A stretch of DNA of 64,000 nt, taken from positions 64,001-128,000 of the IMG/VR virus record IMGVR_UViG_3300027963_004416. One strand, written 5' to 3'. The translations under genes were made by a program, and so were the position numbers. Below are positions 1 to 64,000 of the stretch, one piece after another. Numbering within the stretch: position 1 is the first letter of the stretch; each line of letters opens with the position of its first letter. The notes beneath the pieces are model-generated. The model had not been told where the DNA came from and searched no databases. It saw only the letters and a program-made list of their open reading frames with translations. Origin of the DNA: a virus.

Positions 1-68
1 AAAATAGAGCCACCGACTATGCTAAAGGTGCGCTGACAGGAACCTGGGAGGATGTATGGGCCGCTTAA
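1..68 (+). CDS. nrdB: 3' end of ribonucleotide reductase class I beta subunit (partial)
   Basis: Frame from nt 3 reads NRATDYAKGALTGTWEDVWAA*, matching the NrdB C-terminal tail (FFENRATDY...W..VW); not in ORF track. Confidence 0.8.
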   Translation, partial: NRATDYAKGALTGTWEDVWAA

Positions 69-475
69 GTTTAATTGCATTATTTTTTGTACCATTAGTA
101 TCTTATGCCAACCATCATGATTGGAAAGTTACAAGGGTTGTTGACGGGGATACAGTGGAATTTGAAGCTAAGTTCTTACCAGTAGAGCTCGGAGATAAGC
201 TAAAGATTAGAGTACTAGGAGTTGATACTCCAGAAAAGGCTCCTAGAGCGAAGTGCGAGAAAGAAGCTCAAATGGGCCAAGCTGCTACGGATTATACAAA
301 GAAGATGATTGCTGGTGGTAAAAAGATTCAAATAGAGATTAAGGAATGGGATAAATTTGGTGGAAGAGTATTGGGAGATGTTATTGTTGATGGTAGCAGA
401 GTATCGGAATCATTAATTAAAAACAATCTTGCTAGACCTTATCACGGAGAAGCCAAACAATCATGGTGCAACTAG
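56..475 (+). CDS. Thermonuclease (SNase-like) with N-terminal signal peptide
   Basis: RVVDGDT, IRVLGVDTPE, DKFGGRVLG motifs; hydrophobic N-terminus ending SYA. Confidence 0.9.
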   Translation: MGRLSLIALFFVPLVSYANHHDWKVTRVVDGDTVEFEAKFLPVELGDKLKIRVLGVDTPEKAPRAKCEKEAQMGQAATDYTKKMIAGGKKIQIEIKEWDKFGGRVLGDVIVDGSRVSESLIKNNLARPYHGEAKQSWCN

Positions 476-654
476 AAGAACTTCACTACTGTAATAATTG
501 TGATGCTGAATTTAGTGTATACTCAAGTTTTGAAACTGATGACTTAATATCATTTTGTCCTTATTGTGGTTCAGAGATAGAAGATATTGATGAAGAAATA
601 GATGATTTTGATATGGACGATGATGAGTCAGAGGAAGATGACTACAAAGAATAA
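463..654 (+). CDS. Small zinc-ribbon protein with acidic tail
   Basis: CNNC...CPYCG, D/E-rich C-terminus. Confidence 0.75.
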   Translation: MVQLEELHYCNNCDAEFSVYSSFETDDLISFCPYCGSEIEDIDEEIDDFDMDDDESEEDDYKE

Positions 655-1214
655 TGATCTGCGCAGGGATTGATCTCTCACTAACATCTCCTGCGATATG
701 CATTAATCTTAATGAAGAGCATTTTGATTATGAATGTTGTATGTTTAAGTACTTGACTGATCAGCCGAGGAGGATATGCACCTATGAAAAATTTAATGGT
801 ACGCTTTTTCCGGAGTATGGATCTCAGTATGAGCGATATCAAAATATTTCTCGTTGGGTTATTAATAGCCTTGATTATTATGGAATTAGATCTGTATTCT
901 TAGAAGATTATAGTTACGGTTCTACTGGCAGGGTATTTCATATAGCTGAAAATACCGGTATTTTAAAGTACATATTGTGGCAAAATAATATTAATTTAAT
1001 TACTATACCACCCACAGTAGTTAAAAAAATTGCTACTGGTAAGGGCAATGCTAATAAAGAGCTTATGCAGTCGGCCTTCGTTATGGAAACTAATGTAGAC
1101 TTAAAATCTATGCTTGGCCTATCAGCTAAACAATGGAATCCTTCATCAGATCTCATTGATAGTTATTATATCTGTAAGTATGGTGCCCTGCAGTACGAAA
1201 AAAGAGTAGATTAG
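654..1214 (+). CDS. RuvC-like Holliday junction resolvase
   Basis: GIDLSLTSP, FLEDYSYG, PPTVVKKIATGKGNANK, DLIDSY RuvC-fold motifs. Confidence 0.85.
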   Translation: MICAGIDLSLTSPAICINLNEEHFDYECCMFKYLTDQPRRICTYEKFNGTLFPEYGSQYERYQNISRWVINSLDYYGIRSVFLEDYSYGSTGRVFHIAENTGILKYILWQNNINLITIPPTVVKKIATGKGNANKELMQSAFVMETNVDLKSMLGLSAKQWNPSSDLIDSYYICKYGALQYEKRVD

Positions 1215-1235
1215 AAATTTTATTTAAGATATAAT
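1207..1235 (+). promoter_or_regulatory. sigma70-type promoter TAGATT-N17-TATAAT
   Basis: 17-nt spacer; AGGAGG RBS follows before ATG 1253. Confidence 0.6.
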
Positions 1236-1252
1236 AATGTACAGGAGGCGAT

Positions 1253-1480
1253 ATGGCTACTAAAGACTACGGCTACAGTTACGATTATTCGAATCAAAAA
1301 CCTTTGCATACGTTTGTAAATAATACAAACAAGTCGAGTATTTCAGTATTTAAAGAATATTCTTCATACATTATTCTTCAGAAAGATAGCAAGGGGTTTC
1401 AGCAAAGGCTTAAAGTTGACGAAGTAAATCTTAGTAGTATGATGACTAGGCTTATTAATAACGGATGGATAGATGCCTGA
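1253..1480 (+). CDS. Hypothetical protein
   Basis: ORF with strong RBS. Confidence 0.7.
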   Translation: MATKDYGYSYDYSNQKPLHTFVNNTNKSSISVFKEYSSYIILQKDSKGFQQRLKVDEVNLSSMMTRLINNGWIDA

Positions 1481-1796
1481 ATTTGTACAAATTTTAGCAT
1501 ATACTAGTCTATGTTGGGTATTAATTAATTTTTTAGTTAGAATTTACTTTAGCATTAAAGATCAGCAAGAAGATGAAGAAGAATTATTAGTAGATGAAAA
1601 CTGGATTTTCCCTATACATTTAGAATATACTAATGACATGTGGTATGCATGGGATATTGATAATAACTTCATCAGACAGGCATCTTCAAAAGAGCAGCTT
1701 ATTACTGATATTCTTAATCAATATGATATTTCGCCTCGACGCATCGAAATTAAAAGTGAGAAACTATTAAATGAAACCGCAAAGGCAGCAGTATAA
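1473..1796 (+). CDS. Hypothetical membrane-anchored protein
   Basis: N-terminal hydrophobic helix; coupled overlaps. Confidence 0.65.
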   Translation: MPEFVQILAYTSLCWVLINFLVRIYFSIKDQQEDEEELLVDENWIFPIHLEYTNDMWYAWDIDNNFIRQASSKEQLITDILNQYDISPRRIEIKSEKLLNETAKAAV

Positions 1797-1962
1797 AATT
1801 AAAGAAAATGTTACCTTAAAAAATATTTTTAATACTGGAGATATTATAGGGGATATTATTAATGAAGAAGAAATAGAAGGTAAGCCTTTCTATGTTGTTC
1901 GTAGTAACAACCGAGTTCTAAAATTATCTAAAGAAGCATATTTAATTAGGAAAACTAAATGA
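1771..1962 (+). CDS. Hypothetical protein
   Basis: ORF in operon. Confidence 0.65.
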   Translation: MKPQRQQYKIKENVTLKNIFNTGDIIGDIINEEEIEGKPFYVVRSNNRVLKLSKEAYLIRKTK

Positions 1963-2129
1963 GTAAGACGCAGTTTAATCTTTCAAAGTCTGCAAAAAGA
2001 ATGATGTCATTAACATACAATGCAAGCAAAGCTAATATGTTTAAGAAAGTTTTTATCGATGCGGAGAAAGCTGAAGCTGTTGCAAGGCAACAACGAAGCA
2101 CATCTAAAGAATCAGCAGATAATAGCTAG
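1959..2129 (+). CDS. Small basic hypothetical protein (56 aa, MSKTQFNLSKSAKRMM...)
   Basis: ATGA overlap with previous stop; below ORF-track cutoff. Confidence 0.65.
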   Translation: MSKTQFNLSKSAKRMMSLTYNASKANMFKKVFIDAEKAEAVARQQRSTSKESADNS

Positions 2130-2163
2130 TACTAGTTTTTATTTAAGTGAATAAGCTATAATT

Positions 2164-2184
2164 AGGGGGCTAGGCCCCCTTTTT
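2164..2184 (+). terminator. Rho-independent terminator-like hairpin
   Basis: AGGGGGC-TAG-GCCCCCT followed by T run. Confidence 0.6.
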
Positions 2185-2197
2185 ATTAGGAGATATA

Positions 2198-2470
2198 ATG
2201 AGCGCATTTACGGAAGTACCTGACGGCAAAGAGTGGTTAACAGGATTGCTTAGGCAAGGTCCAGTCACAGTTAAGTTTAAGAAAGTTGATGGAACAGAGC
2301 GTACCATGAAGTGTACCCTTAGTGAAGATTTAATTCTTCCGTATCCAGTTTCAGAAAGCAAACGTGAAAAAAAGCAAAATGATGAGGTTTTAGCGGTTTA
2401 TGATTTAGAAAAAGAATCGTGGAGATCATTCCGCCTAGATAATATTATTAGTGTTGAGTTTGGATTATAA
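2198..2470 (+). CDS. SH3/Sm-like (WYL_2-type) phage protein
   Basis: V.FKKVDGTERTMKCTL...VYDLEKESWRSFRLDNI pattern. Confidence 0.8.
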   Translation: MSAFTEVPDGKEWLTGLLRQGPVTVKFKKVDGTERTMKCTLSEDLILPYPVSESKREKKQNDEVLAVYDLEKESWRSFRLDNIISVEFGL

Positions 2471-2886
2471 TGAGAATTGGATTTACATGTTCATCATTTG
2501 ATTTATTGCATGCAGGTCACATTGATATGCTTAGACAAGCAAAGGAGCAGTGTGATTATTTAATTTGCGGGCTTCAAGTGGATCCCAGCATAGACAGACC
2601 TGCAAAAAATAAACCTTCGCAGACTATCGTAGAGCGATACATTCAGCTTGAAGCTGTTAAGTACGTTGATGAGATCATTCCCTACGTAACAGAGTCTGAT
2701 CTAGAAGACCTTCTCAGTATTCTTCCTATAAACGTAAGAATCGTAGGTGAAGAATATAGAGAAAAAACCTTAACTGGCCGAGAAGTTTGCATGGCGAGAA
2801 ACATTGATATCTTTTATAATAAAAGAGAGCACAGATTTAGTTCATCTGAGCTAAGAAAAAGACTCGGTGAGATATGGAATACATAG
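2470..2886 (+). CDS. Cytidylyltransferase family protein (TagD/RfaE-domain-II like)
   Basis: FDLLHAGH (HxGH), YVDEII, RFSSSELR. Confidence 0.85.
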   Translation: MRIGFTCSSFDLLHAGHIDMLRQAKEQCDYLICGLQVDPSIDRPAKNKPSQTIVERYIQLEAVKYVDEIIPYVTESDLEDLLSILPINVRIVGEEYREKTLTGREVCMARNIDIFYNKREHRFSSSELRKRLGEIWNT

Positions 2887-3875
2887 CAATTACAGGTGCT
2901 GCAGGGTATATTGGATCAGTATTAGCTAAGCATTGTAAAGAAAGAGGTTATGGTGTAATAGGTGTAGATTATAAGTACGGATCTGCAGGCACTAATATAC
3001 ATTATAATAAATTTCCTAATGTTGATGTTGCGTTAGGAGCTTGTATTTCAAGTCATGATTTTGCATCGCTTTGTCAGCATTATCAAGTTAGAAAGGTATT
3101 CCATCTAGCAGCTTCTGCAGATGTAGAATTAAGCCAACGACTTCCGTTTCATTTCTATGAAAATAATGTTGGTAATACAGCCGCGATGCTACACAATCTT
3201 ATTAACACTGGGTGGTTGGATAGACATCCTCAGATAATCTATTCAAGTACTGCTGCGGTTTACAAAGAAAGCTCGCATCCCGTTTCTGAGTATAGTGATA
3301 AAGGCTCACCCAATGCGTATGGTAGAAGTAAGCTTCAATCTGAAGATCTGTTTGTAGAAGTATTTAATTTTTTTAGAGTTCCGTCTGTAACTTTTAGATA
3401 CTTTAATGTAGCCGGTTCCCGCGGGGATACCGGGGATCACTTACAGTCACATCATATAATTCCTGTTCTTTGCAAATCTGCGTACAGCGGTACCCGATTT
3501 AAAATATTTGGCGATGATTATCCTACGATTGACGGTACTTGTGTTCGCGATTATATTGATGTTAATGATGTTTGCAGGGCACACTTTACAGCTTGCGAGT
3601 ATCTTTACAGCACCCCTGGTAGGCATATTTTTAATCTAGGTACACAAAATGGAACGTCTATCTTAGAATTAATTCGTAAATTTGAAGATGTAGTGAGTAT
3701 AGATCTTAACTATGATATTTGTAAAAGAAGAAATGGAGATCCAGCCTTTTTAGTTGCTGATCCTAATAAGTTTATTAATGAAACTGGATTTCAATATTCG
3801 TCTAACTTACAATTAATGATAAAGTCTGCGTGGGAATATTACTGTTTAAAACAAGAGGATAAAAATGGCATTTGA
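2874..3875 (+). CDS. galE: UDP-glucose 4-epimerase
   Basis: TGAAGYIGS, SSTAAVY, YGRSK, FRYFNVAG, DGTCVRDYI, RRNGDP. Confidence 0.85.
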   Translation: MEYIAITGAAGYIGSVLAKHCKERGYGVIGVDYKYGSAGTNIHYNKFPNVDVALGACISSHDFASLCQHYQVRKVFHLAASADVELSQRLPFHFYENNVGNTAAMLHNLINTGWLDRHPQIIYSSTAAVYKESSHPVSEYSDKGSPNAYGRSKLQSEDLFVEVFNFFRVPSVTFRYFNVAGSRGDTGDHLQSHHIIPVLCKSAYSGTRFKIFGDDYPTIDGTCVRDYIDVNDVCRAHFTACEYLYSTPGRHIFNLGTQNGTSILELIRKFEDVVSIDLNYDICKRRNGDPAFLVADPNKFINETGFQYSSNLQLMIKSAWEYYCLKQEDKNGI

Positions 3876-4863
3876 TGAGAATGAAGTATCAGTAGCTTCA
3901 CAAGGAGGCACTGAGATGATGAAGAGAGGTCTGGCGGATAGACTACCTGAAGGTCTAGCTGATGATTTTCAAATTATTTGTTCCCGTGTGCGCGAACTAG
4001 ATGATTCAAAAATCAGAGTCTATTGGCTACATGATTTACCTGAAGACCCTGAAACAAATCATTTAAGAGATGTTTACAGTCGAAACAGATTTCACAAGTT
4101 TGTTTTTGCAGGCCAATGGCAATATTATCGATATCAGCATATGCTTGGTATGCCTTATGATACTAAATCAATTATTATTGAGACTGCTATCGATCCAATT
4201 AAACCTCAGGAGAAGTCTAAAGATGAAATCCGACTAGTTTATTCATCTACTCCACAGAGAGGTCTTGCAATACTATTACCAGTATTTGAAAAGCTAGCAG
4301 AGAAGTACGATAATATCGTACTAGATGTATTCTCTAGCTATAAGATTTACGGTTGGGATGATGCAGATAAGCAGTTTGAGCCTCTCTATGAAAGATGTAG
4401 AAATCACCCCAAGATTAACTATCATGCATTTGCACCAAATGAAGTTGTAAGAGAAGCTCTTGCTAAAGCACATATTCATGCATATCCTAATATTTGGACT
4501 GAATGCAATAGTAGAAGTGTTATTGAGGCTATGTCGGCCGGTTGTCTTTGTGTTCATCCTAACTTTGGCGGTCTTATCGATACAGCCGGGGGTATGAACT
4601 ATATGTACCAAGGTCATGCTGACCACAATCAGCATGCTAATATCTTCTATCACGCTCTTGATAATGCAATTCAGGTTGTAAATACTGAAGATGTTCAAAA
4701 TTATCTTAAGCTAGTTAAGATGTATGCGGATAGTAGATATAACTGGAAAAAGATTACTCAACAGTGGGTAGACTTACTGACTGGTCTTAAGGAACAATTT
4801 CCTGATGCTAGCAAGCGCAAGTCAATCTCCGGGCCTGTCTTTACTTACAACACTGGCGTATGA
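3865..4863 (+). CDS. GT-B glycosyltransferase (GT4-like)
   Basis: YSSTPQRGL; E-x7-E (ECNSRSVIEAMSAGC). Confidence 0.85.
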   Translation: MAFDENEVSVASQGGTEMMKRGLADRLPEGLADDFQIICSRVRELDDSKIRVYWLHDLPEDPETNHLRDVYSRNRFHKFVFAGQWQYYRYQHMLGMPYDTKSIIIETAIDPIKPQEKSKDEIRLVYSSTPQRGLAILLPVFEKLAEKYDNIVLDVFSSYKIYGWDDADKQFEPLYERCRNHPKINYHAFAPNEVVREALAKAHIHAYPNIWTECNSRSVIEAMSAGCLCVHPNFGGLIDTAGGMNYMYQGHADHNQHANIFYHALDNAIQVVNTEDVQNYLKLVKMYADSRYNWKKITQQWVDLLTGLKEQFPDASKRKSISGPVFTYNTGV

Positions 4864-5825
4864 TACTAGCTAAAACCCCTCTAAGAATCTGTTTTTTTGG
4901 CGGTGGTAGTGATTTACCGCATTACTACGCCGAGAAACCAGGATTCTGTTTGTCTACTACAATCGACAAATATATGTATGTAACAGTATGCGAGACTTCA
5001 GTTAGCGGTATCAAAGCAGTATATAACGAAGTTGAGCATGCTGATGTATACAGTATTAAGCATGATAGAATTAGAGAAGGACTTAAGCATTTTAATTTCC
5101 ATACAGGATTAGAGATTTCGTCTTATGCTCAAATACCTACGAAGGGAACGGGTCTAGGATCTTCTTCTACGTTTACTGTAGGCCTAGTTAACGCGCTTAA
5201 TAAGCTTAAAGGCATTAGTGTTAATAGAAGAGATCTAGCTGAACAAGCATTTGATATAGAATTTAATAGGTGTAAGGAATACCTAGGTAAACAAGATCAG
5301 TATGCCGCGGCATTCGGAGGATTTAATGCGCTGTATTTTAATAAAGATAATGTCAAGGTAGAGCCGGTTAGTATATCTCAAAGTGAATTAAATGAGCTTA
5401 ATTCAAACCTTCTCATGTACTATACAGGGATTACGAGAACCGCATCGACTATCCTAAAAGATTATAGCACTGATAAAAAATATGACCCGCTTGAGCGAAT
5501 GGTCCAGATTGGATATGAAGCATTAGATTCTCTAAATTCTAGAGACTTTGATAGGTTTGGTTTGTTTTTAGATGAGACATGGAAAGAAAAACGATTAATC
5601 TCTAAAGGCATTTCCTCACCAGAGCTAGATAGAAAATATGCCTATGCTATCGATAGTGGCGCACTAGGGGGCAAAATTCTCGGTGCAGGTGGGGGTGGAT
5701 ACTTCTTATTTTATGTCCCAAAAGCCCGTCAATCTAAGTTTAGAGATAGGATGATAGAAAGTGGAATGGTTGAATTTAGATTTAACTTTAGCGATGAAGG
5801 AAGCAAAATAGTTTATGCGGATTAA
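4860..5825 (+). CDS. hddA: D-glycero-alpha-D-manno-heptose-7-phosphate kinase (GHMP kinase)
   Basis: PLRICFFGGGSD, GTGLGSSS, GKQDQYAAAFGGFN, GKILGAGGGGY. Confidence 0.85.
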   Translation: MILAKTPLRICFFGGGSDLPHYYAEKPGFCLSTTIDKYMYVTVCETSVSGIKAVYNEVEHADVYSIKHDRIREGLKHFNFHTGLEISSYAQIPTKGTGLGSSSTFTVGLVNALNKLKGISVNRRDLAEQAFDIEFNRCKEYLGKQDQYAAAFGGFNALYFNKDNVKVEPVSISQSELNELNSNLLMYYTGITRTASTILKDYSTDKKYDPLERMVQIGYEALDSLNSRDFDRFGLFLDETWKEKRLISKGISSPELDRKYAYAIDSGALGGKILGAGGGGYFLFYVPKARQSKFRDRMIESGMVEFRFNFSDEGSKIVYAD

Positions 5826-6402
5826 ATCATTCGTTAGTGATTATACTAATAATCTTAAACAGGCCTTAGACGCTGTTGATGTAAGTAGTTTAGAAAGGGC
5901 GGTAGACATACTAGAATGCGCGTTTCTTAGTAATTCCACAGTATTTGTATGTGGAAACGGCGGTTCAGCTGCTATAAGCGATCATTTTATGTGCGATCAC
6001 TCAAAATGTATCTATTCTGATACGAAGTTTATTCCTAAGATTTTTAGTCTACCTTCAAATATGTCCTTATTAACAGCTATTGGTAATGATATTAGTTATG
6101 AAGATGTGTTTTCTTATCAGGTAGAAATGTTTGGCCAAACTGGTGATGTTTTAATTGCAGTATCATCAAGCGGCAATTCACCAAATATTTTAAAAGCACT
6201 TAAGTCCGCCAAGGATAGTGGATTACAGACTATTGCATTAGTAGGATTTGAAGGCGGTAAAGCAAAGGAACTGGCTGATGTGGTTATACACGTACCAGTA
6301 AATAATTACGGTATATCAGAAGATGCGCATCAAGCACTAATGCATATACTTGCTCAATATATTAGAGTTAAACATAGAAACAAAGTTGATATTAAACTCT
6401 GA
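5815..6402 (+). CDS. gmhA: Phosphoheptose isomerase (SIS domain)
   Basis: CGNGGSAA, TAIGND, SSSGNSPN, EDAH. Confidence 0.9.
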   Translation: MRIKSFVSDYTNNLKQALDAVDVSSLERAVDILECAFLSNSTVFVCGNGGSAAISDHFMCDHSKCIYSDTKFIPKIFSLPSNMSLLTAIGNDISYEDVFSYQVEMFGQTGDVLIAVSSSGNSPNILKALKSAKDSGLQTIALVGFEGGKAKELADVVIHVPVNNYGISEDAHQALMHILAQYIRVKHRNKVDIKL

Positions 6403-6414
6403 GCTTCTTATAAT
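6386..6414 (+). promoter_or_regulatory. sigma70-type promoter TTGATA-N17-TATAAT (probably leaderless rnh mRNA)
   Basis: -10 box ends 7 nt before ATG 6421, no SD. Confidence 0.65.
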
Positions 6415-6420
6415 TAAAGC

Positions 6421-7272
6421 ATGATACTCTTAGATTTAAACCAGGTGTGCATTTCTAACCTAATGGCACAGCTAGGTAATTATACAAATGCCAAGGTCGA
6501 TGAAGATTTACTAAGGCATATGGTTCTGAACACTATACGTTCTCTTAAAGTAAAGTTCGCTGAATATGGCGAGCTTGTTATCTGTTGTGATGATAAAAAG
6601 GTCTGGCGCAAAGACGTTTTTCCTTACTATAAAGCTAATAGGAAAAAATCAAGAGAAGATTCAGAGCTTGATTGGAATTTAATCTTTAGCACCCTCAATA
6701 AGATTAGGCAAGAGCTTAAAATATATTTTCCGTATAGAGTAATTCAAGTTGAAGGTGCGGAAGCAGACGATGTAATTGGTACGTTAGTTATAAAAAATGG
6801 ACATCTGCTAAATACCTGTAATAAGATTCTTATTTTGTCCGGTGATAAAGATTTTGTTCAATTACAGGTTTTTGGTAACGTAACACAATATGATCCTGTT
6901 CGTAAAAAGCCCATTGCTACAGATGACCCTCTAATGTTTACTAGAGAACTTATTATTAAGGGTGATCGCGGCGATGGCATTCCAAATATTTTATCTCAAG
7001 ATGACTGCTTAGTTTCGGGTGGTCGGCAGAAACCCGTTCGTCTAGATAGGTTTGCAGGCCTCACTAATCCTCATAATGAGCTTTCTGGTGAATTACTTAG
7101 AAATTGGATTAGAAATGAGCAGCTAATTGATCTCACATTTACCCCAGAGCACATTCAATCTAGTATTATCAGTGAGTTTGATAACCAGGAAGGCAAGTCT
7201 AAAGAAAAACTTTTAGAATTCTTAACTAGTAAAAAACTTAAAACCCTTGTTGAACATATAAATGAGTTCTAA
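6421..7272 (+). CDS. rnh: T4-type RNase H / 5'-3' exonuclease
   Basis: WRKDVFPYYKANRKK, EADDVIG, SGDKDFVQL, GDRGDGIPN. Confidence 0.95.
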   Translation: MILLDLNQVCISNLMAQLGNYTNAKVDEDLLRHMVLNTIRSLKVKFAEYGELVICCDDKKVWRKDVFPYYKANRKKSREDSELDWNLIFSTLNKIRQELKIYFPYRVIQVEGAEADDVIGTLVIKNGHLLNTCNKILILSGDKDFVQLQVFGNVTQYDPVRKKPIATDDPLMFTRELIIKGDRGDGIPNILSQDDCLVSGGRQKPVRLDRFAGLTNPHNELSGELLRNWIRNEQLIDLTFTPEHIQSSIISEFDNQEGKSKEKLLEFLTSKKLKTLVEHINEF

Positions 7273-7697
7273 TGCTTAAATCTATATCGTCTATTCTTAG
7301 TGCATGCGCCAGCAAGCCATCCAGAGCTGAAATTATTGAAGCTTTAAGAAATAATAATCATCCAATTATTAGGCAACTGTTATTTTACGTATACTCACCT
7401 TCAGTAAAATTTCTTTTACCTGAAGGTGCACCACCTTACAAGCCCTGTGATTATCTAGATCAAGAAAGTAGACTTTACACAGAGGCTCGTAAACTATACC
7501 TGTTTATTGAGGGCGGCAATCCTAATTTAAGCAAGGTAAAGCGTGAGGTACTTTTTATACAATTAATCGAGTCGGTCAGTAAAGACGATGCAATCCTTTT
7601 AATTAACATTAAAGACAAAAAGTTACCTTATAGTACTATCTCTGAGGATGTAGTAAGGGAAGCTTTTCCAGATCTTTTACCGGAGGTTGAAGAGTAA
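7272..7697 (+). CDS. Conserved T4-like phage protein (DUF6433-like)
   Basis: LPEGAPPYK...KRE.LFIQL.E; typically follows rnh. Confidence 0.7.
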   Translation: MLKSISSILSACASKPSRAEIIEALRNNNHPIIRQLLFYVYSPSVKFLLPEGAPPYKPCDYLDQESRLYTEARKLYLFIEGGNPNLSKVKREVLFIQLIESVSKDDAILLINIKDKKLPYSTISEDVVREAFPDLLPEVEE

Positions 7698-7698
7698 G

Positions 7699-7866
7699 AT
7701 GAGTAAGTCTCAACGTAAAAATAATTATTATGACGACTTTGAAAAAACACATCATCAAGCAAAGCAGTATAAGAAAGTTAAAGAAAAGAAATCCTATAAG
7801 AAGCTAGAAAGCGTCCTCAGATCTAAGGATGTTAATAAGCTACTTAATATCGAAGAAAACTATTAA
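7699..7866 (+). CDS. Small basic hypothetical protein (55 aa)
   Basis: Open frame directly after previous stop. Confidence 0.55.
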   Translation: MSKSQRKNNYYDDFEKTHHQAKQYKKVKEKKSYKKLESVLRSKDVNKLLNIEENY

Positions 7867-7875
7867 GGATATATT

Positions 7876-8004
7876 ATGCATTGGTTCTGGAATAGCACAT
7901 TAATGGACAGGTTAGAGAAATGGCTTGTTACACTTACTAATTACATTTGGAATAAGCGCAGGACTTACGAGAAGCAGCTCGCAAATTCTATTAAGAGAAA
8001 ATGA
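7876..8004 (+). CDS. Small Trp-rich hypothetical protein (42 aa)
   Basis: AAGGA RBS; ATGA overlap with next gene. Confidence 0.5.
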   Translation: MHWFWNSTLMDRLEKWLVTLTNYIWNKRRTYEKQLANSIKRK

Positions 8005-8294
8005 TTTATACCTTTAAAAATGTTAAGACAGACGAGGTATTTGATATTTCTTTAAGAGTATCAGAATATGACAGTTATCTTAAAAACAATCCAGATATAA
8101 TCCGGTATCATGCACCAGGCGGAACACTTACAATTGTAGGCGGGGTCGGTGGTATTAAAAACGATGCCGGATGGAAAGAGGTTCTATCTAAGGTAGCAGA
8201 AAGACACCCTTCCAGTCCGTTAGGTGAAAAAACATTATCAAGATCTTCTAAGCAGGTAAAGATTGATAATATAGTTAGTAAGTATAAAACATGA
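8001..8294 (+). CDS. Conserved phage hypothetical protein
   Basis: Y.FKN..T.E...GWKEVLSKV...HP pattern common in T4-like phages. Confidence 0.7.
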   Translation: MIYTFKNVKTDEVFDISLRVSEYDSYLKNNPDIIRYHAPGGTLTIVGGVGGIKNDAGWKEVLSKVAERHPSSPLGEKTLSRSSKQVKIDNIVSKYKT

Positions 8295-8947
8295 GGTTTA
8301 AACATCTACCATTTGATAGAATAGAATTAACATCTATTGAAAAGAACGGCAAGCGGTTCTATGATGTTAATGGTGACCTATTTCCTTCAGTTACAACAGT
8401 TCTTTCTTCCCTTAGTAAGGATGGGATTAATGAATGGCGTGCACGTGTAGGAGAAGAAAAAGCAGAAAGAATTAAAAATTCAGCAGCTGCTCGAGGAACT
8501 AAACTTCACTTAATGTGTGAAGATTATGTTGATAACAAAGAAGACTTTATGAAAGGCAGAATGCCTACAACTGTCGATTTGTTTAAACAAATTCAACCTT
8601 ATCTAGATGAAAATCTAGAGTCAGTATATGCAATAGAGGCCAGCCTTTATTCTAAGAAGTTACGGGCAGCTGGAAAATGCGATCTTATTTGTAGGATGCA
8701 TGGCGTGAACTGTATAGTAGACTATAAAACTTCTACTAGTCTCAAAAAGGAAGAATGGATAGAAAGTTACTTTCTTCAAGAAACTGCTTATGCTATGATG
8801 GTAGAAGAACTATACCAGATCCCTATTTACTATATAATTACATTAATTGCCACTGAAGAGGGAACCCTTCAGTTCTTTGTTAAACAGCCTATAGATTATG
8901 TAAATAAAGTTATTAATACATTTAACGTCTATCATTTAAACAACTAA
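8291..8947 (+). CDS. PD-(D/E)XK exonuclease
   Basis: PSVTTVL, RGTKLH, AGKCD, IVDYKTS, Q..AYA. Confidence 0.9.
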   Translation: MRFKHLPFDRIELTSIEKNGKRFYDVNGDLFPSVTTVLSSLSKDGINEWRARVGEEKAERIKNSAAARGTKLHLMCEDYVDNKEDFMKGRMPTTVDLFKQIQPYLDENLESVYAIEASLYSKKLRAAGKCDLICRMHGVNCIVDYKTSTSLKKEEWIESYFLQETAYAMMVEELYQIPIYYIITLIATEEGTLQFFVKQPIDYVNKVINTFNVYHLNN

Positions 8948-9432
8948 TGCGACATCTTCTTGCAGCGTTGTTAATTTTAACATCCCTGCCTACTTACGCA
9001 ATTGACGGATACAAGCCTCCAGATCAATTCATCAATCCTCTAATAGACGATCTTTTGTCAGAGATTAAGCTTTTATTGGATTTAAAGATACCTGAGAACC
9101 GACCTGAAGTATTCCTCACCAATAAAGAGCAACTTATGAATGCTTACTGTGAAAATAAAAAGTCATGCGGAGTAGCAGCTGTTACTGACAAGGATACCGG
9201 TATAATTTATCTAGATGCTATGATGGAGTTTAACAATGTATATAATGCTAGCATTTTTTATCATGAGCTTGTACACTATGTACAAGTAAGGAATAATATG
9301 TTTGTAGGTCTAAGTGAGTGTGAGAGATGGGCAGCCTCTGAAATGCATGCATATCGTGCTCAAAGTAGCTGGCTAGAATATCACGGGGCTAGAGGGTTCA
9401 AAGTTCCCGATCTTTCTGCCCAATGCCATTGA
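8947..9432 (+). CDS. Exported protein with HExxH motif (putative metallopeptidase)
   Basis: Signal peptide; HELVHYVQ...E..AY..Q. Confidence 0.65.
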   Translation: MRHLLAALLILTSLPTYAIDGYKPPDQFINPLIDDLLSEIKLLLDLKIPENRPEVFLTNKEQLMNAYCENKKSCGVAAVTDKDTGIIYLDAMMEFNNVYNASIFYHELVHYVQVRNNMFVGLSECERWAASEMHAYRAQSSWLEYHGARGFKVPDLSAQCH

Positions 9433-9457
9433 GATTATTTAATACTTAAGCTATAAT
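9429..9457 (+). promoter_or_regulatory. sigma70-type promoter TTGAGA-N17-TATAAT (probably leaderless)
   Basis: -10 ends 7 nt before ATG 9464. Confidence 0.6.
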
Positions 9458-9463
9458 TATATC

Positions 9464-10012
9464 ATGAAACGAAAAAAGTCAAAAGTAAAGTTTGAATCCG
9501 GCCCTCTGTTCACGGAAGTACAACAATCTGCAGGGGATCTTCTTAAAAAATTTGGTATAACTGTCAATACATCTCGTCTGGTTATGATCCAAAGAATTAG
9601 AGAGTACATTGACAATCAACCTAACCCGCATAGAACATGCAATGCTATCCTTTTAAAACTAGGTGTAAAAATTCAATTGGATAACTCTATGCGCAAAGCT
9701 AGAGTGTATGCTATGACTGCGTTTGACGAAGCTCTACGTCAAGGTACTGAATTTGACCCTTCAACAGTTCTCAGTATTGCTGATACTCGCTTAATAAAGA
9801 TTGAAAGATATCTTGGACGCGAAGTGATAGTAGATTACAATACAGTCGAGAAAAAAACAGTATCTAAATCTGAAATTGCAAGAAAAATTTATTCAGAGAA
9901 TCAAGATAAGCCTGGTAAAGAGGTTGCTGCTATCATTGCTGAAGAGCTAGGAATAGAGAGGCAAGCTGCACTAGGATATTATTATAGTGCCCGAAGATCC
10001 CTAACTGTATAA
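9464..10012 (+). CDS. Hypothetical protein, possible C-terminal HTH
   Basis: IIAEELGIERQAALGYY. Confidence 0.65.
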   Translation: MKRKKSKVKFESGPLFTEVQQSAGDLLKKFGITVNTSRLVMIQRIREYIDNQPNPHRTCNAILLKLGVKIQLDNSMRKARVYAMTAFDEALRQGTEFDPSTVLSIADTRLIKIERYLGREVIVDYNTVEKKTVSKSEIARKIYSENQDKPGKEVAAIIAEELGIERQAALGYYYSARRSLTV

Positions 10013-10037
10013 AAAAGCGCCTTTCGGCGCTTTTTTT
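10011..10037. terminator. Rho-independent terminator (potentially bidirectional)
   Basis: A6-GCGCC-TTTC-GGCGC-T7. Confidence 0.9.
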
Positions 10038-10066
10038 ATATCTAAATATCAAAAAAGGGAGGCCAT

Positions 10067-10258
10067 ATGGACTATAATCGTGCTTCAGAACTAGAAGAAA
10101 TGATCCAATCAGAAACCTTCTATGGTATTCCTATTTCGGATATAGAACCTTATATGCTTGACGAACTGGATACTGATGATCTTAGAACCCTATATGTAAT
10201 AGTTAACATGCTGCACTGGCAAGCTATCGATAAAATGGTCATGATAAAAAGTAGTTGA
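10067..10258 (+). CDS. Hypothetical protein
   Basis: GGGAGG RBS. Confidence 0.65.
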   Translation: MDYNRASELEEMIQSETFYGIPISDIEPYMLDELDTDDLRTLYVIVNMLHWQAIDKMVMIKSS

Positions 10259-10283
10259 TTTATTTTCGTCGCGAGAATAAAAT
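10255..10283 (+). promoter_or_regulatory. sigma70-type promoter TTGATT-N17-TAAAAT
   Basis: 17-nt spacer, A-rich upstream, AAGGAG RBS downstream. Confidence 0.65.
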
Positions 10284-10315
10284 ACATATGTCATTTGAAA
10301 AAGGAGATATATGAC

Positions 10316-11248
10316 ATGGCACATTTGATCGAAACTATGGCTTACGCTGGTGAAGTACCTTGGCACGGTCTTGGCAAGGAAGTCCCTTCCGATCTGTCAC
10401 CTGAGCAAATGCTCAAGACTGCTGACCTTGATTGGACTGTTAATAAGGTTCCTACCTTTATCGACCTCGAAGGTGTTAAGACTGCTACCGGGCGGCATGC
10501 GCTGGTTCGGTCGTCTGATAATAGCATTCTTGATGTTGTTACTACGGACTGGAACCCAGTTCAGAATCAAGAAGCATTTGAATTCTTTGACGAGTTTGTT
10601 CATACCGGTGATATGGAAATGCATACTGCCGGTTCGTTGAAGAACGGTCAAGTTGTATGGGCCCTGGCCAAGATTAAGGACAGCTTCGAGCTGTTTGGCG
10701 GCGATGAGGTTAAGGGTTACTTGCTCTTCACTAATCCTCATAAGTTTGGTCAATCGATTGATATTCGCTTTACTCCTATCCGTGTTGTTTGCAATAACAC
10801 TCTTACCCTCGCCCTTGATACTAAGGCTGCTAATTCCTACAAGATGAATCATCGTCGTACGTTTGACGGGGATGTCGCTAAGGAGATGCTTGGCATTGCT
10901 AAGGATAAGCTGCAAACTTACAAGGAGATGGCTGCATTCCTTGGTAGCAAGCGTTATAGTGAAGAGAAGGTCAAGGAGTACTTTGCTACTATCTTCCCGA
11001 CCCTGTCTAAAGAGGACGGTAAGATCTCTCGTAATGCTATTCAGGCTCTTGATGTTCTAGAGAAGCAACCTGGTGCTAAGTTTGCTCAAGGTAGCTGGTG
11101 GCAGCCGTTTAATGCCGTTACGTTCATGACTGATCATCTGCTTGGCCGTACTAACGAAACCCGTATTCAGTCGGCCTGGTTTGGACCTAACAAGTCTCTT
11201 AAAATCAAGGCTCTTGAGAAGGCAGTTGAATTTGCTGAAGCTACTTGA
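10316..11248 (+). CDS. DUF932 family phage/plasmid protein
   Basis: PWHGLG, PVQNQEAF, TAGSL..G..VW, TPIRVVCNNTL; ATG 10316 chosen from RBS. Confidence 0.9.
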   Translation: MAHLIETMAYAGEVPWHGLGKEVPSDLSPEQMLKTADLDWTVNKVPTFIDLEGVKTATGRHALVRSSDNSILDVVTTDWNPVQNQEAFEFFDEFVHTGDMEMHTAGSLKNGQVVWALAKIKDSFELFGGDEVKGYLLFTNPHKFGQSIDIRFTPIRVVCNNTLTLALDTKAANSYKMNHRRTFDGDVAKEMLGIAKDKLQTYKEMAAFLGSKRYSEEKVKEYFATIFPTLSKEDGKISRNAIQALDVLEKQPGAKFAQGSWWQPFNAVTFMTDHLLGRTNETRIQSAWFGPNKSLKIKALEKAVEFAEAT

Positions 11249-11670
11249 TGTCAAATGAATACGAAAAGATCTTCAATCCACCTGCAGATCTTAACGTAGC
11301 CGGATTAAATCGCAACTCACTCCCCTACCCGACTGAGGTGGGGAGTGCTTACTTTCCTCCTGTAAAAATAGAGGATTTAAAATCTTATAATCTAAGTCAG
11401 TCTGTGAACAGGTACAACGAAAAGGTTGCCTTTTTACAGAAACAAGCTGATATTATTAAACAGGAATATGAGAAAATAAGGGCTAGTATGGAGCTCGCCT
11501 TTCTTATTGATCAAGCAAGATATGCCTTCAAGCCAGTACCCGGTAATATATACTTCCTTCAGAAGGACTATGCCGGGAGACTAGTTCTTAACCTGTGTCA
11601 CATCACGTATAATGAGTTTATACATAAGGTTCAGTATAGAGCAGACGGTGAGTGGATTACCATTGAGTAA
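11245..11670 (+). CDS. Hypothetical protein (DUF2452-like)
   Basis: PYPTEVG...A.Y.FKPVPG.IYFL pattern. Confidence 0.65.
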   Translation: MMSNEYEKIFNPPADLNVAGLNRNSLPYPTEVGSAYFPPVKIEDLKSYNLSQSVNRYNEKVAFLQKQADIIKQEYEKIRASMELAFLIDQARYAFKPVPGNIYFLQKDYAGRLVLNLCHITYNEFIHKVQYRADGEWITIE

Positions 11671-11704
11671 TGATAATCGATACTAACACTTAATGATCAA
11701 GAGA

Positions 11705-11733
11705 TAGATTTTTCTAGTCTTCTTAGCTAAAAT
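11705..11733 (+). promoter_or_regulatory. sigma70-type promoter TAGATT-N17-TAAAAT upstream of pqqA
   Basis: Same consensus as other promoters in the window. Confidence 0.6.
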
Positions 11734-11776
11734 ACTATAGTAGGATACCCCTACGTGAATAATAAAGGAGAAGTAT

Positions 11777-11848
11777 ATGTGGACAAAGCCAATTGCTCAA
11801 GACAAGCGTTTCGGGTTTGAAGTCACGATGTATATTGCATCGCGATAA
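11777..11848 (+). CDS. pqqA: PQQ precursor peptide, 23 aa MWTKPIAQDKRFGFEVTMYIASR
   Basis: MW.KP....RFGFEVTMY with the cross-linked E-x3-Y; AAAGGAG RBS; missed by ORF track. Confidence 0.95.
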   Translation: MWTKPIAQDKRFGFEVTMYIASR

Positions 11849-11899
11849 TAAGTAATATATAATATGCCCGGGGCCTCTGCGAAAGTACGCCTCGGCTCT

Positions 11900-11921
11900 A
11901 GACCGCTAGCGGTCTTTTTTT
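11900..11921 (+). terminator. Rho-independent terminator after pqqA
   Basis: AGACCG-CTAG-CGGTCT followed by T run. Confidence 0.85.
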
Positions 11922-11925
11922 ATAG

Positions 11926-11955
11926 TTGATTTTTATTTAGCCTAACATATATAAT
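11926..11955 (+). promoter_or_regulatory. sigma70-type promoter TTGATT-N18-TATAAT
   Basis: Upstream of Bfd-like ORF and tmRNA. Confidence 0.55.
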
Positions 11956-11973
11956 GTCTTGTAGGAAAGAGTC

Positions 11974-12153
11974 ATGATTATCTGTGTTTGTAGAGAAATT
12001 TCGGATAACGATTATTCTTCTGACGAGGAACTTAAAAATCGTATCATGCAGAATGATTTTAAATGTGGTATTTGTCAGACTAAATATATTATGAACGATG
12101 AGCTTTTATCTGTACAACCAGAAGCTTATCAAAAGAATTGCTGTATGAAGTAG
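11974..12153 (+). CDS. Bfd-like [2Fe-2S] protein, 59 aa
   Basis: MIICVCREISD...CGIC (CxC + CxxC); AGGA RBS; missed by ORF track. Confidence 0.7.
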   Translation: MIICVCREISDNDYSSDEELKNRIMQNDFKCGICQTKYIMNDELLSVQPEAYQKNCCMK

Positions 12154-12444
12154 AAGGAAAGGTGTTCTGGACGCGAGTTCGATTCTCGCCATCTCCACCA
12201 TAAGCGTATTGCCTGGTATGAGTGCCTATAGGCTTAATCAGAGTCCAATAAGTAATACGCTTATGATGGGGATGTCAAGGTTTCGACAGGGCAATGAGTA
12301 CAGATATGGACAGCACGTCAGGCGATCGACGTTAATGAAGCAGAACTAGTAAACGCAAACGATAGCGATTACAACATGGCTCTTGCTGCCTAACAGCTAA
12401 GACCGGAGTCTTGATAGTTGAACTTGGCAACAGAATCAACTATC
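12139..12444 (+). ncRNA. ssrA: Circularly permuted (two-piece) tmRNA; tag ANDSDYNMALAA
   Basis: T-arm GCGAGTTCGATTCTCGC + CATCTCC-A-CCA (ends 12200) precedes 5' GGGGATG (12268) with G3.U pair; tag ORF 12355-12393; terminal hairpin with GGCAACAGAA loop; outer ends approximate. Confidence 0.92.
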
Positions 12445-12468
12445 ATTTATTTCTATGAGGCTAAAAAT

Positions 12469-12756
12469 ATGACAAAAGACGAGATTTATAATCTAATTAT
12501 AGTAACAATGAAGAAGGATTATGATATCGATATTAGCGGCATGCCTGCCAATACACCTATATCTACTATTAAGGAGATGGCTCCAAAGCTAGACTCGTTG
12601 GAATATCTTCAGTTTATTTTTGGTATGGAAGACAAGACGGGCATTGAATTACCTGAAGGCAGCCCGGTGCCAGAGACAATAGGAGATATTTTAGATGCTT
12701 TTGTCACAGCTTTGGGAAATAGACTTAATATATCAGTTAATTATAAGATGGATTAA
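12469..12756 (+). CDS. Acyl carrier protein
   Basis: LDSLE phosphopantetheine Ser, ED..GIELP, TIGDI; ATG 12469 with GAGG RBS. Confidence 0.8.
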   Translation: MTKDEIYNLIIVTMKKDYDIDISGMPANTPISTIKEMAPKLDSLEYLQFIFGMEDKTGIELPEGSPVPETIGDILDAFVTALGNRLNISVNYKMD

Positions 12757-12759
12757 GAA

Positions 12760-13497
12760 GTGATTTTAAAATCACATCCATTTACTAATCGGTTTGTTAG
12801 CTTAGCAAATATTATTATTGCTTTAGTGGGAACATTTTTCATAGTTCCCAGTATTAAAATACTTATTTTATCATTATTTTTATTTTTTATTTTATTCTGG
12901 TTTGGTCATAATATAGGGCAGCATAGGTATCTATCACACGAATACTTTTCTCTTAGCAGACCAGTGCATTATGTCATAGTTTATCTAGCAAATGCAGTTG
13001 GGTATGGCTCGGCATTTGGCTGGGCTACCTTTCATCGCAATCATCATCTAACTAGTGATACGGGAAAAGATCCGTATCACTTTGATAGCCCCTTGAAAGC
13101 TTTTTTAAACATTACTAATTATGATCATATAAGGTATTTTAGAAGTAAGCTCTTAGGTGATCGTTTTGTAGTTTTTACACATAAATACTATCATCCATTT
13201 TTGATAGTTAATAGTATAGTACTGTTTTTAATAAGTCCTGTTCTATGGATCTCGTACCACTACTCGGTCATTATGTGTTATTTTGCATTTATCTGGACCG
13301 CAGTCTTTTCTCACAAAAAGACAATATTTTCATATAAGAACTTCGACGGCCCGGCTTATAACGATTTTATATACGGCTACATTTTAGGTGATTGGCACAA
13401 TAACCACCATACCAACCCACATATTCAGAATCAAAAAGTAAAATGGTGGGAATTTGATATAATCGATTTTTTTATTAGGAAAATTAAAAGTGTATAA
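12760..13497 (+). CDS. Membrane fatty-acid desaturase 1 (delta-9/DesC-like family)
   Basis: HRYLSH, HRNHH, WHNNHH, WWEFD; TM segments. Confidence 0.9.
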   Translation: MILKSHPFTNRFVSLANIIIALVGTFFIVPSIKILILSLFLFFILFWFGHNIGQHRYLSHEYFSLSRPVHYVIVYLANAVGYGSAFGWATFHRNHHLTSDTGKDPYHFDSPLKAFLNITNYDHIRYFRSKLLGDRFVVFTHKYYHPFLIVNSIVLFLISPVLWISYHYSVIMCYFAFIWTAVFSHKKTIFSYKNFDGPAYNDFIYGYILGDWHNNHHTNPHIQNQKVKWWEFDIIDFFIRKIKSV

Positions 13498-14263
13498 ATG
13501 GCCTTTAGATTTTATTTTTAAGTCTCGCGATCACTTACAAAAATATATTATTACAATGCAATTCGTGCTCGCAGTTGTCGCATTTAGCACGTATGGGGCA
13601 AATGCATGGTTTATAAGTTTAAGTTTTCTATGGTACCTTGTAATGCTACATGTAGGACACAACGCAGGGCTTCATAGATACTTCTCGCACAGCTCATACA
13701 AACTATCGAAGCCCTGGCATATCTTTATTACGTTCATTTCTACACTAGTGGCGTTCGGCTCACCGCTTGGATACGCTATAATTCACAAAACCCATCATCG
13801 CTACTCAGATACCCCTGATGATCCACATCAACCTAAAAAACCCGTAAAGACTTTTTTCTTCATGTTTAATTCAAGTGATGAAAAAATATCACCGCTTTAC
13901 GCGAGAGGTCTTAGAGACTACTGGATAAGCTTTACTCATAGCTACTACTTACTAATACTTGTCACTTTTTATATTGCGTTATTGGCTATAGATCCAATAG
14001 TTGCGCTTTCCTATAACGTAGGAATTTGTGGAATTTTACTTGGAACAGGGTGGGTTAATGTTGTGAATCATACTAGTAATTTTCTTTCGTATAGAAATTT
14101 TCAAACTAAAGATAAATCAAACAACGATTTAGTAGCAGGGTATTTACTAGGCGAATGGCATAACAATCACCACGCTAATCCGACGTCTTATACTCAAAAA
14201 GTAAAATGGTGGGAACTAGATATACCTACATTTATTATAAAGTCTATAAAGAATGAAGATTAA
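13490..14263 (+). CDS. Membrane fatty-acid desaturase 2
   Basis: HRYFSH, HKTHH.YSDT..DPH, WHNNHH, WWELD. Confidence 0.9.
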   Translation: MYKWPLDFIFKSRDHLQKYIITMQFVLAVVAFSTYGANAWFISLSFLWYLVMLHVGHNAGLHRYFSHSSYKLSKPWHIFITFISTLVAFGSPLGYAIIHKTHHRYSDTPDDPHQPKKPVKTFFFMFNSSDEKISPLYARGLRDYWISFTHSYYLLILVTFYIALLAIDPIVALSYNVGICGILLGTGWVNVVNHTSNFLSYRNFQTKDKSNNDLVAGYLLGEWHNNHHANPTSYTQKVKWWELDIPTFIIKSIKNED

Positions 14264-14984
14264 AAGATATATTTTATTTCTAGGAATTTTTCTTACCGGG
14301 CTTTATTTTTTAATTGACTCTGTTATAAATGACAGCCCCATTAATTACTATTTGTTAACATTTCTAGTTTACATACAGATCGTCTTTAATCAATTAGTAC
14401 TTCATAGAATTTTTAGCCACCGCGCTTTTAAAATATCCTGGTATCTTAGAGATATTTTCTGTTGCTTTACACTTTTAAGTATGTTTAGTTCTTCAAGAAC
14501 CTACATTGCAATGCATAGATTACATCACAGATATACAGATACCGAACTAGATCTGCACGGACCACACCAGGGGTTCTTTACTCTTATAGATATGCATATC
14601 GTTGACTCTAAGCTTATAGGTAAGATTGACAAGAATGAATCAAGAATAGAAACATTCATTAACACATACTACTATGAGCTTACATATGGCACTATATTTT
14701 TATCCTTGTTAATTAACACCGTTTTCTTTAAATACTTAATTCTTAGTGTAATGTTTAATTATATCTGTATTGATGTATTTAATTATTTTTCACATAAAAA
14801 AACACCGTTTAACTATAGAAACTACGACACCTTAAATAACTCTCACAATAATTTATTTTTAGGTATATTTGGTGGTGACTGGCATAATAATCACCATGCC
14901 TTCCCTAACGAGCCTAATCAAAGAAAACGCTGGTGGGAATTCGATCCGATATTCTATTTTGGTAAAGTATTAGAAAAGATATGA
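14253..14984 (+). CDS. Membrane fatty-acid desaturase 3
   Basis: HRIFSH, HRLHH.YTDT..DLH, WHNNHH, WWEFD. Confidence 0.9.
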   Translation: MKIKRYILFLGIFLTGLYFLIDSVINDSPINYYLLTFLVYIQIVFNQLVLHRIFSHRAFKISWYLRDIFCCFTLLSMFSSSRTYIAMHRLHHRYTDTELDLHGPHQGFFTLIDMHIVDSKLIGKIDKNESRIETFINTYYYELTYGTIFLSLLINTVFFKYLILSVMFNYICIDVFNYFSHKKTPFNYRNYDTLNNSHNNLFLGIFGGDWHNNHHAFPNEPNQRKRWWEFDPIFYFGKVLEKI

Positions 14985-16159
14985 GAAGAGTAGTTATAAC
15001 AGGCGCCGGCGCGATAACACCTATAGGTGGTGATTTAGATACAATAGAACACAGGCTATACAATAGTATTTCAGGTCTAAAATGGAACGATAGCCATAAT
15101 ACCGTGAGCGGCTCGGTAGATGAAAATATTGACTCTATGTTCTCATCATCAGATACAAATCTTACGGATAAAGTAACTAAACTCTCCTGGATTTCCTATG
15201 AGAGGGCCCGTGATGATTCAGGTATAGTACCTGAAGGTATATTTTATGGAGTAGGGTTTGGCGGAGCCCTTACAGTGGAAGAATGCTATAGTAATATTTC
15301 TAACGGTAAGAAAATTAACCCTATCTCCATTATTAAAGCGATGCCCAATCAGGGTGCAAGCTATATTTCTTTGAGAGAAAAAATCACCGGGCCGTGCATC
15401 TCATATACCACAGCGTGCTCATCGTCCGCCGTAGCATTAGGAGAGGCATATTTAAGAATAAAGAGTGGTGCTTTAAAAAACGCCGTAGCAGTTGGCTCGG
15501 AATGCTTAAATACCAAACTTAACGCCAGCTGGTGGCGCGGTATAGGCGCAATTAATGAAGATAAGGAATATAGTTTTAATGCGGTTAGACCATATTCAGC
15601 AGATAGAAAAGGGACAGCCATATCAGAAGGATCAGTATCATTAATCTTAGAAGATTTAGAATACGCTTTATCCCGTAAAGCCAAAATATACTGTGAGATT
15701 ACGGGGTATGGCTTATCTACAGGGACAGAAACATTTACCAAGCCCTGCAGGTCTTCCCAAGCACGAGTAATAAAAGAATGCTTAAAAGATTTAAATACTA
15801 AAGATATATCTTATATTAATAGTCATGGTACAGGGACCCCGGTAGGTGACTTAATAGAACTTCAAGCTATAGAAGAAGTATTCGGCAAAGAAGTAGTAAA
15901 TATACCTATCTCTTCAACTAAATCCCTCACTGGCCATCTATTGGGTGCAGCTGGTACCTTTGAAACTCTAGCTTGTATTTTTGTTATAAAAAATAATAGA
16001 ATTATACAAAATAACTTTATTAATGGGTTAGATGCAGATATAAGTAGTAATATATTCTTACCTACCATACCTGTGTTTAACCCTATTAATACTGTACTAA
16101 ATAATTCCTTTGCATTCGGTGGTACTAATGTATGTCTTGGATTAACAAAATGGAAATAA
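14981..16159 (+). CDS. Beta-ketoacyl-ACP synthase (FabF/FabB-like)
   Basis: Catalytic C-H-H: TACSSS, HGTGT, KSLTGHLLGAAG; NSFAFGGTN. Confidence 0.92.
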   Translation: MRRVVITGAGAITPIGGDLDTIEHRLYNSISGLKWNDSHNTVSGSVDENIDSMFSSSDTNLTDKVTKLSWISYERARDDSGIVPEGIFYGVGFGGALTVEECYSNISNGKKINPISIIKAMPNQGASYISLREKITGPCISYTTACSSSAVALGEAYLRIKSGALKNAVAVGSECLNTKLNASWWRGIGAINEDKEYSFNAVRPYSADRKGTAISEGSVSLILEDLEYALSRKAKIYCEITGYGLSTGTETFTKPCRSSQARVIKECLKDLNTKDISYINSHGTGTPVGDLIELQAIEEVFGKEVVNIPISSTKSLTGHLLGAAGTFETLACIFVIKNNRIIQNNFINGLDADISSNIFLPTIPVFNPINTVLNNSFAFGGTNVCLGLTKWK

Positions 16160-16764
16160 GACCTAGAAAGTTTAGCTTTAAATTAACAAAATACTGGTTT
16201 GATAATAATAAATTTAAAACTTTTTTTTGGAATGCTAATTCATTATTATTTGAGCAAAATGAATACATCTTCTGCAGACTTCTAAGTTTTTACAAAAAGA
16301 AAGTTAAAGACAAAACATTATTAGCTGAAATAGATATTTTATTCGGACAAGAAAGCTGGCATAGTTATAATCATAAAGCATTTAATGAACAATTATCATT
16401 AAACTACGATATAAGCTCTATTCAAAATAAAGCAAAAAGGCTAGCCGGGCGCGTTCTTATCTTAAAAAATAGTGATAAGCTATCGTATGCAGTTTGCTTT
16501 GAAGCTATGATAGTTAGAGTATGTAAGCTTTTACTAAAGGAAAAATTTACAAATACTGACCCTGAAATCAAAAACTTCTGGCTTTGGCATACTCAAGAAG
16601 AAATAGAACACGGCTATATTGCACGTAAACTATACAGATATTTTAAGTTTTCAAGATTACTAAATATAATACACATGCTCAAGCTTCTTATACTATACAT
16701 TGACTTTATAGTTTTTTCTTTAAAAGAATTTTACTTACAGGATAGACGACATGCAATTATCTAA
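16150..16764 (+). CDS. Predicted metal-dependent hydrolase family (ferritin-like di-metal) protein
   Basis: I.PR...F start, SLLF...E..F, GQESWH...H, WH..EEIEH. Confidence 0.75.
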   Translation: MEIRPRKFSFKLTKYWFDNNKFKTFFWNANSLLFEQNEYIFCRLLSFYKKKVKDKTLLAEIDILFGQESWHSYNHKAFNEQLSLNYDISSIQNKAKRLAGRVLILKNSDKLSYAVCFEAMIVRVCKLLLKEKFTNTDPEIKNFWLWHTQEEIEHGYIARKLYRYFKFSRLLNIIHMLKLLILYIDFIVFSLKEFYLQDRRHAII

Positions 16765-17218
16765 AAACTTTACCTTAGAAGAATTTACCAAGAGCGACAC
16801 AGCAACAAAGAAGGGTATTGATAATACCCCTCAGGGTGTCCATATGGAAAACTTAAAGAACTTAGTAGAAAAGGTTGTGCAACCTGTTCGAGAGCATTAC
16901 GGGAAGCCCGTAAAGGTAAACTCAGGGTATAGAGGTGCTAAGCTTAATGAAGCTGTAGGTGGCGCTGCAACAAGCCAGCATTGCAACGGTGAAGCGTGTG
17001 ATATTGAAGTCCCCGGCATTCCAAATGCTGATTTAGCTGCTTACATTAGAGATAACTTACCCTTTGACCAGCTTATTCTCGAATTTTATACACCAGGTAT
17101 TCCAGACTCAGGGTGGGTGCATGTTTCACTCAAGAAAGACGGCCCACAACGTAAGCAATGCCTTACAGCACTTAAAGAAGGCGGCAAGACCGTTTACAAG
17201 CCAGGATTTTTAGCATAA
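16751..17218 (+). CDS. Peptidase M15A (peptidoglycan peptidase, putative endolysin)
   Basis: LSKNFTLEEF, SGYR...LN.AVGG, SQH..GEACD, WVHVS. Confidence 0.9.
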   Translation: MQLSKNFTLEEFTKSDTATKKGIDNTPQGVHMENLKNLVEKVVQPVREHYGKPVKVNSGYRGAKLNEAVGGAATSQHCNGEACDIEVPGIPNADLAAYIRDNLPFDQLILEFYTPGIPDSGWVHVSLKKDGPQRKQCLTALKEGGKTVYKPGFLA

Positions 17219-17851
17219 TTGTTTACTGTAATTAAAGTTCATGTAGATAGTAACCCTACCTGCAGCGAAACAGTAAATGCCGGTCTTTTAAGCAAAGAGA
17301 GTGTTAAATACTTTGATAAAGACGGCTTTGAGCTTACCCCTTTAGAGCAAGCTTACTACTGCGCTGCAGGATATCAGAATAAGATTGGTAACGGGTGCTT
17401 ATACCATACCTGCTGGCAAGAACCCTGGTTTGATATAAGCAAGGAAGATCCATTTTTTATAGATCACACTATGATACTACATAGATGTGATTTTACTGAT
17501 GAAGCTGCAATACAACTACACAAGTATCAAAAAAGACTCCCACAACTTAACTATCTTATTAATTGTAAGAAGAAATGGGGGTTAGATTTTAGTTTAGATT
17601 ATTTAAATCATGATGATGATAGAGTGTATGAAATAGTTCATATAGAACAAGATTCAAACTCATATGAACACTTTATCAACCTTAAAGGTCAGTTTGAAGA
17701 ATTTGTTATATCCACTGACTGGAACCACGCAGCTAAGGTACTACTTAAAGAGAAGCACCGTTGGCTACCTCTCGAAGGAATGGCTCGTAATGACTGGAAA
17801 GCTAAGTTTTTTGGCTATGGTCAGGCTGAGAGTACCATCAAGTCAGTATAA
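17219..17851 (+). CDS. Hypothetical protein
   Basis: 210-aa ORF, TTG start. Confidence 0.7.
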   Translation: MFTVIKVHVDSNPTCSETVNAGLLSKESVKYFDKDGFELTPLEQAYYCAAGYQNKIGNGCLYHTCWQEPWFDISKEDPFFIDHTMILHRCDFTDEAAIQLHKYQKRLPQLNYLINCKKKWGLDFSLDYLNHDDDRVYEIVHIEQDSNSYEHFINLKGQFEEFVISTDWNHAAKVLLKEKHRWLPLEGMARNDWKAKFFGYGQAESTIKSV

Positions 17852-17902
17852 CTGGCTTTAATATTCCTTTACATCTATAATCAGAAAAATTTAGGAGATA
17901 GC

Positions 17903-18454
17903 ATGGATAATATCCAATCTATTACCAAAGGTCTTCTGTATTTTACTCTAGGTGTTATGTTTGTCAATTCGTTCTTTGTTTTTGGCCACTATCTTACAAC
18001 TTTATACACAAGTAAAATTACTAAGCCGGTACCAGAAGTAGCTGTTACAAAGGATACACTAGCTACACCAAGACAGCTTGAATGTCTTACCAGAAACATT
18101 TATTATGAAGCAGCAACTGAACCTTTTGAAGGTAAACTTGCAGTAGCACAGGTAACTGTAAATCGTGCTAGGAGCGATACATTCCCTAACGATATTTGTC
18201 AGGTTGTGTATCAAAAAACTTACAAGAATAATAAAAAACCAGTCTGTCAATTTTCGTGGTATTGTAAGCAAACCAATATGCCTATTTACTATGATAATTA
18301 CCTAGAATCAGAAAAAGCGGCTAGAAAGATACTTATGGAAGGGTTTATGTTAGAAAAGGTGAAGGGTGCTTTATATTATCACGCTGACTATGTTCACCCT
18401 AACTGGAATAAACAGAGAGTAGCAAAAATAGGGAGACATATTTTTTATAAATGA
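17903..18454 (+). CDS. SleB-like cell wall hydrolase (Hydrolase_2), N-terminal TM
   Basis: CL..NIYYEA..E...GKLAVAQV..NR, CQFSW, YHADYV.P.W, IGRHIFY. Confidence 0.92.
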   Translation: MDNIQSITKGLLYFTLGVMFVNSFFVFGHYLTTLYTSKITKPVPEVAVTKDTLATPRQLECLTRNIYYEAATEPFEGKLAVAQVTVNRARSDTFPNDICQVVYQKTYKNNKKPVCQFSWYCKQTNMPIYYDNYLESEKAARKILMEGFMLEKVKGALYYHADYVHPNWNKQRVAKIGRHIFYK

Positions 18455-18690
18455 CAGAAGATATTTTTGGAATAAAAACTCCTACAGAGTTCATGGGAGA
18501 AATAGATAAGCTATCTCTAGAAAAAAGAATTTCGTATCTGGATGCGGTGGTGCTTTACTGCGAGCAAAATAATATAGAAATAGAGACTGCGGCTTCTTTA
18601 ATTAAAGGCAGCACTAAAATGAAAGCGCGAATTCAAGATGATGCGGAAGATTTAAATTATTTACCTAAAACAAGGAAACTACCTATATGA
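18451..18690 (+). CDS. 33: Late transcription coactivator gp33
   Basis: YLDAVV.YCE.NNIEIE...K..I..DAE.LNYL; position before 59 and 32. Confidence 0.9.
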   Translation: MTEDIFGIKTPTEFMGEIDKLSLEKRISYLDAVVLYCEQNNIEIETAASLIKGSTKMKARIQDDAEDLNYLPKTRKLPI

Positions 18691-19256
18691 CTACTTTACC
18701 CGGGCACCTAGGCGGCCATGAAAATGAAACGCACGTTGATGAAGGCGCAATTAATTATTTAATTGAGAATCTGGAAGTTAAGTCAGTTTTAGATATTGGA
18801 TGCGGACCTGGCGGTGTAGTTGAACTCTGCAAGAATAAAGGTCTAGATGTACTAGGAGTGGACGGTGACTTTACAGTAGAACGACCAGAGAGCATTAAGG
18901 ACAATGTAGTTATCCATGATTATTCTAAGGGTCCTTTTATTCCAGAGAAGAAGTATGATTTAGCCTGGACAGTAGAGTTTGTCGAACATGTTGATGAAGA
19001 ATACATGCCTAACTTCATTGAGACTTTTAAATCTTGCAAATACGTTATCATGACTCATGCACTACCAGGTCAACCTGGTCACCATCACGTTAATTGTCAG
19101 CATGCAGGCTACTGGTTAAATGTGATGGAAAAAAATGGGTTTAAGCCTATGCCCTTTACTTTACAACAAGTGCGAGAAGCGTCTACTATGCGGGAACGCT
19201 ACATTAGACAGCAAAGCCTTTTCTTTAAGAACCTAAATTTTGATGGATGCGTTTGA
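18687..19256 (+). CDS. Class I SAM-dependent methyltransferase
   Basis: VLDIGCGPG, YDLAW.VEFVEH, HHVNCQ...YW. Confidence 0.85.
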   Translation: MTTLPGHLGGHENETHVDEGAINYLIENLEVKSVLDIGCGPGGVVELCKNKGLDVLGVDGDFTVERPESIKDNVVIHDYSKGPFIPEKKYDLAWTVEFVEHVDEEYMPNFIETFKSCKYVIMTHALPGQPGHHHVNCQHAGYWLNVMEKNGFKPMPFTLQQVREASTMRERYIRQQSLFFKNLNFDGCV

Positions 19257-19824
19257 AGCTTATAAATTATATCTTGCTTTAAAGAACCATTTTACGAGTA
19301 AAACATATGACTACTTTAAATATGGCGGGCGAACTAAAGCCTCCCGTACAACATTTGAAAAAAGATCTGACAAGTACTTTTTCCACAAGCTTTCAAAGCG
19401 AAAAGATCCCGTTGAGTTTCTCGTATCCAATTTTGTATACAGCGGCGACAACTGGATCGGGGATTTGGTACACAACACAGAATCTGAAAGGCTATACAAG
19501 CAGTTCTTAAAGGTAAAAGAATCTCTTTCATATACCTTTAGTAATGACTTGGATAAATTAGAGTCAGAATTCGATTCTAATTTTTTAGTAGTAGACGGTC
19601 AGCATCCATTACTATTAAAGCTTCTTCTTCGGAACGAAATAACAATAGAGACGTTTGTTATACTAGATGAGCTGGTAAGTTTTTCTAGGAAGTGGAGTAG
19701 ACGTATAGAGGAAACAGTAGTTTGGCCACAAGTAAATTTAAAGTGCAAGAAATACAGGCAGTTTTTAGAGTTTGATAGAGATAAGATGAAAAAAATTGTG
19801 CTGGATAAATTTTCACAAAAGTAA
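19243..19824 (+). CDS. 59: Helicase loader gp59
   Basis: YLALKNHF...YDYFKYGG, F.KR.DKYFF.KL. Confidence 0.92.
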   Translation: MDAFEAYKLYLALKNHFTSKTYDYFKYGGRTKASRTTFEKRSDKYFFHKLSKRKDPVEFLVSNFVYSGDNWIGDLVHNTESERLYKQFLKVKESLSYTFSNDLDKLESEFDSNFLVVDGQHPLLLKLLLRNEITIETFVILDELVSFSRKWSRRIEETVVWPQVNLKCKKYRQFLEFDRDKMKKIVLDKFSQK

Positions 19825-19830
19825 TATAAT
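19802..19830 (+). promoter_or_regulatory. sigma70-type promoter TGGATA-N17-TATAAT for gene 32
   Basis: 17-nt spacer. Confidence 0.5.
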
Positions 19831-19901
19831 ATATACTATATCGTCATGAGTAAGTGGATACGACGTTATACTTTAATACAACGCTAATAAGGAGCAAATA
19901 C

Positions 19902-20798
19902 ATGGCAGTCGATTTTTCTCAACTTAAGAAGTCCCGTCAAAATCAGTTCGATCAGCTTACTAGCGAACTGACCAAGCTTAACACTCAACAAACCGCTAAC
20001 AGTTCAGACGATAATCGTTTCTGGAAGGCTGAAGTAGATAAAGCAGGTAATGGCTATGCGGTAATCCGTTTTCTACCTGCACCTACCGGTGAAGATGTAC
20101 CTTTCGTGCGCGTTTGGGATCACGGATTCCAAGGACCTGGCGGCTGGTACATTGAGAAATCTCTTACCACTCTAGGTCAAAAAGACCCGGTATCAGAGTA
20201 TAATACTCAGCTTTGGAATTCAGGGGTTGAAGCAAATAAGGAAATTGTTCGTAAGCAGAAGCGACGTTTGAGTTTTGTCTCAAATATCTACGTTGTTAAG
20301 GATCCTGCGCACCCTGAGAATGAGGGTAAGGTTTTCCTATACAAGTATGGTAAAAAGATTTTCGATAAGCTTAATGAGACTATGAATCCTCAATTTGAGG
20401 ACGAGAAGCCAGTAAACCCGTTTGATCTATGGGAAGGTGCTAATTTTAAGCTTAAGATTCGAAATGTTGAAGGCTATCGTAACTATGATAAGTCAGAGTT
20501 TGAATCTCCATCACCTCTTTTAGATGATGATGAAAAACTTGAAAAGATCTGGCATTCAGAACATAAGCTGCAGCCTTTCCTTGATCCTTCTAATTTTAAA
20601 TCGTATGATGAGCTCAAGGATAAGCTTAACCGAGTACTTGGTTTGACTGGTACAGTCAAACCTCAAACACGTGCTGAGGATAGCCCACCTTGGGAAGAAG
20701 AAGCAGCGCCGGTTATTAAGTCCAAGCCTGCTCCAGTCATGGAAGAAGATGACGATGAGTCAATGGACTTCTTTAAGAAGCTGGCAGAAGAAGATTAA
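19902..20798 (+). CDS. 32: Single-stranded DNA-binding protein gp32
   Basis: DKAGNGYAVIRFLP, HGFQGPGGWYIE, GANFKLKIR, acidic tail; ATG after AAGGAG. Confidence 0.97.
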   Translation: MAVDFSQLKKSRQNQFDQLTSELTKLNTQQTANSSDDNRFWKAEVDKAGNGYAVIRFLPAPTGEDVPFVRVWDHGFQGPGGWYIEKSLTTLGQKDPVSEYNTQLWNSGVEANKEIVRKQKRRLSFVSNIYVVKDPAHPENEGKVFLYKYGKKIFDKLNETMNPQFEDEKPVNPFDLWEGANFKLKIRNVEGYRNYDKSEFESPSPLLDDDEKLEKIWHSEHKLQPFLDPSNFKSYDELKDKLNRVLGLTGTVKPQTRAEDSPPWEEEAAPVIKSKPAPVMEEDDDESMDFFKKLAEED

Positions 20799-22492
20799 GC
20801 AGATGCACTATGAGTGGTTCCAATATTAAGTGAACCACGAGAAGCGATAGGTGATGGAATGGGGGCTTGCATATCTGGAACTTTGCTGCCCCCTACTCCT
20901 TTGGTTTTTGACATATCAACATTATTAATTACCGGGGCAGTCTGCTTAGCCTCTACAGTTTTTTGCTTGACGTCTTGAGTCATTTCGGATATTTGCTGAC
21001 CTTTACCAGGGCGCGCTACTTCCAACTGCGGTGCACTAGCACTTTCCGGGGAAGGCGCTGCAGCGCTACCAGCATCCGCTAGTTTACTATCACTACTAAA
21101 CTCTGCAAAGTATTTTTCTCTTTCTTCAAGACCATTATATCCGCCATTGACTACTTTAGTCACTGCTTTAGTATCCCCCCAGTCTTTTATTCTTCGGGCA
21201 TTAAATGGTCTTTTTAAAAACCAGAGAGCTGATTCTGCTGCATATTTTGGATCAGATAACTTATCAGGATCTTCAACAAAATTATAGCCTAAATCTTTTG
21301 ATATAGCGGCATAATTACTTCTACCAGTTATCTGTAAGAATCCACGACCCTTATACTTGATACCATCACCAGGTTCAACGTTGCCTAAATCTTTTCTGCC
21401 TTCATAGGCCTGCCCGCTTGCAAGCTCTTCAGAATATTTAAATCCGCCCGACTCGTGAGCTGTTTGAGCTAAAATTTGCGCACGGGCTACAGGATTTGTT
21501 ATTCCTTCTTTAGAAATAGCAGAATTCATAGCTGATACGCCTGCATTAAACCCTGGTCCCTTTTTAGGTGAGCCTGGCTTAGCTGCCTTCTTTTCTTTAC
21601 CTTCGGCGGTTTTACCGGGCAGCTCTACTCCTGCCGAAGTAGTAGCTGCGGCAGCTGGTTTTTCTTCCGGGGTAGCAGCAGACCCGGAGGTTGCTTCTTT
21701 TCCTGCTTCTGGTTTAGCTGTTGGCTCCTTACCACCTTCATCTTTTTTGCCGCCTTCACCTTCCTTGCCGCCCTCTTTATCTTCTTTCATCTTATCTGTA
21801 GCATAATCTACTGCTACTGCACCAACGGTAAGAGCAGCTGCAGCTTTTCCTAGCTTGCCCATCTTACCAATACGTTTACCAATTTTGACCATACTGGTAA
21901 TCATATCAGTTATATTCTTAACGAACTTACCGCCTATAAAAAGTGCAAGTCCCCCGGCAGCAACTTTTATTGCTGTACCTAGGTTACCCATTTCATCTAC
22001 ATTTGTGCTAAGCTTATCAGTAAACCCACCAAACAGGGCATTTATTTTCTTCTGTACATCCTCTGGTAATACTGCATAAACTATACCAGCAAGAGCAGCC
22101 ATGAAAGCTGGATTAGAGAACAGTGAAGATGCCTCTTCTTTAATACTTGTTGGCTGCTCTGCTTGTGGAGTTTCAGGCTTACGGGCTTCTAACGTTTTTT
22201 CTTCTTGCTCATAAGCACCTTTTTGAGATCGACTTTTAATAGTATTATTAATATCTTTTAAAGATGAAGCGATAAGCTTCATACTCTCTGCCACTTTATC
22301 TAGACCAGAGAATGATAAAGGAGTCTTGGTAATAGTTTGATAAAATTCCGGGGCATTATCCCCTGCGTCGCTTTTTGATACGAATCTTCCACCCTTACCT
22401 CTATAGACGCCCCCTGAATGCATAAGATCATTTACCATCCCTAAATTCTGGACGGTCTCTTTACCTGCTTTAGTTTTAGTTTTATTATCCAT
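20795..22492 (-). CDS. Tail-associated protein with GH19 (chitinase/lysozyme-like) domain
   Basis: AQTAHESGGF, YKGRGFLQITGRSNY, TKVVNGGYNGL..R. Confidence 0.85.
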   Translation of the reverse strand: MDNKTKTKAGKETVQNLGMVNDLMHSGGVYRGKGGRFVSKSDAGDNAPEFYQTITKTPLSFSGLDKVAESMKLIASSLKDINNTIKSRSQKGAYEQEEKTLEARKPETPQAEQPTSIKEEASSLFSNPAFMAALAGIVYAVLPEDVQKKINALFGGFTDKLSTNVDEMGNLGTAIKVAAGGLALFIGGKFVKNITDMITSMVKIGKRIGKMGKLGKAAAALTVGAVAVDYATDKMKEDKEGGKEGEGGKKDEGGKEPTAKPEAGKEATSGSAATPEEKPAAAATTSAGVELPGKTAEGKEKKAAKPGSPKKGPGFNAGVSAMNSAISKEGITNPVARAQILAQTAHESGGFKYSEELASGQAYEGRKDLGNVEPGDGIKYKGRGFLQITGRSNYAAISKDLGYNFVEDPDKLSDPKYAAESALWFLKRPFNARRIKDWGDTKAVTKVVNGGYNGLEEREKYFAEFSSDSKLADAGSAAAPSPESASAPQLEVARPGKGQQISEMTQDVKQKTVEAKQTAPVINNVDMSKTKGVGGSKVPDMQAPIPSPIASRGSLNIGTTHSASA

Positions 22493-23830
22493 TTAGTTCA
22501 GAATGCAGAAAGTAGGTGCTGAAGTAGTTGACGGTAAGCCTTGCTTACCGGGCGAAGCCATAGTTATATTCTTACTATTATTAATATTAGTAATTGAAAC
22601 TTGTTGTACATTAGTCATCTCATCTTTAAAAGCAACATCCTCGGAAGACTGCGCGATAGGCTCTGCTGCAGAACTAGGGGTAGATGTTTCAAGAGTAGCT
22701 GAAGGGGAAGAAGACGACCCTGCTGATGCAGCTTTAGTAGGAGTAGCAGGTGCAGTAGAATTGCCAGCCGCGGCCGGCTTACCAGAAGCTGCTGCAGGCG
22801 CTGATGATTTTTTCCCTACCGCAGTAGCAGCAGCCGGGGCTGCACTTACACGTTGCTGCGTAGCAGCATTTGAAGGAGCTGCACTTTTTTTAGGCTCCGG
22901 CTTGACCTCTTTTTTACCTTCGTCATCATCGCCAGTAAACACATCATAGATGTCAGATCCTATTGACCATAAATCATATAAAATAAGACCTAGACTTAAT
23001 AAAGTACCTACGCCCGGTATAGCTTTAAGAAAATTTTTACCTAGACTAATTAATTTTGGAATAATTTTATCTTTTAATACTTTAAATTTTTTTAAGAAAC
23101 TAAATTTGCCAAGTTTTTTAGCTTCTTTCATATCCTTCTTAGCATCTTTTATACCGGACTTAGCTTTATCACTAGCTTTACCTAAACCCTCTTCTAGGTC
23201 TTTTTTTTCCTTTACAAATTTACCTTTTTCATCTCTAAGTCTACCTTGTTTATCTCTTAATTCCTTCTTTTCTGTGTCAATAGAAGAGGCTTGTTCATTG
23301 GTTGACTCGGCTACTAAACCTGTTACTCTTGCAAGCTCCATTATGGAATCAAATGCACCCTTAACTGATTGAAAGACTTTAAACCCGAAATATGTAATTA
23401 AGATTTTATCTAGGTTCTGCACAGCAAGTAACACTGCATCGACTATAGGTTTGGCCACACCTAAATTACTTAAGAACTTTTCAAAGAATCCCCCTACTAG
23501 CGCCTTAACTTTATCATTCATTAATAAAGGAATTAATAGTGCAAGTTTAGCAATACTTAGTCCCGCTTGAGCAGTTGATTCGCCTGCAGCTTTAATAGTA
23601 TCGCCAATACCTGGCTTTTGCTCCGGAGTTTGTTCTGGGGACGGGGCAGGAAATAAAAGTGAAATTATGTTCTCTTTAAGCTTCTTAAGTTCTATTTTTA
23701 TCACTGCAGAACTTTTTTCTATTACTTGAGCTGTAGAGTTAGCGTGCTGCTTTTCCTTAGCAGCACCCATGGTAATACTCTTCTTCATAGAAGCAATGTT
23801 TTTAACTGATGCTGCTTTACTATCTGCCAT
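22493..23830 (-). CDS. Tape-measure/baseplate-hub-like protein (gp29 position)
   Basis: Helical low-complexity, KAIPGVG segment, synteny after gp26/gp51. Confidence 0.55.
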   Translation of the reverse strand: MADSKAASVKNIASMKKSITMGAAKEKQHANSTAQVIEKSSAVIKIELKKLKENIISLLFPAPSPEQTPEQKPGIGDTIKAAGESTAQAGLSIAKLALLIPLLMNDKVKALVGGFFEKFLSNLGVAKPIVDAVLLAVQNLDKILITYFGFKVFQSVKGAFDSIMELARVTGLVAESTNEQASSIDTEKKELRDKQGRLRDEKGKFVKEKKDLEEGLGKASDKAKSGIKDAKKDMKEAKKLGKFSFLKKFKVLKDKIIPKLISLGKNFLKAIPGVGTLLSLGLILYDLWSIGSDIYDVFTGDDDEGKKEVKPEPKKSAAPSNAATQQRVSAAPAAATAVGKKSSAPAAASGKPAAAGNSTAPATPTKAASAGSSSSPSATLETSTPSSAAEPIAQSSEDVAFKDEMTNVQQVSITNINNSKNITMASPGKQGLPSTTSAPTFCILN

Positions 23831-24017
23831 TTGATTGCTGTCTTAACCTTTCCTGTTCTCTTTCTAAGTATTCTCTTAGCATATCAACATAAAGATCCCG
23901 CTCAAATGGTATTAAGTCTTCTATTTCAGTTATTGACCATTTATGATACTGAGCCAAGCTAAAAATTAACTGATAATAGTTAGCTAAGGTATTATGACTC
24001 AGCCCAGCGTAAAAAAA
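23820..24017 (-). CDS. 51: gp51-like baseplate hub assembly protein; no ATG, probably reached by -1 frameshift from gp26
   Basis: LSHNTLANYYQLIFSLAQYHKWSITEIEDLIPFERDLYVDML...; missed by ORF track. Confidence 0.8.
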   Translation of the reverse strand, partial: FFYAGLSHNTLANYYQLIFSLAQYHKWSITEIEDLIPFERDLYVDMLREYLEREQERLRQQSNGR

Positions 24018-24709
24018 TCACTCAAACTCGTTAGCTTAATTGTTCTTTCATTACCAAGACTATTAACATACTTTAGTTCATGATAAAGTCTTGGCATAGT
24101 ATTAAAAAACTCTTGAATTTTTTTAAATGTATTAACATCTAGTGATTGAATAAATTCTTCTAGTTCTTGCTCTGTTGAATCAACAGCACTAAACTCTTGA
24201 CCATCTAATATTACCTTATCCAGACAATAAGTAAGAATTTTAAAGAATACATCGTATTCTTCTTCAACTTCTAATAAAAGCTTTGCTAGATCAGATCTAG
24301 GATATCTCATAATTAAAGTAAGACTATCATCGGCTTTAATAGTTTTAGTATGTTCCGGATCTTCTTTAACTTCTATTTCGTCCAAGTTAATTTCAAACTC
24401 ATACCTCTTATTATCTTCAGTGTCTCTATATGCTAGTTCTATAATGTTATTAACTGATTTAGATCTTATCTTCAAGAAAATATACTCTAAATCAAATGTA
24501 GTAAAATCATCAACTGAGACTGTATCACTAATAATACAATTATTAAGTACTTGCTTAACTGCGTTAAGCACCTGGTTAGAATCTTCACTTGATTGTGCTA
24601 TTAAAAGAACCTTTTCTTCTTTAACTAGGAAAGGTCTAAATTTAAGCTTATCTTTTGTTGATGGTAATGTTAATTCAAATATAGGATGATTAATTTTAGG
24701 TAATGCCAT
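23999..24709 (-). CDS. 26: Baseplate hub subunit gp26
   Basis: MALPKI..P..EL.LPS, FRPFLVKEEK.LL, D.EYIFLKIRSKSV, FF.TMP.L; GGAG RBS before ATG 24709. Confidence 0.9.
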   Translation of the reverse strand: MALPKINHPIFELTLPSTKDKLKFRPFLVKEEKVLLIAQSSEDSNQVLNAVKQVLNNCIISDTVSVDDFTTFDLEYIFLKIRSKSVNNIIELAYRDTEDNKRYEFEINLDEIEVKEDPEHTKTIKADDSLTLIMRYPRSDLAKLLLEVEEEYDVFFKILTYCLDKVILDGQEFSAVDSTEQELEEFIQSLDVNTFKKIQEFFNTMPRLYHELKYVNSLGNERTIKLTSLSDFFTLG

Positions 24710-24721
24710 TATAAACTCCAA

Positions 24722-25702
24722 TTAAAAATTATTAAGTCCAGAAGAAACAATTCTTGCGTTATTTACTACGTTAATAATATCTGCAACACCGGTGGGCTTT
24801 CTAGTTGATGCTAGTACTTGTACAGCAGATCCTACCTTCATTATTTGTTGTAGAAGACTGCTTTGTTTAGGAGTATTATCGAGCAGAGGTGCAACATTAA
24901 GCTCATCAAGCTTCCAGTTAGAGAAGGTGAAAGTAACTGGAAATCTAACAAAAGAATCATTTTCTGCCCAGCTTAATTGTACGTCACCGAGGAAGATTGG
25001 ATATGCATCCATAAGTGTAAGTGTGTTAATTTTTCTATTAGTTTCATCTATCATCACTATCTGGATATCGACAGTATAAAGAGGTCCAAGCTCGTCTCTT
25101 TTATATTCTACTTGAAATGGGCTAAGTTCATAGCTTACAGTATTATCGCGATGGCGTCCATCATATCTAACTATACTGTTCATCCACCTGTAAAAGAATT
25201 TGTGAATTTTACCAGTATTATCACCTATAAACGTAAATGACTGATCTGTGAAGGTAGGCAGGTAAGGTTTTTTCTCTGCCACACCGTAACCATATCTTCT
25301 TATTTCAGTAGTATTTAATGATACACCAGGTAGGCTACACGATTCACATAGCAATCCTATTTCCCTCATTTCTGTACCACCGCCTGTAGCGTCCAGGCTT
25401 ACTTCATTTCTACCAGTACCTACATTAGTAGAGGCATTTCTAATACGCGACAATTTTCGAGGCATAGGAATGTTTACATAGAAATGACTCGTTCGCTGAA
25501 CACCTCTTAATCTATTAAGATTTGCAATGAAGTTTGAAACATTTTTTGGATTATCACCTGAAGGGGTCTTACTATCAATGCCAAATAACTTCTCTAAAGG
25601 TCCTTTTATAGAGGGCGGCAAAAAGTCCTTTACAACATTAACGGTACCAGCAATATCTCTGCCTCTTGATAGTACACCATTAACCTGTTCTGAAATTGTC
25701 AT
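24722..25702 (-). CDS. Baseplate tail-tube initiator gp54-like
   Basis: CES.SLPG...T, DAYPI.LG.VQLSW, VTFTF tube-fold motifs; synteny. Confidence 0.65.
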   Translation of the reverse strand: MTISEQVNGVLSRGRDIAGTVNVVKDFLPPSIKGPLEKLFGIDSKTPSGDNPKNVSNFIANLNRLRGVQRTSHFYVNIPMPRKLSRIRNASTNVGTGRNEVSLDATGGGTEMREIGLLCESCSLPGVSLNTTEIRRYGYGVAEKKPYLPTFTDQSFTFIGDNTGKIHKFFYRWMNSIVRYDGRHRDNTVSYELSPFQVEYKRDELGPLYTVDIQIVMIDETNRKINTLTLMDAYPIFLGDVQLSWAENDSFVRFPVTFTFSNWKLDELNVAPLLDNTPKQSSLLQQIMKVGSAVQVLASTRKPTGVADIINVVNNARIVSSGLNNF

Positions 25703-26298
25703 TATCGTCTCTTAATTATATTTTTTGAGTCTCTATAGACATTAGTTACATTAGTATTAAATCTTTGAAGTGGTAGAAATAATGCAATGTTCCACTCATC
25801 AGGGGATATGTAAATAAATCTAGACTTGATATGTTTATTTAGATAGTGCTTGACACAAGGCGCAAAATATTTAAGTTTAGAGGTTCTATCGAGTATAGAA
25901 TATGATATCCTTAACCTTGTCGTTTCATTCATTTTATCGTTATTCAACAACGGATATAGGTTATCCATTAGAATTGCTCTGTAAGGATAAGGAAGGTAAT
26001 GAAGGTTTAGTCCTAAAAATCCATCCTTAACTTTCTTAAACGGAAATATTAGCGGGTATCTGTCATAATAAGGTAAAGTATCTTTATGTTTTGCATCATA
26101 GTTAAATAGATACATTTGACCTGTCAAAACAGCCGTTCGTCCGCGATCAGAATTTAATTTAATTAATCTGCTAGGATCAGTTGTCTTCTCTTCCGCAGCT
26201 CTAGATCTAAGCCAGGTGCTTGCATCGACGATGTTTTTAGGGTCGATTCCGCTTATACTTGCATCTCTTAAGATGTTTGAAAAAACTGTACCTTTCAA
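25702..26298 (-). CDS. 2: DNA end protector protein gp2
   Basis: YDAKHKDTLPYYDRYPLI, GLNLHYLP, PCVKHYL. Confidence 0.93.
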   Translation of the reverse strand: MKGTVFSNILRDASISGIDPKNIVDASTWLRSRAAEEKTTDPSRLIKLNSDRGRTAVLTGQMYLFNYDAKHKDTLPYYDRYPLIFPFKKVKDGFLGLNLHYLPYPYRAILMDNLYPLLNNDKMNETTRLRISYSILDRTSKLKYFAPCVKHYLNKHIKSRFIYISPDEWNIALFLPLQRFNTNVTNVYRDSKNIIKRR

Positions 26299-26738
26299 TT
26301 TTTTATACCTAGCTCTTTTTCTGTTAGTTTAACAAACTTCCACTTTCTATCTTCGCAGAAAGCAGTAGCAGCTTTCCATTTAGCTTCATTAATACCGTAA
26401 GTAACTACTTCCCGTATATACCTTCTTGACTTATTGTTCTTTTTTACTTCAGGGGGCCTTGTCTGTGATGCAGGTTTTATTTCTATAACTAAAACCTCTA
26501 TAGTACCATCCATATTTTTCTTCTTCACATAAAAGTCAGGAAAATAGCGATGAATTTTATTATCTACTGGTGATCTATACGGTATGCAGAACTCTTCGCT
26601 AGCCCATTCTATAATGTTAGGGTGCTTATCTAAATAAAGCATAAACTTTAGCTCGTAAGAACTACGATAAATAATATTAGTAGGATCACCTCTGTACTTC
26701 TCTGGGTGCACGGGCTTAAAATAACCTTTATAACTCAT
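26295..26738 (-). CDS. 4: Head completion nuclease gp4
   Basis: YKG.F.P..PEKY.GDPTNIIYRSS.E, HRYFPDF, EIKP, N.AKWKAA. Confidence 0.93.
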   Translation of the reverse strand: MSYKGYFKPVHPEKYRGDPTNIIYRSSYELKFMLYLDKHPNIIEWASEEFCIPYRSPVDNKIHRYFPDFYVKKKNMDGTIEVLVIEIKPASQTRPPEVKKNNKSRRYIREVVTYGINEAKWKAATAFCEDRKWKFVKLTEKELGIKN

Positions 26739-26743
26739 AAGAG

Positions 26744-26751
26744 TATTTATG
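26744..26751 (-). promoter_or_regulatory. T4-type late promoter (CATAAATA) before gene 4
   Basis: One mismatch to TATAAATA, just upstream of ATG 26738. Confidence 0.55.
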
Positions 26752-27963
26752 GCAGATATCGACACAAACAATTATGTACAGAATGGAAACTTCTACGATC
26801 AGTTCAGGTCAAACGGTGGCCAGTCTACACCCGGGTCTATTGAGTCTTTCAACGGTGATGTTAACAAAGCGTTAAGTACGGTATCAGGTGGTTTTTCTCT
26901 TAGCGGGCTTACTAGTAAGATTTCATCTATTGGTTCAGTTGATACTGTGAATAAATTTCTGTCAGTCTCTAAATTTAAAGATACATTTGGCTCGCCACCT
27001 GCAATACCTGGCCCTACGCCTGATGAAGTTACAAGCAAGTCTGTCAAACCACCATCGGAACTAGTTTATCCAGAAGATCTAGCTGATTATTTTATTACCT
27101 TCAAGTTCTTTGAGCGCTATCAAAAAAGCCCCATACAGCCGGTTGTTACATTGCCTGAGGTTAATATATCTCTTCCATTACCAGCTAATTTAAAAGAAAA
27201 TTTTCAGGCAACATACTCGGAGAAGCAGTTAGGTATATTTGGTATATTAGAAGAAGCAGGTATGCTTAATCCAGAGACCGCCGGTGAATTGTTTAGCGGC
27301 AGCAATACTAAAGAAGCAATATCTAGTTTTTCAGATAAAGGTGGCGCACTCGCCGATGTACTTACTAAGGGTGGAAATAAAACACAAAATTCTATTCTAG
27401 CTGTCAGGGGTCTTATATCAGGCACTGAAGCCGGGGCAGCTCTAGACCGGGCTACAGGTGCAGTATTTAACCCACATCAGGCTCTGCAGTTTGAAGGTGT
27501 CACTTTAAGAAAGCATAGCTTTAGTTTTAGATTATCACCGTCAAGTGAAAAAGAATCGAGAAAATTAAAGGCCATTTTACTACAGCTTAAAAAGAGAATG
27601 CTACCTGAAAAGACAGGTTTAGCATTAAGGTTTCCTAATCAATGCTCCATAACTATTACTACACCTGCCGGGGAATTTGCAGGGGATAAGCCCTCAATGG
27701 GAGGTTATGATTCATACATTATAATAAAAAAATGTTACCTAGAATCTATGTCAATTAACTATGCACCTGCAGGTGTACCATCATTCTTCTCAGGCGGTAG
27801 GCACCCAACAGAAATAGAAGTAGAACTTAATTTTGGTGAGATTGAGCCTGTAGTTCAAAATGACTTTACCGGTGCGTCCGGTCCCGCTCTCTCTTCCAAA
27901 GAAATAAGTGATATAAGAACTGCATCCACAACGAGCCCTACAAATAACAATACAAGCAAATGA
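26749..27963 (+). CDS. Baseplate tail-tube cap gp48-like
   Basis: NPH...FEGV.LR.HSF.F.L.P.SE.ES, C.LESMS.NY.P. Confidence 0.8.
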   Translation: MADIDTNNYVQNGNFYDQFRSNGGQSTPGSIESFNGDVNKALSTVSGGFSLSGLTSKISSIGSVDTVNKFLSVSKFKDTFGSPPAIPGPTPDEVTSKSVKPPSELVYPEDLADYFITFKFFERYQKSPIQPVVTLPEVNISLPLPANLKENFQATYSEKQLGIFGILEEAGMLNPETAGELFSGSNTKEAISSFSDKGGALADVLTKGGNKTQNSILAVRGLISGTEAGAALDRATGAVFNPHQALQFEGVTLRKHSFSFRLSPSSEKESRKLKAILLQLKKRMLPEKTGLALRFPNQCSITITTPAGEFAGDKPSMGGYDSYIIIKKCYLESMSINYAPAGVPSFFSGGRHPTEIEVELNFGEIEPVVQNDFTGASGPALSSKEISDIRTASTTSPTNNNTSK

Positions 27964-28835
27964 TTAATTTATTCGATAAATTTCCTAAAGTATCTTATGG
28001 CAATAATATTGCAATTAATATACTTACTTCAATAAAATTTAATGATATTGCAAAGAGAAATAATTTTGTCTTCTATCCCTACGTAGTTCAAGAAGGGGAG
28101 AGAGCAGATATAATATCTGCAAATTATTACGATGATGCAAAATATTCTTGGGTAATATATGCCGCCAATGATATTATAGATCCCTTTTATGATTGGCCGT
28201 TAAGTGAGAATGATTTTAAAACGTTTATTATTAAGAAGTATAGTTCTGCACAAGCAGCTATAGAAAAAATAGTATACTATACAACAAATTGGGAAGATGA
28301 TGATAGCATGCTATCTACGTCAGCATATCAAGCACTACCTGCAAGTCTAAAAAAATACTGGCAACCAATTGCAGGTATCAACAACAATATAGTTTCCTAT
28401 GAAAGAAAACCGCTTTCATTAATTAAAGAAACTAACAAAACGATTTATATTAATGTTGGTAATTCTAGTATTTTTAAATTAGAAGATAAAATACTTCAAT
28501 CAAACAGTACTTTAATAAGCACCGGCTTCGTCAAGAGTATCTCAGGTAATACAATATCGGTTCAACATATAGAAGGTTTATTTAATTCAACGTCAAATGT
28601 ATCTCTTTTCACAGACATAAACTCTAATACATCTGTTAGTGAGGTGATTAATTACATTGAAGATAGCTCTGGTAATTATATTAATTTAAATATACCAGAT
28701 AACGAGCTTGTTTACTGGAAACAAGTTAGTGCATATGATAGTGAAATAGAATTTAATAACTCAAAAAAAACTATTAAACTGCTTGATAAAGTATACCTTG
28801 ATCAAGTAGAAAAAGAACTTAAAGAGCTGCTGTAA
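27960..28835 (+). CDS. 53: Baseplate wedge gp53
   Basis: Y.VQEGERAD.IS..YY, N.IIDPFYDWPL, AYD.E...N..K..IKLL. Confidence 0.88.
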   Translation: MINLFDKFPKVSYGNNIAINILTSIKFNDIAKRNNFVFYPYVVQEGERADIISANYYDDAKYSWVIYAANDIIDPFYDWPLSENDFKTFIIKKYSSAQAAIEKIVYYTTNWEDDDSMLSTSAYQALPASLKKYWQPIAGINNNIVSYERKPLSLIKETNKTIYINVGNSSIFKLEDKILQSNSTLISTGFVKSISGNTISVQHIEGLFNSTSNVSLFTDINSNTSVSEVINYIEDSSGNYINLNIPDNELVYWKQVSAYDSEIEFNNSKKTIKLLDKVYLDQVEKELKELL

Positions 28836-30085
28836 TGGAGAAGTTTGATCTAGGCGACGTAAAGATACTGTCAGTAAAAATAATTCACTTCGACGGTACT
28901 ACTACTGTTGATATAAGGCAGCAGATAGGGTCAATTTCAATCTATGAAGATCTTCAACAACCTACAGTATATGCAGAAATTTTAGTAAATGATGCAGTAA
29001 ATCTAGTAAAAGACTTTCCAATAATAGGCAACGAAACTATTGAAATAAGTTTTAAAACTCCTACTAGAGATGATTTTGCAACTTATAAACTTAAAGTATA
29101 TACGGTTGAAGGTCAAGGTACAAGAAACTCCGGGCAAGCCACCGCCTACGTGCTGAAGGCAGTATCAGAAGAGCATTTTAAAAATACAGATTTTAATATT
29201 ACATCATCATATAAAGATACTATCGACAATATGGTATATGATATGATAAAGAATCAACTAAAAACAGATAAGCCGCTCTTTATAGAAAAAACGAGAGGTC
29301 TTAATTCTATATCATTTGCACGCGACACTCCCTTTGCATGTATTGATCTTCTTAGAAAAAGAGCTATTAACTTTACTCCATTTGGTGGTGTGTTTTACTT
29401 TTTTGAAAATCAATATGGGTTTCATTTTAAGTCGGTAGATAAGATGATTGAAGAAGGTAAAAAGACTATTCAATCTAAAGAGTTCTATTATGAGCCTACA
29501 GTCAGCACAGATAAAATTAGATCAGCTTATCAATTTAGAAACTTAATTAGGTTTGAGCATTTAAAAAAAGCAGATACAGCTTTAGATCAGATATCCGGGA
29601 TGTTTAGTAATAAAGTCTCTTCTTTTGATATTTTCACTAAAAGCTTTTCAGAAACTAAGTTTAATTTAAGTGAGCAGAAAAGAAATATAACAACTGGCCA
29701 GCAAGGAAAAACTGAACTACCATATGATGCAAAATTTATGAACAATAAAAGTAATGCAAATCAGCTTAATTTGTTTGTACCCTCAGATACAGAGAGAGGT
29801 AATGACTATATTAAAGACTTACTAGGACATAAGCATTCGCTTTTGCAAATACTTAATTTAAACATAGTTAGAGGTATGATTTACGGCGATAATATTATAT
29901 GTGTAGGAGATATGATTAAGCTTAATTTACCTGACACTTCAAGCTTTAATGAAAAAGAAAAATATGACTCTAGATTTTCAGGTAACTACATTATTCAGAA
30001 ATTAAGGCATTTAATAATACCGGAAGATAATAGATTTAAATATTACATTGCATTTGATGCTAACAAAATAGGAATTACAGGATGA
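28835..30085 (+). CDS. Baseplate hub protein (gp27-like)
   Basis: IYED, FYFFEN..GFHF.S, SGNYII..LRH; lies between 53 and 5. Confidence 0.65.
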   Translation: MEKFDLGDVKILSVKIIHFDGTTTVDIRQQIGSISIYEDLQQPTVYAEILVNDAVNLVKDFPIIGNETIEISFKTPTRDDFATYKLKVYTVEGQGTRNSGQATAYVLKAVSEEHFKNTDFNITSSYKDTIDNMVYDMIKNQLKTDKPLFIEKTRGLNSISFARDTPFACIDLLRKRAINFTPFGGVFYFFENQYGFHFKSVDKMIEEGKKTIQSKEFYYEPTVSTDKIRSAYQFRNLIRFEHLKKADTALDQISGMFSNKVSSFDIFTKSFSETKFNLSEQKRNITTGQQGKTELPYDAKFMNNKSNANQLNLFVPSDTERGNDYIKDLLGHKHSLLQILNLNIVRGMIYGDNIICVGDMIKLNLPDTSSFNEKEKYDSRFSGNYIIQKLRHLIIPEDNRFKYYIAFDANKIGITG

Positions 30086-30786
30086 CATCGCGACTATTAG
30101 GGCAAGAAGGATTTAGATGGTTTATAGGGGTAGTAGAGGATAGAGAGGACCCTAAAAAATTAGGAAGAGTAAAGGTAAGAGCTTTAAATACATATTCTGA
30201 CAGTAAAGCATCTGCTCCTACTGAATCCCTGCCTTGGGCTACAGTAATGCAACCTGTAAACAGCGCTGCTTATAACAAAATAGGTATTTCACCTACTGGT
30301 ATATTAGTAGGTTCAACAGTTGTAGGGTTTTTCATGGATGTTAATGAATGCAATTATCCAGTTATTCTAGGGACTATTGCAGGTATACCTGGCAATGATA
30401 TTAACAATCATGATGTACCTTATGAGGCAAGAGAAATAAATAAAATTATTAAGTCGCCAATAGGACCTGAGCCTGAATCTCCTTACGGTACCAAATATCC
30501 ATATAATAAAGTAATTAGAACAGAGAGCGGCCATGTAATAGAAGTTGATGATACTCCAGACAACGAAAGAATCCACATATATCATAAATCCGGCACCTAT
30601 TCAGAAATTAACAATGAAGGTAGAAAGACAGATAAAGTCGTTGGAGATCATATAGAAGTAGTACTAAAAGATAATACGGTGCTGGTAAAGGGGAATGTTA
30701 ATATACTAGTAGAAGGCACTTATACAGTAGAATCTAAAGGTAATATGAAGTTTATAGCCCCTAGAATAGACTTAAATCCTAACTAA
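30082..30786 (+). CDS. 5: Baseplate spike gp5 (OB fold + beta-helix, no lysozyme domain)
   Basis: WFIGVVEDREDP.KLGRVKVR, LPWA, YPYNKV..TESGH..E.DDTP..ERI. Confidence 0.9.
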   Translation: MTSRLLGQEGFRWFIGVVEDREDPKKLGRVKVRALNTYSDSKASAPTESLPWATVMQPVNSAAYNKIGISPTGILVGSTVVGFFMDVNECNYPVILGTIAGIPGNDINNHDVPYEAREINKIIKSPIGPEPESPYGTKYPYNKVIRTESGHVIEVDDTPDNERIHIYHKSGTYSEINNEGRKTDKVVGDHIEVVLKDNTVLVKGNVNILVEGTYTVESKGNMKFIAPRIDLNPN

Positions 30787-30787
30787 T

Positions 30788-31081
30788 ATGACTAATCCGG
30801 TTCATCGAGATACAGACTCAAGAGTGTGTGGAGCTACTACTACGAGTCAGCAAGGTAAGCAGGTATATGTCAATAATCTCCTATGGGCTATAGACGGGGA
30901 CCCTAATTCACACGGAGGAGGGTCTTTAATAGCTGCTACTAATAGTGTCTATATTGGAGGAGTTGCAGTTGTTAATACCGGTGATCATGCATCTGCCGAC
31001 TCTCTTTGCGTCCCAGTAGGGCCCCCGCATTGTGATCCTGTAGCTTCACAAGGGTCATTAAACGTATTTGTAGGAGATTAA
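30788..31081 (+). CDS. PAAR-type spike tip protein (gp5.4-like)
   Basis: HR..D...CG, H, GS.NVFVG. Confidence 0.8.
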   Translation: MTNPVHRDTDSRVCGATTTSQQGKQVYVNNLLWAIDGDPNSHGGGSLIAATNSVYIGGVAVVNTGDHASADSLCVPVGPPHCDPVASQGSLNVFVGD

Positions 31082-31082
31082 A

Positions 31083-31511
31083 ATGGCGTTAGTTAAACAG
31101 ACTAATAGAACAAAAAGCACAGTAGTACAAGAAGTAAAGTATTCAGATTTTACTAATAATATTCAGTCATTTTATGGTTCTAATGACGTAGCTCTAATTA
31201 AAAATGAAGATGCAGTTTCAAACTCTATTAGAAACTTACTTCTTCTTAATAGAGGAGAAAGATTCTTTGCTCCCGAAATAGGAAGCAATATTAAAGCCCT
31301 TTTATTTGAAAACATTACACCTATCACAACAAGCGCGCTTAAAAGTTACATTATTGAAACTATAGATAATTTTGAACCTAGAGCAAAATTAATAGATGTA
31401 ATAGTAGATGCTTCACCAGATGAAAACTCCTACTCAGTTACTGTGTATTTTTCTACCATAAATAAAACTGAACCTACAGTTATTGAACTATTACTTAACA
31501 GGATAAGGTAA
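31083..31511 (+). CDS. 25: Baseplate wedge gp25
   Basis: SIRNL....GERFF.P.IGS, I.NFEPR. Confidence 0.92.
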   Translation: MALVKQTNRTKSTVVQEVKYSDFTNNIQSFYGSNDVALIKNEDAVSNSIRNLLLLNRGERFFAPEIGSNIKALLFENITPITTSALKSYIIETIDNFEPRAKLIDVIVDASPDENSYSVTVYFSTINKTEPTVIELLLNRIR

Positions 31512-33298
31512 TGGCAAACACTAGTATTAACCTAGTGTCTTTAGATTTTGAAAAAATCAAAGACAACTTAAAACAATACCTTCAGAGAAGTGATTCTCCG
31601 TTCAAGGACTATCTGTACGAAGGTTCAAACATTTCACAGCTTGTAGATCTACTTGCGTATAATGCATATCTACAATCCTTTTATACCAATATGGTTGCTT
31701 CTGAAATGTTCCTTGACTCGGCTCAACTAAGGGATAGCGTTGTCTCGCATGCTAAAGAGCTAGCTTATGTGCCCAGATCTTTTAGATCTGCTGTAGCCGA
31801 AATATCTTTTGTTGTAACACCAACTATCACTTTAGGTGCTCTCCTTATACCAAAGGGTACTACTTTTACATCAAAAGTAGGTAGTAATACTTTTTCTTTT
31901 GCTACAGAAGAAAATATAGTTGTACCTGCCAATACTGATGGGAAGTTTTATTCAAATATTAGCATTTACGAAGGTATTTACACATCAGACTCATTTGTAG
32001 TGGATAATTCTAATACGGCTCAAAGATTTGTTTTATCAAATCCTACCATTGATACTAGAAGTATCACAGTGTCAGTAGCGGAGAATAATGGAGCTAATAT
32101 TTATTCTTGCACTAGAGCGGCCTCTTTTCTAGGGCTAAGTTCAAATTCTGAAGTTTATTTTTTACAAGCAGCGGAAAACTCTCAATATGAGATTCTGTTC
32201 GGTGATAATATTATTAGTAAAAGGCCTTCTACCGGGGCTATAGTTATAGTTGAATATAGGGTCAGTAATGGTCAGCTACCTAATGGTGCCTCATCATTTA
32301 CTATCGACGGACCTATACAAGGACAGTCAAATACAAGTGATATAAAGACTGTAGCTGAAGCTGTAGGAGGAGATGTTAATGAGAGCATTGAATCGATTAA
32401 GCTTAATGCTCCTAGATACTACCAAAATCAAGAAAGAGCTGTTACAGCTTCAGATTATGAAAGTCTTTTAAAGACTAATTTTCCTGAAGTAACAGCTGTG
32501 TCTGCGTTTGGAGGTGAGGAAGCAATAGTACCTCAATACGGTAAAGTGTACGTGGCCGTAGACCTAGAAGGATATAACGGTATCCCTGATTCAATGAAAA
32601 AAAGATACTATGACTTTTTAAAGCAGCGTTCGCCCCTCAGCATAGATCCTATAATTATACAACCTAAATTTTTAAAAATTGAGTGCTATACAAGAGTAAG
32701 ATATAACATAAACAAAACTTCCCTTAAGTCAAGTGATATTAGGAGTATTGTTACTTCAGCTATTAGCAGTTATAATAAAAATTATCTATCCGGGTTCAAG
32801 AAGACACTTAGATTTAGTAGATTAGTTAGTGATATTGATAACTCTCACTCAAGTATTATTAGTAATGATACCTATTTAAGAACCTTTCTAGATTTTTCAC
32901 CTGACCCGGTAATTGAAGAGAATTTTACTTTGGAATTTGATATTCCGCTCAGTACATTTAATAATATGACATCAGAACACTTAAGTGCGGAATATTATTC
33001 AATTACTTCATCTCCATTCACCTATAAAAATAAAGAATGCTTCCTAGAAGATGATGCTGAGGGTACTTTGCGTATTGTAGTAAATGTTAATGGGGCCCAT
33101 GAAGTAGTAAAGAATGTAGGTACTGTAGATTATAAAAATGGCATCGTCAATATAGTTAATTTTAATGCATCATACCTAGGTAGTAGTATTCGAGTTTATG
33201 CAGATACCACTACCAGAGACATCACATCTAATAAAAATACAATTATCTTAATAGATGATGCTGATATACAAGTCGTAGTAGAACAGGTTAAAGAATAA
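31511..33298 (+). CDS. 6: Baseplate wedge gp6
   Basis: LDF..IK.NLK.YL, EMFLDSAQLRDSVVSHAK, Q.RAVTA.DY. Confidence 0.95.
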   Translation: MANTSINLVSLDFEKIKDNLKQYLQRSDSPFKDYLYEGSNISQLVDLLAYNAYLQSFYTNMVASEMFLDSAQLRDSVVSHAKELAYVPRSFRSAVAEISFVVTPTITLGALLIPKGTTFTSKVGSNTFSFATEENIVVPANTDGKFYSNISIYEGIYTSDSFVVDNSNTAQRFVLSNPTIDTRSITVSVAENNGANIYSCTRAASFLGLSSNSEVYFLQAAENSQYEILFGDNIISKRPSTGAIVIVEYRVSNGQLPNGASSFTIDGPIQGQSNTSDIKTVAEAVGGDVNESIESIKLNAPRYYQNQERAVTASDYESLLKTNFPEVTAVSAFGGEEAIVPQYGKVYVAVDLEGYNGIPDSMKKRYYDFLKQRSPLSIDPIIIQPKFLKIECYTRVRYNINKTSLKSSDIRSIVTSAISSYNKNYLSGFKKTLRFSRLVSDIDNSHSSIISNDTYLRTFLDFSPDPVIEENFTLEFDIPLSTFNNMTSEHLSAEYYSITSSPFTYKNKECFLEDDAEGTLRIVVNVNGAHEVVKNVGTVDYKNGIVNIVNFNASYLGSSIRVYADTTTRDITSNKNTIILIDDADIQVVVEQVKE

Positions 33299-36200
33299 TG
33301 AGAGATATTGAAAACTCTATTAGCAACTTTGTAGAGCTGCAGTTTCCTGAATTTTACAGAGAGGAAGGTCCGCTTTTCGTATTATTTGCTAAAGAATACT
33401 TTACGTTTCTTGAAACCTGTTATACATATGCCGAGTTAGAAGTTGACACAGGATTTAATATAGGAGATACAGTATCTCAAGGCGGGGCTACAGGCTCAAT
33501 CGAAGCTAAGAGTGGTAAATTTATTTTAATAAGAAATACAAGCTCGGAAGGATTTAAGTGTAAGTTAAAGTGTCAAGAATTAATTTATATTTTAAGTTCT
33601 TCAGGTAGCCAAACATATATTGAATCTCTCTCCTCACCTAGCGTTTACTATCACTCAAGAAATCTTTTTGACTATAGAGATATTGATAAAACCGCTGATT
33701 ATTTTTTAGTTTACTTTAAGGAAAAATATCTTAAAGGTATACAGTTTAATACTAATACTAGTAAAAGAAATCTTATAAAAGCAGCCTTCGACCTATTCAG
33801 AGCAAAAGGCACTGAGCGCTCTATAGACCTATTATTTAAATTAGTATTTGGAACCAAAGCGGAAGTATATTATCCGGGAGATGATATCCTGCGGCCCTCT
33901 GGCGGCAAGTGGAAGCTACCTGTATATCTTGAAGTATCCCGCAGTTCACGCACAACAAGCTATACAGGTAAACTTATCTCAGGATCTAAGTCTGGAGCTG
34001 AAGGGTTTGTAGAATCAATAATTACTAGAAATGTCAAAGGTAAATTAATTGACATTCTATACCTTAGCAATGCTAAAGGACCCTTTGTAGCAGGTGATAT
34101 TATTACTGAGAATGGAATAATAGAAAATGCGCCAGTTCACCTAGGGTCTTTAAATTCTATTACTATTACTCAAGGCGGTAGCTTATTCGTAGTTGGTGAG
34201 ATAGTCAATATAGTAAGCGCTAGCGGTATATCTGGTAAAGCAATAGTTAATTCTATTTCTTCTGAGACAGGAATAGTGAGGTTTACTTTAGTAGATGGAG
34301 GGTGGGGATATAGTGTTAATGCCACCTCTATCGTGTCAACGAAAGTTCTAGAATATTCTAATTACTATAATAGTAATACCTCTGTAACTGCATTTACCGA
34401 CCATGAAACTGTAGAGCAGAACCTGCATAGCTTAGGAATAACTGAGGTAGTAGGCCTATTGGAGGTTAAAGATTTTATTAATAATCCTAGCGGGGCAAAT
34501 TCTGTTGTAGTACAGTCAGATCATGTGCTTAACTCCAATAGCGCAACTATAATTGTTAATACTCTAGCAAATAATATTTTAGCAAATGGTAATCTTAAAA
34601 TACCTAAAAAGCAACTTTTAGTTGTTAATACTAGTATTTTTTACCCGGTTGGTTCAGTCGTAAATCAATCTAATGGCACCTCGCTACTTACAAAAGCAGT
34701 AGTAAATGCAGTATCTAATGTAGCCGTACTTACTATAAATGCCACTCCTGTTATATCAGGAGTAGGTTTTCATATAGGTCAATTTATTACCCAGAACGGG
34801 ACGGGAGCCAACGGCATCGTCGTTGCTGTACCATATACAAGCTATTACGGGTTTACAAATGTTACTCATGTCGTATTAAGAGGGGTAGGCGGTACATTTA
34901 ATAATACCGGGACATTAAACGTTTATCCGAGCGCAGCTAATCTTACTTTAGTATCTACTGCTACTCCAAATACCGCTCAACTTGGCTATCAAATACTACT
35001 TAATGATAGCTCAGTACTCCCATCAGGTAATATACAATGGTTTGCAAATAATCTTATTTCTAATGCAACTATAGGAAATAGTACAATTATAGTATCATCG
35101 GATGTTGGTGGTATAATTTCGACAAATACATCTGTAACTGCGACTGGTAATGTAATTGGATCTAACTCAGGATACTTAGGAATTACTTCAGTTAACAATG
35201 CGTTTTATTCTGTTAATGGTAACATTATAGTAGGTCGTCAAAGTAATTCAGTAGCAACTATTACTCTTGTTTCAAGCGGATCTGGGGCTAATGTTAGAGT
35301 AGGCTCTATTACTGATACTGAGTCGGTAAGACTAGCACAGGATTTAATATCTTCTAATAATGTACTTAACGTGCCTTTTTATAATATGATTATTAATGGA
35401 GCAAACTCAGGATATGGATATTTAAGCGGTGTGCTTATTTTATACTCAGGCAGCTCATATTCAAATGCGGATGTAGTTACTTTTACTGGAGGAACCTATT
35501 CAGGATTTAGAGCAGGTAATGCTAGTATAGTAACTAATAGCAGCGGCGGTATTACTTCTGTAGTATTAGCTTCTAATGTTGGTAGTGGGTATAGCTCTTC
35601 ACCTTCAGCTAACGTGGCTACTTCTACAGGCTCCGGAGCCATACTTTATCCATTATTCCCGCTAGGGTTTGTTAAAACTCCGGCTGGAGATCTTATAAAT
35701 GATACTTTATTAAATATTTTTAGATTTCAAGATTATACTATTGGTAGTATTGCAACTTTAGCCGGTATCAACCCTGGTGAGAATTATAATTTGGCTCCCT
35801 TTATAAGAATAACGGAACCTGCAGTAGCGAGTCTCGGCAAAGAAGATGTTGTATTAAATGTTACTAATGTTAATAAATCATTTATAGTCGGTGAAAATAT
35901 TAGACAGAGTGTAGTATTGTCCGGCAATACTATAACATCTAACAATCTAGTAGGCAACTCAAGTTATGCAAACGGTGAATTAGTTTATAGCACTAATGGT
36001 ATCAGGCGTATAGCAGAAGGCACTATTGATACTATAACATCCTCCACTCCTAATTCTGTTATAAATGTATTGAACGTTATTGGTCAATTTAGCAATACAG
36101 TTACAGCTAGCAAGCTCACAGTAAGCTCCAACTCGTTGTTTAGTCCCGGTGATTTAATAAGACAAGGCACCGGAGGATCTCAGGCAAACGGTATATTAGT

Positions 36201-36978
36201 AACTTCTAATAATACTACGCTAATAGTAAAAAGTGTAAGCGGCACTTTTGCTGCTAACGCAACGGCCGTGACAAGTAGTAGTACTGGTAGTACAACTATA
36301 TCGGCCGCAAATAATTCATTTAGCATTTATCAGCTTACAGGTAGTACCTCCAACTGCACATCCAATATACTTAACACTACTGTCTATACCTCTATTAAGA
36401 CCGCTAAAGGTATAGTTAGATCTATTAATGGCAACTTTATTACTGTCAGGAGAAAAAGCCTATTCACAGAATTTGAAGTTTCATCTAGTAATACTCTTTA
36501 TGGGATAACATCGTATGCAAATGCCTCGGTGATTTCTGTTACGGGTGATGCGACTTCAAATGATGCAGGGGATAATGCTATAGTTTCTGCTAATGTAATA
36601 ACGGCTAACGGTAGTATTTCAGAACTTACTATATTTGATAGCGGGCTGGGATATCTAAATCAAGAAACCGTAGATATGGTCTCTTCTGCTACCGGCATTG
36701 AAGCTACCGGTAAGGCAAATGTTATTAATCAGGGTACAGGCGAAGGATATTTTGAAACCAGTGATGGTTTCTTAAGCGATAATAAATTTATTCATGATGG
36801 AGTATACTATCAAGAATATTCTTATGAGGTACAGAGTGAAATTCCATTAGATAAATATTCAGATATTCTAAAACAAATACTTCACGTAGCCGGTACTAAT
36901 TTATTTGGTAAGGTACTAACTAGCTCTTATATTAATACTCCTGTCTCTGTTACCAATTCAAGTATAACTATAGTTTAA
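33298..36978 (+). CDS. Baseplate wedge gp7-like protein
   Basis: QFPEF, KGTE.SI..LF.L.FG, YYQEYSY, H.AG. Confidence 0.75.
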   Translation: MRDIENSISNFVELQFPEFYREEGPLFVLFAKEYFTFLETCYTYAELEVDTGFNIGDTVSQGGATGSIEAKSGKFILIRNTSSEGFKCKLKCQELIYILSSSGSQTYIESLSSPSVYYHSRNLFDYRDIDKTADYFLVYFKEKYLKGIQFNTNTSKRNLIKAAFDLFRAKGTERSIDLLFKLVFGTKAEVYYPGDDILRPSGGKWKLPVYLEVSRSSRTTSYTGKLISGSKSGAEGFVESIITRNVKGKLIDILYLSNAKGPFVAGDIITENGIIENAPVHLGSLNSITITQGGSLFVVGEIVNIVSASGISGKAIVNSISSETGIVRFTLVDGGWGYSVNATSIVSTKVLEYSNYYNSNTSVTAFTDHETVEQNLHSLGITEVVGLLEVKDFINNPSGANSVVVQSDHVLNSNSATIIVNTLANNILANGNLKIPKKQLLVVNTSIFYPVGSVVNQSNGTSLLTKAVVNAVSNVAVLTINATPVISGVGFHIGQFITQNGTGANGIVVAVPYTSYYGFTNVTHVVLRGVGGTFNNTGTLNVYPSAANLTLVSTATPNTAQLGYQILLNDSSVLPSGNIQWFANNLISNATIGNSTIIVSSDVGGIISTNTSVTATGNVIGSNSGYLGITSVNNAFYSVNGNIIVGRQSNSVATITLVSSGSGANVRVGSITDTESVRLAQDLISSNNVLNVPFYNMIINGANSGYGYLSGVLILYSGSSYSNADVVTFTGGTYSGFRAGNASIVTNSSGGITSVVLASNVGSGYSSSPSANVATSTGSGAILYPLFPLGFVKTPAGDLINDTLLNIFRFQDYTIGSIATLAGINPGENYNLAPFIRITEPAVASLGKEDVVLNVTNVNKSFIVGENIRQSVVLSGNTITSNNLVGNSSYANGELVYSTNGIRRIAEGTIDTITSSTPNSVINVLNVIGQFSNTVTASKLTVSSNSLFSPGDLIRQGTGGSQANGILVTSNNTTLIVKSVSGTFAANATAVTSSSTGSTTISAANNSFSIYQLTGSTSNCTSNILNTTVYTSIKTAKGIVRSINGNFITVRRKSLFTEFEVSSSNTLYGITSYANASVISVTGDATSNDAGDNAIVSANVITANGSISELTIFDSGLGYLNQETVDMVSSATGIEATGKANVINQGTGEGYFETSDGFLSDNKFIHDGVYYQEYSYEVQSEIPLDKYSDILKQILHVAGTNLFGKVLTSSYINTPVSVTNSSITIV

Positions 36979-36979
36979 T

Positions 36980-38995
36980 ATGACTAAACTTTTAACAAAT
37001 TATTCAAAACTACACTTAATAGATCAATTTATAGAGTCTTTTACGGAAAGCTCAAATAATGTTTATTATTTGTTTGTATCAAAACATACTGAATTTAATG
37101 ATGATAATGTACCTCCGGAGCTGTATGATAATACAGAGGTGTTAAAATCTAATTTTTATAAAGAATTAATCTTTGGTAAAAAGATCACCACTTCAGACGT
37201 AGCTACAATGATACCCAGATATAACTGGACATCAAACACAGTATACAGCCAGTATTCAGATACAGATACCTCTCTATTTTCTAAAAAGTTTTATGTAGTA
37301 GTAGACAACGGTTCATATTATTACGTTTATAAAGTCCTGGATAATAACTATGGTAGTACATCAACTGTAAGCCCTATTTCTAGCACTTCAGAGACCGCTT
37401 GTAATTTTATTACCACAGCCGATGGGTACATGTGGAAACTCATGTATAAGTTAGATGAAGCTAACTTTGAAAAGTTTGCTACTACTGATTACATGCCTGT
37501 AGCTTTTAGTACTAATGTATCTAGTTCTGCTGTTGCCGGCTCTATAGATAATATACTTGTTACTGATAGCGGGAGCGGGTATGTAAGCACTTTAACCGGT
37601 CAATTTCAATCCGACGATGTTAGAGATACTATACCTTTATTTGCAGGTAATAATACTACTTATAGACTTGTTTCTAATGCAGCCTCTAACAGTAGTTTTT
37701 ACGTTGGTAGCGCAATTTATCTTTCTTCTGGTACCGGAGCAGGTGAACAAAGGAATATTCTAGCATACAATTCTAGTAATAGAGTTATAACAATATCCTC
37801 GCCCTTCTCCGCTAGCCCTGATTCTACTACAAGTTATTTTATATATCCAAGTGTAACTATTACAGGGGACGGCTCAGGGGCTACTGCGTATGCTATTGTT
37901 TCGTCTAATGCTACTGTTAATAATTTTATCTCGTCAGTAAAAATTACTAATCGCGGTTATAACTACACATATGCATCTGCCACTGTTACTGGTAATACTG
38001 GCGGCGTGTCAAATACTGCTTCATTGAGGGTAGTTATGCCACCGGCTGGCGGTCATGGATATAACGCTCCGGAAGAGTTAGGCGCCTCACTCCTTGGGGT
38101 CAGTGTAAAATTAAGCAATACCGAAAATGACTATGTTACTACTGAAAATGATTTCAGAACCTACGGTATTGTAAGAGACATTCTATATGATAATGTTATT
38201 TTTACACTTAATCAAACTCAAGGTACGTTTACCGGCACGGAAAAAATATACCAAGTAGACTATAAGATATTAACTGGAGTAGTAGCTACAGGAGCTACAT
38301 CTAATACGATCACCGGTACCACTACAGATTTTACTTCATCATTAAAGACGGGCGATGAGGTTATCATATTTGACACAGTGGGTAATGTGCAGTGCTTAAG
38401 AACTGTAACCGCAATAGCTAATTCAACATCATTATCAGTAAATAGTAATGTTGGCTTTAGCGTTGCTAGTGCTCTTATAGCTCATGCAGCTATAACTGCT
38501 AGCGGAATCAGGGCAGGAAATACTTTACCGTACATGAACTTATCTAACGTCGAGCCTAAATTCTATACCGGTAGTAAGATTATTGGTAGTGAATCAGGCG
38601 CATGGGCTAATATTTCTGCAATAAATATTAATGATAAGAGTTATAATAGTTGGAATTTTTTTGATAATAGAATAAAGATTAATTACTCTTCTTCGGCTGG
38701 TGTAATACCTGAAGACTCACTTGTTTATCAGACTAGTATAGCTGATAGTAATGCATATTTCCATAGTAGTAATTCAAGCTTTATATTTCTTACTAATGAA
38801 AAAGGCACTATAACTGCAAATCCTAATCAACTTCTTTATTCCGGTAACAGTGCAGCAAGTTATACATTAGGATCGACACGATACGAGCCGGATATAGTTG
38901 AAAGTTCGGGTAAAGTTTTATACGTAGAAAATATTCTTCCAGTTACTAGAAGTAATACTCAATCTGAAGTTTTCAGAGTAGTGCTTGATTTCTAA
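36980..38995 (+). CDS. Baseplate wedge gp8-like protein
   Basis: IPRYNW, VYK.LDN, T.DGY.WK.MY, GGHG....EL, SG.VLYVEN..P.TR. Confidence 0.8.
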   Translation: MTKLLTNYSKLHLIDQFIESFTESSNNVYYLFVSKHTEFNDDNVPPELYDNTEVLKSNFYKELIFGKKITTSDVATMIPRYNWTSNTVYSQYSDTDTSLFSKKFYVVVDNGSYYYVYKVLDNNYGSTSTVSPISSTSETACNFITTADGYMWKLMYKLDEANFEKFATTDYMPVAFSTNVSSSAVAGSIDNILVTDSGSGYVSTLTGQFQSDDVRDTIPLFAGNNTTYRLVSNAASNSSFYVGSAIYLSSGTGAGEQRNILAYNSSNRVITISSPFSASPDSTTSYFIYPSVTITGDGSGATAYAIVSSNATVNNFISSVKITNRGYNYTYASATVTGNTGGVSNTASLRVVMPPAGGHGYNAPEELGASLLGVSVKLSNTENDYVTTENDFRTYGIVRDILYDNVIFTLNQTQGTFTGTEKIYQVDYKILTGVVATGATSNTITGTTTDFTSSLKTGDEVIIFDTVGNVQCLRTVTAIANSTSLSVNSNVGFSVASALIAHAAITASGIRAGNTLPYMNLSNVEPKFYTGSKIIGSESGAWANISAININDKSYNSWNFFDNRIKINYSSSAGVIPEDSLVYQTSIADSNAYFHSSNSSFIFLTNEKGTITANPNQLLYSGNSAASYTLGSTRYEPDIVESSGKVLYVENILPVTRSNTQSEVFRVVLDF

Positions 38996-39004
38996 GAGGT
39001 AAAA

Positions 39005-42000
39005 ATGTCAATCGAGACAAATCTTAACACAACCCCGTATTTTGATGATTATAGCGAACAGAAAGACTTTGCAAAGGTTCTTTTTAGGCCTGGTGTAGCT
39101 CTTCAAGCTAGAGAATTAACTCAACTTCAAGATATACTACAGAAGCAAATAGAACGATTTGGTGATCATATCTTCAAGTCTGGTACAGTTATAAGCGGTA
39201 CTAACTTTCAGTTTTATGATAGATTAAACTATGTTAAGATTTTAGATGAGCAGGTAGACGGGATGCCTGTTAATCCAGCCGGGTATCAAGGCCTTTTTGT
39301 TAAAAATAGTTCCAATTTAATTGCTAAGGTAGTTAATTACAAAACCGGTTATCAGTCACGCGATCCAGAAACTAACTATCTCTATTTAAATTATTTAAAT
39401 TCAAGTATCACAGGTAATACACCTTTTTATTCTAATAATGATGTACTTACAGTCTATAATCAAGATTGGAGATTATATGACTTTACCATAACTAATGGTG
39501 GTACATCTATATCAAATAATGACTCAGTACAAATTACTAGCGCGCTTCTAGTAAAATCAAGTAATGTTACTACAGGTGATATCACCCAAGTCGTAGGCAC
39601 AAATACGGCTAACGCTACAGTTACTGAAGCAAATTCTATTTTCGGTACTATTACAGTAAACGGTATTACTTATAGTAATAATGACGGCTATAGAATACTT
39701 AGAATTAGACCTATAACCAATGATCTAGCTAACTCATCTGCAAATTCTGCTAAGTGGTCTATTTTACCTAACTATAGTGTTTTACAGGGTAGCAATACAG
39801 CTAACGTAGTAGCGTTGATAGGTACAGGAGCTAAAGCTACCATTACAACAGACGGCTCAGGTATAATATCGGATGTGTCCCTTACTGCGGTGGGCAGTGG
39901 CTACGTAGTCGTACCTCACGTTGGAATTCGTAGTTCAGTAGGAGCAATTAGTTCAGTAAATATTACTGCATTAAATTACGCCGGTCAAGTAACTGTAGCT
40001 TCAGATGCTTACAACGCTAACAGTACTACCCCCGTCGGTACAGCGTATGCATTCGGAGTGACCGAAGGTATTATTTACCAGAAAGGAATGTTCTTAAGAG
40101 TTGAGCCTCAGACTATAATAGTTAATTCTTATAGCTCTAATGTAGATAATGTGACGGTAGGATTTATATCAAACGAAAGTATAGTCAATAGTTCAGCTGA
40201 TGCGTCTCTTCTTGACACTGCAACAGGAACATCTAATTTTGCCGCACCAGGTGCGCATCGTTTAAAGCTCACACCTACCTTAGAAGTAATAAACACTTCC
40301 AATGCTGCATCTAATAATTCATTCTTTCCGCTAGTTGATTTTAGAGATGGTCAACCTTACCGTCAGTTTAAAACAACATCTTACTCAGAAATTGCAAAAG
40401 AATTCGAAAGAAGAACGGATGAGACTAATGGTAACTTTGTTATAGATCCTTTTTTAGTATCTTCAACCGATAAAGAAACTTGGAGCAATACTTATTTTGA
40501 CGTTATAGTGGAGCCTGGTCTAGCATATATTGATGGGGTACGAGTTGGTACAGAAAGAGCTACTAGACTCAACACAAGAAGAGGTAATGATAGTATCTCT
40601 TATACTAATCAAACTTTAAGTTTAAACTATGGAAATTTTGTTAATGTAAGAGAGCTAGCAGGGCAGTTTAATTTTAAAACTGGTGATTCGGTAGACCTAT
40701 ACGACACAGCTAAAACTTATATAACTACAGGTACTTTTGCTAATTCTACTATTACGCCTGCAGGTAATAAAATAGGTACTGCTAAAGTTAGGTCTCTGGT
40801 TTTTGATAGCGGCACACCAGGCACTAACACTGCTGTTTATAGAATGTATCTTTTTGATATAAGAGTAGACCAAGGAAAGTCGTTTAAAAATAATGTTAAG
40901 AGTATTTTTTATAACGGGACAGATGATGGCATTGCTGACATCATACTAAGCGATGATCCTGCATCAGGCGCTAATGTAGCATTGTTACGCGATAGTACTT
41001 TTAATTCATTAGTTTTCCCTGTAGATGATCTAGCAGGTTCAAAAACTGTTTATAGTACAAATAATGTATCCTATAGCTACAGAACATCCGCTCAGTCAAA
41101 TATAAGCACTGTGGCTAGAATTTCGTTAGTATTAACAGGTGGCACTACTAGATTTCCATATGGAAATAATGTAACTCTATCCTCTGTCCAGAGAAGAGAT
41201 CTAATAATTACTCCTATAGTTAATGCTACGTCAAGTAATGTAACTACTAATGTTACTGCAACAAGCTCTAGCAAAACTATTATAGCTACCGGTATAGGTG
41301 ATCCGTTCGAAGCCGGTGACTTTATTAAAGTATATAATAACAGTAATACCGCACAGACTATGTTTACTCAGGTTACATCAGTCGATGATGCTTTCACTCT
41401 AACTGTAGCTAATAATTGGGGGTACGGTACAAATACTCAACTATACGCTGCAAGACATTTTCCAGCCAATGTACCTATCCCAATCGAAGATTCAAGAGTT
41501 TCGGCTAACTTAAACAATACGGGCACTACCCTAACAATTAATTTAAGTAATACTGCCGGGCAGCTTACTTTCAGCTCATCTGCTAATGTATACGTCTCAT
41601 ATAACGCTAAGGTCACTGGTGCCCAAGAGGTATCTAAGTCAATTAAAAGAGGATTATTAGTAAAGCTTCGCTTAGCTAATAATGTTGCAACTAATAGAGG
41701 ACCATGGTGTTTAGGTATCCCAGATGTTTTTAGACTAAACAAAGTATACATCGGAAATAGTAGTGTTAATACTAATTCTACTAGTATTACTCAATACTTT
41801 TATGTTAATAATGGTCAACAAAACGACTATTACGGGCACTCACATTTAGTATTAAAAGACAAGAAAAAAATTACATTAGATAATAATAATGATTGGCTAT
41901 TAGTAGAGGTTGACGCTTACGGCCTAACCTCACCTGCAGATGCTGGATACTTCGTGACAGATTCATACACCGTAGATTTCAGCAACGCTACTAGAAGTGC

Positions 42001-43588
42001 ATTGGGTAATTCAGCTGTTAATCCAGGGGAAATACCAGATTTTAGGGACAGCAAAGGTAAGGTTTATAATATTATTGATGTAGTGGATTTTAGACCTAGA
42101 ACTACCAACACGACGGTTTTAACTAGTACATTAGCAAGTGCTAATGTCAACCCACCCAATACGGTAAATCTTGGCACACATGATAAGCTCTTCCCCCAGC
42201 CTGACTCTTCATTTACATACGACTTTTCTGCATTTATTGGCAGACAGGACAGAGTTGTAATAGACAAAAATAGTAATATTACAGTTATTGAGGGTAGAGC
42301 AGATAAAGTTAACAAACAGCCTCCTAATACACCAGTAGGTACAGTAAGCTTAGCTATTCTAGATATACCGCCGTATCCTACCGTACCAGTAGTACCTAAT
42401 GATAATGTAGTAGCTTTAGGTGCTACGAAGGTAGGAGGAGATAGCGGTCCAATATATGATAAGCAAAAAAATTATACAGTAAAAGAAGTAGGGATGACCT
42501 TACAGAGCATTCAGCCAAAAAGATTTACTATGGCTGATATTGGTAAACTTGAACGTAGAATTGAAGATTTAGAATACTATACTAGCCTTAACGAGCTAGA
42601 AAAATCAGTAAAAGATATAAACATTCCTAGTGAGCTGGACCCTGCTAAAAATAGATTTAAAAATGGATTTTTTGTAGATCCGTTTAATGACTATGCTGCT
42701 ACAGATATTAGCAACCCTGAGTTAACATGCGAGATTAACCAGGCAATAAGTCTACTTGTACCTCCGTCAGATAAACTAAACTTAATGTGCAGATTTAATT
42801 ACAGTAATACTAATACATTAGGTAGTCTTAGATCTGAGGACCCTTTAGCTGAACCAGGTCTTAATAATTTTGGTGAATCAGTTTTAATGTTACCACCAAA
42901 CGGAGTATCTGCAATTATTAATCAAGGAAAATTTACTTCTGCCGTGACAGGGACTGGGGGTAATTATGTGTTCGTAGGTGATATGAGTATTAAGCCAAGA
43001 AACCTTAAAGTAGAGCTTAAGGCCGAACTTCGCATTACTCAACGATATGCATCACCTGAACCTCCAAGGAGATTTAAAATTATTTGCGGAGAGCTAGCAT
43101 CTCAAGGTAAACTTGATAAGACTCTAAATGAGCTAGATCAAAAGTTTGGATTAATATATCTAAAAAGATACCCTACAAGCTACATGGGATATCTATATTT
43201 CGCCTCCTTTATAGTTGCGGTGTTGAGAAATGAAGACACCCCTGGGTTTGAATTTATAAAAAATAAAGAAAAACAAAAACAGATTAAAAATAAAATTACA
43301 CAGCTTGCTATAAAGTATGCCGGTATAGATGACTGGGCTCAATTTATGGGGTGGGTAATGACAGGCGGAAAGGGATATAACTTTACACTAACAGGGGCAG
43401 CTGTAACAGCCTGGGGTGTACTGTTAGGGTATATTTTAGGTCTTATTTTTAATCCTAAAGCCCCTTTAAACACTTTAAGAGCTTACATAGCGCTGGTTGT
43501 GGGTTGGTCTTTTGCTCCTATAGCTACGATTTGTAAACCTATAGATTACTGCATTAATATTTTTAGAAAATTCAGAGGTAAGAAGTAA
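39005..43588 (+). CDS. VrlC/DUF4815-like virion structural protein, N-terminal part
   Basis: PYFDD, LFRPG..LQARELTQLQ, APGAHR.K, FTM.DIGKLE.RI..LEYYTSL, RFKNGFFVD.F. Confidence 0.85.
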   Translation: MSIETNLNTTPYFDDYSEQKDFAKVLFRPGVALQARELTQLQDILQKQIERFGDHIFKSGTVISGTNFQFYDRLNYVKILDEQVDGMPVNPAGYQGLFVKNSSNLIAKVVNYKTGYQSRDPETNYLYLNYLNSSITGNTPFYSNNDVLTVYNQDWRLYDFTITNGGTSISNNDSVQITSALLVKSSNVTTGDITQVVGTNTANATVTEANSIFGTITVNGITYSNNDGYRILRIRPITNDLANSSANSAKWSILPNYSVLQGSNTANVVALIGTGAKATITTDGSGIISDVSLTAVGSGYVVVPHVGIRSSVGAISSVNITALNYAGQVTVASDAYNANSTTPVGTAYAFGVTEGIIYQKGMFLRVEPQTIIVNSYSSNVDNVTVGFISNESIVNSSADASLLDTATGTSNFAAPGAHRLKLTPTLEVINTSNAASNNSFFPLVDFRDGQPYRQFKTTSYSEIAKEFERRTDETNGNFVIDPFLVSSTDKETWSNTYFDVIVEPGLAYIDGVRVGTERATRLNTRRGNDSISYTNQTLSLNYGNFVNVRELAGQFNFKTGDSVDLYDTAKTYITTGTFANSTITPAGNKIGTAKVRSLVFDSGTPGTNTAVYRMYLFDIRVDQGKSFKNNVKSIFYNGTDDGIADIILSDDPASGANVALLRDSTFNSLVFPVDDLAGSKTVYSTNNVSYSYRTSAQSNISTVARISLVLTGGTTRFPYGNNVTLSSVQRRDLIITPIVNATSSNVTTNVTATSSSKTIIATGIGDPFEAGDFIKVYNNSNTAQTMFTQVTSVDDAFTLTVANNWGYGTNTQLYAARHFPANVPIPIEDSRVSANLNNTGTTLTINLSNTAGQLTFSSSANVYVSYNAKVTGAQEVSKSIKRGLLVKLRLANNVATNRGPWCLGIPDVFRLNKVYIGNSSVNTNSTSITQYFYVNNGQQNDYYGHSHLVLKDKKKITLDNNNDWLLVEVDAYGLTSPADAGYFVTDSYTVDFSNATRSALGNSAVNPGEIPDFRDSKGKVYNIIDVVDFRPRTTNTTVLTSTLASANVNPPNTVNLGTHDKLFPQPDSSFTYDFSAFIGRQDRVVIDKNSNITVIEGRADKVNKQPPNTPVGTVSLAILDIPPYPTVPVVPNDNVVALGATKVGGDSGPIYDKQKNYTVKEVGMTLQSIQPKRFTMADIGKLERRIEDLEYYTSLNELEKSVKDINIPSELDPAKNRFKNGFFVDPFNDYAATDISNPELTCEINQAISLLVPPSDKLNLMCRFNYSNTNTLGSLRSEDPLAEPGLNNFGESVLMLPPNGVSAIINQGKFTSAVTGTGGNYVFVGDMSIKPRNLKVELKAELRITQRYASPEPPRRFKIICGELASQGKLDKTLNELDQKFGLIYLKRYPTSYMGYLYFASFIVAVLRNEDTPGFEFIKNKEKQKQIKNKITQLAIKYAGIDDWAQFMGWVMTGGKGYNFTLTGAAVTAWGVLLGYILGLIFNPKAPLNTLRAYIALVVGWSFAPIATICKPIDYCINIFRKFRGKK

Positions 43589-44136
43589 TGACTAATTTTT
43601 TAAACAATACATCCGCGTTTAAGGTTGCTATACCTGCAGGATCAAATGATCAAGGAATATCATCGAGTATTCTTTCATCTCAACAAATCGCAGGTCAAAG
43701 CTTTGAAGTATATATCTACGGACTAAATATACGAACAGATCTTAATGTTTATATTGATGGTGTTCTTGTTAGCACCAGTAATATCCAGCCTTATACCGGG
43801 CAGAAGGGCGGTAATTTACAGACTGACGGTAATGGTAATGTGAGCTTCTACGTTTATTTTAGTGATCCTGTCCCTAATATTAAAAATGTACCTGAAGCCG
43901 ACTTTATTAATGCTTTAAAAAGAAATACAAAATTATTAAATGTAGTAGTAGTTGACCGGGCAAGTATAAACGGCTCAAGTCTTCCAGATAATTTTAGAAC
44001 GATTGCACGGTGTTATGCCGAGCAAAGTATTAATAGAACATATGAGACCACATTTAATGTTGTTAGAGATGTTATAGATACTAGAACAAATTCAAAAAGT
44101 ACCACTACTCTTGGCTCACAAACTCTACTTACTTAA
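43588..44136 (+). CDS. Virion structural protein (probable middle segment of VrlC-like protein)
   Basis: GL..........DG...L.TDGNG...F pattern; synteny. Confidence 0.55.
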   Translation: MTNFLNNTSAFKVAIPAGSNDQGISSSILSSQQIAGQSFEVYIYGLNIRTDLNVYIDGVLVSTSNIQPYTGQKGGNLQTDGNGNVSFYVYFSDPVPNIKNVPEADFINALKRNTKLLNVVVVDRASINGSSLPDNFRTIARCYAEQSINRTYETTFNVVRDVIDTRTNSKSTTTLGSQTLLT

Positions 44137-44147
44137 TGGAATAAAAA

Positions 44148-46238
44148 ATGGCAATTGCAGCAGATCTAGCTCAAACTTTCTTTTTAGATAGAACCTCCGT
44201 AAAGGATGCTGAGGTTGTTTTTGTTTCTAATGTTCAACTTTATTTTAGAAACAAACCCTCAATAGCTCAAGGCGGTGTAACTGTTTTTTTATGCCCCACT
44301 TATTTTGAGAATGGATTTGCTGTTCCTGATCTAACAAATTTTGTAACTTATGGCAGAAAAAGATTAGAATATTCCAGCATTCTAACATCAACAGACGGAA
44401 GCGCAGCTACTACCTTTACATTCCCTGTACCAGTACCAGTTAAAACTGATGCAACGTATGCGATGGTAATCAGAATGGACTTTAATGATAATGACTATAC
44501 ATTCTGGGCTAATAAAACTGGAGAAACATACAATAACGTAGCCAGCCCTGCTGTGACTAAAGGTGCCCTAGATGGTAGATTCTTTGTAATAACTAATGGC
44601 ACCACACTTACACCGCAATCTGATACAGATCTTAAGTTTACTGTTAATTTTCAGAAATTTATAACCAACAGCAATACATATAGCGCAGTTAATAGAAATA
44701 TGGAATTTCTTAATGTAGATCCTACGGATATAATTGGGGACTTTATAGGTGGCGAGCTGGTATTTGCAAATACAGGTGCCGTTGCTGCGCAGACTGTAAG
44801 TATGTCCGCTACATCTACTACAATTACCGGTACTGGTACCAGATTTGCTACAGATTTTAATGCCTCTAGTTATATAGTTCTTAAAAGTGGTACAAGCTAC
44901 TCTATAAGAGCTGTTGATAGTGTGGTGAATAATACTACAATGATATTGGAAAAAAATCCGCCATTTACAAATTCTTCAGCGCAATATCTAGTAGCACCTG
45001 TAGGTAAACTATTTAAATATAACCCTGGTGCTAATTCTATTATTTTAGTGGCCTCAACAGCAAATAGTACCTTTAACTTCTACCCTAATACTACCTCAAA
45101 TACAGTAGTAGGTGAAGCTTCGAATGCTACGGCTATAGTAAGCGAATTAAATAACTTTTTACTGACTAAATATGAGTCGGCATTTAACATAGTAGTTCCT
45201 CCTAATACATATTCAACCGTAACCGGTTCAATGGCTAGTGCCACTTATTCGGCGGTGTCCGATGGTGAAATACTTCAAAATAGAGAAAAATGGAAGTTGA
45301 ATACTACTACTCAGTTATTTTCTAGATCAGATGAAGTTGCGAACGGCGCCACGCTTACAAATAATAAATCATTCAATTTTAATATAACATTTAGTAGTGA
45401 TAATGAGTTTACCTCGCCCTTCTTAGATGAGGAAGATATGTTCTTCTTCGGCGAGGAATTCCTAATTAATAACGACATAACAGATGAGAATAAACCAAAC
45501 GGCAACGCTGTAGCAAGACATATATCAAAAAGAATTACATTAGCTGATGGGCAAGATTCTGAAGATATTCGAGTTTATCTAACTGCCTTTAGACCATCAG
45601 GTACCGATGTTCATGTATATGTAAGATTCTATAACGAAAGTGATTCGGATGTCTTTACCGATAAAGATTGGACAAGACTCGAACCTAAGAGCCCTGCTAC
45701 CTTGTTTAGCTCTGCTGCTGATTTTACTGACTTTATAGAATTAGAATATAGATTACCTGCTTACCCGGTGGAAAATTATACAACCGGTACTAAAGCTGCT
45801 GGTACTTTGCAGGCCGGTAAATTTACCATACCTAATAATTCTCTTACAGTAACTGGCACATCAGGTACTGTTAATACTGGTATATCACAGGGTGATGTTG
45901 TTAGAATTTATGACCCTCTATTCCCAAACAACTCCCTAGTCGTTCCAGTCTCGGCTTCAACAACTACTAACTTTACTATAGATCTTCAGTCAAATGTAAG
46001 CACTTCTAATACGAAGACTTCTAGCTTCGTCAAGTCTGGAATGATTGTAGAAAAAGTTACGTATAAAAATACTGCATTTAAGAATTATATCGGCAATAAC
46101 GTTGTTAGATATTATAATTCTAATCTAGCAGCACTAGATACATATAAGAGCTTTGCCTTTAAAATTATTTTAACCTCTAGCGTCAACAATCTATATCCGT
46201 TTGTTGATGATATTAGAGGTATCGCAATGAGTATATAA
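44148..46238 (+). CDS. Virion structural protein (VrlC-like C-terminal segment)
   Basis: LAQTF, LYF..KP, TTFTF..PV, DLKF, F..KI.L, P...D.R.IA. Confidence 0.75.
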   Translation: MAIAADLAQTFFLDRTSVKDAEVVFVSNVQLYFRNKPSIAQGGVTVFLCPTYFENGFAVPDLTNFVTYGRKRLEYSSILTSTDGSAATTFTFPVPVPVKTDATYAMVIRMDFNDNDYTFWANKTGETYNNVASPAVTKGALDGRFFVITNGTTLTPQSDTDLKFTVNFQKFITNSNTYSAVNRNMEFLNVDPTDIIGDFIGGELVFANTGAVAAQTVSMSATSTTITGTGTRFATDFNASSYIVLKSGTSYSIRAVDSVVNNTTMILEKNPPFTNSSAQYLVAPVGKLFKYNPGANSIILVASTANSTFNFYPNTTSNTVVGEASNATAIVSELNNFLLTKYESAFNIVVPPNTYSTVTGSMASATYSAVSDGEILQNREKWKLNTTTQLFSRSDEVANGATLTNNKSFNFNITFSSDNEFTSPFLDEEDMFFFGEEFLINNDITDENKPNGNAVARHISKRITLADGQDSEDIRVYLTAFRPSGTDVHVYVRFYNESDSDVFTDKDWTRLEPKSPATLFSSAADFTDFIELEYRLPAYPVENYTTGTKAAGTLQAGKFTIPNNSLTVTGTSGTVNTGISQGDVVRIYDPLFPNNSLVVPVSASTTTNFTIDLQSNVSTSNTKTSSFVKSGMIVEKVTYKNTAFKNYIGNNVVRYYNSNLAALDTYKSFAFKIILTSSVNNLYPFVDDIRGIAMSI

Positions 46239-46450
46239 TGAAAGAATTAAAGATAGAAGGTTTCGCTCGAGATAAACAAAACTATGCACTCCTTAACGTA
46301 GATAAAGCAGGCTATGAGGAATATCGACGTCAACGTAATGAAAGTCAAAGAGTTCATCATATAGAGAGTGAAGTTAAAAGTTTAAAGGATGACATAAGCG
46401 AAATAAAAAATATTTTATTAGCTTTATTAAACGGAAATAAAAATGTCTAG
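46238..46450 (+). CDS. Small conserved coiled-coil protein
   Basis: RD....A.LN.D...Y..Y...R, LK.DISEIK..L. Confidence 0.75.
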   Translation: MKELKIEGFARDKQNYALLNVDKAGYEEYRRQRNESQRVHHIESEVKSLKDDISEIKNILLALLNGNKNV

Positions 46451-47969
46451 ACTAATAGCAAACGTACAAATAGCAACTGACACATTTAATGGATGGGTTA
46501 CTAAAACTAATGAGTTACTAAATTCTCATACTAATGAAATAGTCACTGCATCTAATACCGCAGCTGGCGCTAATACGTACGGTAATGTTAGTGTAATAGG
46601 CGTTCTTTCTGCCAATATCTTAACCACTCCATCTTTATATGGCGGTAATTCTGGTAACGCAGCCACATTAACTACTCTTACTGTTGGTATCAGTAACAGC
46701 AGCGCTTCTTCTAACGTAGTGTTAACAGGCTATACTGCTAATATAACAGCTAACAATATAAACTTACTTTCAAACACAGTATTAAATGCTGCTAACATTT
46801 ATGCCAATTCAGCAGTTTATAGAGCTGTTGCTAATATTGCATTGAGCGGTAATTCAACTACAAACAATGTATTAATAACTGGTAATACGACTGCTACAGC
46901 TGTTACTGTAAATGGTAATACCTCGGGTATAAACACAACCTCATTCTCGATTAATTCAGTTTCAACTATCACAGGTAACACTACATTAAAAGCAAATACT
47001 TCAGTTACAAACATTACTGTTCTTGGCGGTACAACTTCTAATGTTACACTAACTGGTAATTTAGTAACTATTAGTAGCAACCTTACAGTATCAGCAAACG
47101 TAACTTCTATTACTGGCAATGTTACGTTTGATTCTAATTCACTCTTTATTGACTCTGTTAATGATAGAGTAGGTATTCTAACTACATCACCGAGTTATGC
47201 CTTACATGTTAAAGGTTCAAATACCTCTACAATGGTTGGTGTTGAGAACTCACAGGATAATACATTATTTACTGTCCTAAGTTCTAATTCAATAACCAGT
47301 ACCCCTAGTATAATTGCTAAATCTGGTACAAACACTTCTCTTGTATTTGCATCTAATAATGCCAGTGGTACATCAGGTAAGTTAATTATAGCAGCAAATG
47401 GTAATGTTGGAATTGCAAACGCGACCCCTGATGCATTGGTAACAATAGGTGCAGGTACAAAGGTTTACTCAAATGGCACGTTTCAAACCTCTGGTGATTT
47501 GATATGCTCGGGTGATCTTTATGCTAATATAGTATTCATGGGCGGTACATCACAGGCTACAGTTACTGCTACTGTTTGTCCTATTGTTCCTCCTAACACT
47601 ACCTACAGCTCAGCTGAGCCTGGTCCTTATACCTTCCTAGTTTTCTCTAATACAGAACCGCAACGAGTAGATGTCATCGATAAAGCTCAAGGTACTGGAT
47701 ATCAAGCAGTTAAGTATACTATCCAGGTTCAAGATAATGAAGTGGCTAACGAAGTGTTTATGACTGAAGTCAGTATGATTTATGGATACGGTAACGCACA
47801 CTCAACTCAATATGGTACAATATATACTAACTCTGCTTTTGTTGAGGTATCGGTAGGTGCTAATTCTACTTACTACTGGCTACAAGCTGCTCCCACTACC
47901 GCTTACTTAACATCTAAAGGTGGGTCAGCTAACTTACAATTTAGAGGTGTGCGCCAGAAGGCCAGGTAG
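46443..47969 (+). CDS. Tail fibre-like structural protein
   Basis: TDTF..W..KTN start; N/T/S-rich; VGI...P...LHV motif. Confidence 0.7.
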   Translation: MSRLIANVQIATDTFNGWVTKTNELLNSHTNEIVTASNTAAGANTYGNVSVIGVLSANILTTPSLYGGNSGNAATLTTLTVGISNSSASSNVVLTGYTANITANNINLLSNTVLNAANIYANSAVYRAVANIALSGNSTTNNVLITGNTTATAVTVNGNTSGINTTSFSINSVSTITGNTTLKANTSVTNITVLGGTTSNVTLTGNLVTISSNLTVSANVTSITGNVTFDSNSLFIDSVNDRVGILTTSPSYALHVKGSNTSTMVGVENSQDNTLFTVLSSNSITSTPSIIAKSGTNTSLVFASNNASGTSGKLIIAANGNVGIANATPDALVTIGAGTKVYSNGTFQTSGDLICSGDLYANIVFMGGTSQATVTATVCPIVPPNTTYSSAEPGPYTFLVFSNTEPQRVDVIDKAQGTGYQAVKYTIQVQDNEVANEVFMTEVSMIYGYGNAHSTQYGTIYTNSAFVEVSVGANSTYYWLQAAPTTAYLTSKGGSANLQFRGVRQKAR

Positions 47970-47977
47970 TATAAATA
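47970..47977 (+). promoter_or_regulatory. T4 late promoter TATAAATA
   Basis: Exact consensus, intergenic before fibre gene. Confidence 0.75.
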
Positions 47978-48011
47978 ATAAAATAATAACAAGTTAGCGG
48001 AAGGGAAGCTA

Positions 48012-50133
<2,122 letters not shown>

Positions 50134-50144
<11 letters not shown>

Positions 50145-50463
50145 GGCTAACTTAATTATAGATCAAGGCGCAACGTATAGTACGACTATTGATATTGCAG
50201 ATGAATACGGGGTTGCAATAAACCTTACTAACTATACTGGAGCGGCGCAGATGAGAAAGCATTACACCTCATCTAATGCAGCTTCATTTACAGTTAGTCT
50301 TGGAGGAGCTGATGGTACCTTGACACTTTCTATGTCAGCAAATGCAACAGCTAATATAGTTGCAGGAAGATATGTTTACGATGTAGAACTTACTTCTAAT
50401 ACTGGTGTAATTTCTAGAGTATTAGAAGGTATAGTTACTGTAACTCCTAATGTAACAAGATAA
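50134..50463 (+). CDS. Conserved fibre-associated protein
   Basis: IDQGAT, GRYVYDVE, RVLEG.VTVTP.VT. Confidence 0.75.
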
Positions 50464-50481
50464 CTTATATACATATATAAT

Positions 50482-50724
50482 ATGGCCACTAATATTAAAG
50501 CCGTTGTAAGACAGACCGGTTCTATTTTAACTCAACAGTCTACTCTTACTTTAAAAAATACCTTAAAGGATGAGATTGCTCTTAGAGAAATTACTAATGT
50601 AATTGAAGGTTCCCCTAATAATGGCGATACATTAGTATACAATTCCATTTTAAATAAATATGAAGTAAAGCCAGTATCAATCTCAGCAAATAATATAACA
50701 GGACTAGACGGGGGAACTTTCTAA
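50482..50724 (+). CDS. Small structural protein ending LDGGTF
   Basis: G.TLVY......Y motif; DGGTF terminus shared with next gene. Confidence 0.7.
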   Translation: MATNIKAVVRQTGSILTQQSTLTLKNTLKDEIALREITNVIEGSPNNGDTLVYNSILNKYEVKPVSISANNITGLDGGTF

Positions 50725-52617
50725 ATGGCAAATACAATTATTCAAATAAAACGCAGTACTACTACTGCGGCACCTGGTGCTCTGAGCCAGGGTGAATTAG
50801 CATACTCGTCTAATGGCGAAGTATTATACATTGGTAGCCCAGTAGGTGCAGATACTGCTAACGTTGTTGCAATTGGTGGCAAGAGAACACCAGGCACATT
50901 AACTGCTAATCAAGCTCTAGTAGCTAACTCAACATCGGGTATTGATAAGGTTATCGTAGCCAACTTAGTTGCTACTCAAGTATATGCAAATGGCTCATTT
51001 GGTTCGAACGGCTATGTTCTAACTTCAAGCGCTAGCGGTAACGTAAGATGGATGAGCCCAAGTAATCTAACCACAGCTGCTGCTGGTTCGAACACATACG
51101 TTCAATTCAACTCCAATGGTGCGTTTGACGCAGTATCAGGATTTGCATTCGACAAAACAACTAATATTTTAACTGTTGCTAATGCAGTTGCCACTGATCG
51201 TATTCTTTCGCCGCAAAACAATCTGAATATTACTCTCGACTACAATGGTAACAGCGGTACAGTTGGGGTTCAATCAGATCTATACGTCGGTACCGGAGCT
51301 TCTGGTAACGTGTACGTTAACGGTTCAGTAAATGCCTCTTCATTCAAAGTAGGTACTGATCTAGTAGCTAATGCTTCCGGTGTTTATTCAACTGGTACAG
51401 TCAATGCTGCCGTTGTTCAAGTTGGTTCAAATTTTAAAGCTAATACTACTCAGGTTACAATTGCTAATACAGTAGCTATCAGTGCAAATGGATCAACCGG
51501 TACAGCCGGCCAAGTCCTTACTTCAAACGGTTCAACAGTTTATTGGTCTACTCTAACTGGTGATATCACTGAAGTTACAGCAGGAAATGGCTTAACTGGT
51601 GGTGGAGATTCAGGTTCTGTGACTCTTGATGTTGGCGCCGGTGCCGGTATTACAGTAAACGCTAATGATGTTGCTGTTAATGCAGGCAATGGTATTGTTG
51701 CAAACTCATCAGGAACCTTTGTTAGGGCTGGTACCGGTGTAACTGTAAATGCTACCGGGGTTCATATTGGTCAGGATGTAGGCACAACAAGCAACGTTAG
51801 CTTTGGCGTAGTAAATGCTTCGGCGTTTAATATTGGTTCTGACTTTACTGCAAACTCAACAACAGTAGCTCTTAACAACAACGTTATTGTCGGTAGCAGC
51901 AACGCTGATACGGTAGCTATTAACGCTAAAGTTAATACTAGCATCATGCCTGCCGCTAATGCTACTTACAACCTGGGTTCAAATGACACCAGATGGCTAA
52001 CAGTTTATGCTGGTAACGTTTACGCTGGTTATGCTACATTTGATAATAGCGTTACTGTTTCAGGTAACTTATACGTTTCTGGTAACGTAGTATCTATTAA
52101 CGTAGAAACACTAGCTGTAACTGACTCATTAATTCAGCTAGCTAAAGATAATATTACCACAGATACCCTTGATATTGGTTTCTATGGCAATTATAATCCG
52201 GATGGTGGTGCTAATGAGCACACTGGTCTGTTCCGTGATGCTACAGACGGTAAATATAAGCTTTTCCAAGGTCTAACAGTTGCACCTACCACAACAGTAG
52301 CTACTGGTGATGCTTCGTATAGCACTGCTACTTTACAAGCGTATTTACTATCAGGTGCATTAGGTACTAATTCAACAGCAGTTTCAATAACTGCTAATAG
52401 TACAGTCAACGTAGCAATAGTAGCAAATACACTATCGCTAACAACAGCACTAGGCGTTAGTTCAGGCGGTACTGGTAAGACTTCTATTACTAACAATGCA
52501 GTGCTATTTGGTTATGGTACTGGTAGCATTCAAGAAGCTACTGGTTCCAATGGTCAAGTTTTACAGATTTCAAGCAACGTGCCAACATTCGGAGGTCTTG
52601 ACGGCGGCACATTCTAA
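50725..52617 (+). CDS. Tail fibre protein
   Basis: IQIKRS...P..L..GELA; GLFRDATDG; LDGGTF. Confidence 0.8.
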   Translation: MANTIIQIKRSTTTAAPGALSQGELAYSSNGEVLYIGSPVGADTANVVAIGGKRTPGTLTANQALVANSTSGIDKVIVANLVATQVYANGSFGSNGYVLTSSASGNVRWMSPSNLTTAAAGSNTYVQFNSNGAFDAVSGFAFDKTTNILTVANAVATDRILSPQNNLNITLDYNGNSGTVGVQSDLYVGTGASGNVYVNGSVNASSFKVGTDLVANASGVYSTGTVNAAVVQVGSNFKANTTQVTIANTVAISANGSTGTAGQVLTSNGSTVYWSTLTGDITEVTAGNGLTGGGDSGSVTLDVGAGAGITVNANDVAVNAGNGIVANSSGTFVRAGTGVTVNATGVHIGQDVGTTSNVSFGVVNASAFNIGSDFTANSTTVALNNNVIVGSSNADTVAINAKVNTSIMPAANATYNLGSNDTRWLTVYAGNVYAGYATFDNSVTVSGNLYVSGNVVSINVETLAVTDSLIQLAKDNITTDTLDIGFYGNYNPDGGANEHTGLFRDATDGKYKLFQGLTVAPTTTVATGDASYSTATLQAYLLSGALGTNSTAVSITANSTVNVAIVANTLSLTTALGVSSGGTGKTSITNNAVLFGYGTGSIQEATGSNGQVLQISSNVPTFGGLDGGTF

Positions 52618-52630
52618 ATTATGAGGGGTT

Positions 52631-52846
52631 ATGGATACTGAATTTATTAATGTTTATATACAGAAGCAAAAAACGTTTATTGAAGAACTAGTTGCAAAAA
52701 ATTTAATTTTAGAAACCAAGCTCACTATAGCAGATAAAATCGCAGGTGAGCTTGGTTCTAAGGTGAGTACTTTAGAAGGGCAATTATCTAAAGCTTTAGA
52801 AGCTGTAGAAACTAAGAAATCAAGTAGATCTACAAGTAATACTTGA
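52631..52846 (+). CDS. Small coiled-coil protein
   Basis: N.YI......I.EL...N..LETKL. Confidence 0.7.
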   Translation: MDTEFINVYIQKQKTFIEELVAKNLILETKLTIADKIAGELGSKVSTLEGQLSKALEAVETKKSSRSTSNT

Positions 52847-52847
52847 T

Positions 52848-54797
52848 ATGAAAATATTTGTGATAAATTTAGAAGCCAGGCCTGATCGCCTGGCTTTTAT
52901 GTCTGAGCAGCTTAAAGATGTTGAATGGCAAAGACATTCAGCGCTGAATGGCCATAGTTTAACTATGGATGCAATCGTTCAATTAGATTTCGCACCATAC
53001 AGCAAATGGATTGATCCTCTTCTAGATAGAAAATTAACCAATACGGAAATAGCAGCTGCTATCTCTCATTATCAGTTATGGGAAAAGTGTGTTGAGCTTA
53101 ATGAGCCAATTCTTATTTTAGAAGACGACTCACAGCTTGTTGGTGATTTAGATTTAAAAGAACTAGAATTATTAAGTAATGAATATGATATAGTTTATCT
53201 TGATCACAGAGAGATGTTTCCTGACCTATCCGTAGTCGGAGAAAAATTCGTCAGGCCCTTTTATCCCTACTGGAACAATGCATATGTTATTACACCCAGG
53301 CTTGCTCGTTATATTATAAATTCACCCTATAGATACAATATAATACCGGTGGATGAGCTGTTTCCTATTTTAAGCGGAATTGCTTTTAACGATCATTGTC
53401 TAGGTAATAAAGAAATTTTTACTTCACTCCAGGAATTACTTATGACGCTACCAACTAACCCGGTAGCGTACAAAGAGAGTATTTTTAAACAACTACCCAG
53501 AAAAATTATGGGATCTGATATTGAAAGTGGAAGATCGATTATGAATACAGTTCATGTGTTAACAGTGGCAACAGATGAAACAAAACTAAAGTATCTGGAT
53601 ACTTCAGCTCAAAAGTTTGGAATAAAATTTATTAATCTAGGTAAAGATGTCGTATGGGACGGGGGAAACATGATCGGGCCCGGTGGTGGCCAGAAGTTAA
53701 AACTAGTTAAGAACTATGTTAGTCAAATACCAGAGCAGGACATTGTTCTATTCGTAGACGGATATGATGTTTTTTTTAATGACGATCTACAGACAATAGT
53801 CGATCGATTTAATGGATTTGACTGTAAAGTTCTTTTTGCAGGAGAGAAGAATTGCTGGCCAGATAAGTCTATTGCTCCTCTGTTCGACGGTGACACTGAC
53901 TACAAATACTTAAACAGTGGAGTGTATATTGGATACGCAGGTTATGTTTGCTCTCTCATAGAGAATTATATACAAAACTCTGATGATGATCAACTTTATC
54001 TTCAAAAGAAATACATTGTGGATTTATTTGATTCAAAAAAACTGTACAAGATAGATGTCGAGAATTATATATTTCAGTGCTTGGCAGGAGCGGTTGATGC
54101 AGTAACTGTTAAATCAAACGGGCAGTTATTGAATTCTGAAACTAGATGTTGCCCCTGTATACTCCATGGTAACGGTGGCGATTCAGTAAAGAAAGATTTT
54201 GATAGATTATTTAACACAATCTTCAATGAGAGTGACATAGGTATTGAATTTATGACGCCATCTGGCTATGAAATTGTAGGTCCAGAAATTTTAGAAATTG
54301 ATTTACTTACACCAGATATGTGCAAGCAGCTCGTTAATCTTGCCGATAGCCATGGTAAATGGGAGCCTATGAGTGGTGATAAGTTTCCTGCGCAGGAAAT
54401 AAGAATACGAGAAATTGATATTAATCTGTTTAATAAACTAGAACAACATCTTAAAGATAAAGTTTACCCTTTAATAGAGCAATACTGGTTTCCTTTAAGC
54501 ATGTACGGTTTAAGAGATGCCTTTATTATTAAATATACTCCAGAGACACAAGCTAAGCTAAAATGTCACCATGATGCTTCTCTTGTATCCGGTAATGTTA
54601 AACTTAATAGCGAATATACAGGCGGAGATACTTATTTCTACAGGCAGAATTATTCAAACATAAATACATCTGTCGGTAAAATGACTATGTGGCCGGGACA
54701 GGTTACACATGGTCATGAAGGGAGAGAGGTAACCTCTGGTGCAAAATACAATCTAGTAATTTGGACGAGTAGAAGACCTGGAGATATAAACTACTAA
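52848..54797 (+). CDS. Three-domain enzyme: GT25 + PLOD/LH3-type glycosyltransferase + 2OG-Fe(II) lysyl-hydroxylase-like domain
   Basis: GT25: VINL..RPDR, SH..LW, ILEDD; PLOD-GT: TVAT, W.GG...GGGQK, FVDGYD, EKNCWPD, LNSG.YIG, DDDQL; LH: HHDAS, PG..TH.HEG..VT.G..Y. Confidence 0.9.
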   Translation: MKIFVINLEARPDRLAFMSEQLKDVEWQRHSALNGHSLTMDAIVQLDFAPYSKWIDPLLDRKLTNTEIAAAISHYQLWEKCVELNEPILILEDDSQLVGDLDLKELELLSNEYDIVYLDHREMFPDLSVVGEKFVRPFYPYWNNAYVITPRLARYIINSPYRYNIIPVDELFPILSGIAFNDHCLGNKEIFTSLQELLMTLPTNPVAYKESIFKQLPRKIMGSDIESGRSIMNTVHVLTVATDETKLKYLDTSAQKFGIKFINLGKDVVWDGGNMIGPGGGQKLKLVKNYVSQIPEQDIVLFVDGYDVFFNDDLQTIVDRFNGFDCKVLFAGEKNCWPDKSIAPLFDGDTDYKYLNSGVYIGYAGYVCSLIENYIQNSDDDQLYLQKKYIVDLFDSKKLYKIDVENYIFQCLAGAVDAVTVKSNGQLLNSETRCCPCILHGNGGDSVKKDFDRLFNTIFNESDIGIEFMTPSGYEIVGPEILEIDLLTPDMCKQLVNLADSHGKWEPMSGDKFPAQEIRIREIDINLFNKLEQHLKDKVYPLIEQYWFPLSMYGLRDAFIIKYTPETQAKLKCHHDASLVSGNVKLNSEYTGGDTYFYRQNYSNINTSVGKMTMWPGQVTHGHEGREVTSGAKYNLVIWTSRRPGDINY

Positions 54798-54827
54798 GAC
54801 AGTATATACTGTCATTTGCGAGGCCAC

Positions 54828-59018
<4,191 letters not shown>

Positions 59019-59044
59019 CATAGCCGAGTTCTCGAGGAGCGAAG

Positions 59045-59410
59045 ATGGCAATCAAAATTAATGGTACCACTATTGTTGATGATAGTCAAAACGGTACTCT
59101 TACTGGTAATTTAACTATATCAACAAGTACATCTGGTACTGTATCTGTTGGTAATTCTACAGTTAATACAACCGCTAATGCTACAATTTTAGCTATTAAC
59201 GGCACAGGTGCACAAGTAAGACTTGGTAACACCACAGTTAATACCTATGTAAATGCAACTACAATTGCTGTGACGTCAGTACTTGCTAATGGCTCTATAG
59301 GTACATCAGGTCAGCTACTTACCTCAAACGGTAGCGGTATCTATTGGTCGACATCTGCCGGTGGAACAGATGATACTGCTAGAACATTAGCTACTTTAGC
59401 ATTACCATAA
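59045..59410 (+). CDS. Short fibre-associated protein
   Basis: MAIKINGTT.VDDS; GQ.LTSNG...YW motif shared with fibres. Confidence 0.75.
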   Translation: MAIKINGTTIVDDSQNGTLTGNLTISTSTSGTVSVGNSTVNTTANATILAINGTGAQVRLGNTTVNTYVNATTIAVTSVLANGSIGTSGQLLTSNGSGIYWSTSAGGTDDTARTLATLALP

Positions 59411-59411
59411 T

Positions 59412-60791
59412 ATGATCGGTGTAGAGACTCTAGTGGGCTGTGTTAATACAGCAATTCAATCGGTAGCAAATACCGATGAGTTAGGCATACTTCAACTTTC
59501 AAGCATTGTCAAGGACTTTGATTCTAATACCGTATACGCGGTTGCTAACGTAGCTTCACTGCCGTCAGCTGCCTGTAATAAAGGGAGAATGATTTTTATT
59601 ACGGACAGGTGCGCTTATCGTATTAGTGATGGTACAAGATGGATAAACGATTTTACTAGTAATACCGTGACAAACGCTTTATATGCCTGGGGCACCAGTC
59701 TTTGCGGCGCACTAGGTGACGGTACAACCGTATCTAAATCATCTCCGGTTTCAGTTGTTGGTGGGTTTACAGATTGGTGTCAGGTCTGCACCGGTCAATC
59801 CCATACTACAGGGCTTAGAACTAACGGAACTATATGGGCATGGGGGACAGGCTCAGTGGGTGAGTTAGGTGACGGGACAACAGTATCTAAATCATCACCA
59901 GTATCAGTTGTTGGTGGTTTTACAGATTGGTGCCAGATTAGTGCTAGCAGTTGTTCTAGTATAGGAATAAGAACTACTGGCTCACTATGGTCATGGGGGT
60001 CAAACGCCCAAGGTCAATTAGGTGACGGTACTACTGTTAATAGATCATCACCAGTATCAGTCGTAGGCGGATTTACAGATTGGTGTCGAATTAGCACTGG
60101 CGCTGTCCATGGCTTAGGTATTAGAACCAACGGCACAGCATGGGCCTGGGGATTCAATTTATATGGCCGTCTAGGAGACGGAACAACAGTATCTAAATCA
60201 TCACCAGTATCAGTCGTGGGAGGGTTTACCGACTGGTGTCAGATTAGCGCAGGTCTTGCACATGGTCTAGGTGTCAGAACCAATGGTACAGCATGGGCGT
60301 GGGGACAAAATTGTAGAGCAGTAGTAGGTGCTACAGGTGCACTAGGCGACGGAACAACCGTAAATAAATCATCCCCAGTATCAGTAGTAGGGGGGTTTAC
60401 AGATTGGTGTCAAGTTAGTGCAGGTACGTATCACAGCTTAGGAGTTAGAACCAATGGGACAGCATGGGCATGGGGACATAATTGTTGTGGTCGTTTAGGT
60501 GATGGAACAACAGTAACAAAGTCATCACCAATATCGGTGATTGGGGGATTTACAGATTGGTGTCAGATTAGCGCAGGTCAATTTCATTCCGCAGGAGTAA
60601 GAACCAATGGAACAGCTTGGGGATGGGGTTGTGCTTGTAACGGTCGTTTAGGTGATGGAACAACAGTTGACAAATCATCTCCAGTTTCTGTTCTCGGAGG
60701 AATAATAAACTGGTGTCAGGTTAGCGCCGGTACAGGTACAAACGGTACAAGCTTTGGAATAGTCTTAGGTAAAGGATTTGCAGCCATATGA
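59412..60791 (+). CDS. RCC1-repeat beta-propeller protein 1
   Basis: Seven ~51-aa repeats WG....G.LGDGTT..KSSPVSV.GGFTDWCQ.SAG. Confidence 0.92.
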   Translation: MIGVETLVGCVNTAIQSVANTDELGILQLSSIVKDFDSNTVYAVANVASLPSAACNKGRMIFITDRCAYRISDGTRWINDFTSNTVTNALYAWGTSLCGALGDGTTVSKSSPVSVVGGFTDWCQVCTGQSHTTGLRTNGTIWAWGTGSVGELGDGTTVSKSSPVSVVGGFTDWCQISASSCSSIGIRTTGSLWSWGSNAQGQLGDGTTVNRSSPVSVVGGFTDWCRISTGAVHGLGIRTNGTAWAWGFNLYGRLGDGTTVSKSSPVSVVGGFTDWCQISAGLAHGLGVRTNGTAWAWGQNCRAVVGATGALGDGTTVNKSSPVSVVGGFTDWCQVSAGTYHSLGVRTNGTAWAWGHNCCGRLGDGTTVTKSSPISVIGGFTDWCQISAGQFHSAGVRTNGTAWGWGCACNGRLGDGTTVDKSSPVSVLGGIINWCQVSAGTGTNGTSFGIVLGKGFAAI

Positions 60792-62140
60792 ACGTATCTA
60801 ACCTTATCCTCCAGCTCAAATCTAAGCTATCAAGTTGCACTATAGATCAGCAAATGATTTCTAAGGCTATCATATTACTGCAATTAGGCAGAGTTGAATC
60901 CGTTTCTACCTATGCTAGTCTACCATCTGCATCAGCTAATCAAGGTCAGCTTTACTACGTATATTACGACGGTCTATATTGGTCTAATGGTTCTAGCTGG
61001 GCAAGGATCGCAAGATCTACGTTAGATCAATCATGGGCATGGGGGTTTAATAATTGTGGTCAACTAGGTGATGGTACAGTCAACAACAAATCATCACCAG
61101 TATTAGTAGTTGGCGGGTTTATAGATTGGTGTCAAGTTAGTGCTGGGTGCTATCAAACCTTAGGTGTTAGAACCAATGGTACTGCTTGGGCCTGGGGATG
61201 TAACAGTTATGGCCGTTTAGGTGACGGTACAATCGTAAATAAGTGCTCGCCAGTATCAGTCGTTGGTGGTTTTACTGATTGGTGTCAGGTTAGTGCAGGT
61301 AACAGACACAGCTTAGGTGTTAGAACCAATGGAACAGCCTGGGCATGGGGACGTGCTAGTAGTGGTCTTTTAGGTGACGGTACAACGGTTGATAAATCAT
61401 CACCAGTATCAGTAGTAGGAGGTTTCACTAATTGGTGTCAAGTTAGTGCAGGCCAGGGCCATAGCTTAGGTATTAGAACCAATGGTACATTGTGGTCCTG
61501 GGGATGTAACAGTTACGGCCAACTAGGTGACGGTACAACCGTATCTAAATCATCACCGGTATCAGTCATTGGCGGGTTTACAGATTGGTGCCAGGTTAGT
61601 GCAGGCCATGGCCATAGCTTAGGTGTTAGAACCAATGGAACAGCCTGGGCATGGGGAAGTAATTGTAGATTAATAGTAGGTGCTACAGGTGCACTAGGCG
61701 ACGGAACAACTGTAAACAAATCATCACCAGTATCAGTTGTTGGAGGTTTCACTAATTGGTGCCAGGTCAGTGCTGGGTACATTCACAGCCTAGGTGTTAG
61801 AACCAATGGCACTGCATGGGCTTGGGGTATTGGATCCAGCGGGCGACTAGGTGACGGTACTATTGTAAACAAATCATCACCAGTATCGGTCGTAGGCGGC
61901 TTTACAGATTGGTGTCTGGCAGATGCGGGCCAAGTCGAAAGTGCCGGCATTAGAACTAATGGGACAGTCTGGACATGGGGATGTAATGGTAGTGGTTTTA
62001 CAGGATTCATTGGAACTTTAGGTGACGGTACATCCGTTTGTAGATCATCACCAGTATCAGTCCTAGGCGGCTTTACAGATTGGTGGCAAGTTAGCGCAGG
62101 TCAATGTAATTTTCTAGCTATAAGAAGACCATCAACATGA
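60788..62140 (+). CDS. RCC1-repeat beta-propeller protein 2
   Basis: Same repeat, seven copies. Confidence 0.92.
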   Translation: MNVSNLILQLKSKLSSCTIDQQMISKAIILLQLGRVESVSTYASLPSASANQGQLYYVYYDGLYWSNGSSWARIARSTLDQSWAWGFNNCGQLGDGTVNNKSSPVLVVGGFIDWCQVSAGCYQTLGVRTNGTAWAWGCNSYGRLGDGTIVNKCSPVSVVGGFTDWCQVSAGNRHSLGVRTNGTAWAWGRASSGLLGDGTTVDKSSPVSVVGGFTNWCQVSAGQGHSLGIRTNGTLWSWGCNSYGQLGDGTTVSKSSPVSVIGGFTDWCQVSAGHGHSLGVRTNGTAWAWGSNCRLIVGATGALGDGTTVNKSSPVSVVGGFTNWCQVSAGYIHSLGVRTNGTAWAWGIGSSGRLGDGTIVNKSSPVSVVGGFTDWCLADAGQVESAGIRTNGTVWTWGCNGSGFTGFIGTLGDGTSVCRSSPVSVLGGFTDWWQVSAGQCNFLAIRRPST

Positions 62141-63483
62141 ACATAGCTCAATTTCAAATACTTCTACAAGAATCGATTGATAATGCTACTACTACTTTGG
62201 ACTATTTGTTCTTAGCTAAAGCCGTTCAAGCGCTTGGAATGGGACAGATACGTAAAGTTAGCACTTATTCAAGCTTACCTTCTGCATCGACTAATAAAGG
62301 TTTATTGGTATTTGTTACAGCAGACCAGAGATTATATTCGAGCACTGGTACTGATTGGCAAAGCATAGTTTCGTTAACTAAAGGAATAACATACAGCTGG
62401 GGAAGTGCTTGTTGTGGTCTTTTAGGTGACGGGACAACAGTATCTAAATCATCTCCCGTTTCTGTCATAGGCGGGTTTACAGATTGGCGCCAGATTAGTG
62501 CAGGATGTTTCCATAGCTTGGGGTTACGTACTAATGGGACTGTATGGGCATGGGGTTTCGGGTGTAATGTATTAGGTGATGGAAGCACAATTGTAACATG
62601 TAAATCATCTCCCGTTTCTGTCATAGGCGGATTTACAGATTGGTGCCAGGTTAGTGCTGGGGGTAATCACAGCCTAGGTGTTAGAACCAATGGTACAGCA
62701 TGGGCATGGGGGTCAAACGCCCAAGGTCAATTAGGTACCGGAACTGTTGGTACACCTGCCTGCGCTTCACCAGTATCAGTCATAGGTGGGTTTACAGATT
62801 GGTGTCAAGTTAGTGCTGCAGGATCTACCCATAGCTTAGGTGTTAGAACCAACGGTACAGCATGGGCCTGGGGAAGTAATTGTTGTGGTCGTTTAGGTGA
62901 CGGTACTACAGTAGCTAAATCATCACCAGTATCGGTCATAGGCGGGTTTACAGATTGGTGCCAGATTAGTGCTAGTGCAGGAGGTTATCACAGCCTAGGT
63001 GTTAGAACCAATGGTACATTATGGGTGTGGGGGAGTAACTCTAGCGGCAAATTAGGTGATGGTACAACCGTAAATAAATCATCTCCAGTTTCAGTTGTTG
63101 GTGGTTTTACTGATTGGTGCCAGGTTAGTGCAGGAAATGATCATAGCTTAGGTGTTAGAATTAATGGGACAGCATGGTCATGGGGGACTAATAAAAATGG
63201 TCAACTAGGAGACGGTACAACCGTAGATAAATCATCCCCCGTATCAATAGTAGGTGGGTTTACTAATTGGTGCCAAGTTAGTGCTGGGGGTAATCACAGC
63301 CTAGGTGTTAGAACCAATGGTACATTGTGGTCCTGGGGATTTAATAATGCTGGTCAACTAGGAGATGGAACAACTGTATGCAAATCATCACCAGTATCGG
63401 TCATAGGCGGGGTTACAGATTGGTGTCAAGTCAGCACCGGTTCTGGCTGCGGTGTTTCAGCTATTAGAGGATCAAGCTTCTAA
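62137..63483 (+). CDS. RCC1-repeat beta-propeller protein 3
   Basis: Same repeat, seven copies. Confidence 0.92.
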   Translation: MNIAQFQILLQESIDNATTTLDYLFLAKAVQALGMGQIRKVSTYSSLPSASTNKGLLVFVTADQRLYSSTGTDWQSIVSLTKGITYSWGSACCGLLGDGTTVSKSSPVSVIGGFTDWRQISAGCFHSLGLRTNGTVWAWGFGCNVLGDGSTIVTCKSSPVSVIGGFTDWCQVSAGGNHSLGVRTNGTAWAWGSNAQGQLGTGTVGTPACASPVSVIGGFTDWCQVSAAGSTHSLGVRTNGTAWAWGSNCCGRLGDGTTVAKSSPVSVIGGFTDWCQISASAGGYHSLGVRTNGTLWVWGSNSSGKLGDGTTVNKSSPVSVVGGFTDWCQVSAGNDHSLGVRINGTAWSWGTNKNGQLGDGTTVDKSSPVSIVGGFTNWCQVSAGGNHSLGVRTNGTLWSWGFNNAGQLGDGTTVCKSSPVSVIGGVTDWCQVSTGSGCGVSAIRGSSF

Positions 63484-63501
63484 TAAATAGGAGAAATAAA
63501 A

Positions 63502-64000
63502 ATGTATGCAGTAGTTTATAAAAATAGAGTAATAGTAGGGCCTATGGACTGGAATAGTGGGATTTTTAAAGGCTCACTAGAAAAGGAAGGGGTAGATATT
63601 CAGCTTTCAAAACTTCCCCCAGAACAACTCCCTCTTATAATTAATAATGATGCAAAGATTACCTTAGTAGAGGAAGTTAGACCAGAAATCGACCCTATGG
63701 TCGAGTACTATTACGGACCTCTCTGGAACGTATCTGGGGATGTAACGATCGCTAACTATGAAGTGATGGATTCACCAGTAGATGCGGCTAAAATTAATTA
63801 CATTAACTTAGCCGCTGCTGAGCGCTGGAAAAAAGAAGTAGCTGGCGTTAAACTAAATATAGGTAGCAAGGAAGTTACATTAGATACAACACGCGGCGGT
63901 CGCGCTATTTATTCACATCAACTATCAGTAATGAGCAATGGTGATACAGTGAATTGGAAGTTTACTGAAGGCTGGTTAAGTCTTACAAAAAGCGACATGT
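63502..64000 (+). CDS. DUF4376-like tail-associated protein (partial, runs off window)
   Basis: AGGAG RBS; AAERWKKEVAGV......V.LDT.R..R, V.WKF..GW..L. Confidence 0.7.
   Translation, partial: MYAVVYKNRVIVGPMDWNSGIFKGSLEKEGVDIQLSKLPPEQLPLIINNDAKITLVEEVRPEIDPMVEYYYGPLWNVSGDVTIANYEVMDSPVDAAKINYINLAAAERWKKEVAGVKLNIGSKEVTLDTTRGGRAIYSHQLSVMSNGDTVNWKFTEGWLSLTKSDM

Follow-up and report, generated by a model that had tools for sequence, protein, structure and literature searches.

A six-gene operon of a T4-like phage that may lengthen and desaturate acyl chains on a phage-encoded carrier protein

The NodF and NodE proteins of rhizobia are a dedicated acyl carrier protein (ACP) and a FabF/FabB-like ketosynthase (KS), which take the other steps from host FAS II and produce an unusual acyl group that is passed on to a glycolipid. 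The phage operon described here resembles this pair in its private ACP and its private, predicted elongating KS, for which the reductive steps would come from host FAS II as well. However, NodFE gains double bonds without oxygen-dependent desaturases, whereas the phage operon encodes three of them.

A dedicated ACP beside membrane desaturases is also found in the cay/pgn, JamABC, and TtuABC systems (PMC9828172, PMC9322674, PMC8406139). The polyyne or terminal-alkyne cassette consists of jamABC with a pair of desaturases along with a thioesterase and a rubredoxin (PMC8406139), and both JamB and the cay/pgn desaturase triad work on ACP-bound chains (PMC9828172; bioRxiv 10.1101/291195). As in the phage operon, cay combines three desaturases in one cluster with a ferritin-like helper, CayK, which is likened here by description and which can substitute for rubredoxin in supporting the cay desaturases (PMC9322674). 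The cay/pgn enzymes have HXXHH and QXXHH boxes and include one delta-12-like member, whereas the boxes of the phage enzymes are all His and of the SCD1 type; the trait shared by JamB and the phage desaturases is the SCD1-like template (bioRxiv 10.1101/291195).

Viral desaturases have so far been read as single membrane-fluidity helpers. The SCD-type desaturases characterized from viruses and bacteria, namely, the cyanophage vFADs, use lipid-bound chains without an ACP (PMC5776448). The vFADs of cyanophages and cryopeg brine are, like the enzymes here, phage-borne, SCD-type, and in some cases multicopy (PMC5776448, PMC7300359), but they are described as stand-alone lipid desaturases, whereas an ACP and a KS flank those studied here. 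For the freshwater pelagimyophages PMP-D, or "fonsimyophages," fabF and a stearoyl-CoA desaturase have been listed (Zaragoza-Solas et al. 2020, PMC7029224). These phages are similar to ours in being T4-like, of the HTVC008M/cyanomyophage kind, in having fabF and a desaturase together, and in the 2OG-Fe(II) oxygenase, which is present here in the loci of relatives. The mention is a single sentence in which no ACP, multiple desaturase paralogues, PF10118, operon, or pathway is named (PMC7029224).

Gene content of the operon

The window, i.e., the whole 64,000-nucleotide stretch of DNA that was analyzed, belongs to an uncultured, T4-like, freshwater-type phage whose gp32 is 58.6% identical to that of HTVC008M and whose permuted tmRNA scores best on a betaproteobacterial model. 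Whole-record searches covered 145.7 kb, about 85% of the complete genome. Positions 12469 to 16764 hold six intact plus-strand genes, each overlapping or abutting the next, and the operon looks cotranscribed and conserved:

12469-12756, + strand: ACP-like gene, 95 aa; GAGG Shine-Dalgarno sequence 8 nt upstream
12760-13497, + strand: Des1, SCD1-type membrane desaturase; 3-nt gap after the ACP gene
13490-14263, + strand: Des2, PF00487 desaturase; 8-nt overlap with Des1
14253-14984, + strand: Des3, PF00487 desaturase; 11-nt overlap with Des2
14981-16159, + strand: KS, FabF/FabB-type ketosynthase; ATGA overlap with Des3
16150-16764, + strand: PF10118 gene, ferritin-like di-iron protein; 10-nt overlap with the KS gene (the ORF opens at 16132, and the conserved start is 16150)

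An earlier note on this DNA had described six tightly coupled or overlapping genes, encoding an ACP with an LDSLE motif, three divergent desaturases with intact His boxes, a KS with a complete Cys-His-His triad, and a ferritin-like ExxH protein. This description held for all of the genes, as detailed below.

The ACP-like protein is acidic (pI 4.3) and carries a putative phosphopantetheine site, Ser43, within KLDSLE. Pfam PP-binding gave no match even at an E value of 10. NCBIfam ACP models matched the protein end to end (1-76 of 80; E, 5e-4), below the cutoff (20.3 bits versus 66). By these two sets of curated models the protein is at best a divergent member. Among 13 phage homologues, K40, D42, S43, E54, and D55 (K-x-D-S and E-D) are invariant. 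In the AF2 model (pLDDT, 80.6), a four-helix ACP fold is predicted (helices 3-18, 31-37, 43-57, and 71-92), with the Asp-Ser pair opening helix II and Ser43 located at the N terminus of this helix. Foldseek matches of the model in the PDB were ACPs and related carrier proteins, many of them subunits of larger complexes (TM, 0.6 to 0.77; E, 6e-3 or weaker). Furthermore, a gene for a mini 4'-phosphopantetheinyl transferase (mini-AcpS) lies directly 5' of the ACP gene in distant relatives (L045, L016, L008, and L009; a subthreshold PF01648 gene in L045, L016, and L008), which argues that the small protein is really a carrier.

Des1, Des2, and Des3 each keep all nine His ligands of SCD1-type enzymes. 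The boxes scored (HxxxxH, HxxHH, NxxxH, and HxxHH) are those of SCD1/DesC-type ("first") desaturases and were found throughout except at NxxxH of Des1, where Asn is replaced by Ala; the residue is Trp in the three Des1 orthologues, and no other replacement was tabulated in the set. The phage desaturase profile matches the SCD1 structures 4YMK/4ZYO at an E value of 5e-36. Des1 has no Pfam match and matches NCBIfam DesA weakly, with every His box kept in the alignment; hydrophobic hairpins were found in it, and its clade has an SH-aLRT value of 99 to 100. Des2 (PF00487, 45.9 bits) is the most conserved paralogue, with 63 to 76% identity to its orthologues, and Des3 (PF00487, 51.6 bits) represents a fast-evolving class. 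All of the paralogues fall within one phage clade of the tree, in which Des1 and Des2 are sister classes and Des3 and Des4 branch deep. The best bacterial matches share about 30% identity and have neither ACP nor PF10118 genes as neighbors; in the phage collection, matches were limited to a 26% identical protein of Pelagibacter phage Mosig and to two records under the name Acinetobacter phage MD-2021a. As judged from the alignments, the loss of the conserved Asn in one paralogue class is new here.

The KS contains both domains (PF00109 and PF02801), and Cys146, His282, His319, and K314 are invariant in its clade. Its best PDB matches are FabB/FabF over the full length (E, 1e-55), and its nearest cellular relatives are 38% identical. 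We rejected its identification as the FabF equivalog, the housekeeping KAS II, since TIGR03150 gave 277 bits versus a cutoff of 493.75. The enzyme is predicted to be a catalytically complete, decarboxylating, elongating KS of the FabF/FabB type. Relative to its closest relative, L191, the KS gene has a dN/dS of 0.098, and the C-terminal 104 aa of Des3 are identical to those of L191 at a dS of 0.095; the operon is under purifying selection where this is measurable (KS and the end of Des3).

The last protein, a short phage form of 204 aa with a hydrophobic C-terminal helix, matches PF10118 at 119.9 bits versus a gathering cutoff of 33.2. All 41 family members compared have E38, E68xxH71, E118, and E151xxH154. 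The AF2 model (pLDDT, 96.4) aligned in VIA-align with RNR R2, CmlI, and AurF (Z, 14.2 to 13.9, over 191 to 197 residues) and with aldehyde-deformylating oxygenase and UndA (Z, 11). Because a Z of about 14 is the noise level stated by VIA-align for helical bundles (typical best Z), the di-iron assignment leans on the ligand motif. The protein is predicted to be a ferritin-like di-iron carboxylate protein, and the hydrolase reading of the family ("Metal_hydrol") was rejected, since the conserved residues are those of di-iron oxidase ligands.

Recurrence in related phages

In some two dozen IMG/VR contigs of the T4-like kind, ACP and KS genes, usually with one desaturase gene, adjoin gp59/gp32 (ACP-KS loci L006 to L024, L039, L045, and L082). 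Wherever a phage locus examined here extends upstream, an ACP gene lies just 5' of the KS region. In most loci the desaturase gene begins before the ACP gene has ended, and ACP-Des-KS remains the gene order despite 40 to 60% sequence divergence. An expanded form, with three or four desaturase paralogues and PF10118, is present in metagenomic relatives. Conservation of the gene set elsewhere, on which the earlier note had staked its reading beforehand, was indeed found: the six-gene set recurs at 35 to 63% identity in L003, L005, and L083/84 and partly on the end-cut L085. ACP, three desaturases, KS, and PF10118 are whole in L003 and L083/84, while L005 and L085, each end-cut, show parts of the set, including a fourth desaturase class. 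No cellular gene cluster combining ACP, desaturases, KS, and PF10118 was found.

The PF10118 gene co-occurs with Des3-class desaturases, even where no KS is nearby, and follows the desaturase in L086, L087, and L088; the Des3-class clade (seven rows; SH-aLRT, 99) takes in the desaturases of the pairs on L086 and L087. Bacterial PF10118 genes stand alone. The apparent travelling of PF10118 with one deep desaturase class, as seen in these gene neighborhoods and the tree, is new here.

These loci bear on a simpler explanation, which we consider rather unlikely, that the genes are independent auxiliary genes, with the desaturases acting on host membrane phospholipids to raise fluidity, the role presumed for cyanophage and cryopeg-brine vFADs, the ACP and KS boosting or deregulating host fatty acid synthesis, and no desaturation taking place on the ACP. 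The desaturases are of the SCD1 type with standard delta-9-like His boxes, and delta-9 activity on lipids has been proven for vFADs of the SCD type (PMC5776448), which form multicopy arrays in cold-brine phages (PMC7300359). Moreover, L006, L007, and L024 have ACP-KS but no desaturase, and no KS or ACP was seen with the Des-PF10118 pairs on L086 to L088, contigs that are short or cut close downstream. This explanation is at odds with the ACP-desaturase overlap and the kept ACP-Des-KS order, and the cyanophage vFADs gave no match to the phage desaturases at an E value of 1e-5. It also leaves the retention of three to four paralogues to be accounted for: being long diverged, and one having an altered metal site, they exceed what fluidity control by a single delta-9 step would need.

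Missing parts and alternative products

The earlier note had seen no acyl-AMP ligase, thioesterase, or PPTase, and we found this to be true of the whole 145.7-kb record (about 85% complete): it encodes no PPTase, no fatty acyl-AMP ligase (the JamA/CayA/PgnD part of polyyne cassettes; PF00501 at an E value of 0.1), no thioesterase (PF00975 and PF03061), no rubredoxin (PF00301), and no ferredoxin or other electron donor. An acyl-AMP ligase was not seen in the loci of relatives either. The absence of PPTase, acyl-AMP ligase, thioesterase, rubredoxin, and ferredoxin across the record, as far as profile searches reveal it, is new here. Since the record lacks an acyl loader, a release enzyme, and an electron donor, the host must supply much. 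The ORF at 11974-12153, which had been called Bfd-like, was dropped as a Bfd-type [2Fe-2S] protein: it gave no Pfam match at an E value of 10 and no PF04324 match, overlaps the tmRNA, and has no BLASTP match in the locus of any relative.

The earlier comparison with polyyne clusters therefore stands in part: the dedicated ACP with three desaturases is there, but the ligase, thioesterase, and rubredoxin are absent and a KS is present. A thiotemplated pathway of the polyyne or terminal-alkyne type, in which a desaturase complex would act on an ACP-bound chain to give a conjugated polyene or acetylenic, reactive lipid for defense, signaling, or host takeover, appears quite improbable to us. In its favor, the cay/pgn clusters are built around a dedicated ACP and three desaturases, all needed together (PMC9828172); the cay desaturases are supported by a ferritin-like protein (PMC9322674), and the phage operon encodes a ferritin-like di-iron protein; JamB was modelled on SCD1 (bioRxiv 10.1101/291195); and the lost Asn near the metal site of the Des1 class would fit a changed chemistry. 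Nevertheless, the three missing parts, which are defining ones, argue against such a pathway, as does the KS, which is absent from polyyne clusters yet constantly accompanies the ACP in the phage loci; in addition, all of the paralogues arose within a phage clade in which the single-copy members have the look of ordinary desaturases.

The chance is slim that the operon serves as a donor pathway, in which an unusual acyl-ACP would be passed to an acyltransferase modifying lipid A/LPS, a lipoprotein, or a virion protein. NodF/NodE offer a precedent for a private ACP and KS, and in L088 the gene directly 5' of Des-PF10118 encodes a hexapeptide-repeat protein, a class that includes acyl-ACP-dependent acyltransferases of the LpxA/LpxD type. 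However, no acyltransferase lies in or beside the operon within the window, where the next gene encodes an M15 endolysin.

Proposed pathway and its meaning

The constancy of ACP-KS, the expanded desaturase classes, and the linked di-iron protein point to a real multistep pathway acting on acyl chains in T4-like phages that abound in aquatic habitats, and the likeliest role of the operon is to make unsaturated fatty chains within infected cells. Our preferred reading, which we hold to be probable by a modest measure, is a host-dependent phage module in which an acyl chain, carried by the phage's own ACP, is lengthened and repeatedly desaturated. Against it count the ACP-free action of the characterized SCD-type desaturases on lipid-bound chains, the PPTase and the other parts missing from the record, and the failure to find a cellular gene cluster of this composition. 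Host AcpS would prime the phage ACP, the host's FabD and its reductive enzymes of FAS II would service it, and the phage KS would lengthen the chains that it carries. The desaturase paralogues could introduce double bonds at distinct sites of the chain, whether it is still bound to the ACP or has already passed into lipid. The PF10118 protein may be a redox or accessory partner of the Des3-class desaturase or may carry out one further O2-dependent step. The product would most probably end up in the membrane lipid of the infected cell.

A bolder version, which is unlikely when taken as a whole, is that the phages own a thiotemplated lipid pathway without a cellular counterpart, in which the ACP, a desaturase complex, and the KS would yield a fatty acid that is polyunsaturated, conjugated, or acetylenic. 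The complex would comprise three or four neofunctionalized SCD-type desaturases, one metal-site-altered and one paired with the PF10118 partner.

If the preferred reading is true, four functions (carrier, elongation, desaturation, and di-iron partner) would form a compact set with which unusual fatty acids could be made. The PF10118 family, widespread in bacteria and annotated as "metal-dependent hydrolase," would gain a testable first function, and infection could alter which unsaturated lipids reach freshwater food webs.

Gene content of the operon

The earlier note described a cluster of six genes at window positions 12469-16764, and this was confirmed: all six lie on the + strand and abut or overlap their neighbours. 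The operon DNA gave no nucleotide match in the phage collection. PHROGs contains no family for the ACP, the KS or the PF10118 protein, and the desaturases match phrog_35201 only, a family of unknown function.

Genes of the operon (window coordinates)
12469-12756, +, ACP-like gene
12760-13497, +, Des1, SCD1-type membrane desaturase
13490-14263, +, Des2, SCD1-type membrane desaturase
14253-14984, +, Des3, SCD1-type membrane desaturase
14981-16159, +, KS
16150-16764, +, PF10118 gene (MEIR start common to relatives; ORF open from 16132)

Identification of the first gene product as an ACP is supported by homologue invariance, predicted fold, acidity and gene neighbourhood. Pfam gave no match, and NCBIfam ACP models aligned over their full length at an E value of 5e-4, models that alone merely hint at an ACP. 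However, K-x-D-S and a downstream E-D are invariant in 13 phage homologues, the protein is acidic (pI 4.3), and Ser43 sits at the N-terminus of helix II in an AlphaFold model (pLDDT 80.6). The Foldseek PDB matches listed for this model comprise ACPs and related carrier proteins, in many cases as subunits of larger complexes; they span the whole protein at TM 0.6-0.77, with weak E values (best, 6e-3). Furthermore, single-desaturase cassettes of distant relatives contain genes of about 110 aa that resemble 4'-phosphopantetheinyl transferases (PPTases) and overlap the beginning of the ACP gene; they score 19-23 bits against PF01648 (below the cut-off of 25). Since such a gene adjoins the ACP in these relatives, it lends independent support to the small protein as a putative carrier. 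An HMM of the relatives' gene found no mini-AcpS in the phage record (nothing below E 1).

Mini-PPTase-like genes overlapping the ACP start in related contigs (L numbers, phage or metagenomic contigs carrying related loci)
L045:6637-6969
L016:6515-6844
L008:1391-1732
L009:3000-3332

The KS, previously credited with a complete Cys-His-His triad, contains both KS domains and matches FabB and FabF structures over its full length; Cys146, His282 and His319 are invariant in its clade. A housekeeping FabF was ruled out by the score (277 bits versus a cut-off of 493.75) and by a steep drop in identity, from 47-94% in phage relatives to 38% or less in cellular proteins. Its dN/dS is 0.098 against L191, the contig most closely related to the window. 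Among cultured GenBank phages there was no close homologue, and the 28 weak matches look like host DNA within phage entries.

All three desaturases align with SCD1 (profile versus 4YMK, E 5e-36), possess the hydrophobic hairpins and retain all nine histidines of the SCD1 type, in line with the intact His boxes read earlier from the sequence. When 75 sequences from phages, metagenomes and bacteria were placed in one tree, every paralogue fell inside one phage-dominated clade, where the three form separate classes. The Des1 and Des2 classes are sisters, for which a tandem duplication is the simplest origin, and the Des3 class is deep and fast-evolving (7 rows, SH-aLRT 99); a fourth class is present in L005 and L085. 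An Asn located 4 residues ahead of the TM4 histidine is kept in every other phage or bacterial desaturase tabulated, but it is replaced in the Des1 class, by Ala in the window and by Trp in three orthologues. In SCD1 structures, this Asn holds a water ligand of the second metal, and thus Des1 may catalyse altered chemistry or serve a role other than catalysis. Identity to the best bacterial relatives is about 30%. In 80 loci of the nearest cellular desaturases, a fabF-like gene was nearby in 3 and no ACP or PF10118 neighbour was found; these relatives did not reveal a donor lineage. Matches in phage records were confined to Pelagibacter phage Mosig (26%) and two records named Acinetobacter phage MD-2021a.

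Gene orders in multi-desaturase loci
Window: ACP-Des1-Des2-Des3-KS
L003 and L083/84: ACP-Des3 class-Des1-Des2-KS
L085: Des3 class-Des1-Des2-Des4-KS

The lack of an acyl-AMP ligase, thioesterase and PPTase, noted earlier for the window, extends to the whole 145.7-kb record, which has no match to a PPTase, an AMP-binding ligase, a type II or hotdog thioesterase, rubredoxin, plant-type ferredoxin or Bfd. The ORF at 11974-12153, once taken for a Bfd-like electron donor, was rejected: it has no family match and no BLASTP match in the relatives' loci, and it overlaps a tmRNA gene. These results bear on the proposal that the operon encodes a polyyne pathway like those of the bacterial cay/pgn, JamABC and TtuABC clusters. 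We regard this as quite improbable, because the ligase, thioesterase and rubredoxin that mark membership are all missing and a KS is left unexplained. A dedicated acyl module, the other part of the earlier reading, best fits the data.

A conserved core and an apparent PF10118 unit

A single-protein KS query of viral contigs returned no match, and an alignment-based KS profile was needed for the IMG/VR scan. This profile recovered some two dozen T4-like contigs, the longest of 364 kb, whose KS is 40-47% identical. Wherever upstream DNA is present, an ACP gene lies just upstream of the KS. In most of these contigs, the ACP stop is overlapped by the start of a single desaturase gene, and most of the loci adjoin gp59/gp32; three have ACP-KS without a desaturase, and two have the order ACP-KS-Des. 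Thus, the synteny search suggested by the earlier note revealed a recurrent ACP-KS core, usually with a desaturase. Since ACP-KS is invariable and the desaturase varies in presence and position, we reasoned that the former is the constant core and desaturation the usual addition. The plain view that the desaturases are independent membrane-fluidity genes accounts for the enzyme type but explains neither the strict coupling to an ACP nor the retention of divergent paralogues, and we consider it unlikely.

In relatives, a 2OG-Fe(II) oxygenase gene (PF13640) is translationally coupled to the operon. The operon of the window has no such neighbour, and the sole PF13640 match in the record falls inside a 649-aa ORF (window 52848-54797).

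2OG-Fe(II) oxygenase genes coupled to related operons
L003:316-933, upstream of ACP
L083:6346-6966 (L083/84), upstream of ACP
L191:1483-2696, downstream of PF10118

The last gene of the operon encodes the protein described before as ferritin-like, a description supported chiefly by its ligands. E38, E68-x-x-H71, E118 and E151-x-x-H154 are invariant across 41 phage and bacterial PF10118 members. E/ExxH/E/ExxH is the classic ferritin-like di-iron set, and "predicted metal-dependent hydrolase" is a misleading label for the family. The PF10118 profile had no match among PDB sequences, and the structure model (pLDDT 96.4) gave weak Foldseek matches (E at least 0.1). A Foldseek-independent search yielded Z scores of 14.2-13.9 to RNR R2 and the arylamine oxygenases CmlI and AurF, and about 11 to aldehyde-deformylating oxygenases, UndA and COQ7. 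Because helical bundles lacking a known relative typically reach a best Z of about 14 with this tool, the di-iron assignment rests on the ligand motif. The Atlas model points the same way, with TM 0.71 to AurF-family proteins.

The short phage form of PF10118 (about 205 aa, with a hydrophobic C-terminal helix) is rare: 1.8 billion representatives include four clusters of it at 50% identity. In three contigs (L086, L087 and L088), its gene comes straight after a desaturase gene, which in L086 and L087 is of the Des3 class; no KS or ACP was seen on these contigs, which are short or end soon after. The short form is absent from every single-desaturase cassette. Thus, the operon appears to combine two units, ACP-Des-KS and Des3-PF10118. 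Relative to window 14669-16764, L191 is 100% identical at the Des3 end and 94% in KS, and its PF10118 protein is just 38% identical. Judged from this alignment, the sharp mosaic at the KS/PF10118 junction marks the unit boundary as an evident recombination point, with PF10118 alleles apparently swapped between closely related phages. Bacterial PF10118 genes stand alone, so that their context is uninformative, and no desaturase adjoins the long-form genes in IMG/VR. A predicted complex of Des3 with the PF10118 protein scored 0.00, which counts neither for nor against binding. At L088:5485-7552, a hexapeptide-repeat protein gene (weak Pfam match) precedes the desaturase and PF10118, next to AAA and QueD-like genes; this locus may be a related acyl-transfer variant.

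The phage and its host

The virus record (145.7 kb, linear, estimated 85% complete), of which the window covers bases 64001-128000, belongs to a T4-like myovirus, with gp59 and gp32 directly downstream of the operon. The best match of gp32 is Pelagibacter phage HTVC008M (58.6%), followed by cyanomyophages (about 56%). ARAGORN identified a circularly permuted, two-piece tmRNA at window 12091-12445 (+) with the tag ANDSDYNMALAA. It scored 141 bits with Rfam tmRNA_permuted, and the betaproteobacterial RF01850 was top among clan models (108 bits). This tmRNA type hints at a betaproteobacterial host rather than SAR11, despite the pelagimyophage-like look of the phage. A 23-codon ORF, MWTKPIAQDKRFGFEVTMYIASR, lies at window 11778-11849 (+), followed by a terminator-like hairpin at 11900-11915. 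It had no NCBIfam match at E 0.01; we take it to resemble the PQQ precursor PqqA through an E-x-x-x-Y motif. Combined with the type of tmRNA, this ORF would be consistent with a methylotroph as host. Two cell-wall hydrolase genes are placed among the replication genes, away from the structural genes.

Genes following the operon (window coordinates)
16751-17218, +, M15 peptidase (endolysin phrog_894), next after the PF10118 gene and outside the lipid set
within 16751-18454, +, 210-aa gene between the two hydrolase genes
within 16751-18454, +, SleB/Hydrolase_2-like protein, the second hydrolase

A proposed host-dependent acyl module

Viral desaturases are already known (PMC5776448, PMC7300359), and one sentence of Zaragoza-Solas et al. 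(PMC7029224) lists fabF, stearoyl-CoA desaturase and 2OG oxygenase as unique to freshwater pelagimyophages. In the papers we searched, there was no description of the ACP, the operon, the paralogue classes or the PF10118 link. New in the window are a form of the operon enlarged to three or four desaturase classes, the lack of a phage-encoded AcpS, the change at the metal site of Des1 and the pairing of PF10118 with the Des3 class.

JamB and the cay/pgn triad show that membrane desaturases of the SCD1-like type may need their substrate bound to an ACP and that three can work jointly (PMC9828172; bioRxiv 10.1101/291195), and genetic work on CayK shows such desaturases being supported by a ferritin-like protein (PMC9322674). 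We infer that the phage desaturases would act on an ACP-bound chain and give a putative unsaturated acyl product.

Taken together, the operon is best explained as a module that depends on the host and uses a private ACP to lengthen and desaturate acyl chains. The rhizobial NodF/NodE pair of private ACP and KS is able to redirect host FAS II, and by this precedent the phage ACP and KS would redirect the FAS II of the infected cell.
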